NCBI GenBank assembly: GCA_031426215.1
Contig: JANPKU010000021.1
Coordinates: 656-64,655, forward strand
DNA: 64,000 nt
Reading direction: 5' to 3'
Source of the DNA: Actinomycetes bacterium
Lineage (GTDB): Bacteria; Actinomycetota; Acidimicrobiia; Acidimicrobiales; Ilumatobacteraceae
The stretch's first letter is position 1. Every line of letters starts with the position of its first letter. Below, in pieces: positions 1 through 64,000 of this stretch. The position numbers and the translations under genes are program-made. The notes under the pieces were generated by a model. It saw only the letters and a list, made by a program, of their open reading frames with translations, did no database searches and was not told where the DNA came from.

Positions 1-746
1 GCGTGGCCGGAGCCGTGGTGATGAACCGAGCCGACGTCCGAGCGCTCGTTCCATACGTTCTGCTCGCCGCCTTCTGTTGGTTCGCCCTGCACGAATCAGG
101 TGTCCACGCCACACTCGCAGGTGTCGCGTTCGGCCTGGCCACGCCAAGTCACGCATTCTTCCGACCGGCGTACTTCGGTCGGCGCGCTCGAGATCTCGTC
201 TCGCAGGTCGAACAGGCCAAGTCCGACTCTCGTTCGAACGACGAGGAGGACGAAGTAGCTCTCGAAGCGGACGCTCTCAACGAACTGATCACGTTGTCGG
301 CCGAGAGCCAACCGCCGCTCGACCGGCTCGAGCACCGACTCCTGCCGTGGACGACGTTCGTCATCGTCCCGGTCTTCGCGCTCGCGAACGCCGGCGTACG
401 CGTCAGTGGCGACGACCTCGTGAACGCGTTCTCCGACTCGGTCACGCTCGGCGTGTTGTTCGGGCTTGTCGTCGGTAAGCCGCTCGGCATCTTCCTGTTC
501 GCTCTGGTCGCGGTGCGACTCGGGATCGCAAAGTTGCCGGCGGGCGCCTCGTGGACGCAGGTACTCGGTGTGGGCATGCTCGGCGGCGTGGGCTTCACGG
601 TCGCGCTGTTCGTGACCGAACTCGCCTTCGAGCCGGGAGCCCTCGCCGACCAGGCGAAGATCGGCATCCTCGCGGCGTCAGCGATCGCCGGCACGATCGG
701 CTACGTGTTCCTGCGACTCGTCGGCAACGACCCCAACGGCGACTGA
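1..746 (+). CDS. nhaA: Na+/H+ antiporter NhaA, C-terminal part (5' end outside window)
   Basis: ORF 3..746 is open from the window edge. Multi-TM sequence with NhaA-like segments VPVFALANAGV, GKPLGIFLF and GGVGFTVALFV. Confidence 0.8.
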   Translation, partial: VAGAVVMNRADVRALVPYVLLAAFCWFALHESGVHATLAGVAFGLATPSHAFFRPAYFGRRARDLVSQVEQAKSDSRSNDEEDEVALEADALNELITLSAESQPPLDRLEHRLLPWTTFVIVPVFALANAGVRVSGDDLVNAFSDSVTLGVLFGLVVGKPLGIFLFALVAVRLGIAKLPAGASWTQVLGVGMLGGVGFTVALFVTELAFEPGALADQAKIGILAASAIAGTIGYVFLRLVGNDPNGD

Positions 747-764
747 GCCCGCCTCGTCACACGC

Positions 765-813
765 CAGCGATGAGCGAGGCGCCCGGATAGCGGCGTTCGG
801 CTCATCGCTCGGA
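765..813. repeat. 49-nt hairpin-forming repeat, copy 1
   Basis: cagcgatgagcgaggcgcccggatagcggcgttcggctcatcgctcgga. Outer 10-bp stem AGCGATGAGC/GCTCATCGCT plus inner CGCC/GGCG. 45/49 identical to copy 2. Confidence 0.8.
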
Positions 814-825
814 CGCTCAATTGGT

Positions 826-874
826 CAGCGATGAGCGAAGCGCCCTGATAGCGGCGTCTGGCTCATCGCTCGGA
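826..874. repeat. 49-nt hairpin-forming repeat, copy 2
   Basis: cagcgatgagcgaagcgccctgatagcggcgtctggctcatcgctcgga. Direct repeat of 765..813 after a 12-nt spacer. Ends 3 nt before the FKBP stop codon. Confidence 0.8.
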
Positions 875-876
875 GA

Positions 877-1245
877 TCAGCCGACGGCGAGGAGGTCGAC
901 GACGAAGACGAGCGTCTCGTTCGGACCGATCACGCCACCGGCACCGGCTGCGCCGTAGCCCATCTCGGGCGGGATCGTGAGTCGCCGTCGACCGCCGACC
1001 TTCATGCCCTGCACACCGTCGTCCCAACCCTGGATGACCTGTCGGCGTCCGAGTCCGAACTGGAACGGCTCCATGCGATCCCATGACGCATCGAATTGCT
1101 CACCGGTCGACCACGACACACCGACATAGTGAACGGAGACGTTCTGACCTGCGACAGCTTCATCGCCATCGCCCACGGTCTCGTCCTCGATCAGCAGATT
1201 CGAGGGGGGCGTTCCTTCAGGAATGGTGACATCGGGCTTGCGCAT
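877..1245 (-). CDS. FKBP-type peptidyl-prolyl cis-trans isomerase
   Basis: Internal ATG (cat at 1243..1245) of ORF 877..1605 gives a 122-aa FKBP domain (VHYVG..FDASW..PFQFGLGRRQVIQGWDDGVQGMKVGGRRRLTIPPEMGYG). The upstream part of the ORF is R-rich junk overlapping the GH3 gene. Confidence 0.9.
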   Translation of the reverse strand: MRKPDVTIPEGTPPSNLLIEDETVGDGDEAVAGQNVSVHYVGVSWSTGEQFDASWDRMEPFQFGLGRRQVIQGWDDGVQGMKVGGRRRLTIPPEMGYGAAGAGGVIGPNETLVFVVDLLAVG

Positions 1246-1256
1246 GGGGGCCGAGG

Positions 1257-3404
1257 CTACCGCTGCACGATCACGGTGATCGCTTCGGGATCGCCTGCGT
1301 AGCGGCCGACGTCGAGCACGTACTCGCCCGGCTCGGTGATCCAGTCGCCGTCGACGCGTACGTCGAGCATCGACCAGTCGACCTCGATCTCCACCTGCAC
1401 GGTGGCTCCCGGCTCGACAGTTTGGCGGGCGAAGCACACCAGGCGCCGCGGCGGGCGTTCCCACTCGCTGTTCTGCACACCGGCATGCACGAACACCACC
1501 GCCGACAGCGGCCGCTCGGCCGGGTTGCGCAGCGAGACGACCAAGGTCGACGGATCGGACATCACTGCGGCGACAACCTCGACAGCCCCCCAACCGAGGC
1601 CCCAACCGAACGGGAAGTGAGCAGCGTGACCGTCATGGTCGAGCTTCCATTGGCCGTGGAAGAGACCGTAGGTGATCTCGGTGGCGTCGCGGTCGAAGTC
1701 GGGCAGATGGGCAGGATCGGTCGGCACCGTGAACGGAAGGCGACCCGTCGGCTCGACGTCGCCGGCGAGCACGTCCGCCAACGCCGACCCGCCCTCCACC
1801 CCCGGGTACCAGATCATCAGCACGGCGCGCACCGACGACGCCCACGGCATCAACACCGCAGACCCGCCCATCACCACCACGATCACGTTCTCGTTGACCT
1901 CCGCGGCCCCTGCGATCAGGGCTTCATCGGTGTCGCTCAGGCGGAGCGAGCGTCGGTCGCCACCCGGCGACATGAGATCCGGAGTTCCCTCGGCGGATGC
2001 CACCGGAGGCCGGATCGGATCCCGGTGCGCACTCCAGTCGGCGTCGCGGCCGAGCGACGGATGGTCCATCGGCGGGAAGATCGTCCGACCCAGTGCGTCG
2101 GCGCCTGCGGCCTCGATGCATTCGCCCTCGTCGGCCTTGGTGTACCCGACCACCACGACGACAGCGTCCGCGTCGGCGGCGATGGCGACGTCGTCGCCCG
2201 CATGCACGACATGGTCGGAACCGAATCGCAAACGCAGCCCCTCGAGCGGGGTCACGACTCGTGACGATCGGACATCGCTCGAACCGCCGTCACCGAGGTT
2301 GCGCACCGCCGCCAACCGCCCCAGCACGGCGATCCGATCGACCGACGACGCGTCGAGCGGTAACATCGCCCTCTCGTTGCGAAGCAGCACCGTGGACGCC
2401 CCGGCAACGCCTCGTGCGAGCGCGCGATGATCGTCACAGCCGATCACGTCCGGCGAAGGCTGCTGCTCGAACACCGCCGCGAAGCGCAGCAGCGTGGCCA
2501 CGATCCGTTCGACCGACCGATCGACGTCCGACTCCGCGAGTGCACCGGTTTCGATCGCTTCGGCGAGCGCCAGCGTACGCTGCTGACGGAACGGCATCTC
2601 GATGTCGAGGCCGGCAATGACCGACTTGGCGGCGTCTCGGAGACCGAAGATGAAGTCGGACGTGACGAAGCCGTCCCAACCCCATTCGTCTCGCAAGATG
2701 TCGGTCAGGAGATGCTGGTTCTGGCCGCACCACTCGCCGTTCACCGAGTTGTAGGCGCTCATCACCGAGGCCACACCTTCAGCAGCCACTCGCTCGAAGT
2801 GCGGCAGGTACACCTCGTGGAGCGCTCGCTCGTCGACCGTGACGTCGACGGTGAAGCGGGCGTTCTCCATCGAGTTCAGCGCAAAGTGCTTCATGCATGC
2901 CATCACGTGGCGCTGCAGACCCCGAGTGAGCGCCGACGCCATCACACCGACGTGATGCGGGTCCTCACCGTAGGTCTCCTGCGCGCGTCCCCACGCCGGA
3001 TGGCGCAGCAGGTTCATGCACACCGCACCCGTGTACGTGGCGCCGCTGGCGCGAAGTTCGGCGCCGATCGCGGCACCGACGCGCTCCTCCAGGTCGGCGT
3101 CGAACGTCGCACCACGAGCCATGCTCACCGGGAACGCCGTGGCATCACCGATCACACACCCCCGCGGCCCGTCAGCGAAGTCGATCCCGGGGATTCCGAG
3201 ACGTTCGACGTGCGCAGCCGGCCACGCATGGCGGTAGTAGCCGCCCGCAGTCATGTCGAACAGTCCCGGCCAGAACGGTGTGTCGCCGTCGAGGCAGCCA
3301 AGGCGTTCGTCGAGGGTCATCTGCGCGACGAGCTGGGCCGCTTCGACATGATGGTCGCTCCCTGCGCTGACCCGGGCAGCGGCCTGTGCAAACGGTGTGC
3401 TCAT
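1257..3404 (-). CDS. Glycoside hydrolase family 3 beta-glucosidase
   Basis: ORF 1257..3863. Start set at ATG 3404 (MSTPFAQ) because the longer form overlaps the divergent aminotransferase. GH3 motifs GEDPHHVG, KHFALNS and GFVTSDF. Confidence 0.9.
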   Translation of the reverse strand: MSTPFAQAAARVSAGSDHHVEAAQLVAQMTLDERLGCLDGDTPFWPGLFDMTAGGYYRHAWPAAHVERLGIPGIDFADGPRGCVIGDATAFPVSMARGATFDADLEERVGAAIGAELRASGATYTGAVCMNLLRHPAWGRAQETYGEDPHHVGVMASALTRGLQRHVMACMKHFALNSMENARFTVDVTVDERALHEVYLPHFERVAAEGVASVMSAYNSVNGEWCGQNQHLLTDILRDEWGWDGFVTSDFIFGLRDAAKSVIAGLDIEMPFRQQRTLALAEAIETGALAESDVDRSVERIVATLLRFAAVFEQQPSPDVIGCDDHRALARGVAGASTVLLRNERAMLPLDASSVDRIAVLGRLAAVRNLGDGGSSDVRSSRVVTPLEGLRLRFGSDHVVHAGDDVAIAADADAVVVVVGYTKADEGECIEAAGADALGRTIFPPMDHPSLGRDADWSAHRDPIRPPVASAEGTPDLMSPGGDRRSLRLSDTDEALIAGAAEVNENVIVVVMGGSAVLMPWASSVRAVLMIWYPGVEGGSALADVLAGDVEPTGRLPFTVPTDPAHLPDFDRDATEITYGLFHGQWKLDHDGHAAHFPFGWGLGWGAVEVVAAVMSDPSTLVVSLRNPAERPLSAVVFVHAGVQNSEWERPPRRLVCFARQTVEPGATVQVEIEVDWSMLDVRVDGDWITEPGEYVLDVGRYAGDPEAITVIVQR

Positions 3405-3465
3405 CACCTGACTTTGCCACAGTGATCGAATGCGCACGGGCGCTGGCATCATTGACTGACAGAAT

Positions 3466-4689
3466 GTGACCATGCCCGGCGCATTCCTCCACCCATTCGC
3501 AAAGCCGACACGCGAACAGTTCACCACCATCGCACGGGGTGAGGGCTCGCTGCTCTGGGACGCCGACGGCAAGGAGTACGTCGACGCGATGGCGAGCCTC
3601 TGGTACTGCCAGGTGGGCCACGGTCGTGGCGAGATCGCCGACGCAGTTGCTGCACAGATCTCCACGCTCGAGGCGTACTCGTGCTTCGATCCGTTCACCA
3701 ATGCGCCAGCCGACGCCCTCGCCGAACGGATCGTGGCGCTGACGCCGATGCCCGATGCTCGGGTGTTCTTCGCCGGATCAGGCTCCGAGGCGGTCGACTC
3801 CGCGATGAAACTCGCCCGACTCACGCACGTGCAGGCAGGGCACCCCGAGCGCCGGTTGATCATCTCGCGGGTGCGGGGCTATCACGGCACCAACTACGGC
3901 GGTACGAGCGCGCAGGGCATCGTCCTGAATCGCGAGGGATACGGCGAGCTGCTGGCCGACGTCGTGCAGGTGCCGAGCGATGACATCGAGGCGCTGTCGG
4001 TGTTGATGGCCGAGCACAGCGATCGGCTCGCCGCGGTGATCACCGAACCGGTGCAGGGTGCAGCCGGCGTCTACCCACCGGTCGACGGGTACCTCGCCGA
4101 GACGCGGCGCTTGTGCGACCAGCACGGCGCGTTGCTGATCTTCGACGAGGTGATCACCGGGTTCGGACGGATGGGCACGTGGTTCGGCGCAGACCGATAC
4201 GGCGTCACACCCGATCTGACCACGTTCGCCAAGGGCGTGACGTCTGGGTATCAACCCCTCGGTGGCGTGATCGTCGGCAGGCAAACGCGTGAGGCGCTCG
4301 AAGCAGATCCCGACTTCATCCTGCGTCACGGGTACACCTACTCCGGCCACCCGGCGGCATGCGCCGCAGCCCTCACGAACATCGACATCATCGAACGCGA
4401 GGGCTTGCTCGAGGGCGTGGTGAAGATGGGTGCCCGCCTCGAATCGGGGCTGCGCTCACTCGAGACCGACGGTGCGTTCGCTCACCTGCGTGGCGAAGTT
4501 GCGATCTTCGGCGCAGCAATGCGCCCCGACCAGAACGCCATGGTGATGCGCGACCGGATGTTGGAACTCGGTGTGGTCACCCGAGCGATCGGGACCGACA
4601 CCGTCACGTTCTGCCCGCCGTTCGTCACCACCGACGAACAGGTCGACCGCATCATCGATGCGCTCGCCACCGCACTGTCGGAGCAATGA
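3466..4689 (+). CDS. Class-III (omega) pyridoxal-phosphate aminotransferase
   Basis: 407-aa ORF with class-III motifs (LWDADGKEYVD, GSGSEAVDSAMK, LIFDEVITGFGRMG, TFAKGVTSGY with the PLP-binding Lys). Confidence 0.9.
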   Translation: MTMPGAFLHPFAKPTREQFTTIARGEGSLLWDADGKEYVDAMASLWYCQVGHGRGEIADAVAAQISTLEAYSCFDPFTNAPADALAERIVALTPMPDARVFFAGSGSEAVDSAMKLARLTHVQAGHPERRLIISRVRGYHGTNYGGTSAQGIVLNREGYGELLADVVQVPSDDIEALSVLMAEHSDRLAAVITEPVQGAAGVYPPVDGYLAETRRLCDQHGALLIFDEVITGFGRMGTWFGADRYGVTPDLTTFAKGVTSGYQPLGGVIVGRQTREALEADPDFILRHGYTYSGHPAACAAALTNIDIIEREGLLEGVVKMGARLESGLRSLETDGAFAHLRGEVAIFGAAMRPDQNAMVMRDRMLELGVVTRAIGTDTVTFCPPFVTTDEQVDRIIDALATALSEQ

Positions 4690-4704
4690 TCGAACATCAC
4701 CTCG

Positions 4705-5571
4705 TCAGCTGAGCAGGCGGATGAGGCTGCTGGTGTCCCACCTGTCGCCGCCTCTCGCGACGACGTCTTTGTAGAACTGGTCCACCAGCGCGGTGACCGG
4801 GAGTCGAGCTCCGTTTCGATCGGCTTCGTCGAGCACGATGCCGAGATCCTTGCGCATCCACTCGACCGCGAAGCCGAACTCGAACTGGCCGGCGGCCATC
4901 GTTCGCGCACGGTTGTCCATCTGCCAGCTCTGGGCTGCGCCCTTGCCGATCACGTCAACGACCTGCTCGACGTCGAGCCCCGCCAACTTGGCGAAGTTGA
5001 CGCCCTCGGCAAGTGCTTGCAGCAGCCCGGCAATACAGATCTGGTTGACCATCTTGGTGAGCTGCCCCGCGCCCGCCGGCCCGAGGAGCACACACGATTT
5101 TGCGTAGGCGTCGATCGCTGCCTGTGCCCGTTCGAACACATCCGTATCGTCAGATCCGCACATCACCGTGAGCTGGCCGTTCTCGGCACCCGCCTGGCCG
5201 CCTGACACCGGTGCGTCGACGAATCCGACGCCGCGCTCGACGCAGGCGGCAGACAATTCACGAGCCAGACCTGCCGACGACGTGGTGTGATCGATCAGAA
5301 TCGACCCGGCGGCCATCGCAGCGAGCGCGCCATTCGGACCGAGCACGACTTCGCGGACATCGTCGTCGTTCCCGACGCACAGTGCCACGATGTCAACGCC
5401 ATCGGCTGCCTCGGCCGGTGTCGGCGCCGCCTCATTACCGTTGAGCGCCACCCAGGCCAATGACTTGGCTGCCGTGCGGTTGTAGACCACGACGTGGTGG
5501 CCGGCCTGTGCGAGGTGTCGTGCCATGGGCGCTCCCATGACACCGAGACCGAGAAATGCGACGTTGCTCAT
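4705..5571 (-). CDS. NAD(P)-dependent 3-hydroxyisobutyrate dehydrogenase-family oxidoreductase
   Basis: Rossmann motif FLGLGVMGAPMARHL directly after ATG 5571 (MSNVAFLG). The alternative start at 5604 adds 11 aa. Confidence 0.85.
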   Translation of the reverse strand: MSNVAFLGLGVMGAPMARHLAQAGHHVVVYNRTAAKSLAWVALNGNEAAPTPAEAADGVDIVALCVGNDDDVREVVLGPNGALAAMAAGSILIDHTTSSAGLARELSAACVERGVGFVDAPVSGGQAGAENGQLTVMCGSDDTDVFERAQAAIDAYAKSCVLLGPAGAGQLTKMVNQICIAGLLQALAEGVNFAKLAGLDVEQVVDVIGKGAAQSWQMDNRARTMAAGQFEFGFAVEWMRKDLGIVLDEADRNGARLPVTALVDQFYKDVVARGGDRWDTSSLIRLLS

Positions 5572-5612
5572 GATCGCCGAGTCTGCCACGACGACATGCG
5601 ACACTCGGCGAC

Positions 5613-6341
5613 ATGTCCGCTGAACAACCCGATGGGCCGCCTGGCTCAGCCGCCGGCTGGACGGTGCTCACCTGGAACGTGCACGGATCAGCCCGTCCGG
5701 AGGTCGACTCGCAGGCAGCCGCGATCCTTGGCGAGACCCCCGATGTGGTCGCGCTGCAAGAGATCCGCAAGCGACAGGCTGCGGCGCTGGCCACGTCGAT
5801 GCAGATGCGGTACTCGTGGGTGGTCAAGCACTATCCGTACACGAGACTGATGCCCTGGCGAGCGGAGGGGATGGCGATCATGACCCCGCATCTGCTCGAT
5901 GCCGTCGGACACACCGAGGTGTCAGAGAAGCAGCCGATGCGAAGCTGGCGTCGTCGGATCACCCAGTGGGGTCTGGTGGGCCGGGCCGACCGATCGATGC
6001 TGATGATCTACAACCTGCATCTCTCGCCCCGCGACCCTGCCGTTCGCCTCGTCGAGGCGGCCCGCGTGAGCGAACTGGTGGCCGCCATCGGAGACGATCC
6101 GCCTGCGATCGTTGCCGGCGACTTCAACGACGCGGGCGACCCGTCGATCATCGAAATGTTGCCGGGGTTCGAGCATGAGGTGCCCTCGATGAGCAACCCG
6201 TCCGACGCGCCGACCCAGCTCCTCGACCACGTGTTGCTCCCGGCCGGAGCGCACGATGTGACGGTGTCGGTTCCTTCGGGCGGAGCGAGTTGGGCAGCGA
6301 TCAGCGATCACCTTCCGGTGACGGTCCGCTTCACCCTCTGA
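5613..6341 (+). CDS. Endonuclease/exonuclease/phosphatase (EEP) family protein
   Basis: 242-aa ORF with EEP motifs: LTWNVHG, VVALQEI, AGDFN and C-terminal SDHLPV. Confidence 0.8.
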   Translation: MSAEQPDGPPGSAAGWTVLTWNVHGSARPEVDSQAAAILGETPDVVALQEIRKRQAAALATSMQMRYSWVVKHYPYTRLMPWRAEGMAIMTPHLLDAVGHTEVSEKQPMRSWRRRITQWGLVGRADRSMLMIYNLHLSPRDPAVRLVEAARVSELVAAIGDDPPAIVAGDFNDAGDPSIIEMLPGFEHEVPSMSNPSDAPTQLLDHVLLPAGAHDVTVSVPSGGASWAAISDHLPVTVRFTL

Positions 6342-6342
6342 G

Positions 6343-6867
6343 TCACTTCTTCTTCTTGGCCTCTGCGGCGGGTGCCTTGAGCACGCCCTTGGCGAGCGCA
6401 TCGTCGAGGTAGGCCTCGGCGTCTTCGGCCGACACCTTGAGCGCCGGTGAGATCTCGGAGATCAGGTTCACGCGGGCCCGTTCATACATCGTGCGCTCGG
6501 CAGCCGACAGCGACGCGTCGCGGTTGCGAGCGGCCAGGTTCCGGACCACCTCGGCGACCTGATACACGTCGCCGCTCTTGAGCTTTTCCTGGTGGTTCTT
6601 GAAGCGACGGCTCCAGTTGGACGGCACGCGAGGGTCGGGCTTGGCGAGCACGGCCACCAGGTCTTCGAGTTCGTCGGCCGACACCGGCGGACGTACCCCG
6701 ACCTCGTCGGTGCTCGAGATCGGCACCTTGAGCGTCATCTCGTTGATGACCGTCTTCAAGATCAGGTACTCCTGCTTCTCGCCGAAGAACTCCATCTTCT
6801 TGGTCCCTTGCACCACGCACGCGCCGTGCTGGGGATAGATGACGGTTTCGCCCTTCTTGAACTTCAC
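6343..6867 (-). CDS. carD: CarD-family RNA polymerase-binding transcription regulator
   Basis: GTG start at 6867 gives 174 aa beginning (V)KFKKGETVIYPQHGACVVQG, the typical CarD N-terminus. The longer ORF 6343..7671 runs through tRNA sequence and is rejected. Confidence 0.9.
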   Translation of the reverse strand: MKFKKGETVIYPQHGACVVQGTKKMEFFGEKQEYLILKTVINEMTLKVPISSTDEVGVRPPVSADELEDLVAVLAKPDPRVPSNWSRRFKNHQEKLKSGDVYQVAEVVRNLAARNRDASLSAAERTMYERARVNLISEISPALKVSAEDAEAYLDDALAKGVLKAPAAEAKKKK

Positions 6868-6938
6868 GCAGAACCTCGTCTGATCGGGGGTGGTACGGCA
6901 TCGAATCACGGTCGACGCAGCGGCGGTCCAGGATACAG

Positions 6939-6998
6939 CGCTCCCGGCAGGATTCGAACCTGCGACCTTGTCATGAGAAGAGACTTCTCGACGTCCCG
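6939..6998 (-). pseudogene. 5'-truncated tRNA-Arg-like fragment (D-loop to 3' acceptor strand)
   Basis: Minus strand reads GGGACGTCGAGAAGTCTCTTCTCATGACAAGGTCGCAGGTTCGAATCCTGCCGGGAGCG. It aligns to the intact tRNA from the D-loop onward and has an identical T-arm. No 5' acceptor strand is present, so no cloverleaf is possible. Confidence 0.6.
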
Positions 6999-6999
6999 T

Positions 7000-7076
7000 T
7001 GGCGCCCCCGGCAGGATTCGAACCTGCGACCTTGTCATTAGAAGGGACTTGCTCTGTCCAGCTGAGCTACAGGGGC
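7000..7076 (-). tRNA. tRNA-Arg (anticodon UCU), CCA encoded
   Basis: Manual 77-nt cloverleaf: GCCCCTG TA GCTC AGCTGGACA GAGC A AGTCC CTTCTAA TGACA AGGTC GCAGG TTCGAAT CCTGC CGGGGGC G CCA. Acceptor, D and T stems pair well. The anticodon stem has only 3 central Watson-Crick pairs. Confidence 0.75.
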
Positions 7077-7088
7077 CTGCGCACGACG

Positions 7089-8342
7089 CTACCCGAGGGC
7101 AAGCTGCGAGCGCAGGAAACCCAGAGAGGAGATCACTGCGAACTGGCGCATCTGTTCGCGTTGGCCGGGCAGACGAACGTGGCGCACTTCGTCGAACCCG
7201 GGGCCGACCATGCCGACGTAGAGGGTGCCGACCGGCTGGCCGTCCTGTTCGTCGGGGCCGGCGACACCGGTGAGTGACAGCCCGATGTCGGCGCCCAGCC
7301 GCTCTCGGACGCCGTGGGCCATCTGGCGGGCTGCGGCTTCGCTGACCACCGGCCCCTCCCCCACACCGAGCAGTTGCTGCTTGACGTCGGTGGCATAGCT
7401 CACGATCGCCCCACGGAACACCATGCTGGCCCCCGGAATCGCCGTCAAGCGAGCACCCACGAGACCGCCGGTGACGGACTCGGCGGTGGCCATCGTCAGA
7501 CCCCGCTCGCGGCAGGCGTCGAGCACGACGGACTCCATCGTGTCGTCGTCCGTGCCGAAGACGAGATCGCCCAGCTCGGCTCGGACCACCTGCTCCCAGT
7601 GGTCGAGCTGTTCGTCGCACTCGGCGCCGCTCGGCGTCTTCGAGGTGAGACGAACCTTCAGCCCTTCCCACCCGCTGGCGAGGAACGCCAGTGTCGGCGT
7701 GTCCGGTCCGTCGAGCTGCTCGATCACGTCGTCGAGTCGTTCGTTGAGGCCGCTCTCGCTCTCACCCCACGTGCGCAGCACGCGGCTCCGGATCACCGAG
7801 TCCTCTCCGCTGCGTCGGCGCAAGTCGGGCAGGATCGAACGCTGCATCATGTCGTACATCTCGTGCGGCACGCCCGGCACGGCGTACACCACCTTGCCGA
7901 CACCGCCGACGGTGACCGGGCAGATGAGGCCCGGGGCGGTGCCCCGGGTCTGCGGGATGATCGCCGCACCGACGGGCACCATTGCCTGGCGGAGGTTGTT
8001 CTCCGCCATTCGCCGACCTCGGGCTTCGAACATCTTGCGGATCACGTCGGCCACGGCGTCATCGAGCACCAGGTCGACACCCATCACTGCGGCGATCGCG
8101 TCACGGGTGAGGTCGTCATGGGTCGGACCCAGTCCTCCGCACATGATGACGGCGTCGGCCTGCTCGAGCAGACGCCGAAGCTGCGCCTCGATCCGACCGA
8201 CGTTGTCGCCGACCTTGACCTGCACGAGAGAATCGATGCCGTTGGCAGCGAGTTCACCGCCCATCCACGCCGAGTTGGAATCGATGATCTGGCCGAGCAA
8301 CAGCTCGGTACCGACGGCGAGAACGTCGCAGCGCAGCGCCAC
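7089..8342 (-). CDS. cinA: CinA-family competence/damage-inducible protein (MoCF + nicotinamide-nucleotide amidase domains)
   Basis: 417-aa ORF, GTG start. N-terminus (M)ALRCDVLAVGTELLLGQIIDSNSAWM is typical of CinA. C-terminal PncC-like region (ESVTGG, GVAGP). Confidence 0.9.
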   Translation of the reverse strand: MALRCDVLAVGTELLLGQIIDSNSAWMGGELAANGIDSLVQVKVGDNVGRIEAQLRRLLEQADAVIMCGGLGPTHDDLTRDAIAAVMGVDLVLDDAVADVIRKMFEARGRRMAENNLRQAMVPVGAAIIPQTRGTAPGLICPVTVGGVGKVVYAVPGVPHEMYDMMQRSILPDLRRRSGEDSVIRSRVLRTWGESESGLNERLDDVIEQLDGPDTPTLAFLASGWEGLKVRLTSKTPSGAECDEQLDHWEQVVRAELGDLVFGTDDDTMESVVLDACRERGLTMATAESVTGGLVGARLTAIPGASMVFRGAIVSYATDVKQQLLGVGEGPVVSEAAARQMAHGVRERLGADIGLSLTGVAGPDEQDGQPVGTLYVGMVGPGFDEVRHVRLPGQREQMRQFAVISSLGFLRSQLALG

Positions 8343-8924
8343 TCAACCCACCTGGTCGAGGCTCATGGGCACCGATGGGGCGGCACCCGCCTGGCGGGCA
8401 CGCCACAGGTACTGGCCGCCGCTGATCAGCGTCAACACGACAGCGATCCACAAGAGCGAGTTCCACAGCCAGGTCGCATCGAGCGCAGTCGGGGGGAAGA
8501 GCGCGAACGCCACGGCGAACTGCTGGGTGATGGTCTTGTACTTCGCCAGTTTCGATGCCGGCACGCTGATGCCCTTGCCACCGACGAGCACCCGGTACAC
8601 GCTGATGGTGAACTCGCGAGCAGCGATGATGATCACTGGCAACACCCAGAACACACCGGTGCTCACCAAGGTGAACATCGCGCCCAGCACGAGCACCTTG
8701 TCGGCCAACGGATCGAGGAATGCCCCAGCTGATGTGGTGCCGTGGCGGCGTGCCATGTAGCCGTCGATTCCGTCGCTCGCGCAGAGCAAGAACCACAACC
8801 CGACCGCAATCCATGCGCCCTGGTCATCGTTCGGGATCGCCCAGAACATCAGCGGCGACAGTAGGAGCCGCCCGACGGTGATGGCGTTGGCCCAGGTGGC
8901 GAGCTTGTCGGGCGGGACGGTCAC
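8343..8924 (-). CDS. pgsA: CDP-diacylglycerol--glycerol-3-phosphate 3-phosphatidyltransferase
   Basis: GTG at 8924 overlaps the rimO stop (GTGA) and gives 193 aa. CDP-alcohol phosphatidyltransferase motif DGIDGYMARRHGTTSAGAFLDPLADK. Confidence 0.9.
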   Translation of the reverse strand: MTVPPDKLATWANAITVGRLLLSPLMFWAIPNDDQGAWIAVGLWFLLCASDGIDGYMARRHGTTSAGAFLDPLADKVLVLGAMFTLVSTGVFWVLPVIIIAAREFTISVYRVLVGGKGISVPASKLAKYKTITQQFAVAFALFPPTALDATWLWNSLLWIAVVLTLISGGQYLWRARQAGAAPSVPMSLDQVG

Positions 8925-10258
8925 CCGACCGCCTCGAGTGTTGCGGCGGCGACCCCCGTGGCGACGAGGTCGGGTCCGAGGGCATCGACGATGTCGACCA
9001 AGACGATTTCTCCAGGCGCCAGCGCGAGGTCGACGTGGACGATCCCGTCGATCTCGGGGGCCTCCCGGTGGCTTCGTGCCACACCGGCCGTGTCGACGAG
9101 CACCTCGAGCGTCGAGCCGATCAACGCATCTCGCCGCGACGCCGTGATGTCGTCCTGCATCTCGCGCAGCTCGGCCAGCCGCTCGTTCATGAGCGCCGGG
9201 TCGACCTCGCCGTCGAGACCGGCCCCATAGGTACCCTCCTCGCGGCTGTACGAGAAGAATCCGCACCAGTCGAGCTGCGCCTCCTCGACGAAGTGCAGGA
9301 GCTGGTCGTGGTCGGCTTCGGTCTCACCGGGGTAGCCGACGATGAAGTTGCTGCGGAACGCTGCGTCGGGCTCGCGGTCGCGAATGTCGGCGATCCGATC
9401 GAGGAACCGCTGGCCGTCGCCCCAGCGACGCATCCGACGCAGCAACGACTTGCTGACGTGTTGCAGTGACAGGTCGAAATAGGGAACGCCGGAGCCACAG
9501 ATCACGTCGATCAACTCGTCGCTCAGGTCGCTCGGGTACAGGTACAGCAACCGCACCCGATCGACCTCGTCAGCCACAGCTCTCACGAGCGGCACGATCG
9601 ATCCGGCGCCCAGATCGCCCGGACGATCCTTTCCGTACGACGCCAGGTCTTGGGCAACGAGCACGATCTCACGGGCCTCGAGCTGATCCACCTCGGTGAG
9701 GATCGCGGCAATGTCGCGACTGCGCTGTGGGCCCCGGAAGCTCGGGATCGCGCAGAACCCGCACGAGCGGTCGCATCCCTCGGCGATCTTGACGTAGGCC
9801 CACGGGACCGCCGACTTGGGCCGGGGCAGGTTCAGGAGATCGAACTCGGGCAACGGCGTCGACGACACCGGAATCAGTTTGCGTCTGGACGCAGTTCCAT
9901 GCGGCACCTCTGTGCCGTCACGCTCGGCAGGAGTGACGTTGAACGCCTGCCCAAAGCCGGCGACGAGATCGATCTCGGGGAGTTCGGCCGCGAGTTCGTC
10001 GCCATAGCGCTCGGCCATACAGCCGGTGACGACGAGACGTGAGCCGTCCGCTCGTTGTTCGTCGAGCGCCAGGATCGTGTCGATCGACTCACGACGGGCA
10101 TCGTCGATGAAGGCACAGGTGTTGACCACCACGAGGTCCGCGAGGGCAGCGTCATCGGTGGGCTCCATGCCGTCCGCGAGGAGCGCGCCGACCAGCTTGT
10201 CGGAGTCGACGTCGTTCTTCGGGCAGCCGAGCGTCTCGATGTAGAACCGCTGGGACAC
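8921..10258 (-). CDS. rimO: Ribosomal protein S12 methylthiotransferase RimO (radical SAM, MiaB family)
   Basis: 445 aa. N-terminus FYIETLGCPKNDVDS, radical-SAM cluster motif CDRSCGFC, C-terminal TRAM-like region. Confidence 0.9.
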   Translation of the reverse strand: MSQRFYIETLGCPKNDVDSDKLVGALLADGMEPTDDAALADLVVVNTCAFIDDARRESIDTILALDEQRADGSRLVVTGCMAERYGDELAAELPEIDLVAGFGQAFNVTPAERDGTEVPHGTASRRKLIPVSSTPLPEFDLLNLPRPKSAVPWAYVKIAEGCDRSCGFCAIPSFRGPQRSRDIAAILTEVDQLEAREIVLVAQDLASYGKDRPGDLGAGSIVPLVRAVADEVDRVRLLYLYPSDLSDELIDVICGSGVPYFDLSLQHVSKSLLRRMRRWGDGQRFLDRIADIRDREPDAAFRSNFIVGYPGETEADHDQLLHFVEEAQLDWCGFFSYSREEGTYGAGLDGEVDPALMNERLAELREMQDDITASRRDALIGSTLEVLVDTAGVARSHREAPEIDGIVHVDLALAPGEIVLVDIVDALGPDLVATGVAAATLEAVG

Positions 10259-10305
10259 GGTCGTCCACGCTACCCGGCCTCCTCCGCCACGAGCGGGACG
10301 ACGTC

Positions 10306-11259
10306 TCAGGCCTGGGTCGAGCGGAACTTCTCCATCAGGTGACGTCCGGCCGTGGTGGGCTCGTGACGTGCTGTTTCACCGTCGTCGATGATGCACTCGA
10401 TGCGCGCATCCCAGTTCGCGTTGTGGAAGAACGGGATCGACAACCTGCGTCCTGGAGCGCCGGGCACGACACGATGCATCGTCGAACACCACCGGTCGTT
10501 GGTCCAACGCTGCATCAGATCGCCGAGGTTCACGATCAGCCCACCCTCGACCGGCTCCACGTCGCACCAACTGCCGTCGACCGACTCGACCTGCAGACCC
10601 GGCGCGCCATCGGTCCACAGGATCGTCAGCGTGCCGTAGTCGGTGTGAGCGCCTGCCCGAAGGCTTGCGACCGTGGACCCCGCTTCGACGTCGGGGTAAT
10701 GGGCGAGTCGCAGGGCCGATCCGTGACGGTCGATGTGCCGGGCGAACGCATCGTCGGCCAAGCCGAGCGCCACAGCGAAGGCCTCCATCAGCGTCGCCGA
10801 CAGCGAGGCCATCGCCCGATAGTGCGCCTCGACCGCCGGACGGAGTTCCGGGAGTGCCGGCGGCCACAGGTTCCGCGCGTACACCGCACGCTCGTCGGGG
10901 TCGACCATCTCATCGAGGGGTCGAAGTGGCGGGTCGATCGGTCCGACGTTGAAGGTCTCCTTCAGGTCGGGCGGTGCCTCACCGCCGAGCGAGCGGTTGA
11001 GCGCCTCTGCCTGCAACGGGCTGTAGCCGTACGGGTACCCGGGTTCAGGCATTGCGACGGCGAGCCGAGCCTCCAGCGGGAGGTCGAAGAACGCGAGGGC
11101 CAACCTGTGGAGCTCCTCCAGCAGCGCCGAATCGACTCCGTGTCCGATCAGGGTGAAGAAGCCAACATCGCGACATGCCCGGTCGATCGCCTCACCCACG
11201 GCGCCTCGCTGGTCGGTCGAGCCGCCGACGAAGTCGCTCAGATCGATGACCGAGATCAC
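10306..11259 (-). CDS. 2-oxoglutarate/Fe(II)-dependent oxygenase (isopenicillin-N-synthase-like)
   Basis: GTG at 11259 overlaps the upstream stop (GTGA) and gives 317 aa starting VISVIDLSDF. Has the HTDYGTLTIL His-x-Asp motif and a distal STMHRV His. Confidence 0.85.
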   Translation of the reverse strand: MISVIDLSDFVGGSTDQRGAVGEAIDRACRDVGFFTLIGHGVDSALLEELHRLALAFFDLPLEARLAVAMPEPGYPYGYSPLQAEALNRSLGGEAPPDLKETFNVGPIDPPLRPLDEMVDPDERAVYARNLWPPALPELRPAVEAHYRAMASLSATLMEAFAVALGLADDAFARHIDRHGSALRLAHYPDVEAGSTVASLRAGAHTDYGTLTILWTDGAPGLQVESVDGSWCDVEPVEGGLIVNLGDLMQRWTNDRWCSTMHRVVPGAPGRRLSIPFFHNANWDARIECIIDDGETARHEPTTAGRHLMEKFRSTQA

Positions 11260-12206
11260 TGGTGGGCGAGGCGCAGACCGGGTCGGGGCCACGGGAACGA
11301 CACGAGTCGCCCGGTACTCGAACACGTCACGTACGCGGTACGCAGATCGTCGCCGCCGAAGCAGATGTTCGTGGTGAGCAGGTCGCCGGTGGCGTAGTGC
11401 TCGACCTGGGATCCGTCGGGAGAGATCGCCGTGATGCCCCCGTTGAAGATCGTTGCGACACACACCCAGCCCTCACCGTCGACGGCGAGGGAGTCGAGGA
11501 ACTGGTAGCCGGGAAACCCGTACAGCACGCCGGGATCGAGCAGGTTGGAGGGTGCGAGTTCACCGGGTGATGTGATCGAGCGCTGGAACAAGCGGCCGGT
11601 GTGCGTTTCGGCCCAGTACAGCGTGTTGGCGTCGGGCGACATGCCGATGCCGTTCGGCGAGTCGGTCGGGAACACGGCCTCGACGATGCCGGAACCATCA
11701 GCGTGGGCGTAGTACACGCCGGTGAGATCCGCGGTGCGGGCGTGTTCGTCACGGATGCCGTGGTCGGTGAACCAGAACCCGCCGTGACCGTCCATCACCA
11801 GGTCGTTGGGGCCCCGGAGGGACTGTCCGTCACACTCGGTGTAGAGGTCGGTGATCGTGCCGTCGTGCGCATCGACACGCTGGATCCGACCGCCGAGATA
11901 GTGATCGGCGTCGAAACCACCTGTGGGCAGCATCATGCCGCCGAGATCGACGGGGGTGAACGAACCACCGTTGTTGCACAGATAGAACGCGCCATCGGGC
12001 CCGACGGCGGCACCGTTCGGGCCGCCGGGGATGTCGGCGATCGTTTCTGTGGTGCCATCGGGATGCACCCTGGTCAATCGTGGTCCGAACATCTCGACCA
12101 GCACGATCGAACCATCGGACATCCAGATCGGCCCCTCGGGGAACTCGAGGCCGCTCGCGACCTCGGTCAGCTCGGGGGTGAATGCGGTGACGTTCGGCTG
12201 GTCCAT
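11256..12206 (-). CDS. SMP-30/gluconolactonase/LRE-family protein
   Basis: Beta-propeller-like repeats (FPEGPIWMSDGS, GPNGAAVGPDG, PNDLVMDGHGGFWFTD, PNGIGMSPD). ATG 12206 is preferred over 12275, because codon 12275 lies in the loop of the hairpin at 12252..12300. Confidence 0.8.
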   Translation of the reverse strand: MDQPNVTAFTPELTEVASGLEFPEGPIWMSDGSIVLVEMFGPRLTRVHPDGTTETIADIPGGPNGAAVGPDGAFYLCNNGGSFTPVDLGGMMLPTGGFDADHYLGGRIQRVDAHDGTITDLYTECDGQSLRGPNDLVMDGHGGFWFTDHGIRDEHARTADLTGVYYAHADGSGIVEAVFPTDSPNGIGMSPDANTLYWAETHTGRLFQRSITSPGELAPSNLLDPGVLYGFPGYQFLDSLAVDGEGWVCVATIFNGGITAISPDGSQVEHYATGDLLTTNICFGGDDLRTAYVTCSSTGRLVSFPWPRPGLRLAHQ

Positions 12207-12251
12207 CGCGTCATGTTGCCAGGACCGGGCCTCCCAGCACCCAGCCAACGG

Positions 12252-12300
12252 CTTCTCGTGAACAAGATGCGTCATAGCTACGCAACTTGTTCACGAGAAG
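12252..12300 (-). terminator. Long hairpin 15 nt downstream of the ftsK stop (no U-tract)
   Basis: cttctcgtgaacaag a tgcgt catagct acgca a cttgttcacgagaag. That is 15 + 5 bp of perfect pairing around a 7-nt loop. Confidence 0.6.
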
Positions 12301-12315
12301 CGTCGGGAGGTTGGG

Positions 12316-14949
12316 TCAGACCTGGCCGTTCTGTTGGAGGAGCTCGAACTCCTCCACCGTCATCAGCACCGAGCGGGCCTTGGAGCCTTCGCTCGGTCCG
12401 ACGACACCCCGCTGCTCGAGCAGGTCCATGATTCGACCAGCACGGGCGAAACCGACCTTGAGCTTGCGTTGCAACATCGAGGTCGAGCCGAGCTGGCTGC
12501 GAACGACCAGTTCCATCGCCTGGCGCATCATTGCGGTGTCCTCGTCGTCGTCACCGGCGGAGAACGAGTTGGCGTCGGAGGTGACGTCGAGGTCGTCCAT
12601 CGATGCCATGCCGCCCGTGCCCGACGCACTCGTTCCCATCAGGCCACCAGGACGTGGTGGAACGAGCGACGACTGCCCCGACGAGCCGCTTGGTCCGCCA
12701 TCGCGGTCGCCTCCGCCGTCGCCGCCGGATTCGACGTCGTTGGAGTAGATCGGTTCGGGCGACTGGACCCGCCAGTGGGCGACGACCTGGCGGACTTCGT
12801 CCTCACTGACGAACGATCCCTGGATGCGGTTGGCGACCGACGAGTTGCCCGGCAGCAGCAGCATGTCTCCCTTGCCGACCAGCTTCTCGGCACCGGGTTG
12901 ATCGAGGATCACGCGACTGTCGGTGAGGCTCGACACGGCGAACGCCATCCGAGCCGGGATGTTCGCCTTGATCACACCGGTGATCACGTTCACCGACGGG
13001 CGCTGCGTGGCGACGATCAGGTGGATACCGACGGCGCGAGCTTTCTGAGCGATGCGGGTGATCGACTCCTCGACGTCGCGGGCGGCGACCATCATCAGGT
13101 CGTTCAATTCGTCGACCACCACCACGATGTACGGGAGATGCTCGTAGTCGATTTCGGAGCCGAGCGGCGGCTGGATCTGCCCCTTGGCGAAGGCCTTGTT
13201 GTAGCCGGTGATGTCGCGGTAGCCCAGCTCGGACAGCACGTCGTAGCGCCGTTCCATCTCCTTGACCGCCCACCCCAGCGCATTGGCCGCCTTCTTGGGG
13301 TTGGTCACCGGCTGGGTGAGCAGATGCGGAAGCCGGGCGTACTGGCCCATCTCGACTTGCTTCGGGTCGATGAGGATCAACCGCACGTCGTCGGGGGTCG
13401 TGCGCATCAGCAGCGACGTGATGATGCAGTTGATGCCACTCGACTTTCCCGCACCGGTGGCACCGGCGATCAACATGTGCGGCGTGGCGGCGAGGTCGAG
13501 GAACACCGCCTTGCCGGCGATGTCCTTGCCGATCGCCACGTCGAGGGGATTGCTGGCCTTGACCGCCTCGGGCGAGGCCAGCAGGTCACCGAGCGCGACG
13601 AGCTGGCGCTGATGATTCGGCACCTCGACGCCGATCGCCGAACGACCGGGGATCGGGGCCAGGATGCGCACGTCGACCGCCGCCATTGCGTACGCGATGT
13701 CCTTCTGCAGGCTGGTGACCCGGGCAACCTTCACGCCGGGCCCGAGTTCGAGTTCGTAACGGGTGACCGTCGGGCCGACCGTCATGCCGAGCAGGGTGGT
13801 CTCGACGCCGTGCGATGCCAGCGACTCGTGCAGCATCTGACCGCGTGCTTCGACTGCCTTGCGGTCGATGGTCTGTTCGCCGGGCCGGTCGAGGAACGTC
13901 ATGGGCGGCAGCACCCACTCGCCCACCTTGGCGCCGTCGCCGACCACCGCAGCGCCGGGCTGGCTCCCGGTTTCGAACTTCGGTTTCTTCGTGCGACGGG
14001 TCGTCGTAGGTTGCGATCCTGCGGCGAGGTCGTCGCCTTCCGCCGCGAAGTCGTACAGCCCAGGCGCTACTGACGATGCTTGGCCGGCGTGACCGAGCCC
14101 GTCGCCGGACCCCGAACCCGCAGCCGATGCTGCGTCACGGTCACTATTGAGGGTGGAGATGTTGCTGATGCCGGACTTGGCTGCACGGCCGAGCGGAGCG
14201 GCGACCGCTCGCAGGAACCCACCGGTCTGCTGGGCGAAGGTCTTGATCGAGGTACGCGTGACCAACAGCGCCCCGCCGGTGAACGCAGCAACGAGCACCA
14301 CTGCGGCGCCAGCGGTGGCGAGCAGCGCTTCGAGTGGGGTACCGACGATGGCGCCGATCCAACCGCCCGCGTCGTCGATGCCATCGGAGGCGTCGGCCAG
14401 CCGTTCGGCGCCACGAGCGACCTGCAACAGCCCGAGAACCGACAGCGACATGACCGACCAGCCGACGACCAGCTGGAACGGGCTGGCAGATCGTCCCTTG
14501 CGCAGCAGCGACACGCCGATTGCGACGAGGACGACGGGGACTGCGTACCGGCCGAGTCCGAACAGCCAACCGGCGAGCGTCTCGATCCCTCGACCCAAGG
14601 GGCCCGCAAGGTTCAGATAGACCGCGAGGCCCAAGAGGATGGCCAGACCGATGAGGCCGAGTCCGGCGAATTCGTGTTCCCGTCCGCCGACGGCATCGCG
14701 AAGATCGGCCTGAGCCTGGTCACGCCGCGAGCTCGAGCCTTCCGGTGGGGTGAGGTCGTCGACGCTGCCGGGCTTGGAGCGCTTCGACGTGGTCTTGCCC
14801 GATGCTCTACCGGACGCAGTTGTGCCGGCCGGAGTCGCCCTGGCGCCCCCCTTGGCGGCGGGTTTCGCCGCGGTGGTCGAGCGCTTCTTGGACGCGGACG
14901 TCTTGCTCGGCGGCGACGATCGCTTCTTGGACGGACCCCAGGTGGACAT
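12316..14949 (-). CDS. ftsK: DNA translocase FtsK/SpoIIIE
   Basis: N-terminal TM segments, a linker, the motor domain with Walker A GATGAGKSS and a C-terminal winged-helix gamma domain (LQRKLKVGFARAGRIMDLLE). A GTG at 14961 is an alternative start. Confidence 0.95.
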   Translation of the reverse strand: MSTWGPSKKRSSPPSKTSASKKRSTTAAKPAAKGGARATPAGTTASGRASGKTTSKRSKPGSVDDLTPPEGSSSRRDQAQADLRDAVGGREHEFAGLGLIGLAILLGLAVYLNLAGPLGRGIETLAGWLFGLGRYAVPVVLVAIGVSLLRKGRSASPFQLVVGWSVMSLSVLGLLQVARGAERLADASDGIDDAGGWIGAIVGTPLEALLATAGAAVVLVAAFTGGALLVTRTSIKTFAQQTGGFLRAVAAPLGRAAKSGISNISTLNSDRDAASAAGSGSGDGLGHAGQASSVAPGLYDFAAEGDDLAAGSQPTTTRRTKKPKFETGSQPGAAVVGDGAKVGEWVLPPMTFLDRPGEQTIDRKAVEARGQMLHESLASHGVETTLLGMTVGPTVTRYELELGPGVKVARVTSLQKDIAYAMAAVDVRILAPIPGRSAIGVEVPNHQRQLVALGDLLASPEAVKASNPLDVAIGKDIAGKAVFLDLAATPHMLIAGATGAGKSSGINCIITSLLMRTTPDDVRLILIDPKQVEMGQYARLPHLLTQPVTNPKKAANALGWAVKEMERRYDVLSELGYRDITGYNKAFAKGQIQPPLGSEIDYEHLPYIVVVVDELNDLMMVAARDVEESITRIAQKARAVGIHLIVATQRPSVNVITGVIKANIPARMAFAVSSLTDSRVILDQPGAEKLVGKGDMLLLPGNSSVANRIQGSFVSEDEVRQVVAHWRVQSPEPIYSNDVESGGDGGGDRDGGPSGSSGQSSLVPPRPGGLMGTSASGTGGMASMDDLDVTSDANSFSAGDDDEDTAMMRQAMELVVRSQLGSTSMLQRKLKVGFARAGRIMDLLEQRGVVGPSEGSKARSVLMTVEEFELLQQNGQV

Positions 14950-15059
14950 GACGTCGTACACGGTACCAATGGGCTGTCACCCCCGACCGTGACCCCCTCC
15001 ACCGGGCCCCCACGACCAGGTCGTGACGCCTCGTGTCCGAACACCCTTCGACACGGCGG

Positions 15060-15572
15060 TCAGACGGGATCGACTTCCAAGACGGTGCCGTCGGGAGCAA
15101 CGGTGACATCGAGTCGTCCACCCCCGGGAGACAGCGTGGAGACGACATAGCGCACCGATCCATTGGCGCCACCCTCGATGCTGAGCGCTTCGATCGTGGA
15201 GTCCGGCAGCTCGTCGCTCACCGCCACGAGGATCGAATCCTCATCGAAGTCGACGACGTCGGCCGCGAACGTGAACCCGGACGCTCCGGTCAGCTTCGGC
15301 GCAGGCGGCTGCAGTTCGCCGTCGAGGAACACGTACGGCACTGCTGCCGTGGTGTCATCGACGGCGACGAACAGGTTGGTCACCTGTCGACTCGCAGTGA
15401 CCTCGAAGAACACCTGACCGGCGCCGAGTTCGGCTTCGACGGCCTCGATCGCCGGGCGGATGTCGGACACGAACGAGTCGCCGCCGGCCGCATCTCCATC
15501 GTCGTTGCCGCCACACGCCGTGCCGACCGCCACGATCATGCCGACGGCAACCACGACCGACCACCGCGCCAA
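15060..15572 (-). CDS. Putative secreted protein or lipoprotein (function unknown)
   Basis: 170 aa. TTG start directly after the rnj stop. Hydrophobic N-terminus ending AVGTAC followed by GGNDDGD. Two beta-rich repeats. Confidence 0.6.
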   Translation of the reverse strand: MARWSVVVAVGMIVAVGTACGGNDDGDAAGGDSFVSDIRPAIEAVEAELGAGQVFFEVTASRQVTNLFVAVDDTTAAVPYVFLDGELQPPAPKLTGASGFTFAADVVDFDEDSILVAVSDELPDSTIEALSIEGGANGSVRYVVSTLSPGGGRLDVTVAPDGTVLEVDPV

Positions 15573-17312
15573 TCAGGCCTCCATGACGACCGGCACGATC
15601 ATCGGCCGGCGCTTGGTGCGTTCACTGACGAACTTGCCGGCAGCGCGGCGGACGTCGCGCTCGAGCGCCTCGACGTCGCGCACGCCCTTGCTCAGCGATT
15701 TCTCGACCGCGTCTGCGACGGCGTCGCACGCTTCGTCGAGGAGGTCCTCGGCCTCGGGGGCGTACACCCAGCCGCGGGTGATGATCTCGGGACCGACCAG
15801 CACCTTGCCGGTCTGGATGTCGACCGTGACCACCACGACGACCACGCCTTCCTCGGCCAGCTTCTGGCGGTCGCGCAGCACGCCTTGGCCGACGTCGCCG
15901 ACGATGCCGTCGACGTACAGGTAGCCGGACGGCACACGACCGATCGGGCGAAGCTCCTTGGCACTCAGCTCCAACACGTCGCCGTCCTCACACAGCAACA
16001 CCCGGTCGCGCTGCACGCCCATCAGCTCGCCGAGTTTCGCGTTGGCGACCATGTGGCGGTACTCGCCATGGATCGGCACGAACCACTCAGGGTTCACGAT
16101 CGACAGGTAAGTCTTGATCTCGTCGGCCTGGGCGTGACCGGTTGCGTGCACGTCGAGGATTCCCGAGTGGATCACCTCGGCGCCCATCCGGATCAGCCCG
16201 TCGATGACGGCGTTGACGTTGCCCTCGTTGCCCGGGATCGCATGGCTCGACAACACGACGGTGTCGTGTTCGCCGAGCTTGAGCCACTTGTTCTCGCCTC
16301 GCGCCATCAACCCCAGCGCCGACATCGGCTCGCCCTGCGACCCGGTGGAGATGATGCAGATCTGACCCGGCTGGTACTTGTCGATCTCCTCGATGTCGAT
16401 GATCGCCGACTCGGGGATGTCGAGCACCTTCAGCTCACGCCCGAGCCGGATGTTCTTCTTCATGCTCAGGCCGAGCGTGGCGATCTTGCGGCCGTCGGCC
16501 ATCGCGGCGTCGGCGATCTGCTGGATGCGGTGCAGGTGGCTGGCGAAACTCGCCGTGACGATTCGGCGATCGCGGTGGGCCGCGAACAGCCCGGTGAGGA
16601 CCGATCCGACCGTGGTCTCGCTCGGCGAGTACCCCGCCTCTTCGGCGTTGGTCGAGTCACTCATCAACAGTCGGATGCCGGGATCCTTCGCCAACTGGCC
16701 CAGCCGGGCCAGGTCGGTGCGACGCGAGTCGACCGGGGTGAGATCGATCTTGTAGTCACCCGAGTGCAACACCACACCTTGCGTGGTGTGCACCGCAATG
16801 GCGTGAGCGTGCGGCACCGAGTGGGTGACCGGAATGAACTCGACGGCCAGCGAGCCGATCTCGACCGTCTCGCCGTCGGCAACCTTGCGCATGTCGGTCT
16901 TGGGGAGCAACCCGGCTTCCTCGATGCGGTTGCGCGCCAACCCGAGGGTGAGCGCAGCTCCGTAGATCGGCAACGGGTCGCTGCGCAGATCGCCGATGCC
17001 GTCGTGATCGCGCAGCAGGTACTGGATGGCGCCCACATGATCCTCGTGGCCGTGGGTGAGTACCAGCGCCGAGATCCGCGCTGCGTTCTCACGCAAATAG
17101 GTGAAGTCGGGCAGAATCAGGTCGACGCCGTGCATGTTGGCGTCGGGGAACATCAACCCACAGTCGATGAGGATGATCGTGCGGTCGGGATCGTCTGCCG
17201 CGCCCTGCTCGATCGCCATGCAGTTCCGGCCGATCTCACCGAGGCCACCGAGGAAGATGATCCGAACGGGGACCTTCGAGTTGGTGGAGCCGGGCGGCGT
17301 GCGCTCAGCCAC
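15573..17312 (-). CDS. rnj: Ribonuclease J (metallo-beta-lactamase/beta-CASP)
   Basis: IFLGGLGEIGRNCMAIE and the HGHEDHVGA zinc motif. GTG at 17312 overlaps the dapA end by 8 nt. The longer ORF start at 17411 would lie inside dapA. Confidence 0.9.
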   Translation of the reverse strand: MAERTPPGSTNSKVPVRIIFLGGLGEIGRNCMAIEQGAADDPDRTIILIDCGLMFPDANMHGVDLILPDFTYLRENAARISALVLTHGHEDHVGAIQYLLRDHDGIGDLRSDPLPIYGAALTLGLARNRIEEAGLLPKTDMRKVADGETVEIGSLAVEFIPVTHSVPHAHAIAVHTTQGVVLHSGDYKIDLTPVDSRRTDLARLGQLAKDPGIRLLMSDSTNAEEAGYSPSETTVGSVLTGLFAAHRDRRIVTASFASHLHRIQQIADAAMADGRKIATLGLSMKKNIRLGRELKVLDIPESAIIDIEEIDKYQPGQICIISTGSQGEPMSALGLMARGENKWLKLGEHDTVVLSSHAIPGNEGNVNAVIDGLIRMGAEVIHSGILDVHATGHAQADEIKTYLSIVNPEWFVPIHGEYRHMVANAKLGELMGVQRDRVLLCEDGDVLELSAKELRPIGRVPSGYLYVDGIVGDVGQGVLRDRQKLAEEGVVVVVVTVDIQTGKVLVGPEIITRGWVYAPEAEDLLDEACDAVADAVEKSLSKGVRDVEALERDVRRAAGKFVSERTKRRPMIVPVVMEA

Positions 17313-18204
17313 GGGCGGCGACCAGACGGTCGTACACGCCGCGGGCGGCGTCTTCGAGTCCGTGGGGAGTGGGGCCCATCGGAGACCGGCATTCCCCGAC
17401 AGCATGACCAAGTGCTCTCAGCATCGCCTTCGACGGTACCGGGTTCGGAGCAGCCTCGGTGTTCGCGAACTCGTAGCTCTCGCACTGGCGAGCGTTGATC
17501 TGCCGGGCCGCCGCTGGGTCGCCGCGTCCCCAAGCGTTGAACATCTCGACGTGGTCGGGTGTGCACCAGTGAGTGGCCACCCCGATTGCTCCGACAGCTC
17601 CGACTGCCAGCAACGGCAGCGTCATCGAGTCGTCACCCGAGTAGATCTCGAAGCCGTCGGGGCTGTTCGCTGCGACCGCGGCGGTGGCACCCGGGTTCCC
17701 GGCAGCGTCCTTGAGGGCAACGATGTTCGCCACGTCATTGGCGAGACGAACGATCGTGGTGCTCTCGATCTTGCGGCCGGTGCGCTTGGGGATGTCGTAG
17801 AGCACCACCGGTAGGTCGGTGGACGCGGCGATCGCCCGGAAGTGCGTCTCCAGGCCGGCCTGCGACGGTCGGCTGTAGTACGGGCAGACGCCCAGGATGC
17901 CGGCAACCCCGAGATGCCCCGCCTCCTCGGTGAGGCCGATGTCGTGCAACGTGTTCGACCCGGTCGTGCCAGCGATCACCGGGACCGTCACGGCGTTGAC
18001 GACCGCTTCGAACAGCGTGAGTTTCTCGTCGATCGACAACACGGGCGATTCCCCGGTCGTGCCCGACACCACGAGGCCCTCGTTGCCCTGCTCGACCAGC
18101 CACTTGGCCAGCGCCACCGCTGCGTCGACATCGAGTGCGCCGTCGTCGCCGAACGGGGTGACCATGGCAGTGAGGACTCGACCGAAGCGCGACATCAGCG
18201 ACAC
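17305..18204 (-). CDS. dapA: 4-hydroxy-tetrahydrodipicolinate synthase
   Basis: 299 aa with DapA motifs TAMVTPF, VSGTTGESPVLS and YDIP..TG. Confidence 0.95.
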   Translation of the reverse strand: MSLMSRFGRVLTAMVTPFGDDGALDVDAAVALAKWLVEQGNEGLVVSGTTGESPVLSIDEKLTLFEAVVNAVTVPVIAGTTGSNTLHDIGLTEEAGHLGVAGILGVCPYYSRPSQAGLETHFRAIAASTDLPVVLYDIPKRTGRKIESTTIVRLANDVANIVALKDAAGNPGATAAVAANSPDGFEIYSGDDSMTLPLLAVGAVGAIGVATHWCTPDHVEMFNAWGRGDPAAARQINARQCESYEFANTEAAPNPVPSKAMLRALGHAVGECRSPMGPTPHGLEDAARGVYDRLVAARG

Positions 18205-18261
18205 CGCCCCGGCGGGGTGCAGGGCTGTCGGGCGGTCGTCACACGATTCACGGACCGCAAC

Positions 18262-19380
18262 CTATTCGATGACCGCCACTTCGTGCAGTTCGGTTCGAGA
18301 CGACCCGTGGGCCCGGCCGACTGCTCCACGGATCATTTCTGTCCCGAGCCGCTCGAAGGGATCGCGGCGAGCCACCTCGACGCGCCACGCGACGTACAGC
18401 ACCGCACCCAGGGTGATCGGGACGACATAGGTGAGCAGCCGGTACACGAGGACGCCTGCGAGCGCCGACGGTGCGTCCACACCCGCAGCGACGAGCGCAC
18501 CGGTCAGCCCGGCTTCGACCACGCCGACGCCGCCGGGAACCGGGACGAACGAACTGAGCAGCGTGACCACGAAGTACACGCGGGCGAACTCGATCAGACC
18601 CAGTTCATCACCCACGCCGAGCCCCCGCAGCGCGACGAGCAGGATGATCGCACCGATCGACTGCGCGAGAGCGGTGCTCGCCAGCAACCCGAAGGGGCGC
18701 ATCGCAACCGCCCGCAGGGAGGCTCGCACCTCGAGCAGACCCGCGCCAAGGTCGTGACATGCCATCCGGCCGGCCAACGACGGCCTCCGCACGATGGCAC
18801 GATCGGCCAGTTTTCGCACCACCGCGACCAGCCAGGCAGTGACGCGCTCGGATCGGAGTACCACCGCCCAGAACAACGCCGAACCCGTGACCACCACGGC
18901 ACACGCGCCGAGCATCGCGAGGTCGGTCGTCGTGGGCGATCGCTGCGTGATGTCCACCAGCAACACACCCAAGGGCAAGATCCACGTGACGAACGTCGTG
19001 GCGACCCCGTACGCGACCAGCATCGACGTGAAGGTCGTGTTGGGAACCGCCGCGTCACGGGCGATCGACCAACGCAGCCCGGTGCCCAATGGCCCGCCGA
19101 GTGGCACTCCCTTGCTGGCGGCGGTGCCGACGTCGTGGATGGTCAGCGAACGCAGGAACGACGTGGTGCCGAGCAGCCGTTGCACGATGCCGGCCCGACT
19201 TGCGCGTTCGACGACGCCCAGCCCGACCAGGACGGCCACGACACCGACCGACAGTGAACGCATCTCGCCGACGGCCTCGCCGATCGTGTTGCGTTGGAAC
19301 CACACCGCTCCCGCCAGGACGCCGCCGACCAGTACGACCAGCGTCACACGGACGAGATCGGTCGTCGATCGGCGGGCCAC
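18262..19380 (-). CDS. Polytopic membrane protein, LPG-synthase-TM/flippase-like (UPF0104-like)
   Basis: 372 aa with about 8 hydrophobic segments. The family call rests on general resemblance only. Confidence 0.55.
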   Translation of the reverse strand: MARRSTTDLVRVTLVVLVGGVLAGAVWFQRNTIGEAVGEMRSLSVGVVAVLVGLGVVERASRAGIVQRLLGTTSFLRSLTIHDVGTAASKGVPLGGPLGTGLRWSIARDAAVPNTTFTSMLVAYGVATTFVTWILPLGVLLVDITQRSPTTTDLAMLGACAVVVTGSALFWAVVLRSERVTAWLVAVVRKLADRAIVRRPSLAGRMACHDLGAGLLEVRASLRAVAMRPFGLLASTALAQSIGAIILLVALRGLGVGDELGLIEFARVYFVVTLLSSFVPVPGGVGVVEAGLTGALVAAGVDAPSALAGVLVYRLLTYVVPITLGAVLYVAWRVEVARRDPFERLGTEMIRGAVGRAHGSSRTELHEVAVIE

Positions 19381-19472
19381 GAACGGAAGGTATGCCCGTG
19401 ATGAACGGCGTGCGAAGTCAAGCCAGGCAGTAGTTTCTCCGGTGCGTGAACAACAACCTGAAGGAGAACATC

Positions 19473-20411
19473 ATGCGACGCTCCCCCGCCCTGCGCCGGA
19501 TCATCCCGGCCATCGCCGTCGGCGCCCTCGTCTTTGCCGCGTGCGGCAGTGACGACGATTCCAGCGACGCATCGGACACCACCGATGCCGCATCCGACGC
19601 TCCCGTCGACTCCGGCGTGACCGACACCACAGCCGCCGCCGCCGACGGCGACGCCGCAGGAGACTGCGCGGCCACGATCGACGAGGGTGTCCTCACCATC
19701 GCCACCGGGGAACCTGCCTTCTACCCGTGGGTGATCGACGACGCCCCGGAGACCGGCGAAGGATTCGAAGCTGCCGTCGCGTATGCCGTCGCCGCCGAGA
19801 TGGGCTACGAGGGCGACGCCGTCGTCTGGACGCGCACCACGTTCGACGAGGCGATCCAGCCCGGCGCGAAGTCGTTCGACATGAACCTCCAGCAGTACTC
19901 GATCACTCCCGAACGAGCCGAGAACATCGATTTCTCGCTGCCGTACTTCACGAGCAACCAGGCCATCGTCGCCCTCGAAGGCTCCTCGGCGGAGGGGGCG
20001 ACCACCGTTGCCGACCTCAAGGACGTCAAGTTCGGCGCCCAGGTCGGCACCACCAGCCTGGCGTTCATCACCGACGTCATCCAGCCCACCCAGGAACCGT
20101 TCGTGTACGACGACAACGTCGGCGCCAAGGCCGCGCTCGAAGCGAACCAGATTGACGCTGCCGTCTTCGACCTGCCGACCGCGCTGTTCGTGTCGGGTGT
20201 GGAGATCGAGGGCAGCGCCGTCGTCGGCCAGTTCCCCGCCGACGCCGGCGGCACGACCGATCAGTTCGGCTTCGTCCTCGAGAAGGACAGCGCCTTGACG
20301 TCATGCGTCGACGCTGCGATCACGACGCTCACCGAGAACGGCGAACTCGATGCGATCACCCAGGAATGGCTCTCGGACTTCACCGGTGCGCCGGTGATCA
20401 CGGTCGAGTGA
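19473..20411 (+). CDS. Amino-acid ABC transporter substrate-binding lipoprotein
   Basis: ATG 19473 sits 6 nt after GAAGGAG. Signal peptide with FAAC lipobox. Family-3 SBP-like body (FDMNLQQYSITPERAENIDFSLPYF). Confidence 0.85.
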   Translation: MRRSPALRRIIPAIAVGALVFAACGSDDDSSDASDTTDAASDAPVDSGVTDTTAAAADGDAAGDCAATIDEGVLTIATGEPAFYPWVIDDAPETGEGFEAAVAYAVAAEMGYEGDAVVWTRTTFDEAIQPGAKSFDMNLQQYSITPERAENIDFSLPYFTSNQAIVALEGSSAEGATTVADLKDVKFGAQVGTTSLAFITDVIQPTQEPFVYDDNVGAKAALEANQIDAAVFDLPTALFVSGVEIEGSAVVGQFPADAGGTTDQFGFVLEKDSALTSCVDAAITTLTENGELDAITQEWLSDFTGAPVITVE

Positions 20412-20442
20412 CCCGACCAGGCACCGACTTCTTCCTGCACTG

Positions 20443-21279
20443 ATGCCCGACCGACCGACCCGGCGCGAGCGCTACGAGCGCGCTCGACGCCGGCGGTCGG
20501 TCGTCGTCGCCGCGATCAGCACCATCGTGGTGGTCGGCGCGTTGATCGTGCTGATCCCGCTCACGCCCGGCTGGGAGCGGGTCCGTCAGGCGTTCTTCGA
20601 CGGTGACGTGTTCATCGACACGTTCCCCGGTCTGCTCGATGCGTTCTGGCTCGACGTGAGGATCCTGCTGTGGTCGACCCCGCCGATCCTGGTGGTGTCG
20701 CTGCTGGTCGCCCTCGCTCGCAACACCCGCAGCCCGGCTCTGTTCCCCCTGCGTGCGTTCGCCGTGATCTACACCGATGTGCTGCGCGGCATCCCCGTCA
20801 TCCTGCTCGTTTTCCTGATCGGCTTCGGCGTACCGGCGCTCGGCCTCTCACGCGAGTGGGCGAACCCGCTCATCTGGGGCAGCGTCACCCTCGTGCTGTC
20901 GTATTCGGCGTACACCGCCGAGATCATCCGGGCCGGCATCGACGCCGTACACGAGAGCCAGCGTGCCGGTGCGCGCTCGCTCGGCATGACGAGCAGCCAG
21001 ACGATGCGCACGATCGTCCTGCCACAGGCGTTCCGCAAGATCGTGCCGCCGCTGATGAACACCTTCGTGAGTCTCCAGAAGGACGTGGCGCTCGTGAGCC
21101 TGATCGGCCCGGTCGAGATCCTTCGCCAGGCGGGCATCGACAAGGCGACCTACGCGAACTTCACCCCGTACGTGGCGGCGTCGCTGATCTTCCTCGCACT
21201 CACCATCCCCTGCACCCGACTCGCCGACTGGGCACTGGCACGCCAGCGCGCCCGTACCGGAGCGACCACGATCGCATGA
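20443..21279 (+). CDS. Amino-acid ABC transporter permease
   Basis: 278 aa, multi-TM, with the EAA-like loop ESQRAGARSLGMTSSQTMRTIVLPQA. Confidence 0.9.
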   Translation: MPDRPTRRERYERARRRRSVVVAAISTIVVVGALIVLIPLTPGWERVRQAFFDGDVFIDTFPGLLDAFWLDVRILLWSTPPILVVSLLVALARNTRSPALFPLRAFAVIYTDVLRGIPVILLVFLIGFGVPALGLSREWANPLIWGSVTLVLSYSAYTAEIIRAGIDAVHESQRAGARSLGMTSSQTMRTIVLPQAFRKIVPPLMNTFVSLQKDVALVSLIGPVEILRQAGIDKATYANFTPYVAASLIFLALTIPCTRLADWALARQRARTGATTIA

Positions 21280-22049
21280 ACGACACCGCGAGCGCGCCGG
21301 TTCCCGCGATGAAACTCTCGATGCGAGGCGTCTGCAAGTCGTTCGGATCGACGGTCGTGCTCGACGGAATCGACCTCGACGTGGCCGAAGGCGATGTGAT
21401 CACGTTGATCGGTGCCTCCGGCTCCGGGAAGTCGACGTTGCTGCGCTGTCTGAACCTGCTCGAGCCGACCGACGACGGGCAGGTGCTCCTCGACGGTGTC
21501 GACATCGCCGAACCCGGCCTCGATCCCGATCCGATCCGGCGGCGCATCGGCATGGTGTTCCAGAGTTTCAATCTCTTCCCGCACATGAGCGTCATCGACA
21601 ACGTCACCATCGGCCCGCGCAAGGTGCTCGGCACCGACAAGTCGCAGGCACGACGAGACGGCCTCGAGATGCTCGAACGGCTCGGCCTCACCGAACGCGC
21701 CGAGGCGTACCCCGACCAGTTGTCGGGCGGTCAACAGCAGCGGGTGGCGATCGCCCGATCACTGGCGATGAACCCAGAGGTGCTGTTGCTCGACGAGATC
21801 ACCTCGGCGCTCGATCCCGAGTTGGTCGGTGAGGTACTCGACGTGGTCCGCAATTTGAAGGCCGCGGGTATGACGATGCTGTTCGCCACCCACGAGATGG
21901 CGTTCGCCCGCGAGATCAGCGACCGGGTCTGCTTCCTGCATCGCGGGCGCATCCTCGAAGAAGGCCCACCGTCGCAGATCTTCGAGTCACCCAGAGAGGC
22001 GCGTACGCAAGCGTTCCTCCAGCGCGTCATCGACGCCGGCCGACTCTGA
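21276..22049 (+). CDS. Amino-acid ABC transporter ATP-binding protein
   Basis: ATG 21276 overlaps the permease stop (ATGA). Walker A GASGSGKST, signature LSGGQQQR, Walker B LLLDE. Confidence 0.95.
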   Translation: MNDTASAPVPAMKLSMRGVCKSFGSTVVLDGIDLDVAEGDVITLIGASGSGKSTLLRCLNLLEPTDDGQVLLDGVDIAEPGLDPDPIRRRIGMVFQSFNLFPHMSVIDNVTIGPRKVLGTDKSQARRDGLEMLERLGLTERAEAYPDQLSGGQQQRVAIARSLAMNPEVLLLDEITSALDPELVGEVLDVVRNLKAAGMTMLFATHEMAFAREISDRVCFLHRGRILEEGPPSQIFESPREARTQAFLQRVIDAGRL

Positions 22050-22072
22050 CCCAACGCCGACTCGAACCCCGC

Positions 22073-23695
22073 TCAGGGCATCAGGGTCGTGGCGTACTCG
22101 TCGCGCAGGGTCTTCTTCGAGAACTTGCCGACACTCGTCTTGGGCACCTCATCGATCCAGACCACGCCCTTGGGCATCTGCCACTTGGCGATCTTGCCCT
22201 CGAGGAACGAGAGAACCTCGTCCTCGGTCAGTTCCTCGCCGGGAACGACCACCACGCACGCGAGCGGCGCCTCACCCCAGCGTTCGTGGGCGACACCGAT
22301 CACCGCGGCCTCGGCGATCTTCGGGTGGCCCATCAACTCGTTCTCGAGTTCGACCGAGCTGATCCACTCGCCGCCACTCTTGATGAGGTCCTTGGTCCGG
22401 TCGACCAGGCGGACGAAGCCGCGCTCGTTCACGGTGGCGACGTCGCCGGTCCTCAACCAGCCGTCGTCGGTGAAGCTCTCGCGGGAGCGGGCGTCGTCGT
22501 AGTAGTCCGAGGCGATCCAGTTGCCCCGGCACTGCAGCTCACCGCTGCTCTCGCCATCCCAGGGCACCGGGTTGGTCGTGCCCGGTTCGACCACACGGCA
22601 CTCGGCGCCGAACACGATGCGACCCACCTGCGTACGGAGCTCAGCCTGCTGGTCCTGCGGGAGCTGCTCCTGGTCGGCGTCGAGACGGCACACAGCGGCG
22701 ATCGGGCTGGTCTCGGTCATGCCCCACGCTTGGAAGATGGGCAGACCCGTCTGTTCGCGGTACGCCTCGGACAACGCCTTCGGCACCGCCGAGCCTCCGC
22801 ACGGGATGCTCCGCAGCGACGACGTGTCCTTGCCCTCCAATTCGGGCAGCACGGCCATCCAGATCGTGGGAACGCCTGCGGCCACGGTGACCTTCTCGTT
22901 CACGATCAGTTCGGCGATCGCTGGACCTGAGAGGTTGGGGCCGGGCATCACGAGGTTTGCGCCCGTCGCGACTGCGGCGTGGGCGAGCCCCCATGCGTTT
23001 GCGTGGAACATCGGAACCACCGGGAGGATCACGTCACTCTCGCGGGCACCGAGGCTGTCGGCGGTCATTGCGCCCATGGTGTGCAGGAACGTCGACCGGT
23101 GGGTGTACACGACGCCCTTGGGATTGCCGGTCGTGCCGCTCGTGTAACACATGCTCGCTGCCCGATGCTCGTCGTCGACGTGGAACTCGACGGGGTCAGC
23201 AGCGGCGAGGAGCTCCTCGTAGTCGAGGAGCTCATGGCCGGCGAGATCGGCGGGGATGTCGCCCGTTCCGTCGTCCATCATCACGAGATGCTTCACGTTC
23301 TCGAACGTGGGCAGCAGCGGTGCGAGCAGACCCAGCAGCGAACGGTCGACGAAGATCACCTCGTCGTCGGCATGGTTGACGATGTAGGTGAGCTGCTCGG
23401 GGAACAGCCGGATGTTGAGCGTGTGGAGCACCCGACCGGTGCACGGTGCGGCGAAATAGAGCTCGAGGTGGCGGGCGGTGTTCCATGCGAACGTTGCGAC
23501 GCGGCCGTCGGCGGAGATCCCGAGGTCGTCGAGCACGCCGCCGAGCTTGCGGGTGCGCTCCGCCCATGCGCCGTACGTGGTCCTCTGCAGGCCCGACCCG
23601 GTGGCGGTCACGATCACCTTGTGCGGGTGGTACTTCTCGGCCCGCTCGAAGATGTGGGGAATGGCGAGCGGAACGTCTTGCATCAGGCCCTGCAT
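22073..23695 (-). CDS. Long-chain fatty-acid--CoA ligase (AMP-binding family)
   Basis: AMP-binding motif YTSGTTGNPKGV, plus GWLRTGD and the C-terminal K (GKFSKK). Start at MQGLMQD (23695); 23758 is possible. Confidence 0.9.
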   Translation of the reverse strand: MQGLMQDVPLAIPHIFERAEKYHPHKVIVTATGSGLQRTTYGAWAERTRKLGGVLDDLGISADGRVATFAWNTARHLELYFAAPCTGRVLHTLNIRLFPEQLTYIVNHADDEVIFVDRSLLGLLAPLLPTFENVKHLVMMDDGTGDIPADLAGHELLDYEELLAAADPVEFHVDDEHRAASMCYTSGTTGNPKGVVYTHRSTFLHTMGAMTADSLGARESDVILPVVPMFHANAWGLAHAAVATGANLVMPGPNLSGPAIAELIVNEKVTVAAGVPTIWMAVLPELEGKDTSSLRSIPCGGSAVPKALSEAYREQTGLPIFQAWGMTETSPIAAVCRLDADQEQLPQDQQAELRTQVGRIVFGAECRVVEPGTTNPVPWDGESSGELQCRGNWIASDYYDDARSRESFTDDGWLRTGDVATVNERGFVRLVDRTKDLIKSGGEWISSVELENELMGHPKIAEAAVIGVAHERWGEAPLACVVVVPGEELTEDEVLSFLEGKIAKWQMPKGVVWIDEVPKTSVGKFSKKTLRDEYATTLMP

Positions 23696-23781
23696 GAAGT
23701 GCGAACGTAGCGCACGGCGCCGACGGTCGATCCAACGGGGGCGGTACCGTTTCGCCACATGAGCAACCCTGCGAGCGCCGC

Positions 23782-24423
23782 ATGAGCGAGAGTGCGGCGA
23801 TCGACGCCACCGAGCCGGTGCACGTTCGACCGGCCTGGGCGCCGCTCACGCTCCTTGCGTTCGTGCTGCTCGTGATCGCGACGAACATCGCCAGTGCCGT
23901 GTGGGCCCGGTGGGTCAACACCAATCCCGAGGGGTTGCTGATGTTGTCGTCGCGGAACCGCTATCTGGCACTGACGCTCGCGGCCGGCGTCCCGGTCGGC
24001 ACCTACGTGCTGATCGCGTTCGCACGAATCGGGGCCGCGTTCATGGTGTGTCACCTGATTGGACGGGCGTACCAGGACGATGCGATCGGATGGTTTCGCA
24101 AGTACTTGGGTGTCAACCCGGAGACCGTCGATTCGTTCAACCGAGGCTTCGCGAAGGCCGAATGGGTCCTGATCCCGTTCTTCGCCGGCTCGAACATCGT
24201 CGCGGCGCTCAGCGGTGTGCATCGCACACCACCCGTTCGCTTGGCGCTGCTGCTCTCGGTCGGTATCGCCGGGCGTCTGGCGCTCATGTGGTGGTTGGCG
24301 CGCACATTCGAGTCGCAGCTCGTCGACTTCCTCGAATGGCTGCAGCGCTACCAGTGGTGGGCCGTCGGCATCTCCGTCGCGATCGTGCTGCTCGTCAACG
24401 TCCGGAACTTTCGTAACGCCTGA
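23782..24423 (+). CDS. Hypothetical integral membrane protein
   Basis: 213 aa with about 5 hydrophobic segments. No motif recognised. Confidence 0.6.
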   Translation: MSESAAIDATEPVHVRPAWAPLTLLAFVLLVIATNIASAVWARWVNTNPEGLLMLSSRNRYLALTLAAGVPVGTYVLIAFARIGAAFMVCHLIGRAYQDDAIGWFRKYLGVNPETVDSFNRGFAKAEWVLIPFFAGSNIVAALSGVHRTPPVRLALLLSVGIAGRLALMWWLARTFESQLVDFLEWLQRYQWWAVGISVAIVLLVNVRNFRNA

Positions 24424-24461
24424 CCCGGGCATTTCCGCGTTGTTGCTGCTACAACGACCCC

Positions 24462-24956
24462 ATGGCTGAAGTCACCCTCGGGGGAAACCCCGTACACACG
24501 TCCGGAGATCTCCCCGCGATCGGTGCAGTTGCACCCGCCTACTCCCTGGTCGGCACCGACCTCGGCGAGTACGACGCCTCGGCGTTCGCCGGGAAGAACG
24601 TGATCCTCAACATCTTCCCGAGTGTCGACACCCCGACATGTGCCACGAGCGTTCGCCAGTTCAACGAGCGCGCCGCCGGCATGGACGACACCGTGGTGGT
24701 GTGCGTGTCCGCCGACCTTCCGTTCGCCATGGGCCGCTTCTGTGGTGCCGAGGGCATCGAGAACGTCAAGGTCGGCTCGACCTTCCGCTCCAGCTTCGGT
24801 GCCGACTACGGCGTCACGCTCACCGACGGCAAGCTGCAAGGCGTGCTCGCCCGTGCAGTCGTGGTGATCGGCCCCGACGGCACGGTCAAGCACAACGAGC
24901 TCGTCGCCGAGATCGCCCAAGAACCGAACTACGACGCCGCTCTCGCCGCTCTCTGA
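24462..24956 (+). CDS. tpx: Thiol peroxidase (Tpx, atypical 2-Cys peroxiredoxin)
   Basis: 164 aa. FPSVDTPTCA peroxidatic Cys motif and the resolving Cys context (VCVSADLPFA). Confidence 0.95.
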   Translation: MAEVTLGGNPVHTSGDLPAIGAVAPAYSLVGTDLGEYDASAFAGKNVILNIFPSVDTPTCATSVRQFNERAAGMDDTVVVCVSADLPFAMGRFCGAEGIENVKVGSTFRSSFGADYGVTLTDGKLQGVLARAVVVIGPDGTVKHNELVAEIAQEPNYDAALAAL

Positions 24957-25828
24957 TCACAGGTGTCATCTCGATTGGGGTCAGACCCCAATCGAGATCG
25001 GCCGGCGAAGACCAGATCGGTTGCGCATCGTGCGACGTCCGAGAGGGCCGGATCGCTCCGCAGCTTGTTTCGAGCTCGCGATGCAGCACATCTCCATGCG
25101 TTGCTGCCGCTCATTCCCAGCATCTCGGCGACCAATGCCTGATCGGTCTGCGAGCGATCGAGAACCCACGAGATCAGCACCGATCGTGCGTTCGCGGGTG
25201 CGGCGGAGGAGTCCATTCGTTCGGCGAGAACGATCGAGACCGCCTCGAACAGCATTCGGACCTCAGCGATTGTCAGAGCGCTCGGACACGTGCCCGCCTC
25301 GTTGCGGACGAATCGATCGAATGCAGTTGCATCGTATTCGAAGTGCTCCAGGACCTCGCCAGTTCGTAGCCACGACGGCGGCGAACGAAATCCGAGATAA
25401 GTCCGATGACTCGACCAGCGGTAGCCGGATGGGTCCGCGACTCCCGGCACGTCGAGCGCATTGCGATGGATGTACCGGCAAGCGGCGAGCAGGTACTCAT
25501 CGGACTCGATTCGGCGGGAATGAAAGCGGCCTCGGAAGAGCGCCCCATCTCGACCGAGGCGATCGTTGACACGGCGGGTGTAGATGGACCCAATGCGTTG
25601 CATCGCCTCCGAGAGCCCACCGTCGGGACAATGGACGAGAAGGTGATAGTGGTTGTCCATGAGGCAGTACGCGTACATCGACACTCCGAAGCGATCGTGG
25701 ACGTCGGCCAAGCGTTGCCCGAACTCGATCCGATCTCGGTCGTGGAAGTACACGGTGCCGTGGTCGATGCCACGATTCATCACGTGGTACAGGCCGTCTT
25801 CGATGTCTGGACGAAGTTGTCTGGGCAT
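24929..25828 (-). CDS. REP-associated tyrosine transposase-like protein (Y1/HUH, IS200/IS605 superfamily) with extra C-terminal helical region
   Basis: HUH motif DNHYHLLV and Tyr motif CRYIHRNAL. ATG 25828 (MPRQLRPD). The frame reads through palindrome copy a and stops 28 nt inside antisense tpx. Confidence 0.8.
   Translation of the reverse strand: MPRQLRPDIEDGLYHVMNRGIDHGTVYFHDRDRIEFGQRLADVHDRFGVSMYAYCLMDNHYHLLVHCPDGGLSEAMQRIGSIYTRRVNDRLGRDGALFRGRFHSRRIESDEYLLAACRYIHRNALDVPGVADPSGYRWSSHRTYLGFRSPPSWLRTGEVLEHFEYDATAFDRFVRNEAGTCPSALTIAEVRMLFEAVSIVLAERMDSSAAPANARSVLISWVLDRSQTDQALVAEMLGMSGSNAWRCAASRARNKLRSDPALSDVARCATDLVFAGRSRLGSDPNRDDTCDQRAARAAS
24968..24998. repeat. REP-like 31-nt perfect palindrome, copy a (centre A)
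   Basis: ATCTCGATTGGGGTC A GACCCCAATCGAGAT. Lies 11 nt after the tpx stop and inside the 3' end of the RAYT reading frame. Confidence 0.9.
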
Positions 25829-25855
25829 CAGACCATCATGACGAAGGGGTGTCAC

Positions 25856-25886
25856 ATCTCGATTGGGGTCTGACCCCAATCGAGAT
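25856..25886. repeat. REP-like 31-nt perfect palindrome, copy b (centre T)
   Basis: ATCTCGATTGGGGTC T GACCCCAATCGAGAT. Directly abuts the dapB stop codon (tca 25887..25889). Confidence 0.9.
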
Positions 25887-26657
25887 TCAGTCGAGGAAGG
25901 GGTCGAGGGAGCGACTCAGGCCTGGCACGACTGGAATCTTCTTGCAGGCAAGGATGACACCGGGCATGAAGCTCTCGCGGTCGTAGCTGTCCTGTCGGAT
26001 CGTCAGGGTCTGGCCCTGGGCTCCGAGAATCACCTCTTGGTGCGCGACCATGCCCCGCATGCGGACCGAGTGCACCCTGATGCCGTTCGGACCAAGCCCC
26101 CCGCGAGCACCGGCATAGACCTCGTCGGTGGTCGGATCCTCGCCGAACTCGCCACCTCGGGCGGCGCCCATTCGCTCGGCGGTCTTCACCGCCGTACCCG
26201 ATGGGGCATCGACCTTGCGGTCGTGGTGCAACTCGATGATCTCAGCGGTATCAAAGAACGGCGCCGCCATCTCGGCGAACCGCATCATCAGCACGGCAGA
26301 AATCGCGAAATTCGGGGCGATGACACAGTTGGGTCCGTCGGCGTTGCCGAAGGCCGCCTCGAACAGTTCGAAGTCGGCGACGGTGAACCCGGTGGTGCCG
26401 ACAACGGCGTGGATTCCGTGTTCGGCGAGCACTGGCAACAGCGCACGAGACGCATCGGCGACCGTGAAGTCGACCACGACGTCGCACGATGCATCGGCGA
26501 ACGCATCCGACGATTCGCTCACCACGACGCCTTCGATCGCTTTGCCGACTCCGAACTGGTCGACCGCGGCGACGAAAACGAGATCGGGGTCAGCAGCCAC
26601 CGCCGCACAAACGGTTCTCCCCATTCGTCCGGCGGCGCCGCTGACCCCAATTCTCAT
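25887..26657 (-). CDS. dapB: 4-hydroxy-tetrahydrodipicolinate reductase
   Basis: 256 aa. N-terminal MRIGVSGAAGRMG Rossmann motif and ELHHDRKVDAPSGTA catalytic motif. Confidence 0.95.
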   Translation of the reverse strand: MRIGVSGAAGRMGRTVCAAVAADPDLVFVAAVDQFGVGKAIEGVVVSESSDAFADASCDVVVDFTVADASRALLPVLAEHGIHAVVGTTGFTVADFELFEAAFGNADGPNCVIAPNFAISAVLMMRFAEMAAPFFDTAEIIELHHDRKVDAPSGTAVKTAERMGAARGGEFGEDPTTDEVYAGARGGLGPNGIRVHSVRMRGMVAHQEVILGAQGQTLTIRQDSYDRESFMPGVILACKKIPVVPGLSRSLDPFLD

Positions 26658-26687
26658 GTGTCCAGTCTGGCTGATGTCGAGGCCACC

Positions 26688-26706
26688 CCCGCGATTACAT
26701 CGCGGG
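26688..26706 (-). terminator. Hairpin downstream of pnp
   Basis: cccgcgat tac atcgcggg (8-bp stem), 17 nt after the pnp stop on the minus strand. No clear U-tract. Confidence 0.4.
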
Positions 26707-26723
26707 TCCGGCCCCTGTTGAAA

Positions 26724-29192
26724 TCAGCGGTGGCGACGACGGGCTCCACCGCTGCGACGACCACCGTCGTCAGCAGCCGGGCGCTCCGACTTCGGGCCGA
26801 GGTCACCGAGTTCGTCGGCGAGCTGGGCGTCGAAGCTGTCTTCGAAGCTGACCTCGACGACATCGGTGGCTGCCCCGGCCGGGGCCGACTCCTCACGAGG
26901 TGCCCGCTCCTCACGAGGTGAACGGTCACGTCGCGGTGCACGATCGCGATCGCCGCCACCGTTCGACGACGATGACTCGGCGGCGCCTTCCTTCGCGGGC
27001 GGCGGATCGCCGGCCAGCATCAGGCTGACCTTGCCCTTGTCGTCGATCTCCTCGACGCGGACTTCGATCTCCTGGCCCAGCTCCAACACGTCTTCGACAG
27101 CGTTGATGCGCTTGCCGCCACCGAGCTTGGAGATGTGAATGAGACCATCACGGCCCGGCAGGATGTTGACGAACGCACCGAACTTGGTGATGTTGACGAC
27201 GCGGCCCATGTAGACCTTGTCGAGTTCGGCCTTCGGCGGGTCGACGATCGCGAGGATCGCAGCCTTCGCCTCTTCCATCCTCCACGCCTCGACGGCGCCG
27301 ATGGTGACGATGCCGCGGGCACCGTCGTCGTCGACACCGATGTCGGCACCCGTCTCCTGCTGGATGGTGTTGATGACCTTGCCCTTCGGGCCGATGACTT
27401 CACCGACCTTGTCGAGCGGGATGTAGATCGTCGAGATCTTCGGCGCGGTCTCGGCCACCTCGTCACGCGACTGCGAGATGCAGGCGTTCATGACCTCGAG
27501 GATCTCGAGACGGGCAACGCGAGCCTGGGCCAGCGCGGCGGTCAGCACATCGGCGGGAATCCCGTCGATCTTCGTGTCGAGCTGCAACGCCGTGATGGCG
27601 TCCTCGGTGCCGGCGACCTTGAAGTCCATGTCGCCGAAGGCGTCCTCGGAGCCGAGGATGTCGGTCAGCGTGATGTATTTGCCGTCTTCGTAGATGAGGC
27701 CCATGGCGATACCGGACACGTGGCCACGACTCGGAACACCGGCATCCATCAGCGACAGGCTGGATGCGCACACCGAACCCATCGAGGTGGAGCCGTTGGA
27801 CGACATGACCTCGGAGACGAGACGCAACGTGTACGCGAAGTCTTCCTGGTTCGGGATGACGGGAAGGACTGCACGGGCGGCGAGCGCACCGTGGCCGATC
27901 TCGCGGCGCTTCGGCGAACCGACGCGGCCGGTCTCGCCATTCGCCCACGGCGGCATGTTGTAGTGGTGCAGATAGCGCTTGGTGTCGTTCGGCGACAGCG
28001 AGTCGATCATCTGGTTCATGCGGGGCATGGCCATGGTGAGCACGCTCATCACCTGGGTCTCGCCACGCTGGAACAGCGCCGAGCCGTGTGCGGTCGGCAG
28101 GACGCCGACTTCAGCGGAGATCGGACGCAGATCGGCGACGCCACGGCCGTCCATGCGGACGCCTTCTTCGACGACGCGCTTGCGCATCAGCTTCTTGTTG
28201 AGCGAACGAACGGCTTCTTTGACCATGCCGTTCTGGCCGGCGAACTCGCCCGGCTCGTCCTTGGTGCCGCACAGCTCGGCGAGGATCTCGGTAGTGACGG
28301 TGTCGGTCGCTGCGTTGCGCTCGGACTTGTCGGCGATCGTGATGACCGGTGCGAGCTTGTCGGTGCCGGCCTTCTCGACGGCGGCGAAGATCTCCGGCGT
28401 GTAGTCGAGGACTGGCGTCCACTTCATCGGCGTGATCGGGCCATCGGTGGCGATCACCGACGCAACGAGCTGGCGCTGTAGTGCGATCGATTCCTTGATC
28501 CACACCTTGCAGGCGTCGAGGCCGTCGGCGAGGACGTCCTCGGTGACCTTCTTGGCCCCGTCGTCGTAGTAGTAGAACGCGTTCTCGGAACCGCCGGCCT
28601 CGACCATCATCACGGCGACATCGCCGTTGTCGAGTTCACGGCCGGCCACGACCAGCTCGAAGGTGCCGGCGTCGGCCTCTTCGTAGGTCGGGTGGGCGAT
28701 CCACTCACCGTCGACGCTGAACGCCATACGCACCGCTCCGATCGGGCCCTCGAAGGGGATGCCCGAGATCATCAGCGCGGCAGACGCGGCGTTGATCGAC
28801 AGGACGTCGTGCTGGTTGTGCTGGTCGGCGCCGAGCACGGTGGTGACGATCTGGGTCTCGTTACGGAAACCATCGGGGAACGACGGGCGCAGCGGACGGT
28901 CGGTGAGGCGACAGGTGAGGATTGCGTCGTCGCTCGGACGGCCTTCACGGCGGAAGAACGAGCCGGGGATCTTGCCGGCGGCATACGCCCGCTCCTCGAC
29001 GTCGACCGTCAACGGGAAGAAGTCCATGCCTTCACGCACGCTCTTGGCGGCGTTGGCGGTGGTGAGGACCTTCGTACCACCGATCGATGCCACGACGGCA
29101 CCCATCGACTGGGGGGCGAGTTTGCCTGTTTCGAAGGTCAGGGTCTTGTCGGTTCCGGATACGAGTCCGGACACGATGATGGGGTCAGCCAC
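26724..29192 (-). CDS. pnp: Polyribonucleotide nucleotidyltransferase (PNPase) with a C-terminal extension of about 93 aa
   Basis: GTG 29192 lies 5 nt after GAAAGGAG. Two RNase PH domains, KH and S1 (GRVVNITKFGAFVNILPGRDGLIHISK), then an R/E/D-rich tail. Confidence 0.95.
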   Translation of the reverse strand: MADPIIVSGLVSGTDKTLTFETGKLAPQSMGAVVASIGGTKVLTTANAAKSVREGMDFFPLTVDVEERAYAAGKIPGSFFRREGRPSDDAILTCRLTDRPLRPSFPDGFRNETQIVTTVLGADQHNQHDVLSINAASAALMISGIPFEGPIGAVRMAFSVDGEWIAHPTYEEADAGTFELVVAGRELDNGDVAVMMVEAGGSENAFYYYDDGAKKVTEDVLADGLDACKVWIKESIALQRQLVASVIATDGPITPMKWTPVLDYTPEIFAAVEKAGTDKLAPVITIADKSERNAATDTVTTEILAELCGTKDEPGEFAGQNGMVKEAVRSLNKKLMRKRVVEEGVRMDGRGVADLRPISAEVGVLPTAHGSALFQRGETQVMSVLTMAMPRMNQMIDSLSPNDTKRYLHHYNMPPWANGETGRVGSPKRREIGHGALAARAVLPVIPNQEDFAYTLRLVSEVMSSNGSTSMGSVCASSLSLMDAGVPSRGHVSGIAMGLIYEDGKYITLTDILGSEDAFGDMDFKVAGTEDAITALQLDTKIDGIPADVLTAALAQARVARLEILEVMNACISQSRDEVAETAPKISTIYIPLDKVGEVIGPKGKVINTIQQETGADIGVDDDGARGIVTIGAVEAWRMEEAKAAILAIVDPPKAELDKVYMGRVVNITKFGAFVNILPGRDGLIHISKLGGGKRINAVEDVLELGQEIEVRVEEIDDKGKVSLMLAGDPPPAKEGAAESSSSNGGGDRDRAPRRDRSPREERAPREESAPAGAATDVVEVSFEDSFDAQLADELGDLGPKSERPAADDGGRRSGGARRRHR

Positions 29193-29477
29193 AAGGGCTC
29201 CTTTCGTGTGCACTCCCGCTTGGAAGTGCGCCTCTTGGAGCGACGGGCCGGTTCCCAGTTGGTCAACCCGACCTGGCCAACGTCTCGGACTGAGCGACGG
29301 CGGGTTCGGATTCAGCAACCGGCAACCGACAACGGTTCGCTCGAATTGCGACGCCGGACGTTCCGGCAGTCGTGGCTGAGGCTACCGTGAATCGCAAGCG
29401 AAGTGGTGCCCAAGCGGCCCACCGGGCCTGCTCGGAACCTGCGGATTCCCCGAAAGCGGTTCCGGGGAACCGGGCGA

Positions 29478-29756
29478 TCAGCGGCGCAGACCTTGGGCGG
29501 CGATGATTTCGCGATACCGCTCGACGTTGATCTTCTTGACGTAGTCGAGCATGCGGCGGCGGCGTCCGACCAGCATCAGCAGACCACGGCGGCTGTGGTG
29601 GTCCTTCTTGTGGGTCTTGAGGTGTTCGGTGAGGTGGGTGATGCGCTCGGTGAGCAGCGCAATCTGTACCTCGGGTGAACCGGTGTCGGTTTCGTGCGTG
29701 CGGAACTTCTCGATCGTCGCCGTGGTGTTCGGCGTGGTGTCGGAAATGTCGGCCAT
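29478..29756 (-). CDS. rpsO: 30S ribosomal protein S15
   Basis: 92 aa. [39 protein letters not shown] is typical of S15. Confidence 0.95.
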
Positions 29757-29890
29757 GATGTGTCGCCTTCTTCGTCGGAGGTCGCATCGCCGGCCGGATG
29801 GCCAGCGGGTGCATCACATCCGCGCCGGAGATCCCAGCCCGAACGGACCTGGCAATGCTATGGCCACGACCGTCCGTCCACAACGGGGGA

Positions 29891-30832
29891 TCAGCTGAGG
29901 AGTTCGCGGGCGCTGGAAACGTCGTGTCCGAGCTGCGCGATGAGTGCGTCGACGCCATCGAACTTGCGCTCGCTGCGTAAGAAGTGTTCGAAGCGAACGC
30001 GAGCGATCTCGCCGTAGAGATCGACGTCGACGTCGAGCAGGTGCGCCTCGAGCAACGATGCATCGGCATGCTCGTAGAACGTCGGACGACGACCCAGGTT
30101 GATTGCGCACCCGCGCACGTCACCGTTGGGGCGCTCGTAGAAGCCGGCATAGACCCCGTCAGCCGGAAGACACATCCCTGACGGCACGGCGACGTTCGCC
30201 GTGGGAAAGCCGAGCAGTCGTCCACGTTGGTCGCCGGTGAACACCTTGCCGCTCACCTCGTACGGGCGACCGAGCATCGAGTTGGCGCGCTCGATGTCGC
30301 CGCCGGCGAGCGCACGACGGATCGCGGTGCTGCTGATCGGCTCGTCGATTCCGTCGAGACGCTGGACGAGTTGCACCGGCTCGACGTCGAAGTCGGCGTC
30401 CACACCGACCTTGCGGAGAAGATCCACGTTGCCGTCACGATGCCGACCGAAGTGGAAGTCCTCGCCGACCACGATCACCCGAGTCTTCAGACACTTCACG
30501 AGCACTCGGTCGACGAACGACTCGGGGCTCTCCGCTGCCTGTTCGATGTCGAACGGCACGACGACGACGGCATCGATGCCCGTCGCGGCGAGAAGTTCCA
30601 TCTTCTGCGGGGAGCTCGTCAGCAGACGGGGGGCCGACTCGGGCCGCACCACGCTCGCAGGGTGTCGATCGAAGGTGACCACGACAGACTGCGCTCCGAT
30701 TTCGCCGGCGCGACGACGAACCTGGTCGATCACGGCGCGATGGCCGAGGTGGACACCGTCGTAGGCGCCGATCGTGATCACCGCACGCTCGTCCGCCCAA
30801 GGGCAGTGCTGAAGGTCGGTCACGACGAGCAC
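29891..30832 (-). CDS. ribF: Bifunctional riboflavin kinase / FMN adenylyltransferase
   Basis: 313 aa. GAYDGVHLGH adenylyltransferase motif and a C-terminal kinase domain (GFPTANV, YG..ARV.F...LR.E.KF). Confidence 0.95.
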   Translation of the reverse strand: MLVVTDLQHCPWADERAVITIGAYDGVHLGHRAVIDQVRRRAGEIGAQSVVVTFDRHPASVVRPESAPRLLTSSPQKMELLAATGIDAVVVVPFDIEQAAESPESFVDRVLVKCLKTRVIVVGEDFHFGRHRDGNVDLLRKVGVDADFDVEPVQLVQRLDGIDEPISSTAIRRALAGGDIERANSMLGRPYEVSGKVFTGDQRGRLLGFPTANVAVPSGMCLPADGVYAGFYERPNGDVRGCAINLGRRPTFYEHADASLLEAHLLDVDVDLYGEIARVRFEHFLRSERKFDGVDALIAQLGHDVSSARELLS

Positions 30833-30871
30833 GTTCGCAACGCTATCGGCCCCCGATGGGTCCTTTCGTGC

Positions 30872-31738
30872 TCAGCGGGGAAGCACGACGGCCGGCTTGG
30901 CCTGTCCGCGGAACTCCTCGTACACGGCGAGCAACTCGCCCGATTCGTCGGACACCGCCCACGGTCCGGTGCCTTCCCACGCGTCGAGCACTCGGCCATT
31001 GGCGATCAGCGCGGCAACGCCGGCGTCGACGGTGACCGCCGGGAGCGACCGCACCGCACTCGCCACCGGGAGCAACTCGCACTCGTCGGGTGAGCCGGCC
31101 TCGTCGAGCGTGAACGCACCGACGTGCGTACGGCGCAGGTTGCGCAGGTGCGCTCCCCCGCCCAGCAGACGACCGAGATCGTCGGCGAGTGTGCGGATGT
31201 AGGTGCCGGCGGAACACTCGACCTCGATCGCCAACACCCCCGGCTCGGCCCAGCCGGTGACGTCGAAGCGATGAATCGTGACCGCGCGTGGAGCCCGTTC
31301 GATCTCGATGCCCTCTCGGGCGAGTTCGTGCAGCCGCCTGCCGTCGACTCTGATCGCCGACACCATCGGCGGCACCTGCTCGATGTCACCCACGAGTTGT
31401 TCGTCGACCACACGACGTGCCTCGTCGATCGTGACCGCCGACATGTCGAAGGTGGCGAGGACCTCCCCCGCCGAGTCGAGTGTGGAGGTCCGCGCTCCGA
31501 GGACCACTTCGCCCGCGTAGCCCTTGCGGGTCTTCTCGACGAAGCGCAGCAGCCGGGTGGCCTTTCCGACCGCGACCACCAGCACGCCGGTGGCGTCGGG
31601 GTCGAGTGTGCCGGCGTGCCCGATTTGGCGCTCACCGAAGCGACGCCGCAGCATGGCAACGACATCGTGGCTGGTGACCCCCGCAGGCTTGTCGACGATG
31701 GCGATTCCGTGGATGGTCGCAGGCTTGCGACGTGCCAT
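30872..31738 (-). CDS. truB: tRNA pseudouridine(55) synthase
   Basis: 288 aa. HGIAIVDKPAGVTSHDVV and the catalytic GHAGTLDPDATGVL motif. Start overlaps the rbfA stop by 1 nt (TGATG). Confidence 0.95.
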   Translation of the reverse strand: MARRKPATIHGIAIVDKPAGVTSHDVVAMLRRRFGERQIGHAGTLDPDATGVLVVAVGKATRLLRFVEKTRKGYAGEVVLGARTSTLDSAGEVLATFDMSAVTIDEARRVVDEQLVGDIEQVPPMVSAIRVDGRRLHELAREGIEIERAPRAVTIHRFDVTGWAEPGVLAIEVECSAGTYIRTLADDLGRLLGGGAHLRNLRRTHVGAFTLDEAGSPDECELLPVASAVRSLPAVTVDAGVAALIANGRVLDAWEGTGPWAVSDESGELLAVYEEFRGQAKPAVVLPR

Positions 31739-32169
31739 CAGCTCTCGGACGTCTCCGGAGCGTCCGAAACGACAGGCGCAGACGACTCGCGTTCCAGACG
31801 CGCCTGATCCGACTTCAAGATCTCGTCGATACGCGCCGCCGACCGGATGACCATGTCGGGACGGAAGTCGAGAATCGGGGTCTTCTTCGCCCGGATCTGT
31901 CGTGCGATCGACGCCTGCAGCCGGATGCGATGGTCGGCGAACGCTTCGAGAATCTCCGCATCGCCGTCCTCGTCGGCAAGCGAATCGAAGAACACGATTG
32001 CACGGTTCAGTTCGGGGTCGACGTCGATGCCGGTGACGGTCACGAACGTGAGTCGTTCGTCATCGATGCGCACCAGTTCGTCGGCGATGATCTCCTGCAG
32101 TGTCGTGCTCACCCGCGCGCTGCGCGAGTACTTCGGGGTGTTGGTGCGGCTGCTTCGCTTGCCTGCCAT
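31738..32169 (-). CDS. rbfA: Ribosome-binding factor A
   Basis: 143 aa. R...LQEIIADEL.RIDD.RL.FVTVTGIDV..DL..A.VFF matches the RbfA pattern. Confidence 0.9.
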   Translation of the reverse strand: MAGKRSSRTNTPKYSRSARVSTTLQEIIADELVRIDDERLTFVTVTGIDVDPELNRAIVFFDSLADEDGDAEILEAFADHRIRLQASIARQIRAKKTPILDFRPDMVIRSAARIDEILKSDQARLERESSAPVVSDAPETSES

Positions 32170-32183
32170 GGGGGGCTCCTCGC

Positions 32184-32828
32184 TCAGGTGAAGTCGGGGG
32201 CGACCCGGTTGGATCGCTTGAGTTCGGCCATGCCGGACATGGTGGCCAGCTTCTCGATGGCGTCCCAGAGTTCGACCGCCTCGACGCCACGCGGCGCCTT
32301 GGAGATCACCGGGCCGAAGAAACTCGCCTCGTTCCCGGCGCCGGGATGGAACGTGAGGATCGGCGTGCCGACATCCTTGCCCGTTCGGCTCAGCGCCAAC
32401 TCGGTGTCGGCACGGATGTACGCATCGTGCGACTCGTCATCGGCGGCGTCGAGACACCCGGCGTCGAATCCATTGGCCGACAACAGACCGCCGTACCACC
32501 CGAGACCGTCGCTGCGAGCCGCTTCGCGCTGCGCATCAGCGTGCAACGCGGTGCCGACCGCTGTGTACCAACGACCGACGGCCGATGGGTCGTCGTCGCC
32601 GAGCCGAATGGCGTCGGCGATGCGAAGTCCCTGCTGGCCGAGGTAGTGACCTGCGCGGTATTGCGGCGTGTACCACTCCTGGGTGTTGTTCTCGTTGAGG
32701 ATCCACAACGAGATGAACCGCCAGTCGACCTCGTAGTCACGCTGCTCGCTGACATTGGTGACCCACCTCGAGGTGATCCACGCCCACGGACAGACAGGAT
32801 CAAAGAAGAAGTCCAGATCGGCGGCCAC
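32184..32828 (-). CDS. DsbA-family thioredoxin-fold protein, Rv2466c/mycoredoxin-2-like, with CPWA instead of CPWC
   Basis: 214 aa. FFFDPVCPWAWITSRWV...GTPILTF...FFGPVISKAPRGVEAVELWD matches my recollection of M. tuberculosis Rv2466c along its length. Confidence 0.75.
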   Translation of the reverse strand: MAADLDFFFDPVCPWAWITSRWVTNVSEQRDYEVDWRFISLWILNENNTQEWYTPQYRAGHYLGQQGLRIADAIRLGDDDPSAVGRWYTAVGTALHADAQREAARSDGLGWYGGLLSANGFDAGCLDAADDESHDAYIRADTELALSRTGKDVGTPILTFHPGAGNEASFFGPVISKAPRGVEAVELWDAIEKLATMSGMAELKRSNRVAPDFT

Positions 32829-32863
32829 CTGTGCAACCTACCGGGACGAACCCGGCGGGCCGA

Positions 32864-35830
32864 TCACGTACGAGCGATCTCGACGTCCTGGAAGGTCTCG
32901 ATGAGGTCACCCGGCTTGAGGTCCTGGAAGTCCGACAGACCGATGCCGCACTCGAAGCCCTCACGGACCTCGCGAGCATCGTCCTTGAACCGTCGCAGCG
33001 ACGCGATGTCGCCCTTCCAGATGATGGTGCCGTCACGAAGGAAACGAACCTTGGAACCACGGGTGATGACGCCCGATCGGACGTAACAACCGGCGATCGC
33101 GCCCTGCTTGGGCACCCGGAAGATCTCGCGGACCTCGGCTTCGCCCGTCACCTGCTCCTCGAACTCGGGCTCGAGCATGCCGATGACGGCCTGCTCGATG
33201 TCCTCGAGGAGCTTGTAGATGATCTCGTAGGTGCGGATCTCCACTTCTTCCTGCTCGGCGAGTTTGCGGGCCTTGCCGTCGGGACGCACGTTGAAGCCGA
33301 TGATCGTGGCATTGGTGGCGTTGGCCAGCGTGATGTCGTTCTCGGTGATCCCGCCCACCGCACGATGCACGAAGCTGACGTTGACCTCGTCGCGCTCGAG
33401 ACGCCGCAGCGAATCGGTGACCGCTTCGAGCGAACCTTGCACGTCAGCCTTGAGGATGAGGTTGACCGAGGCCTTCTCCCCCGACTGGATCTGAGCGAAG
33501 ATGTCTTCGAGGCGGGTACCGGTCTTGACTCGGGCGTCCTCTCGCAGATGCTTCGCCTTGAGCCGCAGCTCTCGTGCCTCGGCAACTGTCCGGGCGATCT
33601 TCTCGTCGGGGGCGGCGCGGAATTCGTCGCCGGCTTCGGGAACGAGCGACAGACCCAACACCTGAACCGGCATCGACGGACCGGCGACCTTGACCTGCTC
33701 GCCCTTGTCGTTGATCATTGCGCGCACCTTGCCCCAGGCGGCACCGGCGACGATCGGATCGCCCACCTTCAACTCGCCCTTGTCGACAAGCACGGTGGCA
33801 ACAGGTCCACGACCCTTGTCGAGCTGCGCTTCGATCACGATGCCCTTGGCGCGCCCGGTCGGGTTCGCGGTGAGCTCTTCGAGTTCGGCGACGACCTGCA
33901 ACTGTTCGATGAGGTCGTCGACACCGAGGCCCTTGAGTGCGGACATCTCGACGACGATCGTGTCGCCGCCCCACGACTCGGGCACGAGCTCGTACTCGGC
34001 GAGCTGCGTGAGCACCCGCTGAGGATCGGCGTTTGCCTTGTCGATCTTGTTGACCGCCACCACGATCGGAACGTCGGCCGCCCGAGCATGATTGATGGCC
34101 TCGATCGTCTGGGGCATGATGCCGTCGTCGGCAGCAACCATCAGCACCACGATGTCGGTCGCATCGGCACCGCGGGCGCGCATCTGCGTGAACGCAGCGT
34201 GGCCTGGTGTGTCGAGGAACGTGACCGAACCGTGCTCGTTCTGGACCTGATAGGCACCGATGTGCTGGGTGATGCCACCGGCCTCACCATCGACGACGTT
34301 GGCGCCACGGATGTGATCGAGCAGCGTGGTCTTGCCGTGGTCGACGTGACCCATCACGGTGATCACCGGCGGTCGCGGCTGCTGCAGCTCGAAGTCGTCG
34401 GAGTCGTCGAACAACTTCTGCAGTTCGACTTCTTCCTGCTGGCCCGGCTCGACCAGGAGGATCTCGGCGTTGACCTCGAGTGCGAACAACTCCATCTGCT
34501 CGTCCGCGAGCGTCATGGTCGCCGTGACCATCTCACCGTTGTTGAGCAGGAAGCGCACGACGTCCGCCGGGGTGCGATTCAGCTTGGGAGCGAACTCCTG
34601 CGCCGACACACCGCGCTCGACGATGACGACGCCCTCGGGGACGGGAGCATCGGATGACGTGTACGCAGTGAACTGCGGCTGGAGGTCGTCCTGGTCGCGA
34701 CGACGACGACGACGACCGGTACGACGCGGCGGGCGCCGCTGACCGCTCGGGCGATTTCCACCAGGACGGCCGGGACCGCCGCCACCGGGACCGCCACCAC
34801 CAGGTCCGCCACCGGGACCACCCGGACGACCACCAGGAGCACCGGCTCCGCCGCCGGGACGCGGGGTGAACCCACCCGGGCGCGGGCGCGCACCGCCGGG
34901 GCCACCACCAGGACGTGCGCCTGCAGGGCGCGCCGATCCGGGAGGAGGCGGGATGACTTTTCCACTCGGCGACAACGGGCGTCCCGGAGGCGGTGGGATC
35001 GACTTGCCACTCGGTGACAACGTGCGCTCGGACGGGGCTCCCTCGGGAGGTGTCGGACGACGGCCTTCCGCCGGAGCCGCGACGTGCTCGGGCGGACGAC
35101 CACCAGCGGTCGGCCGACCGCTCGAGATCACGCGCGACGCATCGGAGTGCTCTGCGGCTGCGGGGGGAGCCGACGGTGACTCGGAGGCCTGCTCGACCGG
35201 TGCCGTCGGCACGGATTCGACAGGCGCGCTCGGTGGCGCTGATGACTCGACCGGAGGTGCGGTCTCGACCGGAGCAGCGGGCTCTGGCACCGACTCCGCT
35301 GCAGGCGAAGCGGCCTCGACTGCGCTGACGGCTGCCGGCTCGACACGGGTCTCGGTGACCGGTTCAGGAACAACGGTCTCGACCGGGGAAGTCTCGGCCA
35401 CCGGCGACACCGTTGGAGGCGTCTCGGTCGCAGCATCGACGACGGCAGGCGCCGGAGCGACTTCAGCGGCGGCTTCGGCAGCCACTGGCTGGTCGACGAC
35501 CTCGGCGACCGGCTCGACGTCGGGCTTCGCGGCGACCGCCTTCTTCGTCGTCTTCGGCTTCTCGTCGGGCGCGTCAGCAGCTGGCTGCTTCGCCGCCGCT
35601 GCCGCCTTGGCAGGCGCCTTCTTGGCAGGCTTCGCCTCTTCTGGCTGGTCGGCTCGGGTCAACCCGTCACGCTCGGCGCGACGGGTCACCATGTCGGCAT
35701 ACGCCTCGGCGAGCGAGGACGACGGGCCCTTGGCGGCGACGCCGAGCCGACTGCAGAGGTCGAGGACCTCGGCGTTTGTCATCCCGAGCTCTTTCGCGAG
35801 CTCGTGGATCCTGATCTTCTTCGCTGCCAC
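32864..35830 (-). CDS. infB: Translation initiation factor IF-2
   Basis: 988 aa, GTG start. Long A/P/E/G-rich N-terminal region, then the G domain ([23 protein letters not shown]) and C-terminal domains. Confidence 0.95.
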
Positions 35831-35879
35831 GTTGTCGATTCAACCTTTCACAGTCGTCTTTGCCTCGCGGATGCTGGAA

Positions 35880-36197
35880 TCAATGCGCATCCGGGTATTC
35901 GTCACCGTCGACCCGTCGGCCGACACATTCTCTGATCGCCTGCTCGTCCACGACGCCGACCTCACGCTTCCACGCTCGGGCGAACGCTCGACGTGACACC
36001 GCCGCGTCGAGACATCCCGCAACGACCAGATCATCGCCGAGCAACCCTCGGCACAGCCATGCCCCACGTCCGCGGCTCGCTCCATCGGCCACGACACCGG
36101 TCTCCGACCACGTGAAACGCACGAGATCGGACTGCGGACGTCGCTGCCGACAGCCAATGCAGCTGCGAACGGGTTCGAGGCCGTCAGCAACACTCAG
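35880..36197 (-). CDS. ylxR: YlxR/DUF448-family RNA-binding protein (start codon uncertain)
   Basis: The frame contains the YlxR hallmarks RSCIGCRQRRPQSDLVRF and GRGAWLC. The first canonical start (GTG 36122) lies after the Cys motif. The only start-like codon upstream is a CTG overlapping the nusA stop (CTGA). Confidence 0.65.
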   Translation of the reverse strand: MSVADGLEPVRSCIGCRQRRPQSDLVRFTWSETGVVADGASRGRGAWLCRGLLGDDLVVAGCLDAAVSRRAFARAWKREVGVVDEQAIRECVGRRVDGDEYPDAH

Positions 36198-37573
36198 TCG
36201 TCGCCGCCGTTCTTAATGGCGGGCTCATCGTCCGCTTCGCTTCCGACTCGCGCCGCTTCTGCCTCGTCGCTGGCGCTTCCCTCGGCAGGTTCGTCCACGT
36301 CGGTGGACTCAACCTCAGACTCCGCGTTCGCTTCGCTTCCTTCTGCCTCGTCGCTGACGCTTCCCTCTTGGTCGGCGGGCTCGTCGTCCGCGTCGGTGGT
36401 GCTTTCCTCGGCAGGTTCGCCCACGTCGGTGGACTCTTCGCCGGCGCTGGCGGCGGCGGCTTGGGTTTGCCAGTCGGACTCGCTGATCACGCTGCCGTCT
36501 GCAGCGTGCCACTCCATCTCGCCGGTCTCGGCATTCGCGCGCCATTCGCCGTCGGCGTACTCGACGTCGGCATCGCGTCCACCGGCAGGAATGCCTTCGG
36601 CGAGCTGCGTCTCGGAACGGATGTCGACACGAACGCCAGTGAGACGTGCAGCGAGGCGAGCGTTCTGGCCCTCACGCCCGATCGCCAGGCTCAGCTGGTG
36701 GTCGGGCACGATCACGTCGGCGGCAGTGCCATCGTCGGAGATGTTGACCTGGGTCACCTTGGCCGGTGAGAGCGCCTTTGCGACGAAGTCGGCCAGATCC
36801 TCGCTGAACGGCACGATGTCGATCTTCTCGCCGCGCATCTCGTTGACCACCATGCGCACGCGGCCGCCACGGGCCCCGACGCACGCGCCGACCGGGTCGA
36901 CGTTGTGATCGTTCGACCAGACGGCGATCTTGGTGCGGTGGCCGGGTTCACGCGCGCAGGCCTTGATCTCGACGATGCCGTCGGCGATCTCGGGCACTTC
37001 GAGCTCGAACAACCGCTTGATCAGACCCGGATGTGTCCGCGACACCACGATCTGCGGGCCCTTCGGCGTGCGACGCACTTCGACGATGTACGCCTTCTGG
37101 CGATCGCCCTGGGCGGGACGCTCGAACGGCACCTGCTCGGCCTGCGGCAGGAGCGCCTCGACCCGACCGAGATCGAGCAGCGTGTAACGGGCGTCGGTGC
37201 GCTGGATGATGCCGGTGACGATGTCGCCCTCACGGTTCGCATATTCCTCGAACTTGCGCTCGGACTCGACTTCACGGATGCGCTGGCTCATCACCTGGCG
37301 GAAGGTCTGCGCCGCGATGCGCCCGAGTTCTTCCTTCTTCGGGGTGTCATCGCGCTCGTTGATCCAGTTGCCGTCCTCGTCGACGTCGTACGCGATGAAC
37401 GAGAACTCCATGGTTTCGGGATTCACCTCGACGACCACTTCGTCGGCGGCATCCGGGCGGCGCTTGTAGGCAGATGCGAGCGCATCGACGAGGACGTGCA
37501 ACAGCGTGTCCTCGGAGATGCCCTTCTCCTGGGCCAGCATGCCGATGGCCTCGCTCATGTCGAGGTTGCTCAT
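36194..37573 (-). CDS. nusA: Transcription termination/antitermination factor NusA with an acidic C-terminal tail of about 130 aa
   Basis: ATG 37573 overlaps the rimP stop (ATGA). NTD, S1 (GDIVTGIIQR) and two KH domains, followed by a D/E/S-rich tail. Confidence 0.95.
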   Translation of the reverse strand: MSNLDMSEAIGMLAQEKGISEDTLLHVLVDALASAYKRRPDAADEVVVEVNPETMEFSFIAYDVDEDGNWINERDDTPKKEELGRIAAQTFRQVMSQRIREVESERKFEEYANREGDIVTGIIQRTDARYTLLDLGRVEALLPQAEQVPFERPAQGDRQKAYIVEVRRTPKGPQIVVSRTHPGLIKRLFELEVPEIADGIVEIKACAREPGHRTKIAVWSNDHNVDPVGACVGARGGRVRMVVNEMRGEKIDIVPFSEDLADFVAKALSPAKVTQVNISDDGTAADVIVPDHQLSLAIGREGQNARLAARLTGVRVDIRSETQLAEGIPAGGRDADVEYADGEWRANAETGEMEWHAADGSVISESDWQTQAAAASAGEESTDVGEPAEESTTDADDEPADQEGSVSDEAEGSEANAESEVESTDVDEPAEGSASDEAEAARVGSEADDEPAIKNGGDD

Positions 37574-38157
37574 GACGGTTGCTTCTCCTTGTTCGATGTA
37601 GCGATCGATGTGGTCGTCGGGGACGTCTCGGTGGTCGGCTTCGCACCCGACCGGTTCTTGCCAGCGGGTTGCTTGCCCGGTTTCGGCTGCGGACCCCACT
37701 CGAAGACGGTGCGGGCCTTGTCGACCTCACTGATCGACACGGTGCGTTCGGTCCCGTCGTCGAGCAGCAATGTGGCGGTCCGGTCGTCGGCGCCGATGAG
37801 CGCCCCCTGGAAGCGCCGCGGGTCGGCCTGAGGATCACGAAGGCGCACCGAGATCGTCTTGCCGACCTCACGCTGGTAGTGGGCAGCGGTTCGAAGCTGG
37901 CGTTCGAGGCCAGGGCTCGTGACCTCGAGGGTGTACTGACCGGTGATGGGGTCCTCGTGGTCGAGTTCACGTGAGATCAGCCGGGTCGCCAGCGACAGCG
38001 AGTCGAGATTGATCCCGCTCTCGGAACCGGGCGGGGTGTCGAGCGTGATACGCATCGTGGCGCCCCGTCGCTCGATGTCGTACACGTCGAGTTGGAGGTC
38101 GGCAGCGATGGGTGCCACGAGAGCGTGAACACGATCGATCTCGGTCGATGCACTCAT
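37570..38157 (-). CDS. rimP: Ribosome maturation factor RimP
   Basis: 195 aa. L.VYDIE.....MRITLD and [15 protein letters not shown] motifs. GGAGG sits 7 nt upstream of the ATG. Basic/T-rich C-terminal tail. Confidence 0.9.
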
Positions 38158-38173
38158 CCGAACTGCCTCCTTT

Positions 38174-38206
38174 CAACAAACAAGGCGTGGGGCTCAGCCC
38201 CACGCC
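38174..38206 (-). promoter_or_regulatory. Intrinsic-terminator-like hairpin plus U-tract in the rimP-nusA leader (candidate attenuator)
   Basis: Minus strand reads GGCGTGGGGC TGA GCCCCACGCC TTGTTTGTTG, immediately followed by the rimP RBS (AAAGGAGG). Confidence 0.55.
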
Positions 38207-38234
38207 TTTCGGTACCAAACCAAATGGAGAGATG

Positions 38235-38243
38235 ACTATAGCA
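38235..38243 (-). promoter_or_regulatory. Candidate extended -10 promoter element for the rimP operon
   Basis: Minus strand reads TGCTATAGT (TGn + TATAGT), about 30 nt upstream of the leader hairpin. No convincing -35. Sequence reading only. Confidence 0.3.
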
Positions 38244-38309
38244 GCGCGCCGACCCAAGTCGACCGGGCCTGGCGCCCACCGCCATCGGTACAGTGCCTGC
38301 GTGCTTCGT

Positions 38310-40079
38310 ATGTCGAACCTGTTCCTGCGGACCCTGCGTGACGACCCGGCTGACGCCGAGGTGGCCAGTCACCGGCTGCTCGTTCGCGCCGGCTACATCC
38401 GGCGCGCCGCCCCAGGAGGCTTCACGTGGCTGCCCCTCGGATGGCTCGTGTACCGCAACGTCGAACAGATCGTTCGCGAGGAGATGGACGCCGCCGGATT
38501 CCAGGAGGTCCACTTCCCGGCGCTCCTGCCCCGCGAGCCGTACGAAGCCACCGGACGCTGGACCGAGTACGGCGACAACCTGTTTCGCCTGCAGGACCGC
38601 AAGGGCGCCGACTTCCTGCTCGCCCCGACCCACGAGGAGATGTTCACCCTGCTCGTCAAGGACATCTGCGGGTCGTACAAGGACCTCCCGTTGTCGATCT
38701 ACCAGATCCAGACCAAATACCGCGACGAGGCCCGACCTCGCGCCGGGCTGCTGCGAGGTCGCGAGTTCGTGATGAAGGACTCCTACAGCTTCGATCTCGA
38801 CGACGAGGGACTGCAGGTGTCCTACGACACTCATCGGAAGGCCTACATCTCGTTGTTCGACCGACTCGGTCTGCCGTACGTGATCGTGTCGGCGATGTCC
38901 GGCGCCATGGGCGGTTCGGCGTCGGAGGAGTTCCTCGCCCCGATGGACGTCGGCGAGGACACCTTCATCAGGTGCACGTCATGTGAGTATGCGGCCAACG
39001 TCGAAGCCGTCGTCACGCCTGCTCCGCCGGCGATCCCGTTCGACGGGCTACCAGCAGCGGTCGTCCACGACACGCCCGGCACGCCGACGATTGCAACGCT
39101 GGTCGCCTTCGTCAACGCCGATCCGGCGTTGCGTCACCCCGATCGCGACTGGACGGCAGCCGACACGCTGAAGAACGTCGTCGTGAAGCTCCGTCATCCC
39201 GACGGCACGATCGAGCCACTGGCGATCGGATTGCCCGGCGACCGTGAAGTCGACATGAAGCGCCTCGAGGCCCACGTCTCCCCGGCCGAACCCGAACCGT
39301 TCGACGAAGCCGACTTCGCGAAGCACCCCTCACTCGTGAAGGGCTACATCGGCCCGGGCGTGCTCGGCACGAACAACACCTCGGGAATCCGGTACCTCCT
39401 CGACCCTCGCGTCGTCGACGGCACCGCCTGGATCACCGGCGCCGATTCACCCGGCAACCACGTGATCAACCTCGTCGCCGGTCGCGACTTCACCGCCGAC
39501 GGAACCATCGAGGCCGCGGAGATCCGCAACGGCGACCAGTGCCCCTCGTGCGGCTCCGACGTCGAGATCGCCCGCGGCATCGAGCTCGGCCACATCTTCC
39601 AGCTCGGCCGCAAGTACGCCGAAGCGCTCGGGCTGTCCGTACAGGACGAGAACGGCAAGCCCGTCACTCCCACCATGGGCTCCTACGGAGTGGGCGTCAC
39701 GCGGGCGTTGGCCGCCATCGCCGAGGCGAATCACGACGACATCGGACTCGTGTGGCCGCGAGAGATCTCACCGGCCGATGTGCACGTGGTGATCGCCGGC
39801 AAGTCGGACGGCCCGCAGATCCCCGCCGGCGAACAGCTGGCTGTCGACCTCGAGGCCGCCGGCCTGCGAGTGCTGCTCGACGATCGCTACGGTCCGTCCC
39901 CTGGCGTGAAGTTCAAGGACGCCGAGCTGTTGGGCATCCCGACGATCGCCATCGTCGGTCGCGGCGTGGGCGACGAAACGAACCCGACGATCGAGGTCAA
40001 GGATCGCCGCTCCGGCGAGCGCCAGGACATTGCCCTCGCCGACGTCGTCGAGCACCTCGTCTCCGTCTGCCGCCCCTGA
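38310..40079 (+). CDS. proS: Proline--tRNA ligase (bacterial type with INS editing domain)
   Basis: Start at ATG 38310 ([28 protein letters not shown]). Class-II motifs (FRDE.RPR.GLLR.REF.MKD) and GHIFQLG.KY. Confidence 0.95.
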
Positions 40080-40101
40080 CGCCTCCGCCCGCCTCTCATC
40101 C

Positions 40102-40154
40102 CGAAATTGCGCGGGATTCTGACGGTGAGCGTCACGATTCCGGGCAATTTCGGA
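40102..40154. terminator. Long imperfect hairpin between convergent proS and the MaoC-type gene
   Basis: ccgaaattgc (40102..40111) pairs with gcaatttcgg (40145..40154). Inner tgacg/cgtca stem around the gtgag loop. Further partial pairing with flanking ccgcctc/ggaggcgg. Confidence 0.5.
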
Positions 40155-40164
40155 GGCGGGTGGT

Positions 40165-41022
40165 TCAGGTGTGGCGGAGGAGGCCTTGATCGATGACGAC
40201 GCGCTCGGTGGACGGATCCGACGGGTCGACCGCGCTGGTGGTGAACAGCGTCTCGCCGGCATCGCCGGACCACATCGTGATCGTGAGCGTGTCACCCGGC
40301 AGCACCGGGGCGGCGAATCGGGCTTCGATGTGATGGAACTTTTCCGGGTCACCGTTGCACACGGCATGCAGCAGGGCTCGACCGGTGAATCCGTAGCTGC
40401 ACAAACCGTGCAGGATCGGTCGATCGAAGCCACCGATCGCAGCGAATGACGGATCGGTGTGCAGCGGATTGCGGTCGCCTGACAAGCGGTACACGAAGGC
40501 CTGGTCGATCGAGGTCTGATACGACACCACATGGTCGGGCTCGCGCTCGGGAGGCACGTTCTTCGGACCCGATGGGCCACGATCGCCGCTCCAGCCGCCT
40601 TCGCCCCTGATGAACGCCGAAGAGGTGTTGGTGTAGAGCAGCTCACCGTCCATCACCGCGCTCGACTCGGTGACCACGACAGCGGCTTTGCCCTTGTCGT
40701 ACATCGCTACGAGTTCGCTCGTGATGGTCGCCGTGCCCGCCACAGGGATCGGCCGATGCAACGTGACCGCCTGCTGGCCGTGCACGAGGAGCGCCGGGTT
40801 GAAGGTGCCGATGTTGCCCATGGCCGACCCTCTTCCCCACCCGATCACCACCGGAAACGTGGGGAACACCATCTGGGTCACGCCGTTGGTGTTCTCGGTG
40901 GTGAAGGCCAGCTCCTCGTGACCGGCTCCGATCCCGACCGCGTAGACGAGCGCGTCCTTGGAGGTCCAGCTCACCTCGACGGGATCACTGGTGGAGCCGA
41001 CGGCATCCGGATTGAGCGGCAT
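40165..41022 (-). CDS. MaoC-family (R)-specific enoyl-CoA hydratase, double hot-dog
   Basis: 285 aa in two hot-dog halves. The C-terminal half carries the hydratase-2-like motif YRLSGDRNPLHTDP. Confidence 0.85.
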   Translation of the reverse strand: MPLNPDAVGSTSDPVEVSWTSKDALVYAVGIGAGHEELAFTTENTNGVTQMVFPTFPVVIGWGRGSAMGNIGTFNPALLVHGQQAVTLHRPIPVAGTATITSELVAMYDKGKAAVVVTESSAVMDGELLYTNTSSAFIRGEGGWSGDRGPSGPKNVPPEREPDHVVSYQTSIDQAFVYRLSGDRNPLHTDPSFAAIGGFDRPILHGLCSYGFTGRALLHAVCNGDPEKFHHIEARFAAPVLPGDTLTITMWSGDAGETLFTTSAVDPSDPSTERVVIDQGLLRHT

Positions 41023-41080
41023 GAGTGCCTCGCTTTCGTACAGGTTCGTGGTGATTGGTGAACGAATGGTCAGTGGATGA

Positions 41081-42007
41081 TCAGGACGTCAACATCGTCT
41101 GCGGCCAGCCGCCCGGCTCACCGTTCATCCCCGAGTTGGCGCGGGCAGCGGCGAGGAGCTCGGCGACGGCCGGGCCGATCTTGGTCGGGTCGTCGATCGG
41201 TGTCGTCGACGGACCTCGCACCCACCCTTCGGCGACTGCGAGCGTCTGACCCGACGCTTCGAACACCCGCCCGGTGACGTTGGCGGCCTCGTCGGAGCAC
41301 AGCCAGGTGACGATCGGGGCGATCCAGTGCGGCGCCCGCGCCTCGCGTGCTTCGTCGGTCTCCGGTGCGGGACCGAGGCCCTCGGTCATCCGGGTCAGCG
41401 CCACCGGTCCGACAGCGTTCACGGTCACGCCATAGCGGGCGACCTCGAGCGCGACGATGTTGGTGAAGGCGGCGATGCCGGCCTTCGCTGCGCCGTAGTT
41501 CGCCTGGCCTGGATTGCCGTAGATGCCCGACACCGACGTGGTGTTGACGATTCGCCCGCTGACCGGCTCGCCGGCCTTGGCGCGTTCACGCCAGTAGGCA
41601 ACAGCCCATCGTGACGGCGCGAACGTGCCCTTGAGGTGGACGTTGATCACCGAGTCCCATTCCTCCTCGGTCATGTTGGCGAGCACCCGGTCGCGCAGGA
41701 TGCCGGCGTTGTTGACGAGCGCGTGGAGGTCGCCGAAGGTCTCGATGGCGGTGTTGATCATGCGCTGAGCGCCTTCCCAGTCGGCGACGTTGTCGCCGTT
41801 CGCCACCGCCTCGCCGCCCATCTCGAGGATCTCGTTGACCACCTGCTGTGCCGGGGAGAGGTCGCCGCCGCTGCCATCGACGTTGCCGCCGAGGTCGTTG
41901 ACCACGACCTTGGCCCCGTGACGGGCGAGGCTCAGCGCGTGCTCGCGCCCGATCCCCCGACCAGCTCCGGTGACAATTGCAACTCGCCCCTCGCACAGAC
42001 CACTCAT
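41081..42007 (-). CDS. SDR-family oxidoreductase (3-hydroxyacyl-CoA/3-oxoacyl reductase-like)
   Basis: ATG 42007 (MSGLCEGRVAIVTGAGRGIGRE) has GGAAGGAA upstream. TGxxxGIG, NNAG and YxxxK (YGAAK) motifs. Confidence 0.9.
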   Translation of the reverse strand: MSGLCEGRVAIVTGAGRGIGREHALSLARHGAKVVVNDLGGNVDGSGGDLSPAQQVVNEILEMGGEAVANGDNVADWEGAQRMINTAIETFGDLHALVNNAGILRDRVLANMTEEEWDSVINVHLKGTFAPSRWAVAYWRERAKAGEPVSGRIVNTTSVSGIYGNPGQANYGAAKAGIAAFTNIVALEVARYGVTVNAVGPVALTRMTEGLGPAPETDEAREARAPHWIAPIVTWLCSDEAANVTGRVFEASGQTLAVAEGWVRGPSTTPIDDPTKIGPAVAELLAAARANSGMNGEPGGWPQTMLTS

Positions 42008-42080
42008 CGACAGTTCCTTCCTGGTTCCGATGGCGCCGAACTCGCGGCGCCGACTGGTCCGGCATCGTAGGGTCAGCGTC

Positions 42081-42899
42081 GTGTGCGACTGCCAGCGGAC
42101 GAGGCGTGAGCTCTTCGGCGGAGCGTTCACCGGTGCGATCGGGGTCGCATCGACGCTGGGGCTCGCCGCCTGTGGACGCCCGCCGAGCACACGCCATGAC
42201 ACGCTGTCGAAGCTCGCTCCGATGGCGTCACTGGCCACGGTCGAGGTGGACCCGGGCGTGCACGTCCACCCTCGCGATCAATGGGGCGCCGATCTGCCAC
42301 CCAAGGGCGCGATCGCACCGGAGACGGTGAGGTTCCTGCTCGTGCACCACACCGCTTCCAGCAACGACGTGCCCGACCCGCGAGCGGTCATCCGCCAGAC
42401 GTATGCGTTCCACACCGGACCGCAGAAGCGTTGGCCCGACATCTGCTACCACTTCATGATCGGCCCGGACGGTTCGATCTGGGAGACCCGTGCCGGTTCG
42501 CTCGCCGGACCCGTCATCGCTGACGCCTCGGGCGGCAACCAGGGCTACGCGCAGCTCGTGTGCATGATCGGCGACTTCCAGTTGCGACCACCGACACCGG
42601 CTGCCCAGGAGTCGCTGATGCGCATGTTGATCCACCTTGCGGATCGCTACGACATCGACACCGATCCGGCCGCCACCACCACGTTCATCTCGCGCGGGTC
42701 GGACAAGTTCCGGGCCGGCACCACCATCACCGCATCGACGATCTCGGGCCACCGCGACATGACCTACACCTCGTGCCCTGGCGACAACGGATATGCGCTG
42801 CTCGGCGACTGGCGCAGCCGAGTCCACGCCACCCGCCTCCAACGCAACGATCCCGGCCCGACCAAACGGGCCGTCCGGCTCGGCGTCCACCTCAGCTGA
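42081..42899 (+). CDS. Peptidoglycan-recognition/N-acetylmuramoyl-L-alanine amidase (Amidase_2) lipoprotein with Tat-like signal
   Basis: GTG 42081 gives (M)CDCQRTRRELFGG...LGLAAC (twin-Arg plus lipobox). Amidase_2 motifs LVHHTAS, ICYHFMIGPDG, GHRD...TSCPG. The start is uncertain (42030 is possible). Confidence 0.8.
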   Translation: MCDCQRTRRELFGGAFTGAIGVASTLGLAACGRPPSTRHDTLSKLAPMASLATVEVDPGVHVHPRDQWGADLPPKGAIAPETVRFLLVHHTASSNDVPDPRAVIRQTYAFHTGPQKRWPDICYHFMIGPDGSIWETRAGSLAGPVIADASGGNQGYAQLVCMIGDFQLRPPTPAAQESLMRMLIHLADRYDIDTDPAATTTFISRGSDKFRAGTTITASTISGHRDMTYTSCPGDNGYALLGDWRSRVHATRLQRNDPGPTKRAVRLGVHLS

Positions 42900-42938
42900 C
42901 CAACGCACCGTGCGGCGAGCGCCCGTAGCCTTGCCGAC

Positions 42939-44180
42939 GTGAACGCCCCGACAGCGACGCCTCCGAGCGAGCACCTCACGGCCGATGTCGTGGTCGTCGG
43001 CCTCGGTCCCGCAGGGAGTGCGGCCGCGATCGAACTGCGACGCGCAGGACGTTCGGTGGTCGCGATCGACAAGGCCGTGTTCCCGCGCGACAAGTGCTGC
43101 GGCGACGGCCTCACCACACTCGGGCTTCGCGAACTCGAGCGCCTCGGGCTCGATCGCCAGGCCATCCCGGACTGGTTCGAGGTCGGGGGGGCCGCGATCC
43201 GCTCACCCAGTGGTCGCGAAGTGTTCGTGCCGTTGCCGTCGACGGGCAGCTACGCGGCGGTGGCGCCGCGACTCCAGCTCGATGACGCCTTGGTGCGACT
43301 CGCCCGTGGACACGGCGCCGACATCCGCGACGGACATGGCTTCCAGCGTCTCGACGAGCACGGCGACCACCTCACCGTGATCGCCGACGGCCTCGAGATC
43401 GACACCCGCTACATCGTCGCGGCGGACGGGATGTGGAGCCCCGTCCGCAAGGCATTGGGCGCCAACGAGGTCGGCTACCTCGGTGAATGGCACGGGTTCC
43501 GCCAGTACGCCCGCAACGTCACCGGCTCGGCGTCGCGGCAACTCCACGTGTGGTTCGAGCCCGATCTGGTCCCCGGCTATGCCTGGTCGTTCCCGCTCCC
43601 GGGAGGTCGGGCGAACGTCGGGTTCGGCGTGCTGCGCGACGGAAGCCGCCGAATCCAGGACATGAAGCAACTCTGGGCCGATCTGTTGGCCCGGCCTCAC
43701 GTCGTCGACGCCCTCGGCGACGGCTTCGAGCTCGAGGATCGCCACACGGCTTGGCCCATCCCGGCGCGGGTCGACGGGGCCACGTTGAGTGCCGGACGCG
43801 TGCTCTTCACGGGCGACGCCGCGATGGCCACCGATGTGATGACCGGCGAAGGCATCGGCCAAGCGTTGCTCACCGGACGACTCGCAGCCGAGGCGATCAT
43901 CGCCGCCGGTGCCCTCCAGCCCGACGACGCAGCTGCGATCTACAGCGCCGCGGTGGCCCATCACCTGTTCGCCGACCACAGGATGTCGCGAGCACTCGGG
44001 TCGGTGCTCACCACCTCGTGGGGTGCGAGAGGCGCTATCCGCGTCGTGGCCGCGAGCGGCGAGTGGGGACGACGGAACTTCGCCCGGTGGATGTTCGAAG
44101 ACGAGCCTCGCGCCGTGGTGCTCACCCCCAGCCGCTGGCACCGCCGCTTTCTTGCGCAGCCCGGCGCCTGGGCCAGCTGA
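42939..44180 (+). CDS. Geranylgeranyl-reductase-family FAD-dependent oxidoreductase
   Basis: 413 aa, GTG start. DVVVVGLGPAGSAAA dinucleotide motif, KCCGDGL, and GDAA...TGEGI near the C-terminal part. Confidence 0.85.
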   Translation: MNAPTATPPSEHLTADVVVVGLGPAGSAAAIELRRAGRSVVAIDKAVFPRDKCCGDGLTTLGLRELERLGLDRQAIPDWFEVGGAAIRSPSGREVFVPLPSTGSYAAVAPRLQLDDALVRLARGHGADIRDGHGFQRLDEHGDHLTVIADGLEIDTRYIVAADGMWSPVRKALGANEVGYLGEWHGFRQYARNVTGSASRQLHVWFEPDLVPGYAWSFPLPGGRANVGFGVLRDGSRRIQDMKQLWADLLARPHVVDALGDGFELEDRHTAWPIPARVDGATLSAGRVLFTGDAAMATDVMTGEGIGQALLTGRLAAEAIIAAGALQPDDAAAIYSAAVAHHLFADHRMSRALGSVLTTSWGARGAIRVVAASGEWGRRNFARWMFEDEPRAVVLTPSRWHRRFLAQPGAWAS

Positions 44181-44187
44181 TCAACGG

Positions 44188-44541
44188 TCAGAGACGGGGG
44201 TCATCGGGTGGCGGTGCCCAGAAATCGACCTCGCCGATTCGACCCGTGATGCCGTCGACGTCGATGTCCTCCGGATCGCCGGTGGCCTCGTAGACGATCA
44301 CGATGTCGTCGTCCTTCGGCGGACCCTCGTAGATGTCGCGTAGTCCGATCATCGCTCCAGCGGCCACAGCACCGAGAACGCCACCCTTGCGACGACCGGC
44401 CTCGATCATCGAGAGTCGGCGAGCAGCCATTGCCTCCTCGGCTTCGATGCGCGCCACGTCGATGCTCGCGATGAGCTCCGCGTCGAGCGCATCAGCAGCG
44501 TCGGACGCGCAAGCGGCATCGTCGTCGAGTGGTTCGGCCAC
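44188..44541 (-). CDS. Hypothetical acidic protein with one hydrophobic segment
   Basis: Frame 44188..44661. GTG 44541 is chosen to avoid overlap with the divergent MoxR start. No recognisable motif. Confidence 0.45.
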   Translation of the reverse strand: MAEPLDDDAACASDAADALDAELIASIDVARIEAEEAMAARRLSMIEAGRRKGGVLGAVAAGAMIGLRDIYEGPPKDDDIVIVYEATGDPEDIDVDGITGRIGEVDFWAPPPDDPRL

Positions 44542-44621
44542 CCGCCCAGAATACGAGAAGTCGGTGAGAGATGCGTCGCCGCACTGGTCGAATGCCGGTG
44601 CAGCGCTACCGTCGTCGGGCA

Positions 44622-45680
44622 ATGACCGCCAGCGATCAATCCCACGCGCCTGCCACCGCATCGACGCCTGCCGACGACCGCCAGACCGCCGAGACGTTCG
44701 AGAAGATCTTCTTCGAACTCCGCAAGGTGATGGTCGGCCAGACCCGGCTGCTCGAACGCCTCCTCGTCGGCGTGCTGTGCCGCGGTCACTGCCTGCTGGA
44801 GTCGGTGCCCGGTCTGGCCAAGACCTTGGCGGCGGAAACCCTCGCCGACGTCGTTGGCGGCACGTTCGCCCGAATCCAGTTCACACCGGACCTGTTGCCG
44901 TCCGACATCACCGGCACCCGCATCTACCGAGCAAACAGCGAGACATTCGACGTCGAGTTCGGCCCCGTGTTCGTCAACTTCCTGCTCACCGACGAGATCA
45001 ACCGGGCGCCCGCCAAGGTGCAGTCCGCCCTGCTCGAAGTGATGGCCGAACAGCAGGTCACCATCGGCGGCGTCACCCACGCAGCACCGAATCCGTTCTT
45101 CGTCGTCGCCACCCAGAACCCGATCGAGTCGGAGGGCGTGTACCAACTGCCCGACGCACAGCGAGACCGCTTCATGATGAAGATCGTCCTCGACTACCCC
45201 ACCCCCGACGAGGAACTCACGATCATCGACCGGATGAGCATCAGCGCACCGGTACCGAGCCAGGTCATCACGCTCGATGAGTTGATCGCCCTCCAGCGAC
45301 GCGCCGACACCGTGTTCGTCGATCGTTCGGTGTCGCAGTACGCCGTCGACCTCGTGCAGTGCACTCGGGATCCTGCACGCGCCGGCCTCGGCGACCTGTC
45401 GTCGGTGATCGGGCTCGGAGCCAGTCCTCGAGCATCACTCAACCTGGTTCGCGGTGCTCGAGCGCTGGCACTGATGCGCGGTCGCTCGTACACCACACCA
45501 CAGGACGTGTTCGACCTCGCCCCCGAGATCCTCCGCCACCGGTTGCTGCTCACCTACGACGCACTGGCCCGCGACATCACGACCGACCACGTCGTGCAAC
45601 GGATCCTGGCGACGGTGCCCGCCACGTGGGTGTCGCCGAAACCGAACGACGCCTTCGGCAGCGGCGCCCCGAGGGTCTGA
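44622..45680 (+). CDS. MoxR-family AAA+ ATPase
   Basis: GHCLLESVPGLAKT (Walker A variant typical of MoxR), FVNFLLTDEINRAP (Walker B), ATQNPIE..G.Y.LP.AQ.DRF. Confidence 0.9.
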   Translation: MTASDQSHAPATASTPADDRQTAETFEKIFFELRKVMVGQTRLLERLLVGVLCRGHCLLESVPGLAKTLAAETLADVVGGTFARIQFTPDLLPSDITGTRIYRANSETFDVEFGPVFVNFLLTDEINRAPAKVQSALLEVMAEQQVTIGGVTHAAPNPFFVVATQNPIESEGVYQLPDAQRDRFMMKIVLDYPTPDEELTIIDRMSISAPVPSQVITLDELIALQRRADTVFVDRSVSQYAVDLVQCTRDPARAGLGDLSSVIGLGASPRASLNLVRGARALALMRGRSYTTPQDVFDLAPEILRHRLLLTYDALARDITTDHVVQRILATVPATWVSPKPNDAFGSGAPRV

Positions 45681-45682
45681 CC

Positions 45683-46693
45683 GTGGCAACGCTGGGTCCG
45701 GCGAGCGTGTCGCCGTCGGCCGCTGCGACATCGAGTTCGTCTCCTCCCTGGTCGCCGGCGACGGCAACGGCTGGCGGTTGGGCGGCCGGCCCGCCGACCG
45801 AGACCGTCGCCGAACTCCTGCGCACACTGGAACTCACCATCACGGGCCGCCTCGATGGCGTGCTCCACGGGCAGTACCAGGGACTCACGCCGGGCCACGG
45901 TTCCGAGCCCGGCGAATCACGGCTCTATCAGCCGGGCGACGACGTACGCCGCATCGATTGGAACATCACGGCGCGAACGCAGGAGACCCACGTGCGTGAG
46001 CAGATCGCGGACCGCGACCTCACGGCGTGGCTGGTCGTCGACGTGTCCGCCACCATGCAGTTCGGCACCGTCTCCAACGACAAGGCCCAGATCGCCACGG
46101 CCGCTGCCGCATGCATCGGCTTTCTCACCGCCCGCAACCAGAACCGACTCGGGGCCGTGCTCGTCGCAGGCCCGTCGATCCACGTGGTGCCGCCTCGTTC
46201 GGGTTCGAATCAGGTGCGTGCGGTGCTGTCGTTGCTCAGCGCTCCGCCCGTGTCCGAAGGACTCGGCCAGGCCGACCTCGCAGGCGCCATCGATCGGGTC
46301 GGCGCCATCGCCAACCGCCGCGGGTTCGTCGCCGTCATCAGCGACTTCCGGGGCGACGACTGGCAGCCGGCGCTCGCCCGACTGAGCCTGCGCCACGACT
46401 TGCTCGCCATCACCGTCCACGATCCTCGCGAATACGACGTTCCCCCGATCGGACTGGTCGAGGTGATCGATCCGGCAACCGGCGCGAGGCGAGAGGTCCG
46501 GGTGACCGCACAGGTGCAGGAGCGCTTCGCCGCCGCGGCGTCGGATCAACGCAACCGGCGCACCGATGCACTCGGGCGGTCACGCGCCGACGTGATCGAA
46601 TTGTCGACCGATGCCGACTGGCTCGGCGCGATCGTGCAGCACACCCAGCGCCGGCGGGTTCAGGCGGTTCGTGGCGATGGGATCGGACGATGA
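45683..46693 (+). CDS. DUF58 domain protein
   Basis: GTG 45683 lies 3 nt after the MoxR stop. G.G.E....R.YQPGDDVRRIDWN..AR is the DUF58 hallmark. Confidence 0.85.
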   Translation: MATLGPASVSPSAAATSSSSPPWSPATATAGGWAAGPPTETVAELLRTLELTITGRLDGVLHGQYQGLTPGHGSEPGESRLYQPGDDVRRIDWNITARTQETHVREQIADRDLTAWLVVDVSATMQFGTVSNDKAQIATAAAACIGFLTARNQNRLGAVLVAGPSIHVVPPRSGSNQVRAVLSLLSAPPVSEGLGQADLAGAIDRVGAIANRRGFVAVISDFRGDDWQPALARLSLRHDLLAITVHDPREYDVPPIGLVEVIDPATGARREVRVTAQVQERFAAAASDQRNRRTDALGRSRADVIELSTDADWLGAIVQHTQRRRVQAVRGDGIGR

Positions 46694-47670
46694 GTACGGA
46701 CTTCCTCGCGCCCGGTCGGCTCTTGTTGCTGCTGGTCGTGGCGGCTCTCGCCGTGTTGTACGTGGTCGTGCTGCGCTGGCGCAAAGCCGCGACCGTGCGC
46801 TTCACCCAGGTCGACCTGCTCGACAAGGTGGCCCCGCAACGCCCGCGTTGGCGTCGACACGTCGTGGCCGCACTGCAATTGCTCGGGCTCGCCTTCGCCG
46901 TGGTCGCCGTTGCTCGACCGGTCGAACGCACCACCGAGAACACCACGACCGAGGGACGCATCCTGGTGCTGTTCGACGTGTCGTTGTCGATGATGGCCGA
47001 CGACGTGGCGCCACGCCGTTTCGAGGCAGCCCAGGAGGCGGCACGGGACTTCGTCGATCTCGTCGACCCCGGCGTCGAAGTGGGTCTGATCGGATTCTCG
47101 GGTGCGGTGAGCGTCGACGTCGATCCGACCCTCGATCGCGCGACGATGCTGCGCGGCATCGACAATCTCGAGCTCGCCGAATCGACCGCGATCGGCGATG
47201 CTCTCTCCGCCGGAACGAGACTGCTGGTCAACGCAGCCGACCCGAACGACGATTCAGATCTTCCGCCCGGCGTGATCGTGCTGCTCAGCGATGGCGAAAC
47301 CACCGTCGGCAGCCTGACGTCCGACGGCGCAGCCGAGGCCGCTGATGCGGGCATCCCCGTGTACACGATCGCGTTCGGTACGGAGGGCGGGTCGATCCAG
47401 GATCCGGAGACCGGCGAGATCGTGCCGGTGCCGGTGCGGCCGGCCGACCTCGAGCTCGTCGCCGAAACCACCGGCGGTCAGGCCTTCGAGGCACGTACGG
47501 GGGACGAGTTGGCGAGCGCCTACGACCAGATCGCCGAATCGCTTGGCGAGACGATCGGCGACCCCGTCGAGATCATCACCGAGCTCACGTGGCGCTGGGC
47601 GCTCGCCGCCTTCCTCTGTCTCGGACTTGCCTGGGCGCTGAGCCTCTGGTGGCTGCGCGGCATGGTCTGA
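46690..47670 (+). CDS. VWA-domain membrane protein (BatA-like)
   Basis: ATG 46690 overlaps the DUF58 stop (ATGA). N-terminal TM pair, MIDAS-like DVSLSM, C-terminal TM. Confidence 0.85.
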   Translation: MSTDFLAPGRLLLLLVVAALAVLYVVVLRWRKAATVRFTQVDLLDKVAPQRPRWRRHVVAALQLLGLAFAVVAVARPVERTTENTTTEGRILVLFDVSLSMMADDVAPRRFEAAQEAARDFVDLVDPGVEVGLIGFSGAVSVDVDPTLDRATMLRGIDNLELAESTAIGDALSAGTRLLVNAADPNDDSDLPPGVIVLLSDGETTVGSLTSDGAAEAADAGIPVYTIAFGTEGGSIQDPETGEIVPVPVRPADLELVAETTGGQAFEARTGDELASAYDQIAESLGETIGDPVEIITELTWRWALAAFLCLGLAWALSLWWLRGMV

Positions 47671-47671
47671 C

Positions 47672-47710
47672 GAAATGAAACGGAGAGGTCTGACCCCTCG
47701 GTTTCATTTC
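47672..47710. terminator. 39-nt near-perfect palindrome between the convergent VWA gene and the LLM oxidoreductase gene
   Basis: GAAATGAAACGGAGAGGTC T GACCCCTCGGTTTCATTTC has 2 mismatches in 19-nt arms. The centre GGTCTGACCCC is identical to the centre of REP copies b and c. Confidence 0.65.
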
Positions 47711-48752
47711 AGAGGAGCGACTTGAGCTGGTCGATCGTCTTGACGGCATCGGCACCGACGGGGTTCACCGAGAGATGGGTGACGCCCGCCTCCTGGAACG
47801 CAGCGATGCGCTCCTTGACGTACCCGGCCGGTCCGACCAGGTTCGACTTCTCGAGCAGGTCGCTCGGTACCGCCGCCGCCGCCTCGTCCTTCTTCCCGGA
47901 CAGGTAGAGGTCCTGGATCTCGGCGGCCTCGTCGACGTAGCCGTAGCGCTGACAGATCGTGTTGTAGAAGTTCTTGTCGCGGGCCCCCATCCCGCCGATG
48001 TACAACGCGGCGCTCGGGCGCGCGAGGTCGAGGAGGCGCTTCTGCGCGTCACCGGTGAGCTCGTCACCGATCGCCACCATGCCCCCGGCGGAGATCTGGA
48101 GGCGCCCGAGGTCGGGATCGCGTTCGGCGGTGCCTGCCTTCAGGTCATCGCCCCACACCGACTGGAACTTGTCGGGGTCGAAGAAGATCGGCAGCCAGCC
48201 GTCGGCGTACTTCGCAGTGTTCTTCACCGACTGACCCATCAGGCTCGCCCAGAAGATCGGGATGTGCTCGCGCACCGGGTGGTTGATCAGCTTCAACGGT
48301 TTGCCGAGGCCGGTTCCCTCACCCTCGGGAAGCGGGATCGTCGTGGTCGGGCCGTCGTAGATCACCTTCTCGCGCCGCCAGGTCATCCGGCACACGTTGA
48401 TGTAGTCGCGGATACGGGGCATCGGCTTGTCGTAGGGCACCCCGTGGAACCCTTCGATCACCTGTGGTCCGGATGCACCGAGTCCGAGGATGAAGCGACC
48501 GTTCGACACGTAGTCGAGGCCTGCCGCGGTCTGCGCCATGCACGTGGCCGTGCGCGAGAACACGTTGAGGATGCCGGACCCGATCTCGATCGTGGAGGTC
48601 TTGGCCGCCAGGAAGCCCATCTGCGAGACGGCGTCGAAGCTGTACGCCTCGGGGACCCAGACCACGTCGAGGCCGGCCTTTTCGAGTTCGACGACCTTGT
48701 CCACGTCTGCGTGGAAGTCGCCGGAGTAGTTGATGGACATCGAGAGCTTCAT
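47709..48752 (-). CDS. LLM-class (luciferase-like) F420-dependent oxidoreductase
   Basis: ATG 48752 (MKLSMSINYSG). TIM-barrel LLM features (VWVPEAY, GSGILNVFSRT, RFILGLGASGPQV). Confidence 0.85.
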   Translation of the reverse strand: MKLSMSINYSGDFHADVDKVVELEKAGLDVVWVPEAYSFDAVSQMGFLAAKTSTIEIGSGILNVFSRTATCMAQTAAGLDYVSNGRFILGLGASGPQVIEGFHGVPYDKPMPRIRDYINVCRMTWRREKVIYDGPTTTIPLPEGEGTGLGKPLKLINHPVREHIPIFWASLMGQSVKNTAKYADGWLPIFFDPDKFQSVWGDDLKAGTAERDPDLGRLQISAGGMVAIGDELTGDAQKRLLDLARPSAALYIGGMGARDKNFYNTICQRYGYVDEAAEIQDLYLSGKKDEAAAAVPSDLLEKSNLVGPAGYVKERIAAFQEAGVTHLSVNPVGADAVKTIDQLKSLL

Positions 48753-48813
48753 GGCGCCGAACGATATTGGCGCGCGCCCGGGTGGTTGCAGTCGGACGAC
48801 AACCCCCGCCAGT

Positions 48814-49647
48814 TCAGCCGTTGAGGTTGCCGGTGCGGAAGCCTTCGAGATCGAGCGTGACGTAGCGGTAGCCCGCACCCGACACTGCGGCCACGATCGC
48901 CTCACGGTCGGCGAGAACCTGCTGCAGCTGGTCGAGTTCGACCTCGATGCGTGCCGTGTCGCCATAGTGGCGGATTCGAACCTGGGCGAAGCCGAGCCGG
49001 TGCAGCGCCGCCTCCGCTCGATCGACCCGACCGAGGATCTCGACCGACACCTCGGTGCCATACGGAATACGACTCGCCAGACACGCCGCCGCCGGCTTGT
49101 CCCAGGTGCGCAGGCCCAACACTCTGGACGCTTCGCGCACGTCGGCCTTCGTGAACCCCGCCGTCACCAACGGGAACTCCGCGCCCGCTTCGGATGCGGC
49201 TCGTTGGCCAGGCCGGTGGTCGCCGAGATCATCGACGTTCACACCGAGCACCACGACGGCCCCCTCGGCCGCGGCGATCGGGGCGACCACGTCCATCAGC
49301 TCGGCCTTGCAGTGATAGCAACGATCAGTGTCGTTCAGCCGGTACGCAGCACGCTCCATCTCGTCGGTGGCGACCGGCGTCCAGCGCAGACCCCACTCGG
49401 TCGCCAGCGAACGACAGTCGCGCTCCTCATCGCCGGCCAACGATGGCGACACGGCGGTGACCGCATGGGCGTGTTCGGCGCCGAGCACCCTCGTTGCGGC
49501 TGCTGCGAGGAACGCAGAGTCGGCGCCCCCGCTGAATGCGACGACCAGACGACCGAGTCGGAGCAGCTCGAGGTGCAGACGGCCGAGCTTGACGACGAGC
49601 GACGGCGAGAGATCAGCGGCGTCGACCTCTGATTCGGACAGGATCAC
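48814..49647 (-). CDS. PP-loop ATP-pyrophosphatase, LarE-like sulfur transferase family
   Basis: 277 aa, GTG start. PP-loop VAFSGGADS and DRCYHCK, as seen in LarE/TIGR00268-type proteins. Confidence 0.7.
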   Translation of the reverse strand: MILSESEVDAADLSPSLVVKLGRLHLELLRLGRLVVAFSGGADSAFLAAAATRVLGAEHAHAVTAVSPSLAGDEERDCRSLATEWGLRWTPVATDEMERAAYRLNDTDRCYHCKAELMDVVAPIAAAEGAVVVLGVNVDDLGDHRPGQRAASEAGAEFPLVTAGFTKADVREASRVLGLRTWDKPAAACLASRIPYGTEVSVEILGRVDRAEAALHRLGFAQVRIRHYGDTARIEVELDQLQQVLADREAIVAAVSGAGYRYVTLDLEGFRTGNLNG

Positions 49648-49683
49648 CGGGGCAGTATGGCGCGCTGTACGTAGGACGACTCG

Positions 49684-52191
49684 TCACCCACCGGTCGATC
49701 GTGTCGCTGCGAGTTCGGTGCGCATGCGGGTGGTCATCTCGATCAGCAGATCGACGTACACCGCACGCGAAAGCGACTCCAACGGAGCCGCGTCGGGGTG
49801 CACACCATCGCTTCGCAGGTCCCCGTGTCGTTGCTCTGCGGCCTCGAGGACGCCGCGGTACGGGAACACGGCGATCTGCGTCGACCTGCGGTCCCATTGC
49901 TCGATCTGGGCGTTGAGCGCGTCGAGGCGCCCCGGGTCGGTCATCTCGCTCGTAGCGAACTGTCCTGGCCGAATCGCGGGAACGTCAGCCACCAGGAGCG
50001 GAATGCCATTGGCGATCGCCGCAACCTCGTCGAGGGTGCGATCTCGGGCAGCCACGAAGGTGGGATCAACTGCAATGTGGCCCGCGGGATCACCGGGAAA
50101 GCGGTGCTCGGTCAGCTCGGTGGGCCCGGACACGATCAGCACGGCATCCGGCGCGAACGACGTCAGGACCGGTCCGAGGCGTTGTTCGTACGGTACGCAA
50201 TCGTGGTCGGTCCACTCGTCGCCACGAGACGGCCTCGTGGCCTCGACGGGAGCGAGCGGGCAACCGTTGGCCCCGGCCCAGAGCACCTCCACGCGTCCGT
50301 CGCCGCCGTCATTGAGTCCCATGGCCAGACTCAGTGACGTCGAATCGCCGATGACCAGCACACGCAGAGGAGAGCCCTCCGACGTGTTCTCGGCGCTCCC
50401 GGCCCGGTCGGTGCGAGCGCTCTTGCCGATTGCGGACGACAGTTCGGTGCCCGTGCGTATGACGTGGCCCGTGATCGCTCCGCCGATGGCGAGGTGCACG
50501 AGCTGATCGTCGAAGGCGCCGTAGCGCTGCCCGGCCGAGTACAGCATCACCTGCGCTCCGGCTGCGATCGCCGAGTCGATGGCGGATCGGATTGCCGCCG
50601 AGGACTCGATCTGGGACGCTGCGAACGCAGCCAGCTGCTCGCGCGACTCGGTAGCGCCGCTTCGGGGAGCGATCTCGGCATCTTCGGCCACTCCCGTGGC
50701 GACCACGAGGAGATCGATTCGCCCAGCTCCTGCGCCTGTACTGGACGTCAGCGAGCGAAATCGGTCGACGAGCGCTTCGCACCCGGGAAGGCTCATGGCC
50801 GACAGGGGACACTGCGGCCGGATGTCGTCGATCACCTCGATGAGTTGGTCGTCGCTCGTCATCACCGTCGAACGAACCGCCTCGACGGCAGACGACTCGC
50901 TTCCGATCACGGCGACCCGGAACGGGTCCGGCACGCCCGTCGGCCCGGCGTCGATCGCCGACGACGTCGGTGCAGCCGACCCTTCCTGAACCTCCGGCAG
51001 CCGATCCAGCGTTCGGAAGTCGACGACTCCGGCATCACCGAACTCGAGCAACTGCTCCGTTCGCGTGAAGTTGGGTGGGGGCACCAGCACCGTTGCGACG
51101 ATCACAGCGACCGCCCCGACACCGGTCGCGCGGGCGAATCCGGGCGCCGTGGCGTACCAGCGCCCTTGTCGCACCGGTTGCTCCAGCAGACTGCTCGATG
51201 CGACCGCCACTGCGCCGGTCACCACACACCGCAGTGCGAACAGGGCAACCGGGCCGAGACCAGTGCGTTCGGCATCGAGCAGGAGGAAGATCGGCCAGTG
51301 CGCAAGGTAGATGCCGTAGCTCAACCGGCCGATCGTCACGAGGGGCTGGACGTCGAGGAGCCGGTTCGGGAACTGCTCGGAGACCACAGCCGCGATGAGC
51401 ACTGCCGACAGCACCGCCACCGCCACCAGGCCACCTCGGTAGATCCACTCCTGGTCGATCGAGGCCAGTGCAACCAACGCGACGAAGGCGGCACCGGCGA
51501 ACGCTCCTGGCACCCAGCCGAACCGACGCCACATCCGATCGCCGACGGCGCGACCGCCACGACGCACGAACAGCGCGAGAGCCACGCCGACGAGGAGTTC
51601 GGCGGCCCGGGTATGGGTTGCGTTGTACACGAGGTCGCGATCGGAGGTGAGCAGCGTTGCGGCGATCGACGCCGACAACAACGCCCCGATCACCCAGGCC
51701 AACGTCCCACGGCCACGACGAAGCGCCACGATCACGACCACCGGAAGCACCAGGTAGATCTGCTCTTCGATCGCAAGCGACCAGAAGTGAGCAACCGGAC
51801 TCGGCGCGTCGACGAAGAGATCCGCATAGTTCGTCGCAGCGAACGCGAACCGCCAGTTGGCAACGTTCGCCAACGACGCGATCAGATCGCCCGGTAGCTG
51901 GGCACGCTGGCCGGCGCTCCACCACACGCCGGCCAGTGCCACCAACAGCAGGCACAGATACGCCGCCGGCAGCAGACGACGGGCCCGGCGAACGTAGAAA
52001 TGACGCAACGAGATCGTGTCGTTCGCTTCGACCTCGGCGAGCAACAACGACGTGATCAAGAAGCCCGACAGCGTGAAGAACAGCGACACGCCGAGAAACC
52101 CACCGCCGGCTCCGGGCACCTGAGCGTGGAACAGCACCACCACGAGCACGGCCACGCCCCGCAGACCGTCCAACCCCCCGCTGTGTTTCAC
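49684..52191 (-). CDS. Acyltransferase-3 (OatA-like) membrane protein with large C-terminal SGNH-type region
   Basis: 835 aa, GTG start. N-terminus LDGLRGVAVLVVVLFH plus about 10 TM segments. The C-terminus has GDS-containing segments (VLVIGDSTS) and a DGVHP-type end motif. Confidence 0.8.
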   Translation of the reverse strand: MKHSGGLDGLRGVAVLVVVLFHAQVPGAGGGFLGVSLFFTLSGFLITSLLLAEVEANDTISLRHFYVRRARRLLPAAYLCLLLVALAGVWWSAGQRAQLPGDLIASLANVANWRFAFAATNYADLFVDAPSPVAHFWSLAIEEQIYLVLPVVVIVALRRGRGTLAWVIGALLSASIAATLLTSDRDLVYNATHTRAAELLVGVALALFVRRGGRAVGDRMWRRFGWVPGAFAGAAFVALVALASIDQEWIYRGGLVAVAVLSAVLIAAVVSEQFPNRLLDVQPLVTIGRLSYGIYLAHWPIFLLLDAERTGLGPVALFALRCVVTGAVAVASSSLLEQPVRQGRWYATAPGFARATGVGAVAVIVATVLVPPPNFTRTEQLLEFGDAGVVDFRTLDRLPEVQEGSAAPTSSAIDAGPTGVPDPFRVAVIGSESSAVEAVRSTVMTSDDQLIEVIDDIRPQCPLSAMSLPGCEALVDRFRSLTSSTGAGAGRIDLLVVATGVAEDAEIAPRSGATESREQLAAFAASQIESSAAIRSAIDSAIAAGAQVMLYSAGQRYGAFDDQLVHLAIGGAITGHVIRTGTELSSAIGKSARTDRAGSAENTSEGSPLRVLVIGDSTSLSLAMGLNDGGDGRVEVLWAGANGCPLAPVEATRPSRGDEWTDHDCVPYEQRLGPVLTSFAPDAVLIVSGPTELTEHRFPGDPAGHIAVDPTFVAARDRTLDEVAAIANGIPLLVADVPAIRPGQFATSEMTDPGRLDALNAQIEQWDRRSTQIAVFPYRGVLEAAEQRHGDLRSDGVHPDAAPLESLSRAVYVDLLIEMTTRMRTELAATRSTGG

Positions 52192-52273
52192 CCGGACGAA
52201 AGATACACATCACAGCACCGCCCGAACGTGCCGGTTCGTCTCAGCGGTCGTCGCGCGCGACAATGGCGCTCCG

Positions 52274-54415
52274 ATGAACATGCCGAAGTGGTGGAACCAG
52301 CGGCGATTCGGCATCTTCGTCCACTCGAGCCTGGCGACGGTGCCGGCCTGGGCACCGATCGGTGAGTACTCCGAGTGGTACCGCAGCCATCTCGGCGAGG
52401 ACGTGGCCGACGCGCTGCTCCACCCACGTCCGATGGTCGAAGTGCTAGCGCATCATCGCGACCGGTGGGGCCACATCGAGCACTACGACGACTTCATCTC
52501 TCTGCTCGGCTACGACCGCTTCGACCCCGAGGACTGGGCACGGCTCATCGCCGATGCGGGAGCCGGCTACAGCGTGTTCGTGGCAAAGCACCATGACGGA
52601 TGGTCGTGGTGGGACGCACCGAACACCGACCGGACGATGTTGAACGGCGGTCCTCGTCGCAACGTGATGGCCGAGTTCGCCGCCGCATGCGAACGAAACG
52701 ACATCGTGTTCGGCACCTACTACTCGCTGCTCGATTGGGGCGACGGGCGCTTCCCCGAGCCGTCCTACGTCAGCGAGGTGTTGCACCCGCACGTGATCGA
52801 CCTCGTCGAGCGGTACGGCTCGAGCGTGTTGTGTGGTGACGGACACTGGGGACATGGCCCGGAACTCTGGCGCACGCGCGAACTGCTCGAGCAGATCTGG
52901 GCGATCGATCCCGACGTGGTGGTGAACGATCGTTGGTGGGCTTCGGCCGATGACGTCCCGGCCGGGAGTCCGCCGCTGGTGCGCACGTTCGAGTACGAGG
53001 CGCCCGACGAGATCATCGACGAACCATGGGAGCTGTGCCGCGGAATCGGGTCGAGCTTCGGACACAACCGCGCCGAACGCATCGAACACCATTTGTCGGG
53101 TTTCGACATCGTGGCGCTGCTGACGGACGTCATCGCCAAGGGCGGCCATCTGCTGCTCAACGTCGGGCCGGCGGCCGACGGCACGATTCCCGAGCTGCAA
53201 CGTGGTCCCCTCGAGTCAGCCGGGCGGTGGATCCGGGAGCACCAACGGCTGATCGACGAGTCGACACCGTGGCACACCTGGGGCGACGACGATGTCAAGT
53301 ACGTGCAGCTCGACGGCTCCGTGCACGCCGTCGACCTCGCAGGTCGCGGTCGCTTCGCGGCGATCACCCCCGACCGCTACCGAGTGACGGTGGTGGAACG
53401 CGATGGGTCGCAGGTCGCCTTCCATCAGAGCGACGACGGCGTGCGTGTCGCCGGTGAGCGCTCGGCGCGTCGGGCGAACGCTGCACGAGTCGATGACATC
53501 TCGGTGTACCGGCTCGAACTCACTGCAGTGGATCGCCCTGTCGAGCTGTTCGAACCGCAACCGCGACGACCGATTCAACTCGCACCATTGCTGCGAGACG
53601 CTCACCCTGGTGACATCGTGCAACTCGGCGACGGCACCTACATCGGCCCGGTCACGGTGCCGGCGGGCGTGATCGTGCGCGGTCTCGGAGCGTCACGTAC
53701 GACGATCGACGGCGGCGGCTCCACGGCCGTCGTCCTCGAACGGAACGCCCGCCTCGAACATCTCCGAGTCGGCGGCGGACCGTCTCGTCTGGCCTGGTTC
53801 CCGTGCCCGGTCGTCGAGGTTCTCGGCCCGTACGCCACGCTGCTCGGGTGCCGTCTCGACGGCCACGCCGTGGTGAGTGCCGACGACGTGATCATCCGAG
53901 CGACCGCGGCGGTCGGTGTCATCGCCAACGGCGCCGACCGCCTCACGGTGTCGCGGAGCCAGTTCCGAGGAATGCGATGGGATGTCGGTGTGCACCTGAT
54001 CGGCGGCAGCGGGCACGAGGTCGATTCGTGCGAGTTCCACGACCATCTGTGTGGCATACGGGCGAGCGAGACGACCGGCACGATCGTGCGGGGCAACAAC
54101 GTGTCCGCACGATGGTGGGGCATCCACCTCGAGCAAACCGAGGGCGCCCACGTGTACGGCAACTTCGTCGATCACACGATGCGGGGCATCGACGTCGACG
54201 GCGGCACCCAGGCGGTCGTCGACGGCAATGCGGTGTGTGACGGTGACAGCGGTTGCATCGTCGAGTGGGGGGCGTCGGACTGTCAGGTCAGCGGCAACCG
54301 TTGGGAGCGCTGCCGCATCGGCGTGCTGTCGTGGGACGTGACCGACCTCCACGCCCACGACAACGAGGCCATCGACCTCCACGAACCCGAAGCCACCCAC
54401 ACCACCGGGCCGTGA
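52274..54415 (+). CDS. GH29 alpha-L-fucosidase fused to a right-handed parallel beta-helix domain
   Basis: N-terminal FGIFVHSS, KHHDGWSWWD, YYSLLDWG, LLLNVGPAADGTIP. The C-terminal ~270 aa has repeated G-N-x-V/I..N beta-helix-like turns (GNNVSARWWGIHL.., GNFVDHTMRGIDV.., GNAVCDGDSG..). Confidence 0.8.
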   Translation: MNMPKWWNQRRFGIFVHSSLATVPAWAPIGEYSEWYRSHLGEDVADALLHPRPMVEVLAHHRDRWGHIEHYDDFISLLGYDRFDPEDWARLIADAGAGYSVFVAKHHDGWSWWDAPNTDRTMLNGGPRRNVMAEFAAACERNDIVFGTYYSLLDWGDGRFPEPSYVSEVLHPHVIDLVERYGSSVLCGDGHWGHGPELWRTRELLEQIWAIDPDVVVNDRWWASADDVPAGSPPLVRTFEYEAPDEIIDEPWELCRGIGSSFGHNRAERIEHHLSGFDIVALLTDVIAKGGHLLLNVGPAADGTIPELQRGPLESAGRWIREHQRLIDESTPWHTWGDDDVKYVQLDGSVHAVDLAGRGRFAAITPDRYRVTVVERDGSQVAFHQSDDGVRVAGERSARRANAARVDDISVYRLELTAVDRPVELFEPQPRRPIQLAPLLRDAHPGDIVQLGDGTYIGPVTVPAGVIVRGLGASRTTIDGGGSTAVVLERNARLEHLRVGGGPSRLAWFPCPVVEVLGPYATLLGCRLDGHAVVSADDVIIRATAAVGVIANGADRLTVSRSQFRGMRWDVGVHLIGGSGHEVDSCEFHDHLCGIRASETTGTIVRGNNVSARWWGIHLEQTEGAHVYGNFVDHTMRGIDVDGGTQAVVDGNAVCDGDSGCIVEWGASDCQVSGNRWERCRIGVLSWDVTDLHAHDNEAIDLHEPEATHTTGP

Positions 54416-54418
54416 CGC

Positions 54419-54449
54419 ATCTCGATCGGGGTCTGACCCCAATCGAGAT
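54419..54449. repeat. REP-like palindrome, copy c (centre T, one arm mismatch)
   Basis: ATCTCGATCGGGGTC T GACCCCAATCGAGAT. Starts 3 nt after the GH29 stop and abuts the typA stop. It has the same GAGATTCAG junction as copy b. Confidence 0.9.
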
Positions 54450-56390
54450 TCAGGCGGACTGGCTGCGGCGCTTGGCTTCGCGGGCGCGGTTGGTCGGGTC
54501 GAGGTCGGCCTTGCGCAGCCGGATGTTCTGCGGGGTGACCTCGACGGACTCGTCGTCGGCGATGAACTCGAGCGCACCCTCCAACGACAGCACGCGATGC
54601 GGTGTGAGCTTGACCGTTTCGTCGGCCGACGCAGCACGCACGTTGGTCATCTTCTTCTCACGACAGATGTTGACGTCCATGTCGCCGGCGCGTGAGTTCT
54701 CGCCGACGATCATGCCGCAGTAGACCTCCGCGCCGGGGCCGACCATCATCGAGGCCCGGTCCTGGAGGTTCATCATGGCGTAGGTGGTCGCCGGACCCGT
54801 GCGGTCGGCGACGAGCACGCCGGTCTGACGCGAGCGGATCTCGCCGGCCCACGGTTCGTAGCCCTCGAAGGTGTGGCTGATCACGCCGGTGCCGCGGGTC
54901 TCGGTGAGGAACTCGGTACGGAAACCGATGAGCCCACGCGCCGGCACGAGGTAGTCGAGGCGAACCCAGCCCGAACCACCCATGTTCTGCATCCGCCCTT
55001 TGCGGGTGGCGAGCAGCTGGGTGACGGCGCCGAGGTGATCGTTGGGGACGTCGATCGTGACCCGCTCGACGGGTTCGTGGACCTTGCCATCGATCTCGTG
55101 GGTGAGCACCACCGGCTTGCCGACGTTGAGCTCGAAACCTTCGCGGCGCATCTGTTCGACGAGGATCGCCAGCTGCAGCTCACCACGGGCTTGTACTTCC
55201 CAGGCGTCGGGTCGCTCGGTGGGGAGCACGCGGATCGACACGTTGCCGACCAGCTCGGCGTCGAGACGGTTCTTGACGAGGCGGGCGGTCAGCTTCTTGC
55301 CCTCGCGGCCGGCGAGCGGTGACGTGTTGATGCCGATCGTCATCGACAGCGCCGGCTCGTCGACGGTGATCACGGGCAGCGCGACCGGGTTCTCGGGATC
55401 GGCCAGTGTCTCGCCGATGTAGATCTCCTCGATACCGGCGACCGCGACGAGGTCGCCTTGACGGGCTCCGTCGACGGGGACGCGGGTGAGATGCTCGGTG
55501 AGGAACAGCTCGGCGATCTTCGCCCGTGCAATCGTGCCGTCTCGCTTGCACCAGGCAACGGACTGGCCCTTCTTGATCTCGCCTTCCATGATGCGCAGGA
55601 GTGCGAGTCGGCCGAGATATGGCGAGGCGTCGAGGTTGGTCACCCATGCCTGCAACGGTGCGCCCTCGTGGTAGGTCGGCGAGGGGATGTGCTCGAGCAG
55701 GACCTCGACGAAATCGTGCAATGTCTTCTTCTCGACCGTGCCGGCGATGATGCCGTGTGCTTCGTCGAGGTCGAGCGTCGCCCAACCCTCGCGACCCGAG
55801 CAGTACACGATCGGGAACTCGACCTGATGCTCCTTGGCGTCGAGATCGAAGAACAGTTCGTATACCTCGTCGATCACCTCGAGGGTGCGGGCGTCGGCGC
55901 GGTCGACCTTGTTGATCACGAGGATCACGGGCAGGTTGCGAGCGAGCGCCTTACGCAGCACGAACCGGGTCTGCGGCAGCGGACCCTCGGCAGCGTCGAC
56001 GAGCAGGACGATGCCGTCGACCATGGTGAGCGCTCGTTCGACCTCACCACCGAAGTCGGCGTGGCCGGGCGTGTCGACGATGTTCAGTGTGATGTCGTCG
56101 CCGTTGCGCTCGTCGTGCCAGACGAGCGAGGTGTTCTTGGCGAGGATCGTGATGCCCTTCTCGCGTTCGAGGTCGCCGGAGTCCATGACGCGTTCGGCGA
56201 CTTCTTCGTTCGAGCGAAACGCACCGGACTGGTGCAGCATGGCGTCGACGAGGGTGGTCTTGCCGTGATCGACGTGCGCGACGATCGCCAGATTGCGGAT
56301 GTCGGTGCGGCGACGGATGGTTGCCGGGTCGGCGACATCGGTGTCGACGCCGGTCGGGTCCTCGAGAAGGGTCTGGTCGTGGGGGGACAC
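54450..56390 (-). CDS. typA: Translational GTPase TypA/BipA
   Basis: 646 aa, GTG start. [38 protein letters not shown]. Confidence 0.95.
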   Translation of the reverse strand: MSPHDQTLLEDPTGVDTDVADPATIRRRTDIRNLAIVAHVDHGKTTLVDAMLHQSGAFRSNEEVAERVMDSGDLEREKGITILAKNTSLVWHDERNGDDITLNIVDTPGHADFGGEVERALTMVDGIVLLVDAAEGPLPQTRFVLRKALARNLPVILVINKVDRADARTLEVIDEVYELFFDLDAKEHQVEFPIVYCSGREGWATLDLDEAHGIIAGTVEKKTLHDFVEVLLEHIPSPTYHEGAPLQAWVTNLDASPYLGRLALLRIMEGEIKKGQSVAWCKRDGTIARAKIAELFLTEHLTRVPVDGARQGDLVAVAGIEEIYIGETLADPENPVALPVITVDEPALSMTIGINTSPLAGREGKKLTARLVKNRLDAELVGNVSIRVLPTERPDAWEVQARGELQLAILVEQMRREGFELNVGKPVVLTHEIDGKVHEPVERVTIDVPNDHLGAVTQLLATRKGRMQNMGGSGWVRLDYLVPARGLIGFRTEFLTETRGTGVISHTFEGYEPWAGEIRSRQTGVLVADRTGPATTYAMMNLQDRASMMVGPGAEVYCGMIVGENSRAGDMDVNICREKKMTNVRAASADETVKLTPHRVLSLEGALEFIADDESVEVTPQNIRLRKADLDPTNRAREAKRRSQSA

Positions 56391-56430
56391 GACAAACCAC
56401 GCTATCGCCGGTTCGCGAGCGAGCGGAGTG

Positions 56431-57699
56431 TCACAGCCGGCTGTAACGCTCGACTTCCACTGAGAAGTTGTCGCGGTCGGCCTCGGAAATCGTGGGCACG
56501 GTCGACTCGAGCGCAGCGATCAGGTCGTCGTTGGTGATCGTGGCAGTGGTGTCGCCTTGGCGAACCGATCGGAAGACACCCGCCGCAGCCTGTTGGATGG
56601 CGCTGGCGATGTCGGCCGGGGTCAGACCTTCGGTGTGTTCGACGATCGCATCCGGATCGGCTGCCGAGGCCGGAATCGCTCCCAGCATGTCGGCCAGCAA
56701 GATGCGCCGCGTGTCGGCGTCCGGCGGTCCGATCGGGATCACCAGGTCGAAACGTCCGGGGCGAACCACGGCAGGGTCCAGCGCCGCGATCGAGTTGGTG
56801 GCACAGACCAGCAGCCGGCCGGGCGCCTCGCGGACCCGTACGATCGCCTTGAGCAACTCGTTCACCACCGCTTGGGTTTCCGGTCGGGCGGCGCGTGAAC
56901 TGGCGATGTCGTCGACTTCGTCGATGAACACCACGACGTGCTCGAGCGCCAGCAGGTCCTCGAACGCCCGGTGCAGTTCGTCGGCCATCATCGACGCCCC
57001 GTTGGCACCGAGTTTCGACGGGAGCAACTCCACGAACGGCCAGCCCAGACGACCGGCGATTGCCTTGGCGAACGACGTCTTGCCGGTTCCGGGCGGGCCG
57101 AACAAGAGCATCGCAGACGGCGCGAGGACTCCGAAATGGCTTGCCAGCTCCGACTCGATCAACGGGGCCAGCAGACGTTGTTCGACGATGTCGCGCTGCA
57201 TCGTGAGGCCCGAGAACGAGTTCCAGCGTGATGGAGCGATCAGTTCGCCGCTCCATCGCTCGAGAATCGAGAAGGCGGTCGGGCGCATCGGCTCGTCCTT
57301 CTCATAGAGCGCCAGGTTGGGGGTGACGTGGAATCCACGGTTGACCAACGCGGTCGCGCCGACCTGGTTCTCGGTGAGGAGCGCGACGATGCGGCGACAG
57401 CCTTCTTTCAAGAACACTGCCTCGGCGCGTTCGAGCAGTGCTGATCCGATGCCGTGCTTGCGCCACTCCGGTGCGATCGCAATGGCCACGATGCGTCCGA
57501 TGTCGCCTTCTACTCGGCCCACGAGCACGGCGACGACCGAGTCGCCGACACACGCCACGACGTTGGTGGTGGGTGTGCTGAGGTCGGCGACCAGCTCGCT
57601 GAGCGAAACGTGAGCGTCCGCGTCGCTCCCCGCACGTTCGAGCAGGCGAACGATCGCCGGCGTGTCGTCGACCTCGGAGAGTCGGATCGCCCAAGCCAT
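56431..57699 (-). CDS. GNAT N-acetyltransferase domain fused to a classic AAA+ ATPase domain
   Basis: ATG 57699 (MAWAIRL). GNAT motif A RIVAIAIAPEWRKHGIGSALL. AAA features: Walker A GPPGTGKTS, Walker B VVFIDEVD, sensor-1 CATN, RPGRFD. Confidence 0.8.
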   Translation of the reverse strand: MAWAIRLSEVDDTPAIVRLLERAGSDADAHVSLSELVADLSTPTTNVVACVGDSVVAVLVGRVEGDIGRIVAIAIAPEWRKHGIGSALLERAEAVFLKEGCRRIVALLTENQVGATALVNRGFHVTPNLALYEKDEPMRPTAFSILERWSGELIAPSRWNSFSGLTMQRDIVEQRLLAPLIESELASHFGVLAPSAMLLFGPPGTGKTSFAKAIAGRLGWPFVELLPSKLGANGASMMADELHRAFEDLLALEHVVVFIDEVDDIASSRAARPETQAVVNELLKAIVRVREAPGRLLVCATNSIAALDPAVVRPGRFDLVIPIGPPDADTRRILLADMLGAIPASAADPDAIVEHTEGLTPADIASAIQQAAAGVFRSVRQGDTTATITNDDLIAALESTVPTISEADRDNFSVEVERYSRL

Positions 57700-57826
57700 C
57701 CTCGGACAGTAGGAGCGATCGGAAACGCGATCTTGTCGTGCTCCGGGAAAGGTCACTCGAACGCAGCCCAGGTTTCCCGGTCGAGCCCGCAGGGTACTCA
57801 CGTGCCCGACGATCGAAAGGGACGAG

Positions 57827-58477
57827 ATGACCGAAGTCAACCGCACCGACACGACGGGCGGGCCGACGCCCGGCTCACCCATGACGCTGGCCGCGTGGGC
57901 TCGCAGTCACGCCCCCCATCTCAGTGAGGTGTCGAACTCGAATCCGGCCGCCACGCTCGGCCGCCACAACCTGGTCGCGATCACGGGCGACATCGAGGCA
58001 GCTCGGGTCGTCGCACTCGACTTCGAGCGGACCTCCGCAGATGACGCCGACACCACGATGGTCGTCCTGGGTCATGCAGTGTCGCGGGAAGACACCGGTC
58101 AGGCCGATCCCGAGGGCGTCACCTCCCATGCAGCACGCAAGACCTTCCTCGGGGGAATCCCGGGCGCCGTCGTCTGCGCACTGATTCTCGGCGTCGGCGT
58201 GTGGCTGGTCACCGAGAGCGGCCCGGCGACCCTCGCAGCTGCGGTCGGCGGCACGATTTTCGGGTTCTCGGTGACGGCGGTCTGGAGCTTCGTGATCGGT
58301 ACGGGCCAGAGTCCGGCCTATCAACAAGGGTTCATCGATCCGGAAGCTGCTGACGCAATCGTCGTGGCGATCACCGTCGATGATGCGGCGCTGGTCGACC
58401 AAGCGCGCCAAGCAGTCTCCGCCGATGACAGGGTTCGGTTGTTCGTGCTGAACGAGCGGGGCCAGCCGATCGATTGA
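57827..58477 (+). CDS. Hypothetical protein with two central TM helices
   Basis: 216 aa. ATG follows GAAAGGGA. Central G-rich hydrophobic pair (GIPGAVVCALILGVGVWLV / AAAVGGTIFGFSVTAVWSFVIG) flanked by small soluble segments. Confidence 0.6.
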   Translation: MTEVNRTDTTGGPTPGSPMTLAAWARSHAPHLSEVSNSNPAATLGRHNLVAITGDIEAARVVALDFERTSADDADTTMVVLGHAVSREDTGQADPEGVTSHAARKTFLGGIPGAVVCALILGVGVWLVTESGPATLAAAVGGTIFGFSVTAVWSFVIGTGQSPAYQQGFIDPEAADAIVVAITVDDAALVDQARQAVSADDRVRLFVLNERGQPID

Positions 58478-58492
58478 CCCGCACCGTCTTCG

Positions 58493-60058
58493 TCAGCCCA
58501 CGCGGCGGTCGCGACCCTCCCAGTAGGGCTCGCGGAGATCTTTCTTCAGGACCTTGCCGCTCGGGTTACGCGGCAGCATGTCGGTCCAGTCGACGCTCGT
58601 CGGACACTTGAAGGTGGCGAGGCGTTCCTTGGCGTAGGCGATGATGTCGGCTTCGGTGAGCTCGTTGCCGGGCACCTTCACGACCACCGCTTTCGCGGTC
58701 TCACCCCACTTGTCGTGCGGCACACCGATCACTGCGACGTCAGCGATACCGGGATGGCCCATCAGGACGTTCTCGACCTCGGCGGGATACACGTTCTCGC
58801 CTCCTGACACGATCATGTCCTTCACCCGATCGTGGATGTAAAGGTAACCGTCGGCGTCGAGGTAGCCGGCATCGCCCGACTTGAACCAGCCGTCAGCGGT
58901 GATGGCCTTCTCGGTCTCCTCGGGCTGCTTCCAGTACCCCTGCATCACCTGGGCCGACCTGATCCAGATCTCGCCCACTTCACCGACCTCGCAGTCGGCA
59001 TCGCCATCGCCGACGATACGGATCTCGACGCCCGGCCCAGGCAGACCGCACGAACGCAGGCGATGCCGGTTGGGTCCGGTGGTGTCGTGATCATCGGGTG
59101 CGAGGTTGACCACGGAACCGGTGGTCTCGGTGAGTCCGTAGGCCTGCCAGAACTTGCACGGCTTGAACATCTCGACGCACTTCGAGAGCACGTCCTCGCT
59201 GATCGGCGACGCGCCGTAGACCACGATCTGCAGGCTCGAATAATCAGCGGCGTCGACGCCCGGCACCATCAGCATGAACGCCAGCACCGCCGGAACGATG
59301 AACGCGTGCGTGATGCGCTGCTCCTCGATCGTGCGGATCAGGGCCGCCGGGTCGAGTTCACGGAAGATCACCGAGGTGCAGCCCTCGAACATCCCGGCGA
59401 TGGCCCAACCACCGCCACCGATGTGGAACAGCGGCATCGCGATCAGGTTCACGGCGTCGGGCGACAGCTCCCACATGTCCTTGGCCAACGGCAGCAGGCT
59501 GAAGAAGTTGTCGTTGGAGAGCATCACCCCTTTCGGTCGCCCGGTGGTACCCGACGAATACAGCTGGAACGCGACATCGTCGTGCGCCGACACCGACCCG
59601 GCATCCTCGGCGGGGAACGACGCCACCCAGTCCTCGTAACACTCGTAGCCGTCGTGCCCGCCGATCACGAGTATCCGAGTGACCGTGGTGAGGTTGCCGC
59701 GGATCGCGTCGATGACCGGCACGAAGTCGGGTCCGACCACGAGGATCTTGGCGTCGGCGTCGTTGACGATGTACTCGACCTCGGGCGGAGCGAGGCGCCA
59801 GTTGACATCGACGCACACCGCGTTCAGCAGGGCCGCGCCGAAGAACACCTCGAAGTGTTCGATGCCGTTCTTGTCGATGAACGCAATGCGGTCCTGCGCA
59901 CCGACGCCGTCGGCGGCGAGCGCCTGCGAGACCTGCGCAGCTCGCGACGCGAGTGCTGCCCAGCTGAGCGTTCGATCGCCTTGGATCAGGGCCGGGTGCT
60001 CGGCACGGTCGACCCCATGGACGCGGATGATGTCGGCAAGACTGTTGATGTTCCCCAT
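58493..60058 (-). CDS. Acyl-CoA synthetase (AMP-binding family)
   Basis: ATG 60058 (MGNINSLADI). YSSGTTGRPKGV, GWFKSGD, SGKVLKK. The longer ORF start at 60385 overlaps the P450 3' end. Confidence 0.9.
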   Translation of the reverse strand: MGNINSLADIIRVHGVDRAEHPALIQGDRTLSWAALASRAAQVSQALAADGVGAQDRIAFIDKNGIEHFEVFFGAALLNAVCVDVNWRLAPPEVEYIVNDADAKILVVGPDFVPVIDAIRGNLTTVTRILVIGGHDGYECYEDWVASFPAEDAGSVSAHDDVAFQLYSSGTTGRPKGVMLSNDNFFSLLPLAKDMWELSPDAVNLIAMPLFHIGGGGWAIAGMFEGCTSVIFRELDPAALIRTIEEQRITHAFIVPAVLAFMLMVPGVDAADYSSLQIVVYGASPISEDVLSKCVEMFKPCKFWQAYGLTETTGSVVNLAPDDHDTTGPNRHRLRSCGLPGPGVEIRIVGDGDADCEVGEVGEIWIRSAQVMQGYWKQPEETEKAITADGWFKSGDAGYLDADGYLYIHDRVKDMIVSGGENVYPAEVENVLMGHPGIADVAVIGVPHDKWGETAKAVVVKVPGNELTEADIIAYAKERLATFKCPTSVDWTDMLPRNPSGKVLKKDLREPYWEGRDRRVG

Positions 60059-60095
60059 GCGTGCCGAACGTAGTACCCGCCGGGGTGGCCGCCGG

Positions 60096-61295
60096 TCACC
60101 GTGGGCGGACGGTGAATCCCAACCGGAACGACTCGACGGCGCGGGCGAAGATGTTCGCTTCGACGACCGGTTCATCGACGACACGCAGGTCGGTGACGCG
60201 CCGGCTGAGCTGGCCGAACACGGCCGCAAGCGACGCTCGGGCCACGTGGGTGCCGATGCACAGGTGGGTGCCGAACCCGAAGGCGACGTGAGGGTTCGGG
60301 TGTCGTCTGATGTCGAAGGTGAACGGGTCGGCGAACACCGACTCGTCGTGGTTCGCGGACGGATACAGCAGGATGACCCGGTCACCGCGCCGCACGGGCT
60401 GCTCGCCGATGTGGTCGTCGCTGGCCACTCGCCGGAAGAAGTTGTTGAGCGGGGTCACCCATCGCAACACCTCCTCGACGGCACCGGGAACGAGATCGGG
60501 ATCGCGCCCGATCGCGTCCCACTGCTCGGGATGCTGGGCGAAGGCGTGCAGGCCGTGAGCGATCGCGGTGCGGGTGGTCTCCGCACCGCCGGCGATGAAG
60601 AGCCCGACCTCGTGCACGATCGCCGCGGGTGGGAGCGGTTCGCCGTCGATCGTCGAATGCAGCCACACGCTGATCAGATCGTCGCCCGGTTCGGCGAGCT
60701 TCTTCGGCGCGATCTCGCCGAGCACTCCGACGAATTCCATGTTCGCCGCAAAGAAGTCGCGGAACGCCTCACCGTCGCGGTCGCGCATGTCGGTACGCAT
60801 CAGTCGCTCGGACCATGACTTGATCTGCGGCCACATCTCCTCGGGGAAGCCGAGGATCCGAGCGGTGAACCGGGCCGGGAGCTGCCCTGCGAGCGCCTCG
60901 ATCACGTCCATCTCGTCACCCGCAGCGAGCGCATCGTCGATCAGTTCGTCGACCAGTGCAACGATCTCGGTTTGGCGCTGGGCCACGGACTTCCCGGTCA
61001 GCTTGGGCTGCACCAGCATGCGCTGCTGGCGGTGGCGTGGGTCGTCCTGGGCGATCATGTTGATCTCCTCGCCCGACCACAGGGCCCGATACCCCTGGCC
61101 TGACAGGAACACCGTCGAGCGACGCTCGACGTCCATCAGGTCGGCATGGCGAGTGACCGCCCACAGCCCGTTGCGGTCGTCGTGGTACACCGGCTCGTTG
61201 GCTCGCATCCACGCCCAGACGTCGTGCGGGTTGCGCTGGTAGAGGCTCGGATCCAGCAGGTCGACGGCGAGACGATCGGATTCGATGGCGGTCAT
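60096..61295 (-). CDS. Cytochrome P450
   Basis: 399 aa. Heme-binding loop FGFGTHLCIG, EEVLR (ExxR), AGGAETT I-helix. Confidence 0.95.
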   Translation of the reverse strand: MTAIESDRLAVDLLDPSLYQRNPHDVWAWMRANEPVYHDDRNGLWAVTRHADLMDVERRSTVFLSGQGYRALWSGEEINMIAQDDPRHRQQRMLVQPKLTGKSVAQRQTEIVALVDELIDDALAAGDEMDVIEALAGQLPARFTARILGFPEEMWPQIKSWSERLMRTDMRDRDGEAFRDFFAANMEFVGVLGEIAPKKLAEPGDDLISVWLHSTIDGEPLPPAAIVHEVGLFIAGGAETTRTAIAHGLHAFAQHPEQWDAIGRDPDLVPGAVEEVLRWVTPLNNFFRRVASDDHIGEQPVRRGDRVILLYPSANHDESVFADPFTFDIRRHPNPHVAFGFGTHLCIGTHVARASLAAVFGQLSRRVTDLRVVDEPVVEANIFARAVESFRLGFTVRPR

Positions 61296-61328
61296 GGCGC
61301 CATCGTCGCAGACGATGCTCGGCTGGGA

Positions 61329-62039
61329 TCAGTCGCGGCGACGTTCGCCGAAGGTGTTCCAGTGGGTGACGGCGCTGGCGGGTTTGCGGGGCGCAACACC
61401 GAAGTTGCCGGCAGGCCGACCGACCGGGATGCAGGCGGCGATCTCGAAACGCGGGCTGCCATCGTCGTTCGCCGGCACCCCGAGCACTTCGAGCGTTTCG
61501 GCGGCGTGGATGCGGATCACCGTGGTGAGCGACGTGCCGATGCCGAGTGCCCGCGCTGCCACGCAGAAGTTCTGGACCGCCGGGTACACGCTGGCGTCGA
61601 GCCGCCCGATGTCCATGGGGCCGTCGTCGTCGGACGGGGTCCACGGGATGATCGGCTGGAGGAAGAAGACGATCGCCGGCGCGTCCTGCACGTGATCGGC
61701 CAGGTGACGACTCGCCGCGCGGGTCTTGCGCCACGACTCCGCAGCCGCCTCGTCGCGGAACGCGCTCGCTTCGGGCAGTGACTTCTCGTAACGATCGAAC
61801 GACGCTCGGTACCAACGTGCGATCTCGCCCTTGCGATCGGGGTCGGTGACCACCACGTACTGCTGCGGCTGTACGTTGCCGCCGCTCGGTGCCTGCTGGG
61901 CGGCGCGCAGGCAGGTGGCGATCTCGGCGTCGGTGACCGGCTCGTCGCTGAACCGACGGATCGCTCGGGTGGTCATCAACGCCTCGATGGCGTCGATCGT
62001 CGGTGAGGTGTTCGTGTCGTTCATCGTCCCTCGAATCAT
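61329..62039 (-). CDS. Nitroreductase-family protein
   Basis: 236 aa. ATG overlaps the crotonase stop (ATGA). R.IRRF....V.......L.AA..APSGGN.QP motif. Confidence 0.85.
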   Translation of the reverse strand: MIRGTMNDTNTSPTIDAIEALMTTRAIRRFSDEPVTDAEIATCLRAAQQAPSGGNVQPQQYVVVTDPDRKGEIARWYRASFDRYEKSLPEASAFRDEAAAESWRKTRAASRHLADHVQDAPAIVFFLQPIIPWTPSDDDGPMDIGRLDASVYPAVQNFCVAARALGIGTSLTTVIRIHAAETLEVLGVPANDDGSPRFEIAACIPVGRPAGNFGVAPRKPASAVTHWNTFGERRRD

Positions 62040-62815
62040 CGTCCCTGGAACTTCGGTGCGCGTTTGTCGACGAAGGCACTGACCGCTTCGGCGTGATCAG
62101 CGGAGTGGAAGCAGCTCATCTCGAGCGCCGTCGAGAGGTCGAAACTCGTGAGCAGCACCTGCTTGACCTGCGCATTGATCGCGACCTTCGTGCCCTGCAC
62201 GGCGAGTGGCGGCTGCGACGCGAGTCGCTGTGCCCACCCTCGAGCGACCGAGAGCACCTCCTCGGCGGCGCACACCTCCGAGGCCACCCCGAGTCGCAGC
62301 GCCTCGTCGGCGCCGAGTGGTTCACCGAGCAGGAGATGCCGCTTGGCAGCGAGTGGCCCGACGAGGAGTGGCCAGATGGCGGCACCACCATCGCCGGCGA
62401 CCAGCCCGACCTGCACGTGCGGGTCGATGATCGACGCAGTGTCGGCCATGACGATCACGTCGCACAGGAGCGCCAGAGAAGCTCCCAGGCCCACGGCCGG
62501 GCCGTTGAGCGCGCACACGATCGGCACCTCGACGTCGAGCAGGTTCCAGATCAGCTGCTTGCCCTCACGTCGCAGCGCGTGCAGACGATCCGGGCTGCGC
62601 AACTGGGGGAACCACGACATGTCGCCGCCGGCCGAGAACGCTCGACCAGATCCTGTGAGCACGATGGCGCGCGCTTCGCGTTCGGCGGACAACGTCCGGA
62701 ACAGCTCCCACAGGTCGTGGTGGAGTTGCTCGTCGACGGCGTTCATCGTCGAGTTCGGGTGGTCGATCGTGACGATCAGCAGATCGCCGTCGCGTTCGGT
62801 TCGGATCGTGTCCAT
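62036..62815 (-). CDS. Enoyl-CoA hydratase/isomerase (crotonase) family protein
   Basis: 259 aa. FSAGGDM oxyanion segment, NGPAVGLGASLALLCD. Confidence 0.9.
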   Translation of the reverse strand: MDTIRTERDGDLLIVTIDHPNSTMNAVDEQLHHDLWELFRTLSAEREARAIVLTGSGRAFSAGGDMSWFPQLRSPDRLHALRREGKQLIWNLLDVEVPIVCALNGPAVGLGASLALLCDVIVMADTASIIDPHVQVGLVAGDGGAAIWPLLVGPLAAKRHLLLGEPLGADEALRLGVASEVCAAEEVLSVARGWAQRLASQPPLAVQGTKVAINAQVKQVLLTSFDLSTALEMSCFHSADHAEAVSAFVDKRAPKFQGR

Positions 62816-62827
62816 CAGCGCATCACC

Positions 62828-63967
62828 TCAGAACATCGATGTGTCGACGTCGAGCCCGAGCAGCAGCTTGCCGATCGTCTCGTTGAGCTTCGGAGCAGTC
62901 TGGATGTGTTGGGTGACGATGTGGGCGTCGCGCAGGCACCGACCGAGCAGGCTGGTGTCGTACACGGCGGTGCCGCCGGCGAGCGTGAAGGCCACATCGG
63001 CCACCTCTGCGCCGACCGAGGCGGCATGGGTTGCGGCGAGGCGGATCCCGGTACGGGCCTTTACGGTCACGTCGTCGCCGGCCACTGATGCGTCCCACGC
63101 CGACTGCAACTCGTCGAGCAGGAACGCACGGGCAGCACGGAGCTTGCCGTCGGCCCGAGCCAGTTCGATCTGCGTGTAACTGCTCTGGGCGAGTGTCTTC
63201 GACGAGTACTGCGGTTTCTTGCCTTGGGCGAGTTCGACCAGTTCGTCGAGCGCCCGCCGAGCGACGCCCAGCGCCACCGCCGACACGCCAGCGGCCAGCA
63301 AGGTGAAGTTCGGGAATTGCGACAGCGGCGTGCACACCACCGGGCGGGTCACGCCTGGTTGCACCGTTCGTGCCGACGGCACGAACACCTCGGTCACCGA
63401 GTAGTCGAGCGAGCCCGAGCCGCGCATCCCGGTCGTGAACCAGGTGTCGTGGAAGGTGACCTCCGATTGCGGAAACCAGCACAACCGGAACGTGCCGTCG
63501 TCACACAGCGCCCCGCCGAGCACCCATCGACAGTGCTGCGTGCCACTCCCCCACGCCCATCGGCCACTCACCGAGAATCCATCGACGCCACCGTGCGTCG
63601 TGGCAACCCCTTTGCCGTTCGGCGCGAAGACTCCTCCCGTGACCGACGTCGGGTCGCCGTAGATCTCGCGGGCCGTTGCTTCGGGCAGCAGCGACGACAT
63701 CGACGACGTGGTCGAGGCGATCATCGTGCACCAACCGGCGGCGCCGTCGCTGTGGGCGACCGCCTCGATGGCTCGAACGAGCGTGACCGGATCGACCTCG
63801 GGTCCGCCGTAGGTTTCAGGCACGCACATCCGCAGCAACCGTGCATCGCTGAGCGCCTTCACCGTGACGAGGGGCAGACGCCGGATGCGTTCGCCGTCGT
63901 CGGCGTTCGCCTCGATCAATTCCGCAAGGTCTCGTGCAGCATCGACGATCGACGGTGCGCTGGTCAT
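62828..63967 (-). CDS. Acyl-CoA dehydrogenase-family flavoprotein
   Basis: 379 aa. ACAD-like layout (PE.YGG.E.., GAAGWC, G.W.W.SG). The catalytic base was not assessed. Confidence 0.8.
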   Translation of the reverse strand: MTSAPSIVDAARDLAELIEANADDGERIRRLPLVTVKALSDARLLRMCVPETYGGPEVDPVTLVRAIEAVAHSDGAAGWCTMIASTTSSMSSLLPEATAREIYGDPTSVTGGVFAPNGKGVATTHGGVDGFSVSGRWAWGSGTQHCRWVLGGALCDDGTFRLCWFPQSEVTFHDTWFTTGMRGSGSLDYSVTEVFVPSARTVQPGVTRPVVCTPLSQFPNFTLLAAGVSAVALGVARRALDELVELAQGKKPQYSSKTLAQSSYTQIELARADGKLRAARAFLLDELQSAWDASVAGDDVTVKARTGIRLAATHAASVGAEVADVAFTLAGGTAVYDTSLLGRCLRDAHIVTQHIQTAPKLNETIGKLLLGLDVDTSMF

Positions 63968-64000
63968 GGCCGCGACTGTAGGCCCAGTCGGCGATGTGCT

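Follow-up and report, generated by a model that had tools for sequence, protein, structure and literature searches.

A probable TIRYT-type REPtron and its dispersed hairpin repeats in an actinobacterium of the Acidimicrobiia

The window analysed here is a 64-kb stretch (64,000 nucleotides) of one contig from an Ilumatobacteraceae-like actinobacterium. Between dapB and tpx it contains a gene for a Y1/HUH protein of the RAYT kind, which is bracketed by two palindromes (REPs). We consider, with a probability of about 0.8, that this locus is a REPtron of the TnpA_REP subclass 2.1 / TIRYT type, comprising a single-copy, fixed Y1/HUH RAYT with a DnaA-IV-like C-terminus and two inverted cognate REPs. 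The gene looks domesticated; it does not itself transpose and stays between dapB and tpx. By analogy with known systems, the flanking palindrome is most likely the repeat that the RAYT spreads around the genome. Both parts of a REPtron, a hairpin-flanked single-copy gene and a dispersed multi-copy REP family, are found when the window and metagenome contigs are taken together. The locus is a RAYT/REP system of a known kind, in an actinobacterial lineage for which none was described earlier. Work on such systems has so far been almost only on Proteobacteria, and with this locus the Acidimicrobiia have a complete example, including a clear repeat family. Features are listed in Table 1.

Table 1. 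Features of the RAYT locus and related sites in the window
Feature	Position	Strand	Description
RAYT ORF	24929..25828	minus	299 aa; Y1/HUH protein
Y1/HUH catalytic domain	25304..25828	minus	RAYT residues 1-175; from Pfam, Foldseek and invariant columns
C-terminal five-helix domain	24995..25303	minus	RAYT residues 176-278; DnaA-domain-IV-like (HTH) fold, predicted
Read-through tail	24929..24994	minus	RAYT residues 279-299 and stop; from downstream REP and antisense tpx
REP at RAYT ORF 3' end	24968..24998		31-nt perfect palindrome, plus-strand centre A
REP upstream of RAYT	25856..25886		31-nt perfect palindrome; centre T on plus strand, A on RAYT strand
Dispersed third REP	54419..54449		1 mismatch, centre T
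Leader between upstream REP and RAYT start codon	25829..25855	minus	GTGACACCCCTTCGTCATGATGGTCTG on RAYT strand; conserved
11-nt spacer, tpx stop to REP	24957..24967		Probable remnant of an older REP arm
Empty REP site	32184..32185		Spacer between Rv2466c-like gene and rbfA

The RAYT protein

The RAYT ORF contains the motifs MDNHYHLLV and AACRYIHRNAL and matches the Pfam family Y1_Tnp (PF01797) with an E-value of 2.7e-10 (40.8 bits, cutoff 23). A score above the Pfam cutoff together with an HUH motif and the tyrosine places the protein in the Y1 HUH superfamily, in agreement with an earlier reading made from the sequence alone. The HUH motif is H60-Y-H62, the putative catalytic residue is Y119 (within YIHRN) and the RAYT-type motif YRWSS is found at residues 136-140. 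In an alignment of 104 sequences that includes the window protein, H60, H62 and Y119 are invariant and the window protein carries the same residue in all invariant columns; YRWSS is almost invariant among the homologues. The tyrosine motif of the window protein is Y119-IHR-N123-A124, that is Y---NA, compared with Y---NP in class 2. The N is invariant, and the residue after it is P in some homologues. The NCBIfam model NF047646 (REP_Tyr_transpos equivalog) matches with 55 bits (E = 8e-15), below its cutoff of 80, and the protein is therefore a relative rather than an equivalog by the NCBI criterion.

The AlphaFold model of the protein has a pLDDT of 89.4. Its top Foldseek match, and best PDB match, is 4ER8_A, the E. 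coli RAYT in complex with a REP hairpin (TM 0.73, target-normalised, 158 aligned columns on a 165-residue chain), followed by the TnpA structures of IS608 and ISDra2. The predicted catalytic half thus resembles the solved E. coli RAYT, its RAYT-specific helices included. Searches of PDB chains by sequence gave no match for the window protein, its N-terminal domain or the family profile; only the fold comparison matched.

The gene is present in one copy in the window, with no tnpB. It is intact and under purifying selection, as judged by a dN/dS of 0.17 in both domains when compared with the homologue in contig L207; no disabling changes were found. The impression by eye that it is less GC-rich than its neighbours is borne out: GC is 0.612 compared with 0.664 for the window (0.5th percentile of 900-nt windows), and GC3 is 0.69 compared with 0.78-0.88 in the neighbouring genes. 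Low GC3 is common to the syntenic homologues in five relatives, which rules out recent horizontal acquisition as its source.

The C-terminal domain and the end of the reading frame

The sequence-only reading noted an extra, HTH-like helical region after the catalytic part. The model of this region is a confident five-helix domain (pLDDT 90.5), for which the top informative PDB matches in Foldseek are 3PVP, 1J1V and 8BTG, all of them DnaA DNA-binding domains (TM 0.5-0.67, probability up to 0.98), at non-significant E-values of 0.4-1.7. A profile of the domain matches 60 representative proteins. Pfam searches with 28 members produced nothing above noise (for example DUF5576, E = 0.019) and no match to Bac_DnaA_C. 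The predicted fold resembles DnaA domain IV, with weak E-values.

The last residues (279-299) have a pLDDT below 50 and are predicted to be disordered. Here the reading frame translates the downstream palindrome, as ..SRLGSDPNRD.., and runs on to a TAG at 24929..24931, giving an overlap of 28 nt with antisense tpx (24929..24956), as noted previously. A tail of the form ..GSDP..AARAAS is common to about half of the homologues, and most of the others end at a TGA in the centre of the REP. The RAYT ORF borrows its stop codon, either a TGA from the loop of the downstream REP or, in the window, one within antisense tpx.

Palindromes in the window

No perfect palindrome in the window is longer than the two flanking REPs. 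The left copy is ATCTCGATTGGGGTC-A-GACCCCAATCGAGAT and the right copy is the same with centre T, so by the centre base they are inverted relative to each other, and the dapB stop codon (25887..25889) abuts the upstream copy; the positions, inversion and abutment agree with the sequence-only reading. It also placed GGTGTCA before both copies. GGTGTC is indeed shared on the plus strand, but the A is not in register: on the left it is the first base of the palindrome, while the right palindrome is preceded by GGTGTCAC. Folded as single-stranded DNA, each flanking REP gives a stem of 14 bp closed by a loop of 3 nt, with a dG of -15.3 to -15.7 kcal/mol and a z of -5.5 to -6.1.

A third REP, absent from that reading, is found 29 kb from the RAYT gene, between a 713-aa ORF (stop 54413..54415) and typA (stop 54450..54452). 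It abuts the TCA stop of the minus-strand typA at the 3' end of this gene, and metagenome contig L193 has the orthologous copy. The three copies in the window compare with 0 expected and with 0 matches in 100 shuffles. GTAG/CTAC is found neither inside nor beside any of the three, Rfam has no known RNA family at the repeats, and a scan for intrinsic terminators called no REP, and none is followed by a T-tract. The window REPs and most metagenome matches are singlets, not the inverted doublets of REPINs, in which two REPs less than about 130 bp apart make one long hairpin.

Two short segments adjoin the flanking REPs. Part of the leader, ACACCCCTTCGTCATGATG, is kept in L122, L124 and L246 despite differing adjacent REP arms, and the leader probably acts as a signal for expression or belongs to the recognition/cleavage region. 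The spacer on the tpx side has ..GACCCCTGGCGTGATCAGAG in L121 and L123, reads GACCCGTGGCGGGATCAGAG beside a window-type REP in L207 and is reduced to ..CCTGTGATCAGAG in the window; comparison of these forms suggests that it is probably what is left of an older REP arm.

Dispersal and covariation of the repeat

A scan of metagenome contigs, covering at least 120 loci, found the window palindrome in at least 124 matches with at least 68 distinct flank contexts, so it occurs well beyond this locus, as the third copy in the window also shows. Among the matches listed, the RAYT gene is present at 1 of 120 REP loci, and the stop codon of a long ORF lies within 40 nt of the REP in 109 of 123, with a distance peak at 0-2 nt; most contexts are 0-8 nt from stop codons. 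Beyond the stop codons, the 68 contexts gave no flank consensus that could be a target-site motif. REPs placed 0-2 nt from stops affect the annotation of gene ends in these compact genomes, and so do REP loops in which the RAYT ORF finds its stop codon.

A scan of GTDB genomes with the core pattern ATYGGGGTCNGACCCCRAT gave at least 120 matches from many phyla and revealed a core that crosses phyla. The same core is found beside RAYT homologues in Comamonadaceae, Burkholderiaceae, Butyrivibrio and Bacteroidales, and at the upstream position in every relative with DNA examined. This 13-nt core, GGGGTC-N-GACCCC, is invariant across the relatives, while the outer stem varies by compensatory substitutions. 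Among 29 REPs 92% of cells are paired, compared with 25-43% in slid controls; changes occur on both sides in 9 of the 9 variable pairs, the 6-bp core being invariant, and 66 cells have double changes compared with 19.6 in shuffles. At stem position 7 most relatives conserve an A.A mismatch. L008, L077 and L089, from other lineages that share the core, have doublets 43-47 nt apart. A string search of the literature found no paper with GGGGTCAGACCCC or GGGGTCTGACCCC.

The locus in relatives

The order pnp-dapB-RAYT-tpx is found in L121-L125, L246 and L247; a RAYT homologue follows dapB in P0002 and converges on tpx in L207. The sequence-only reading described the unit as inserted between tpx and dapB. 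The gene does lie between both, but the insertion is not recent, because nine relatives have a homologue at the same position and because of the low dN/dS. One relative has no RAYT at the locus, and 20 kb of its DNA contains no palindrome of the 31-nt type, which is in favour of the sequence-only reading.

The RAYTs of the relatives are 52-64% identical to each other. In L246 the flanking genes are 94-99% identical to those of the window and the RAYT only 55%; RAYT dS is about 2.3, compared with 0.12-0.22 in pnp, dapB, tpx and a 213-aa gene. The divergence begins sharply at the stop codons of dapB and tpx, and the REPs at the RAYT are different (GGGACAACACGGGTC-N-GACCCGTGTTGTCCC in L246). L207, whose tpx is more distant, nevertheless has the window's RAYT allele, and the closer L246 has another. 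These comparisons show that the whole REP-RAYT-REP block has been replaced between near-identical backbones. Such replacement between genomes that are about 95% identical challenges strictly vertical inheritance of RAYTs.

At the empty site of Table 1, L246 has 46 extra nt including a window-type REP, with about 95% identity on both sides; this is a recent gain or loss of a REP at an orthologous site, empty in the window and filled in L246. L246 has window-type REPs while its RAYT between dapB and tpx is a different allele with a different flanking REP, and the assignment of one RAYT to one REP is therefore not strict. L163 has two REP types 20 nt apart. Orphaned REP families, and sites that are empty in one genome and filled in another, offer a natural experiment on RAYT-REP specificity.

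We tentatively propose, at somewhat less than even odds, that REP-RAYT-REP is an exchangeable 'specificity cassette' at one chromosomal address, of which deeply diverged alleles circulate among the Ilumatobacteraceae. Each allele would have its own REP stem, and one allele would take the place of another in the interval bounded by the last codons of dapB and tpx. If so, a swap would orphan the REP family of the previous allele while a new family starts to spread, and swaps would drive the turnover of REP families genome-wide. They would also account for the mismatch of REP and RAYT in L246, the two REP types in L163 and the decaying REP arm beside tpx. Under the same proposal subclass 2.1, reported to be REP-less, would be a bona fide REP-mobilising clade with one recognition core across phyla, from Bacteroidales to Actinomycetota.

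Relation to known systems

Subclass 2.1 of TnpA_REP is characterised by a long protein with a C-terminal HTH domain of Bac_DnaA_C, HTH_23 or HTH_28 type, and has been equated with TIRYT/TIRtron (Quentin, Siguier, Chandler & Fichant 2018, BMC Genomics 19:475), for which the TIR motif is GGGG[AT][CG]A[CG] (GGGGWSAS) (Di Nocera, De Gregorio & Rocco 2013, BMC Genomics 14:522). The window protein, too, is RAYT-like, of the Y1 type and long, and the predicted fold of its C-terminal extension resembles an HTH at weak E-values. The TIR motif is matched by GGGGTCAG in both flanking repeats, on opposite strands, and the ORF runs at its 3' end into the downstream repeat, an arrangement that Di Nocera calls '3'ov'. 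Self-complementarity and families of moderate abundance are on record for some TIRs as well. The locus differs in that each 'TIR' is itself a hairpin, stable, strongly covarying and represented by dozens of dispersed copies, whereas no REP-like structures were reported near subclass 2.1 genes (Quentin et al. 2018). It differs too in its acidimicrobial host and in a C-terminal domain without a Pfam match to an HTH or to DnaA. By architecture and motif the unit is better filed under subclass 2.1 / TIRYT than with the classical GTAG-REP RAYTs; the REPtron/RAYT architecture proposed from the sequence is supported. The large 'REP-less' group is hereby linked to real hairpin repeats with one cross-phylum core, and the shared hairpin core is a concrete DNA substrate for subclass 2.1 biochemistry. 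The earlier suggestion that such a system is unusual for Actinobacteria holds against the 2018 survey, in which Actinobacteridae had IS200-type genes only and no class-2 (RAYT-type) genes; on the other hand, more than 1,600 homologues are already in public databases, many of them automatically named RayT.

The best structural match, the E. coli TnpA_REP/RAYT (YafM; Nunvar 2010, Ton-Hoang 2012, Messing 2012, PDB 4ER8), shares the HUH, Y and W-S-S motifs and is a single-copy gene bracketed by its own REPs, which are extragenic and near gene ends as they are here. Sequence identity is about 14%, and the window protein is about 135 residues longer owing to the extra domain. Its REP lacks the GTAG tag and, in the window's genome, forms a perfect, bulge-free 15+1+15 palindrome.

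The REPIN-RAYT systems of Pseudomonas, Enterobacteria and Neisseria (Bertels & Rainey 2011, 2017, 2022) also have a single-copy RAYT that occupies the same extragenic space in related genomes and is under purifying selection, and a REP sequence type that co-varies with the RAYT allele. They differ in the doublet arrangement of their REPs and in inheritance, which in the published picture is vertical and congruent with the host, whereas the RAYT phylogeny here is incongruent with the flanking genes. The TnpA proteins of IS200/IS605 elements (IS608, ISDra2) share the catalytic fold and probably the chemistry on single-stranded hairpins. In contrast to these, the window gene is not multi-copy, is without tnpB, has a fixed chromosomal position and encodes RAYT-specific motifs and an extra C-terminal domain.

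Proposed mechanism and alternative explanations

The mechanism that we envisage is modelled on E. coli TnpA_REP and IS608. In single-stranded DNA, for example the lagging-strand template, the REP would fold into a hairpin with a stem of about 14 bp. The protein would recognise the invariant apical core together with the lineage-specific lower stem, and would cut beside the hairpin, with Y119 forming a 5'-phosphotyrosine link and H60/H62 holding a metal. Rejoining of the strands by the RAYT would copy or move the REPs. Nearly all copies that persist would be those immediately after a stop codon, where they may double as RNA 3'-end hairpins. We infer the role of the RAYT as the enzyme that moves the REPs, together with its binding, the chemistry and site of its cleavage and the role of its C-terminal domain.

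Hairpins without U-tracts are used as terminators in Actinobacteria, and the REP hairpins are stable and, among the matches listed, nearly all 0-8 nt behind stops, often between convergent genes. The palindromes might then be ordinary bidirectional terminators or insulators at gene ends, adjacent to a Y1 gene by accident. This is very unlikely: a single 31-nt sequence at so many sites is not expected of independent terminators, nor is a core that is invariant across phyla and always beside RAYT homologues, nor presence/absence polymorphism at an orthologous site, and the lack of a T-tract and the silence of the terminator scan also count against it. Termination may be a secondary, exapted function of the REPs. 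We give scarcely any weight to an autonomous IS200/IS605-type insertion sequence that arrived recently between tpx and dapB. A Y1 transposase fold, hairpins at both ends and the depressed GC and GC3 are what such an element would show, but all nine relatives are occupied at the same position by RAYTs that have diverged widely from one another, the gene has a single copy in 64 kb and is missing from nearly all of the REP loci listed, tnpB is lacking, and selection on the protein is purifying. Low GC3 is not a sign of recent arrival, because the homologues in five relatives share it.

It is unlikely, too, that the palindrome is mainly a double-stranded operator, bound by a protein dimer through the DnaA-like HTH for autoregulation or chromosome organisation, with single-strand cleavage vestigial. 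A dimeric binder of double-stranded DNA would select a perfect dyad with an invariant core, the DnaA-IV-like fold is under purifying selection, and one REP is immediately upstream of the RAYT beside the conserved leader. However, the outer stem shifts by compensatory changes that keep its pairing, which is the signature of a folded single strand and not of a base-specific operator, and the A.A mismatch is meaningful only in a hairpin. The invariance of H60, H62 and Y119 is likewise against a vestigial activity, and the TIR motif is unlike a DnaA box (Quentin et al. 2018). For the divergence of the block, the alternative to replacement is very fast evolution in place, in an arms race with the REPs. 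The alleles are indeed about equidistant whatever the distance of their hosts, and the leader beside the start codon is conserved across them. We regard this as distinctly improbable, since synonymous sites in the RAYT are saturated too when compared with the four flanking genes, the distribution of alleles in L207 and L246 is incongruent with the flanking genes, and within one allele lineage the RAYT rate is normal, as is seen from a dS of 0.38 for the RAYT and 0.35 for tpx between the window and L207.

Orientation of the repeats

A perfect palindrome offers almost no strand asymmetry to a strand-specific enzyme, as the centre base alone differs. A rule that the REP has centre A on the coding strand of the gene that it trails was considered; 3 of 3 REPs in the window and 7 of 7 in L121-L123 follow it. 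It was dropped as a general rule because window-type REPs in metagenomes have 25 A and 22 T. In relatives with asymmetric REPs the two copies that flank the RAYT are inverted repeats, and in L125 they are exact.

The RAYT protein and its reading frame

The sequence-only reading of 24929-25886 described a REPtron-like unit, a long Y1/HUH (RAYT) transposase gene bracketed by a 31-nt palindrome (REP), and this reading is supported. All of its coordinates are borne out in the window. The ORF (24929..25828, minus strand) encodes 299 aa with the motifs MDNHYHLLV and AACRYIHRNAL, and residues 14-123 match Pfam Y1_Tnp (E = 2.7e-10, exceeding the gathering score). The NCBIfam RAYT equivalog model matches with E = 8e-15 at 55 bits, under its cutoff of 80. 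An AlphaFold2 model built from 104 homologues has a pLDDT of 89.4 and is confident save at residues 279-299. Among PDB structures the model is closest to 4ER8_A, in which the REP-associated tyrosine transposase of E. coli is in complex with a REP hairpin (target-normalised TM 0.73), followed by IS608, ISDra2 and IS200 TnpA; a sequence search against PDB chains gave no match.

The extra C-terminal region had been described as HTH-like. Modelled separately, residues 176-278 form five helices (pLDDT 90.5), the best matches being the DnaA DNA-binding domains 3PVP, 1J1V and 8BTG (TM 0.5-0.67) with probability up to 0.98 yet E values of 0.4-1.7. The region is thus helical with a predicted DnaA-like fold, but its likeness is not significant by E value and a Pfam search of these residues gave no match. 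Searched against 1.84 billion proteins, a profile of the domain matches just 60 representatives, which are either fragments or proteins about 270-300 aa long that carry it C-terminally.

Translation continues across the left palindrome (..SRLGSDPNRD..) until the frame stops 28 nt into antisense tpx, the resulting 21-residue tail being predicted disordered. The lack of a stop before the palindrome, noted at first as an odd detail, is a family trait seen across homologues. About half of the Ilumatobacteraceae-type homologues end at a TGA in the REP centre (..TSRV-stop, ..STGV-stop), the other half continue into antisense tpx (..AARAAS-stop), and a Bacteroidales homologue ends ..AIGV-stop through the REP-centre TGA (GGG GTC TGA). 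No stop codon therefore belongs to the RAYT ORF itself, and a REP loop serving as its stop codon is a noteworthy addition to what is described. The antisense register of the tpx and RAYT frames partly accounts for the near-constant tail ..QRAARAAS among RAYTs that are about 50% identical.

Palindromes in the window

A search allowing up to three mismatches finds three REP copies in the window and no match in 100 shuffles; the two flanking RAYT are the longest perfect palindromes of the 64 kb. Each REP, when single-stranded, forms a hairpin with a 3-nt loop on a 14-bp stem, at a dG of about -15.5 kcal/mol (z about -6). The right palindrome directly adjoins the dapB stop codon, as had been seen, and the third copy is flanked by two stops, that of typA immediately adjacent and that of the 713-aa ORF 3 nt away. 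The plus-strand prefix thought to be shared is GGTGTC rather than GGTGTCA, and its distance to the palindrome is 2 nt greater on the right side than on the left side.

Two further palindromes were observed. The imperfect one at 47663, which differs from REP, takes up the 38 nt separating two convergent ORFs; its core (GAGGTCTGACCCC) is REP-like but degenerate, and it may represent a second REP type or an old one. The perfect one at 38182, in an AT-richer spacer, is unrelated to the REP family; TTGTTTGTTG follows it on the minus strand, so that it resembles a classical intrinsic terminator.

Features in the window and in loci from relatives, GTDB genomes and metagenomes (L numbers)
Feature	Locus	Position	Details
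REP, RAYT 3' end	window	24968..24998	centre A; perfect 31-nt palindrome ATCTCGATTGGGGTC-N-GACCCCAATCGAGAT
REP, dapB side	window	25856..25886	centre T; perfect 31-nt palindrome ATCTCGATTGGGGTC-N-GACCCCAATCGAGAT
Third REP copy	window	54419..54449	1 mismatch; between typA and convergent 713-aa ORF
tpx/RAYT antisense overlap	window	24929..24956	third codon positions in register
dapB C-terminus	window	25887..25895	variable
Site of REP insertion in L246	window	32184/32185	46 nt absent
Perfect palindrome	window	38182..38208	13-nt arms; AAGGCGTGGGGCT-C-AGCCCCACGCCTT
Imperfect palindrome	window	47663..47702	GAAATGAAACGGAGAGGTC-T-GACCCCTCGGTTTCATTTC
Convergent ORFs	window	46027..47670(+), 47709..49061(-)	
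tRNA gene	window	7003..7076(-)	sole Rfam match at gathering threshold
PIN toxin, PhdYeFM antitoxin, DUF4262	L248	10839..11969	dapB-tpx interval
Dispersed REPs	L121	9104, 13811	asymmetric (A.A, position 7)
Dispersed REPs	L122	637, 9115, 11458	asymmetric (A.A, position 7)
Dispersed REPs	L123	782, 16846	asymmetric (A.A, position 7)
Tandem array	L075 (Pseudomonadota MAG)	76..164	35-bp units, each with ATCGGGGTCTGACCCCGAT
Inverted REP doublet	L008	7870/7917	
Inverted REP doublet	L077	6858/6904	
Inverted REP doublet	L089	5274/5317	

Dispersal and covariation of the REP family

Counting of the 31-mer, as the sequence-only reading suggested, finds the palindrome dispersed beyond the RAYT locus, in the third window copy and in at least 68 distinct flank contexts in metagenomes. 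The metagenome scan, with the window REP and two wobble positions of copy 3 as query, gave at least 124 window-type matches in at least 120 loci; among the loci listed RAYT is present only in L207, 87.6% identical to that of the window. Of the 123 matches listed, 109 have a long-ORF stop codon no more than 40 nt away on one or both sides, with a peak at 0-2 nt. Syntenic relatives have at most three additional REPs per 20-kb locus, every one just 3' of a gene.

The 6+1+6 core GGGGTC-N-GACCCC is invariant across genomes. The outer 8-9 bp are lineage-specific yet complementary, with left arms ATCTCGATT (window), GTGTCAACT (L124), GATCACGCC (L121, L123), GTTACGCC (L122) and GTTACATC (L125). Across 29 REPs 92% of cells are paired, against 25-43% in slid controls, and all nine variable pairs change on both sides (66 double-change cells against 19.6 in shuffles). 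Most lineages have an A.A mismatch at stem position 7, where the window and L124 have a T-A pair. On the RAYT strand the upstream REP has centre A and the downstream REP centre T in every syntenic locus with DNA sequence; the asymmetric copies of L125 are exact reverse complements, therefore the flanking REPs are true inverted repeats.

In the relatives with asymmetric REPs (L121-L123), centre A lies on the coding strand of the trailed gene in 7/7 dispersed copies; the window-type perfect palindromes lack this tendency (25 vs 22). Many metagenome copies carry an extra half-arm, GACCCCGATCGAGAT or a near variant, directly after the REP (L149, L155, L157, L163, L175, L203, L219, L235), and these three-arm REPs could be products of slippage or aberrant RAYT processing.

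A fixed locus with replaced contents

Searching for homologues yields 1,692 proteins, about 280-300 aa long, of which the best is 86% identical; many bear the automatic name RayT, and those that are named belong to Ilumatobacteraceae or Actinomycetota MAGs. A homologue occupies the window's position in all nine relatives examined. The order pnp-dapB-RAYT-tpx(antisense)-213-aa gene is complete in seven (L121-L125, L246, L247), the homologue in P0002 is directly downstream of dapB, and that in L207 is convergent with tpx. The gene does lie between tpx and dapB, but this position is shared by nine relatives and insertion was not recent. The gene is, as had been judged by eye, less GC-rich (0.612 vs 0.664 in its surroundings, placing it at percentile 0.5 among 900-nt windows; GC3 0.69 vs 0.78-0.88 in neighbours). 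Homologue GC3 is below that of neighbours in 5/5 relatives tested, so low GC is no evidence of recent arrival. This single-copy gene is under purifying selection, dN/dS between the window and L207 being 0.17 in both RAYT domains, with RAYT dS (0.38) close to that of tpx (0.35). In L248 (dapB identity 80%) RAYT is missing from this locus and no REP core occurs within 20 kb; the interval from dapB to an inverted tpx contains a DUF4262 gene and a PIN/PhdYeFM pair, and thus resembles an accessory-gene hotspot.

L246 and L247, from two independent assemblies, are nearly identical to the window in the flanks. Protein identity and dS between the window and L246 are 99% and 0.12 for pnp, 95% and 0.16 for dapB, 96% and 0.22 for tpx, 94% and 0.18 for the 213-aa gene, and 55% and about 2.3 for RAYT; an AMP-binding gene on L247 is 99.6% identical to the window's. 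The drop in DNA identity, from 90-100% outside to 40-73% inside, coincides exactly with the interval between the dapB and tpx stops, where the final dapB codons (PFLD-stop vs PFL-stop) and the tpx stop (TGA vs TAG) also differ, and the L246/L247 allele is flanked by another REP, GGGACAACAcGGGTC-N-GACCCGTGTTGTCCC. The RAYT alleles of seven genomes are mutually 52-64% identical regardless of flank identity (78-96%). The RAYT block might instead have evolved fast in place, but its saturated synonymous sites and an allele distribution incongruent with the flanking genes argue against it. We conclude from these sequence comparisons that the entire REP-RAYT-REP block has been replaced at a fixed address, its descent not being simply vertical. 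Such cassette-like replacement between near-identical genomes is a noteworthy addition.

The dapB C-terminus (window, L121-L125, L246) is ..PFLD-stop or ..PFL-stop, tracking the adjacent REP/RAYT allele, and in several relatives a REP arm overlaps the dapB stop (TGATCA); REP turnover thus edits neighbouring protein ends.

REPs are also polymorphic for presence, which is evidence that they have moved recently. Between an Rv2466c-like gene and rbfA, L246 carries a window-type REP that the orthologous window site lacks, in an alignment otherwise about 95% identical; L122 and L123 have their own REP types in that spacer. Window-type and L246-type REPs lie 20 nt apart in L163. Beside its downstream REP, L207 retains a recognisable arm of the L121/L123 type, of which the window has a shorter remnant only. 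REP families therefore turn over, with new copies beside old.

Possible mechanism

By analogy with E. coli TnpA_REP and IS608, the RAYT protein would bind the folded REP on single-stranded DNA, cleave beside the hairpin via Y119 with a metal held by H60/H62, and reseal the strand, so that the REP would be duplicated or moved. Work on such systems includes Messing 2012, Ton-Hoang 2012 and Corneloup 2021. The invariant core is likely the protein-recognition element and the variable lower stem is likely the allele-specific determinant. REPs plausibly have a putative secondary role as RNA 3'-end hairpins; a terminator scan found no T-tract after them. The modelled DnaA-like domain could grip the stem, autoregulate or target replication forks, the last being a proposal of Quentin et al. 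2018.

Relation to described classes

TIRYT genes are longer RAYT-like genes flanked by inverted repeats (TIRs) sharing GGGGWSAS, some of which are self-complementary and moderately abundant and some of which overlap the gene 3' end (Di Nocera et al. 2013). Quentin et al. 2018 identify them with TnpA_REP subclass 2.1, whose defining feature is a C-terminal extension of Bac_DnaA_C/HTH-like type; near these genes, they state, REP-like sequences were looked at and none found, and the Actinobacteridae sampled had IS200-type genes only. The window REPtron fits this known kind, being alike in architecture and repeat motif (GGGGTCAG), whereas it differs in host group and in that its TIRs are REP-like hairpins.

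The core string had no match in the literature searched. A GTDB genome scan with the core and 3 nt on each side gave, among the matches listed, Burkholderiales, Gammaproteobacteria, Bacteroidales, Clostridia, Acidobacteriota, Planctomycetota and Actinomycetota, and in nearly every case the palindrome was longer, its outer arms differing by lineage. At least five of the 8-kb loci listed (Comamonadaceae, two Burkholderiaceae, Butyrivibrio and Bacteroidales) have a RAYT homologue next to the palindrome; four of these homologues are complete at 220-273 aa and the fifth runs off the locus end. The REP association and pan-phylum core are a noteworthy addition for subclass 2.1.

The core is also found in head-to-tail arrays, since the L075 units contain it. 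REPIN-like inverted doublets, 43-47 nt apart, occur with the same core in another actinobacterial MAG and a Bacteroidales MAG; the window's family consists of singlets.
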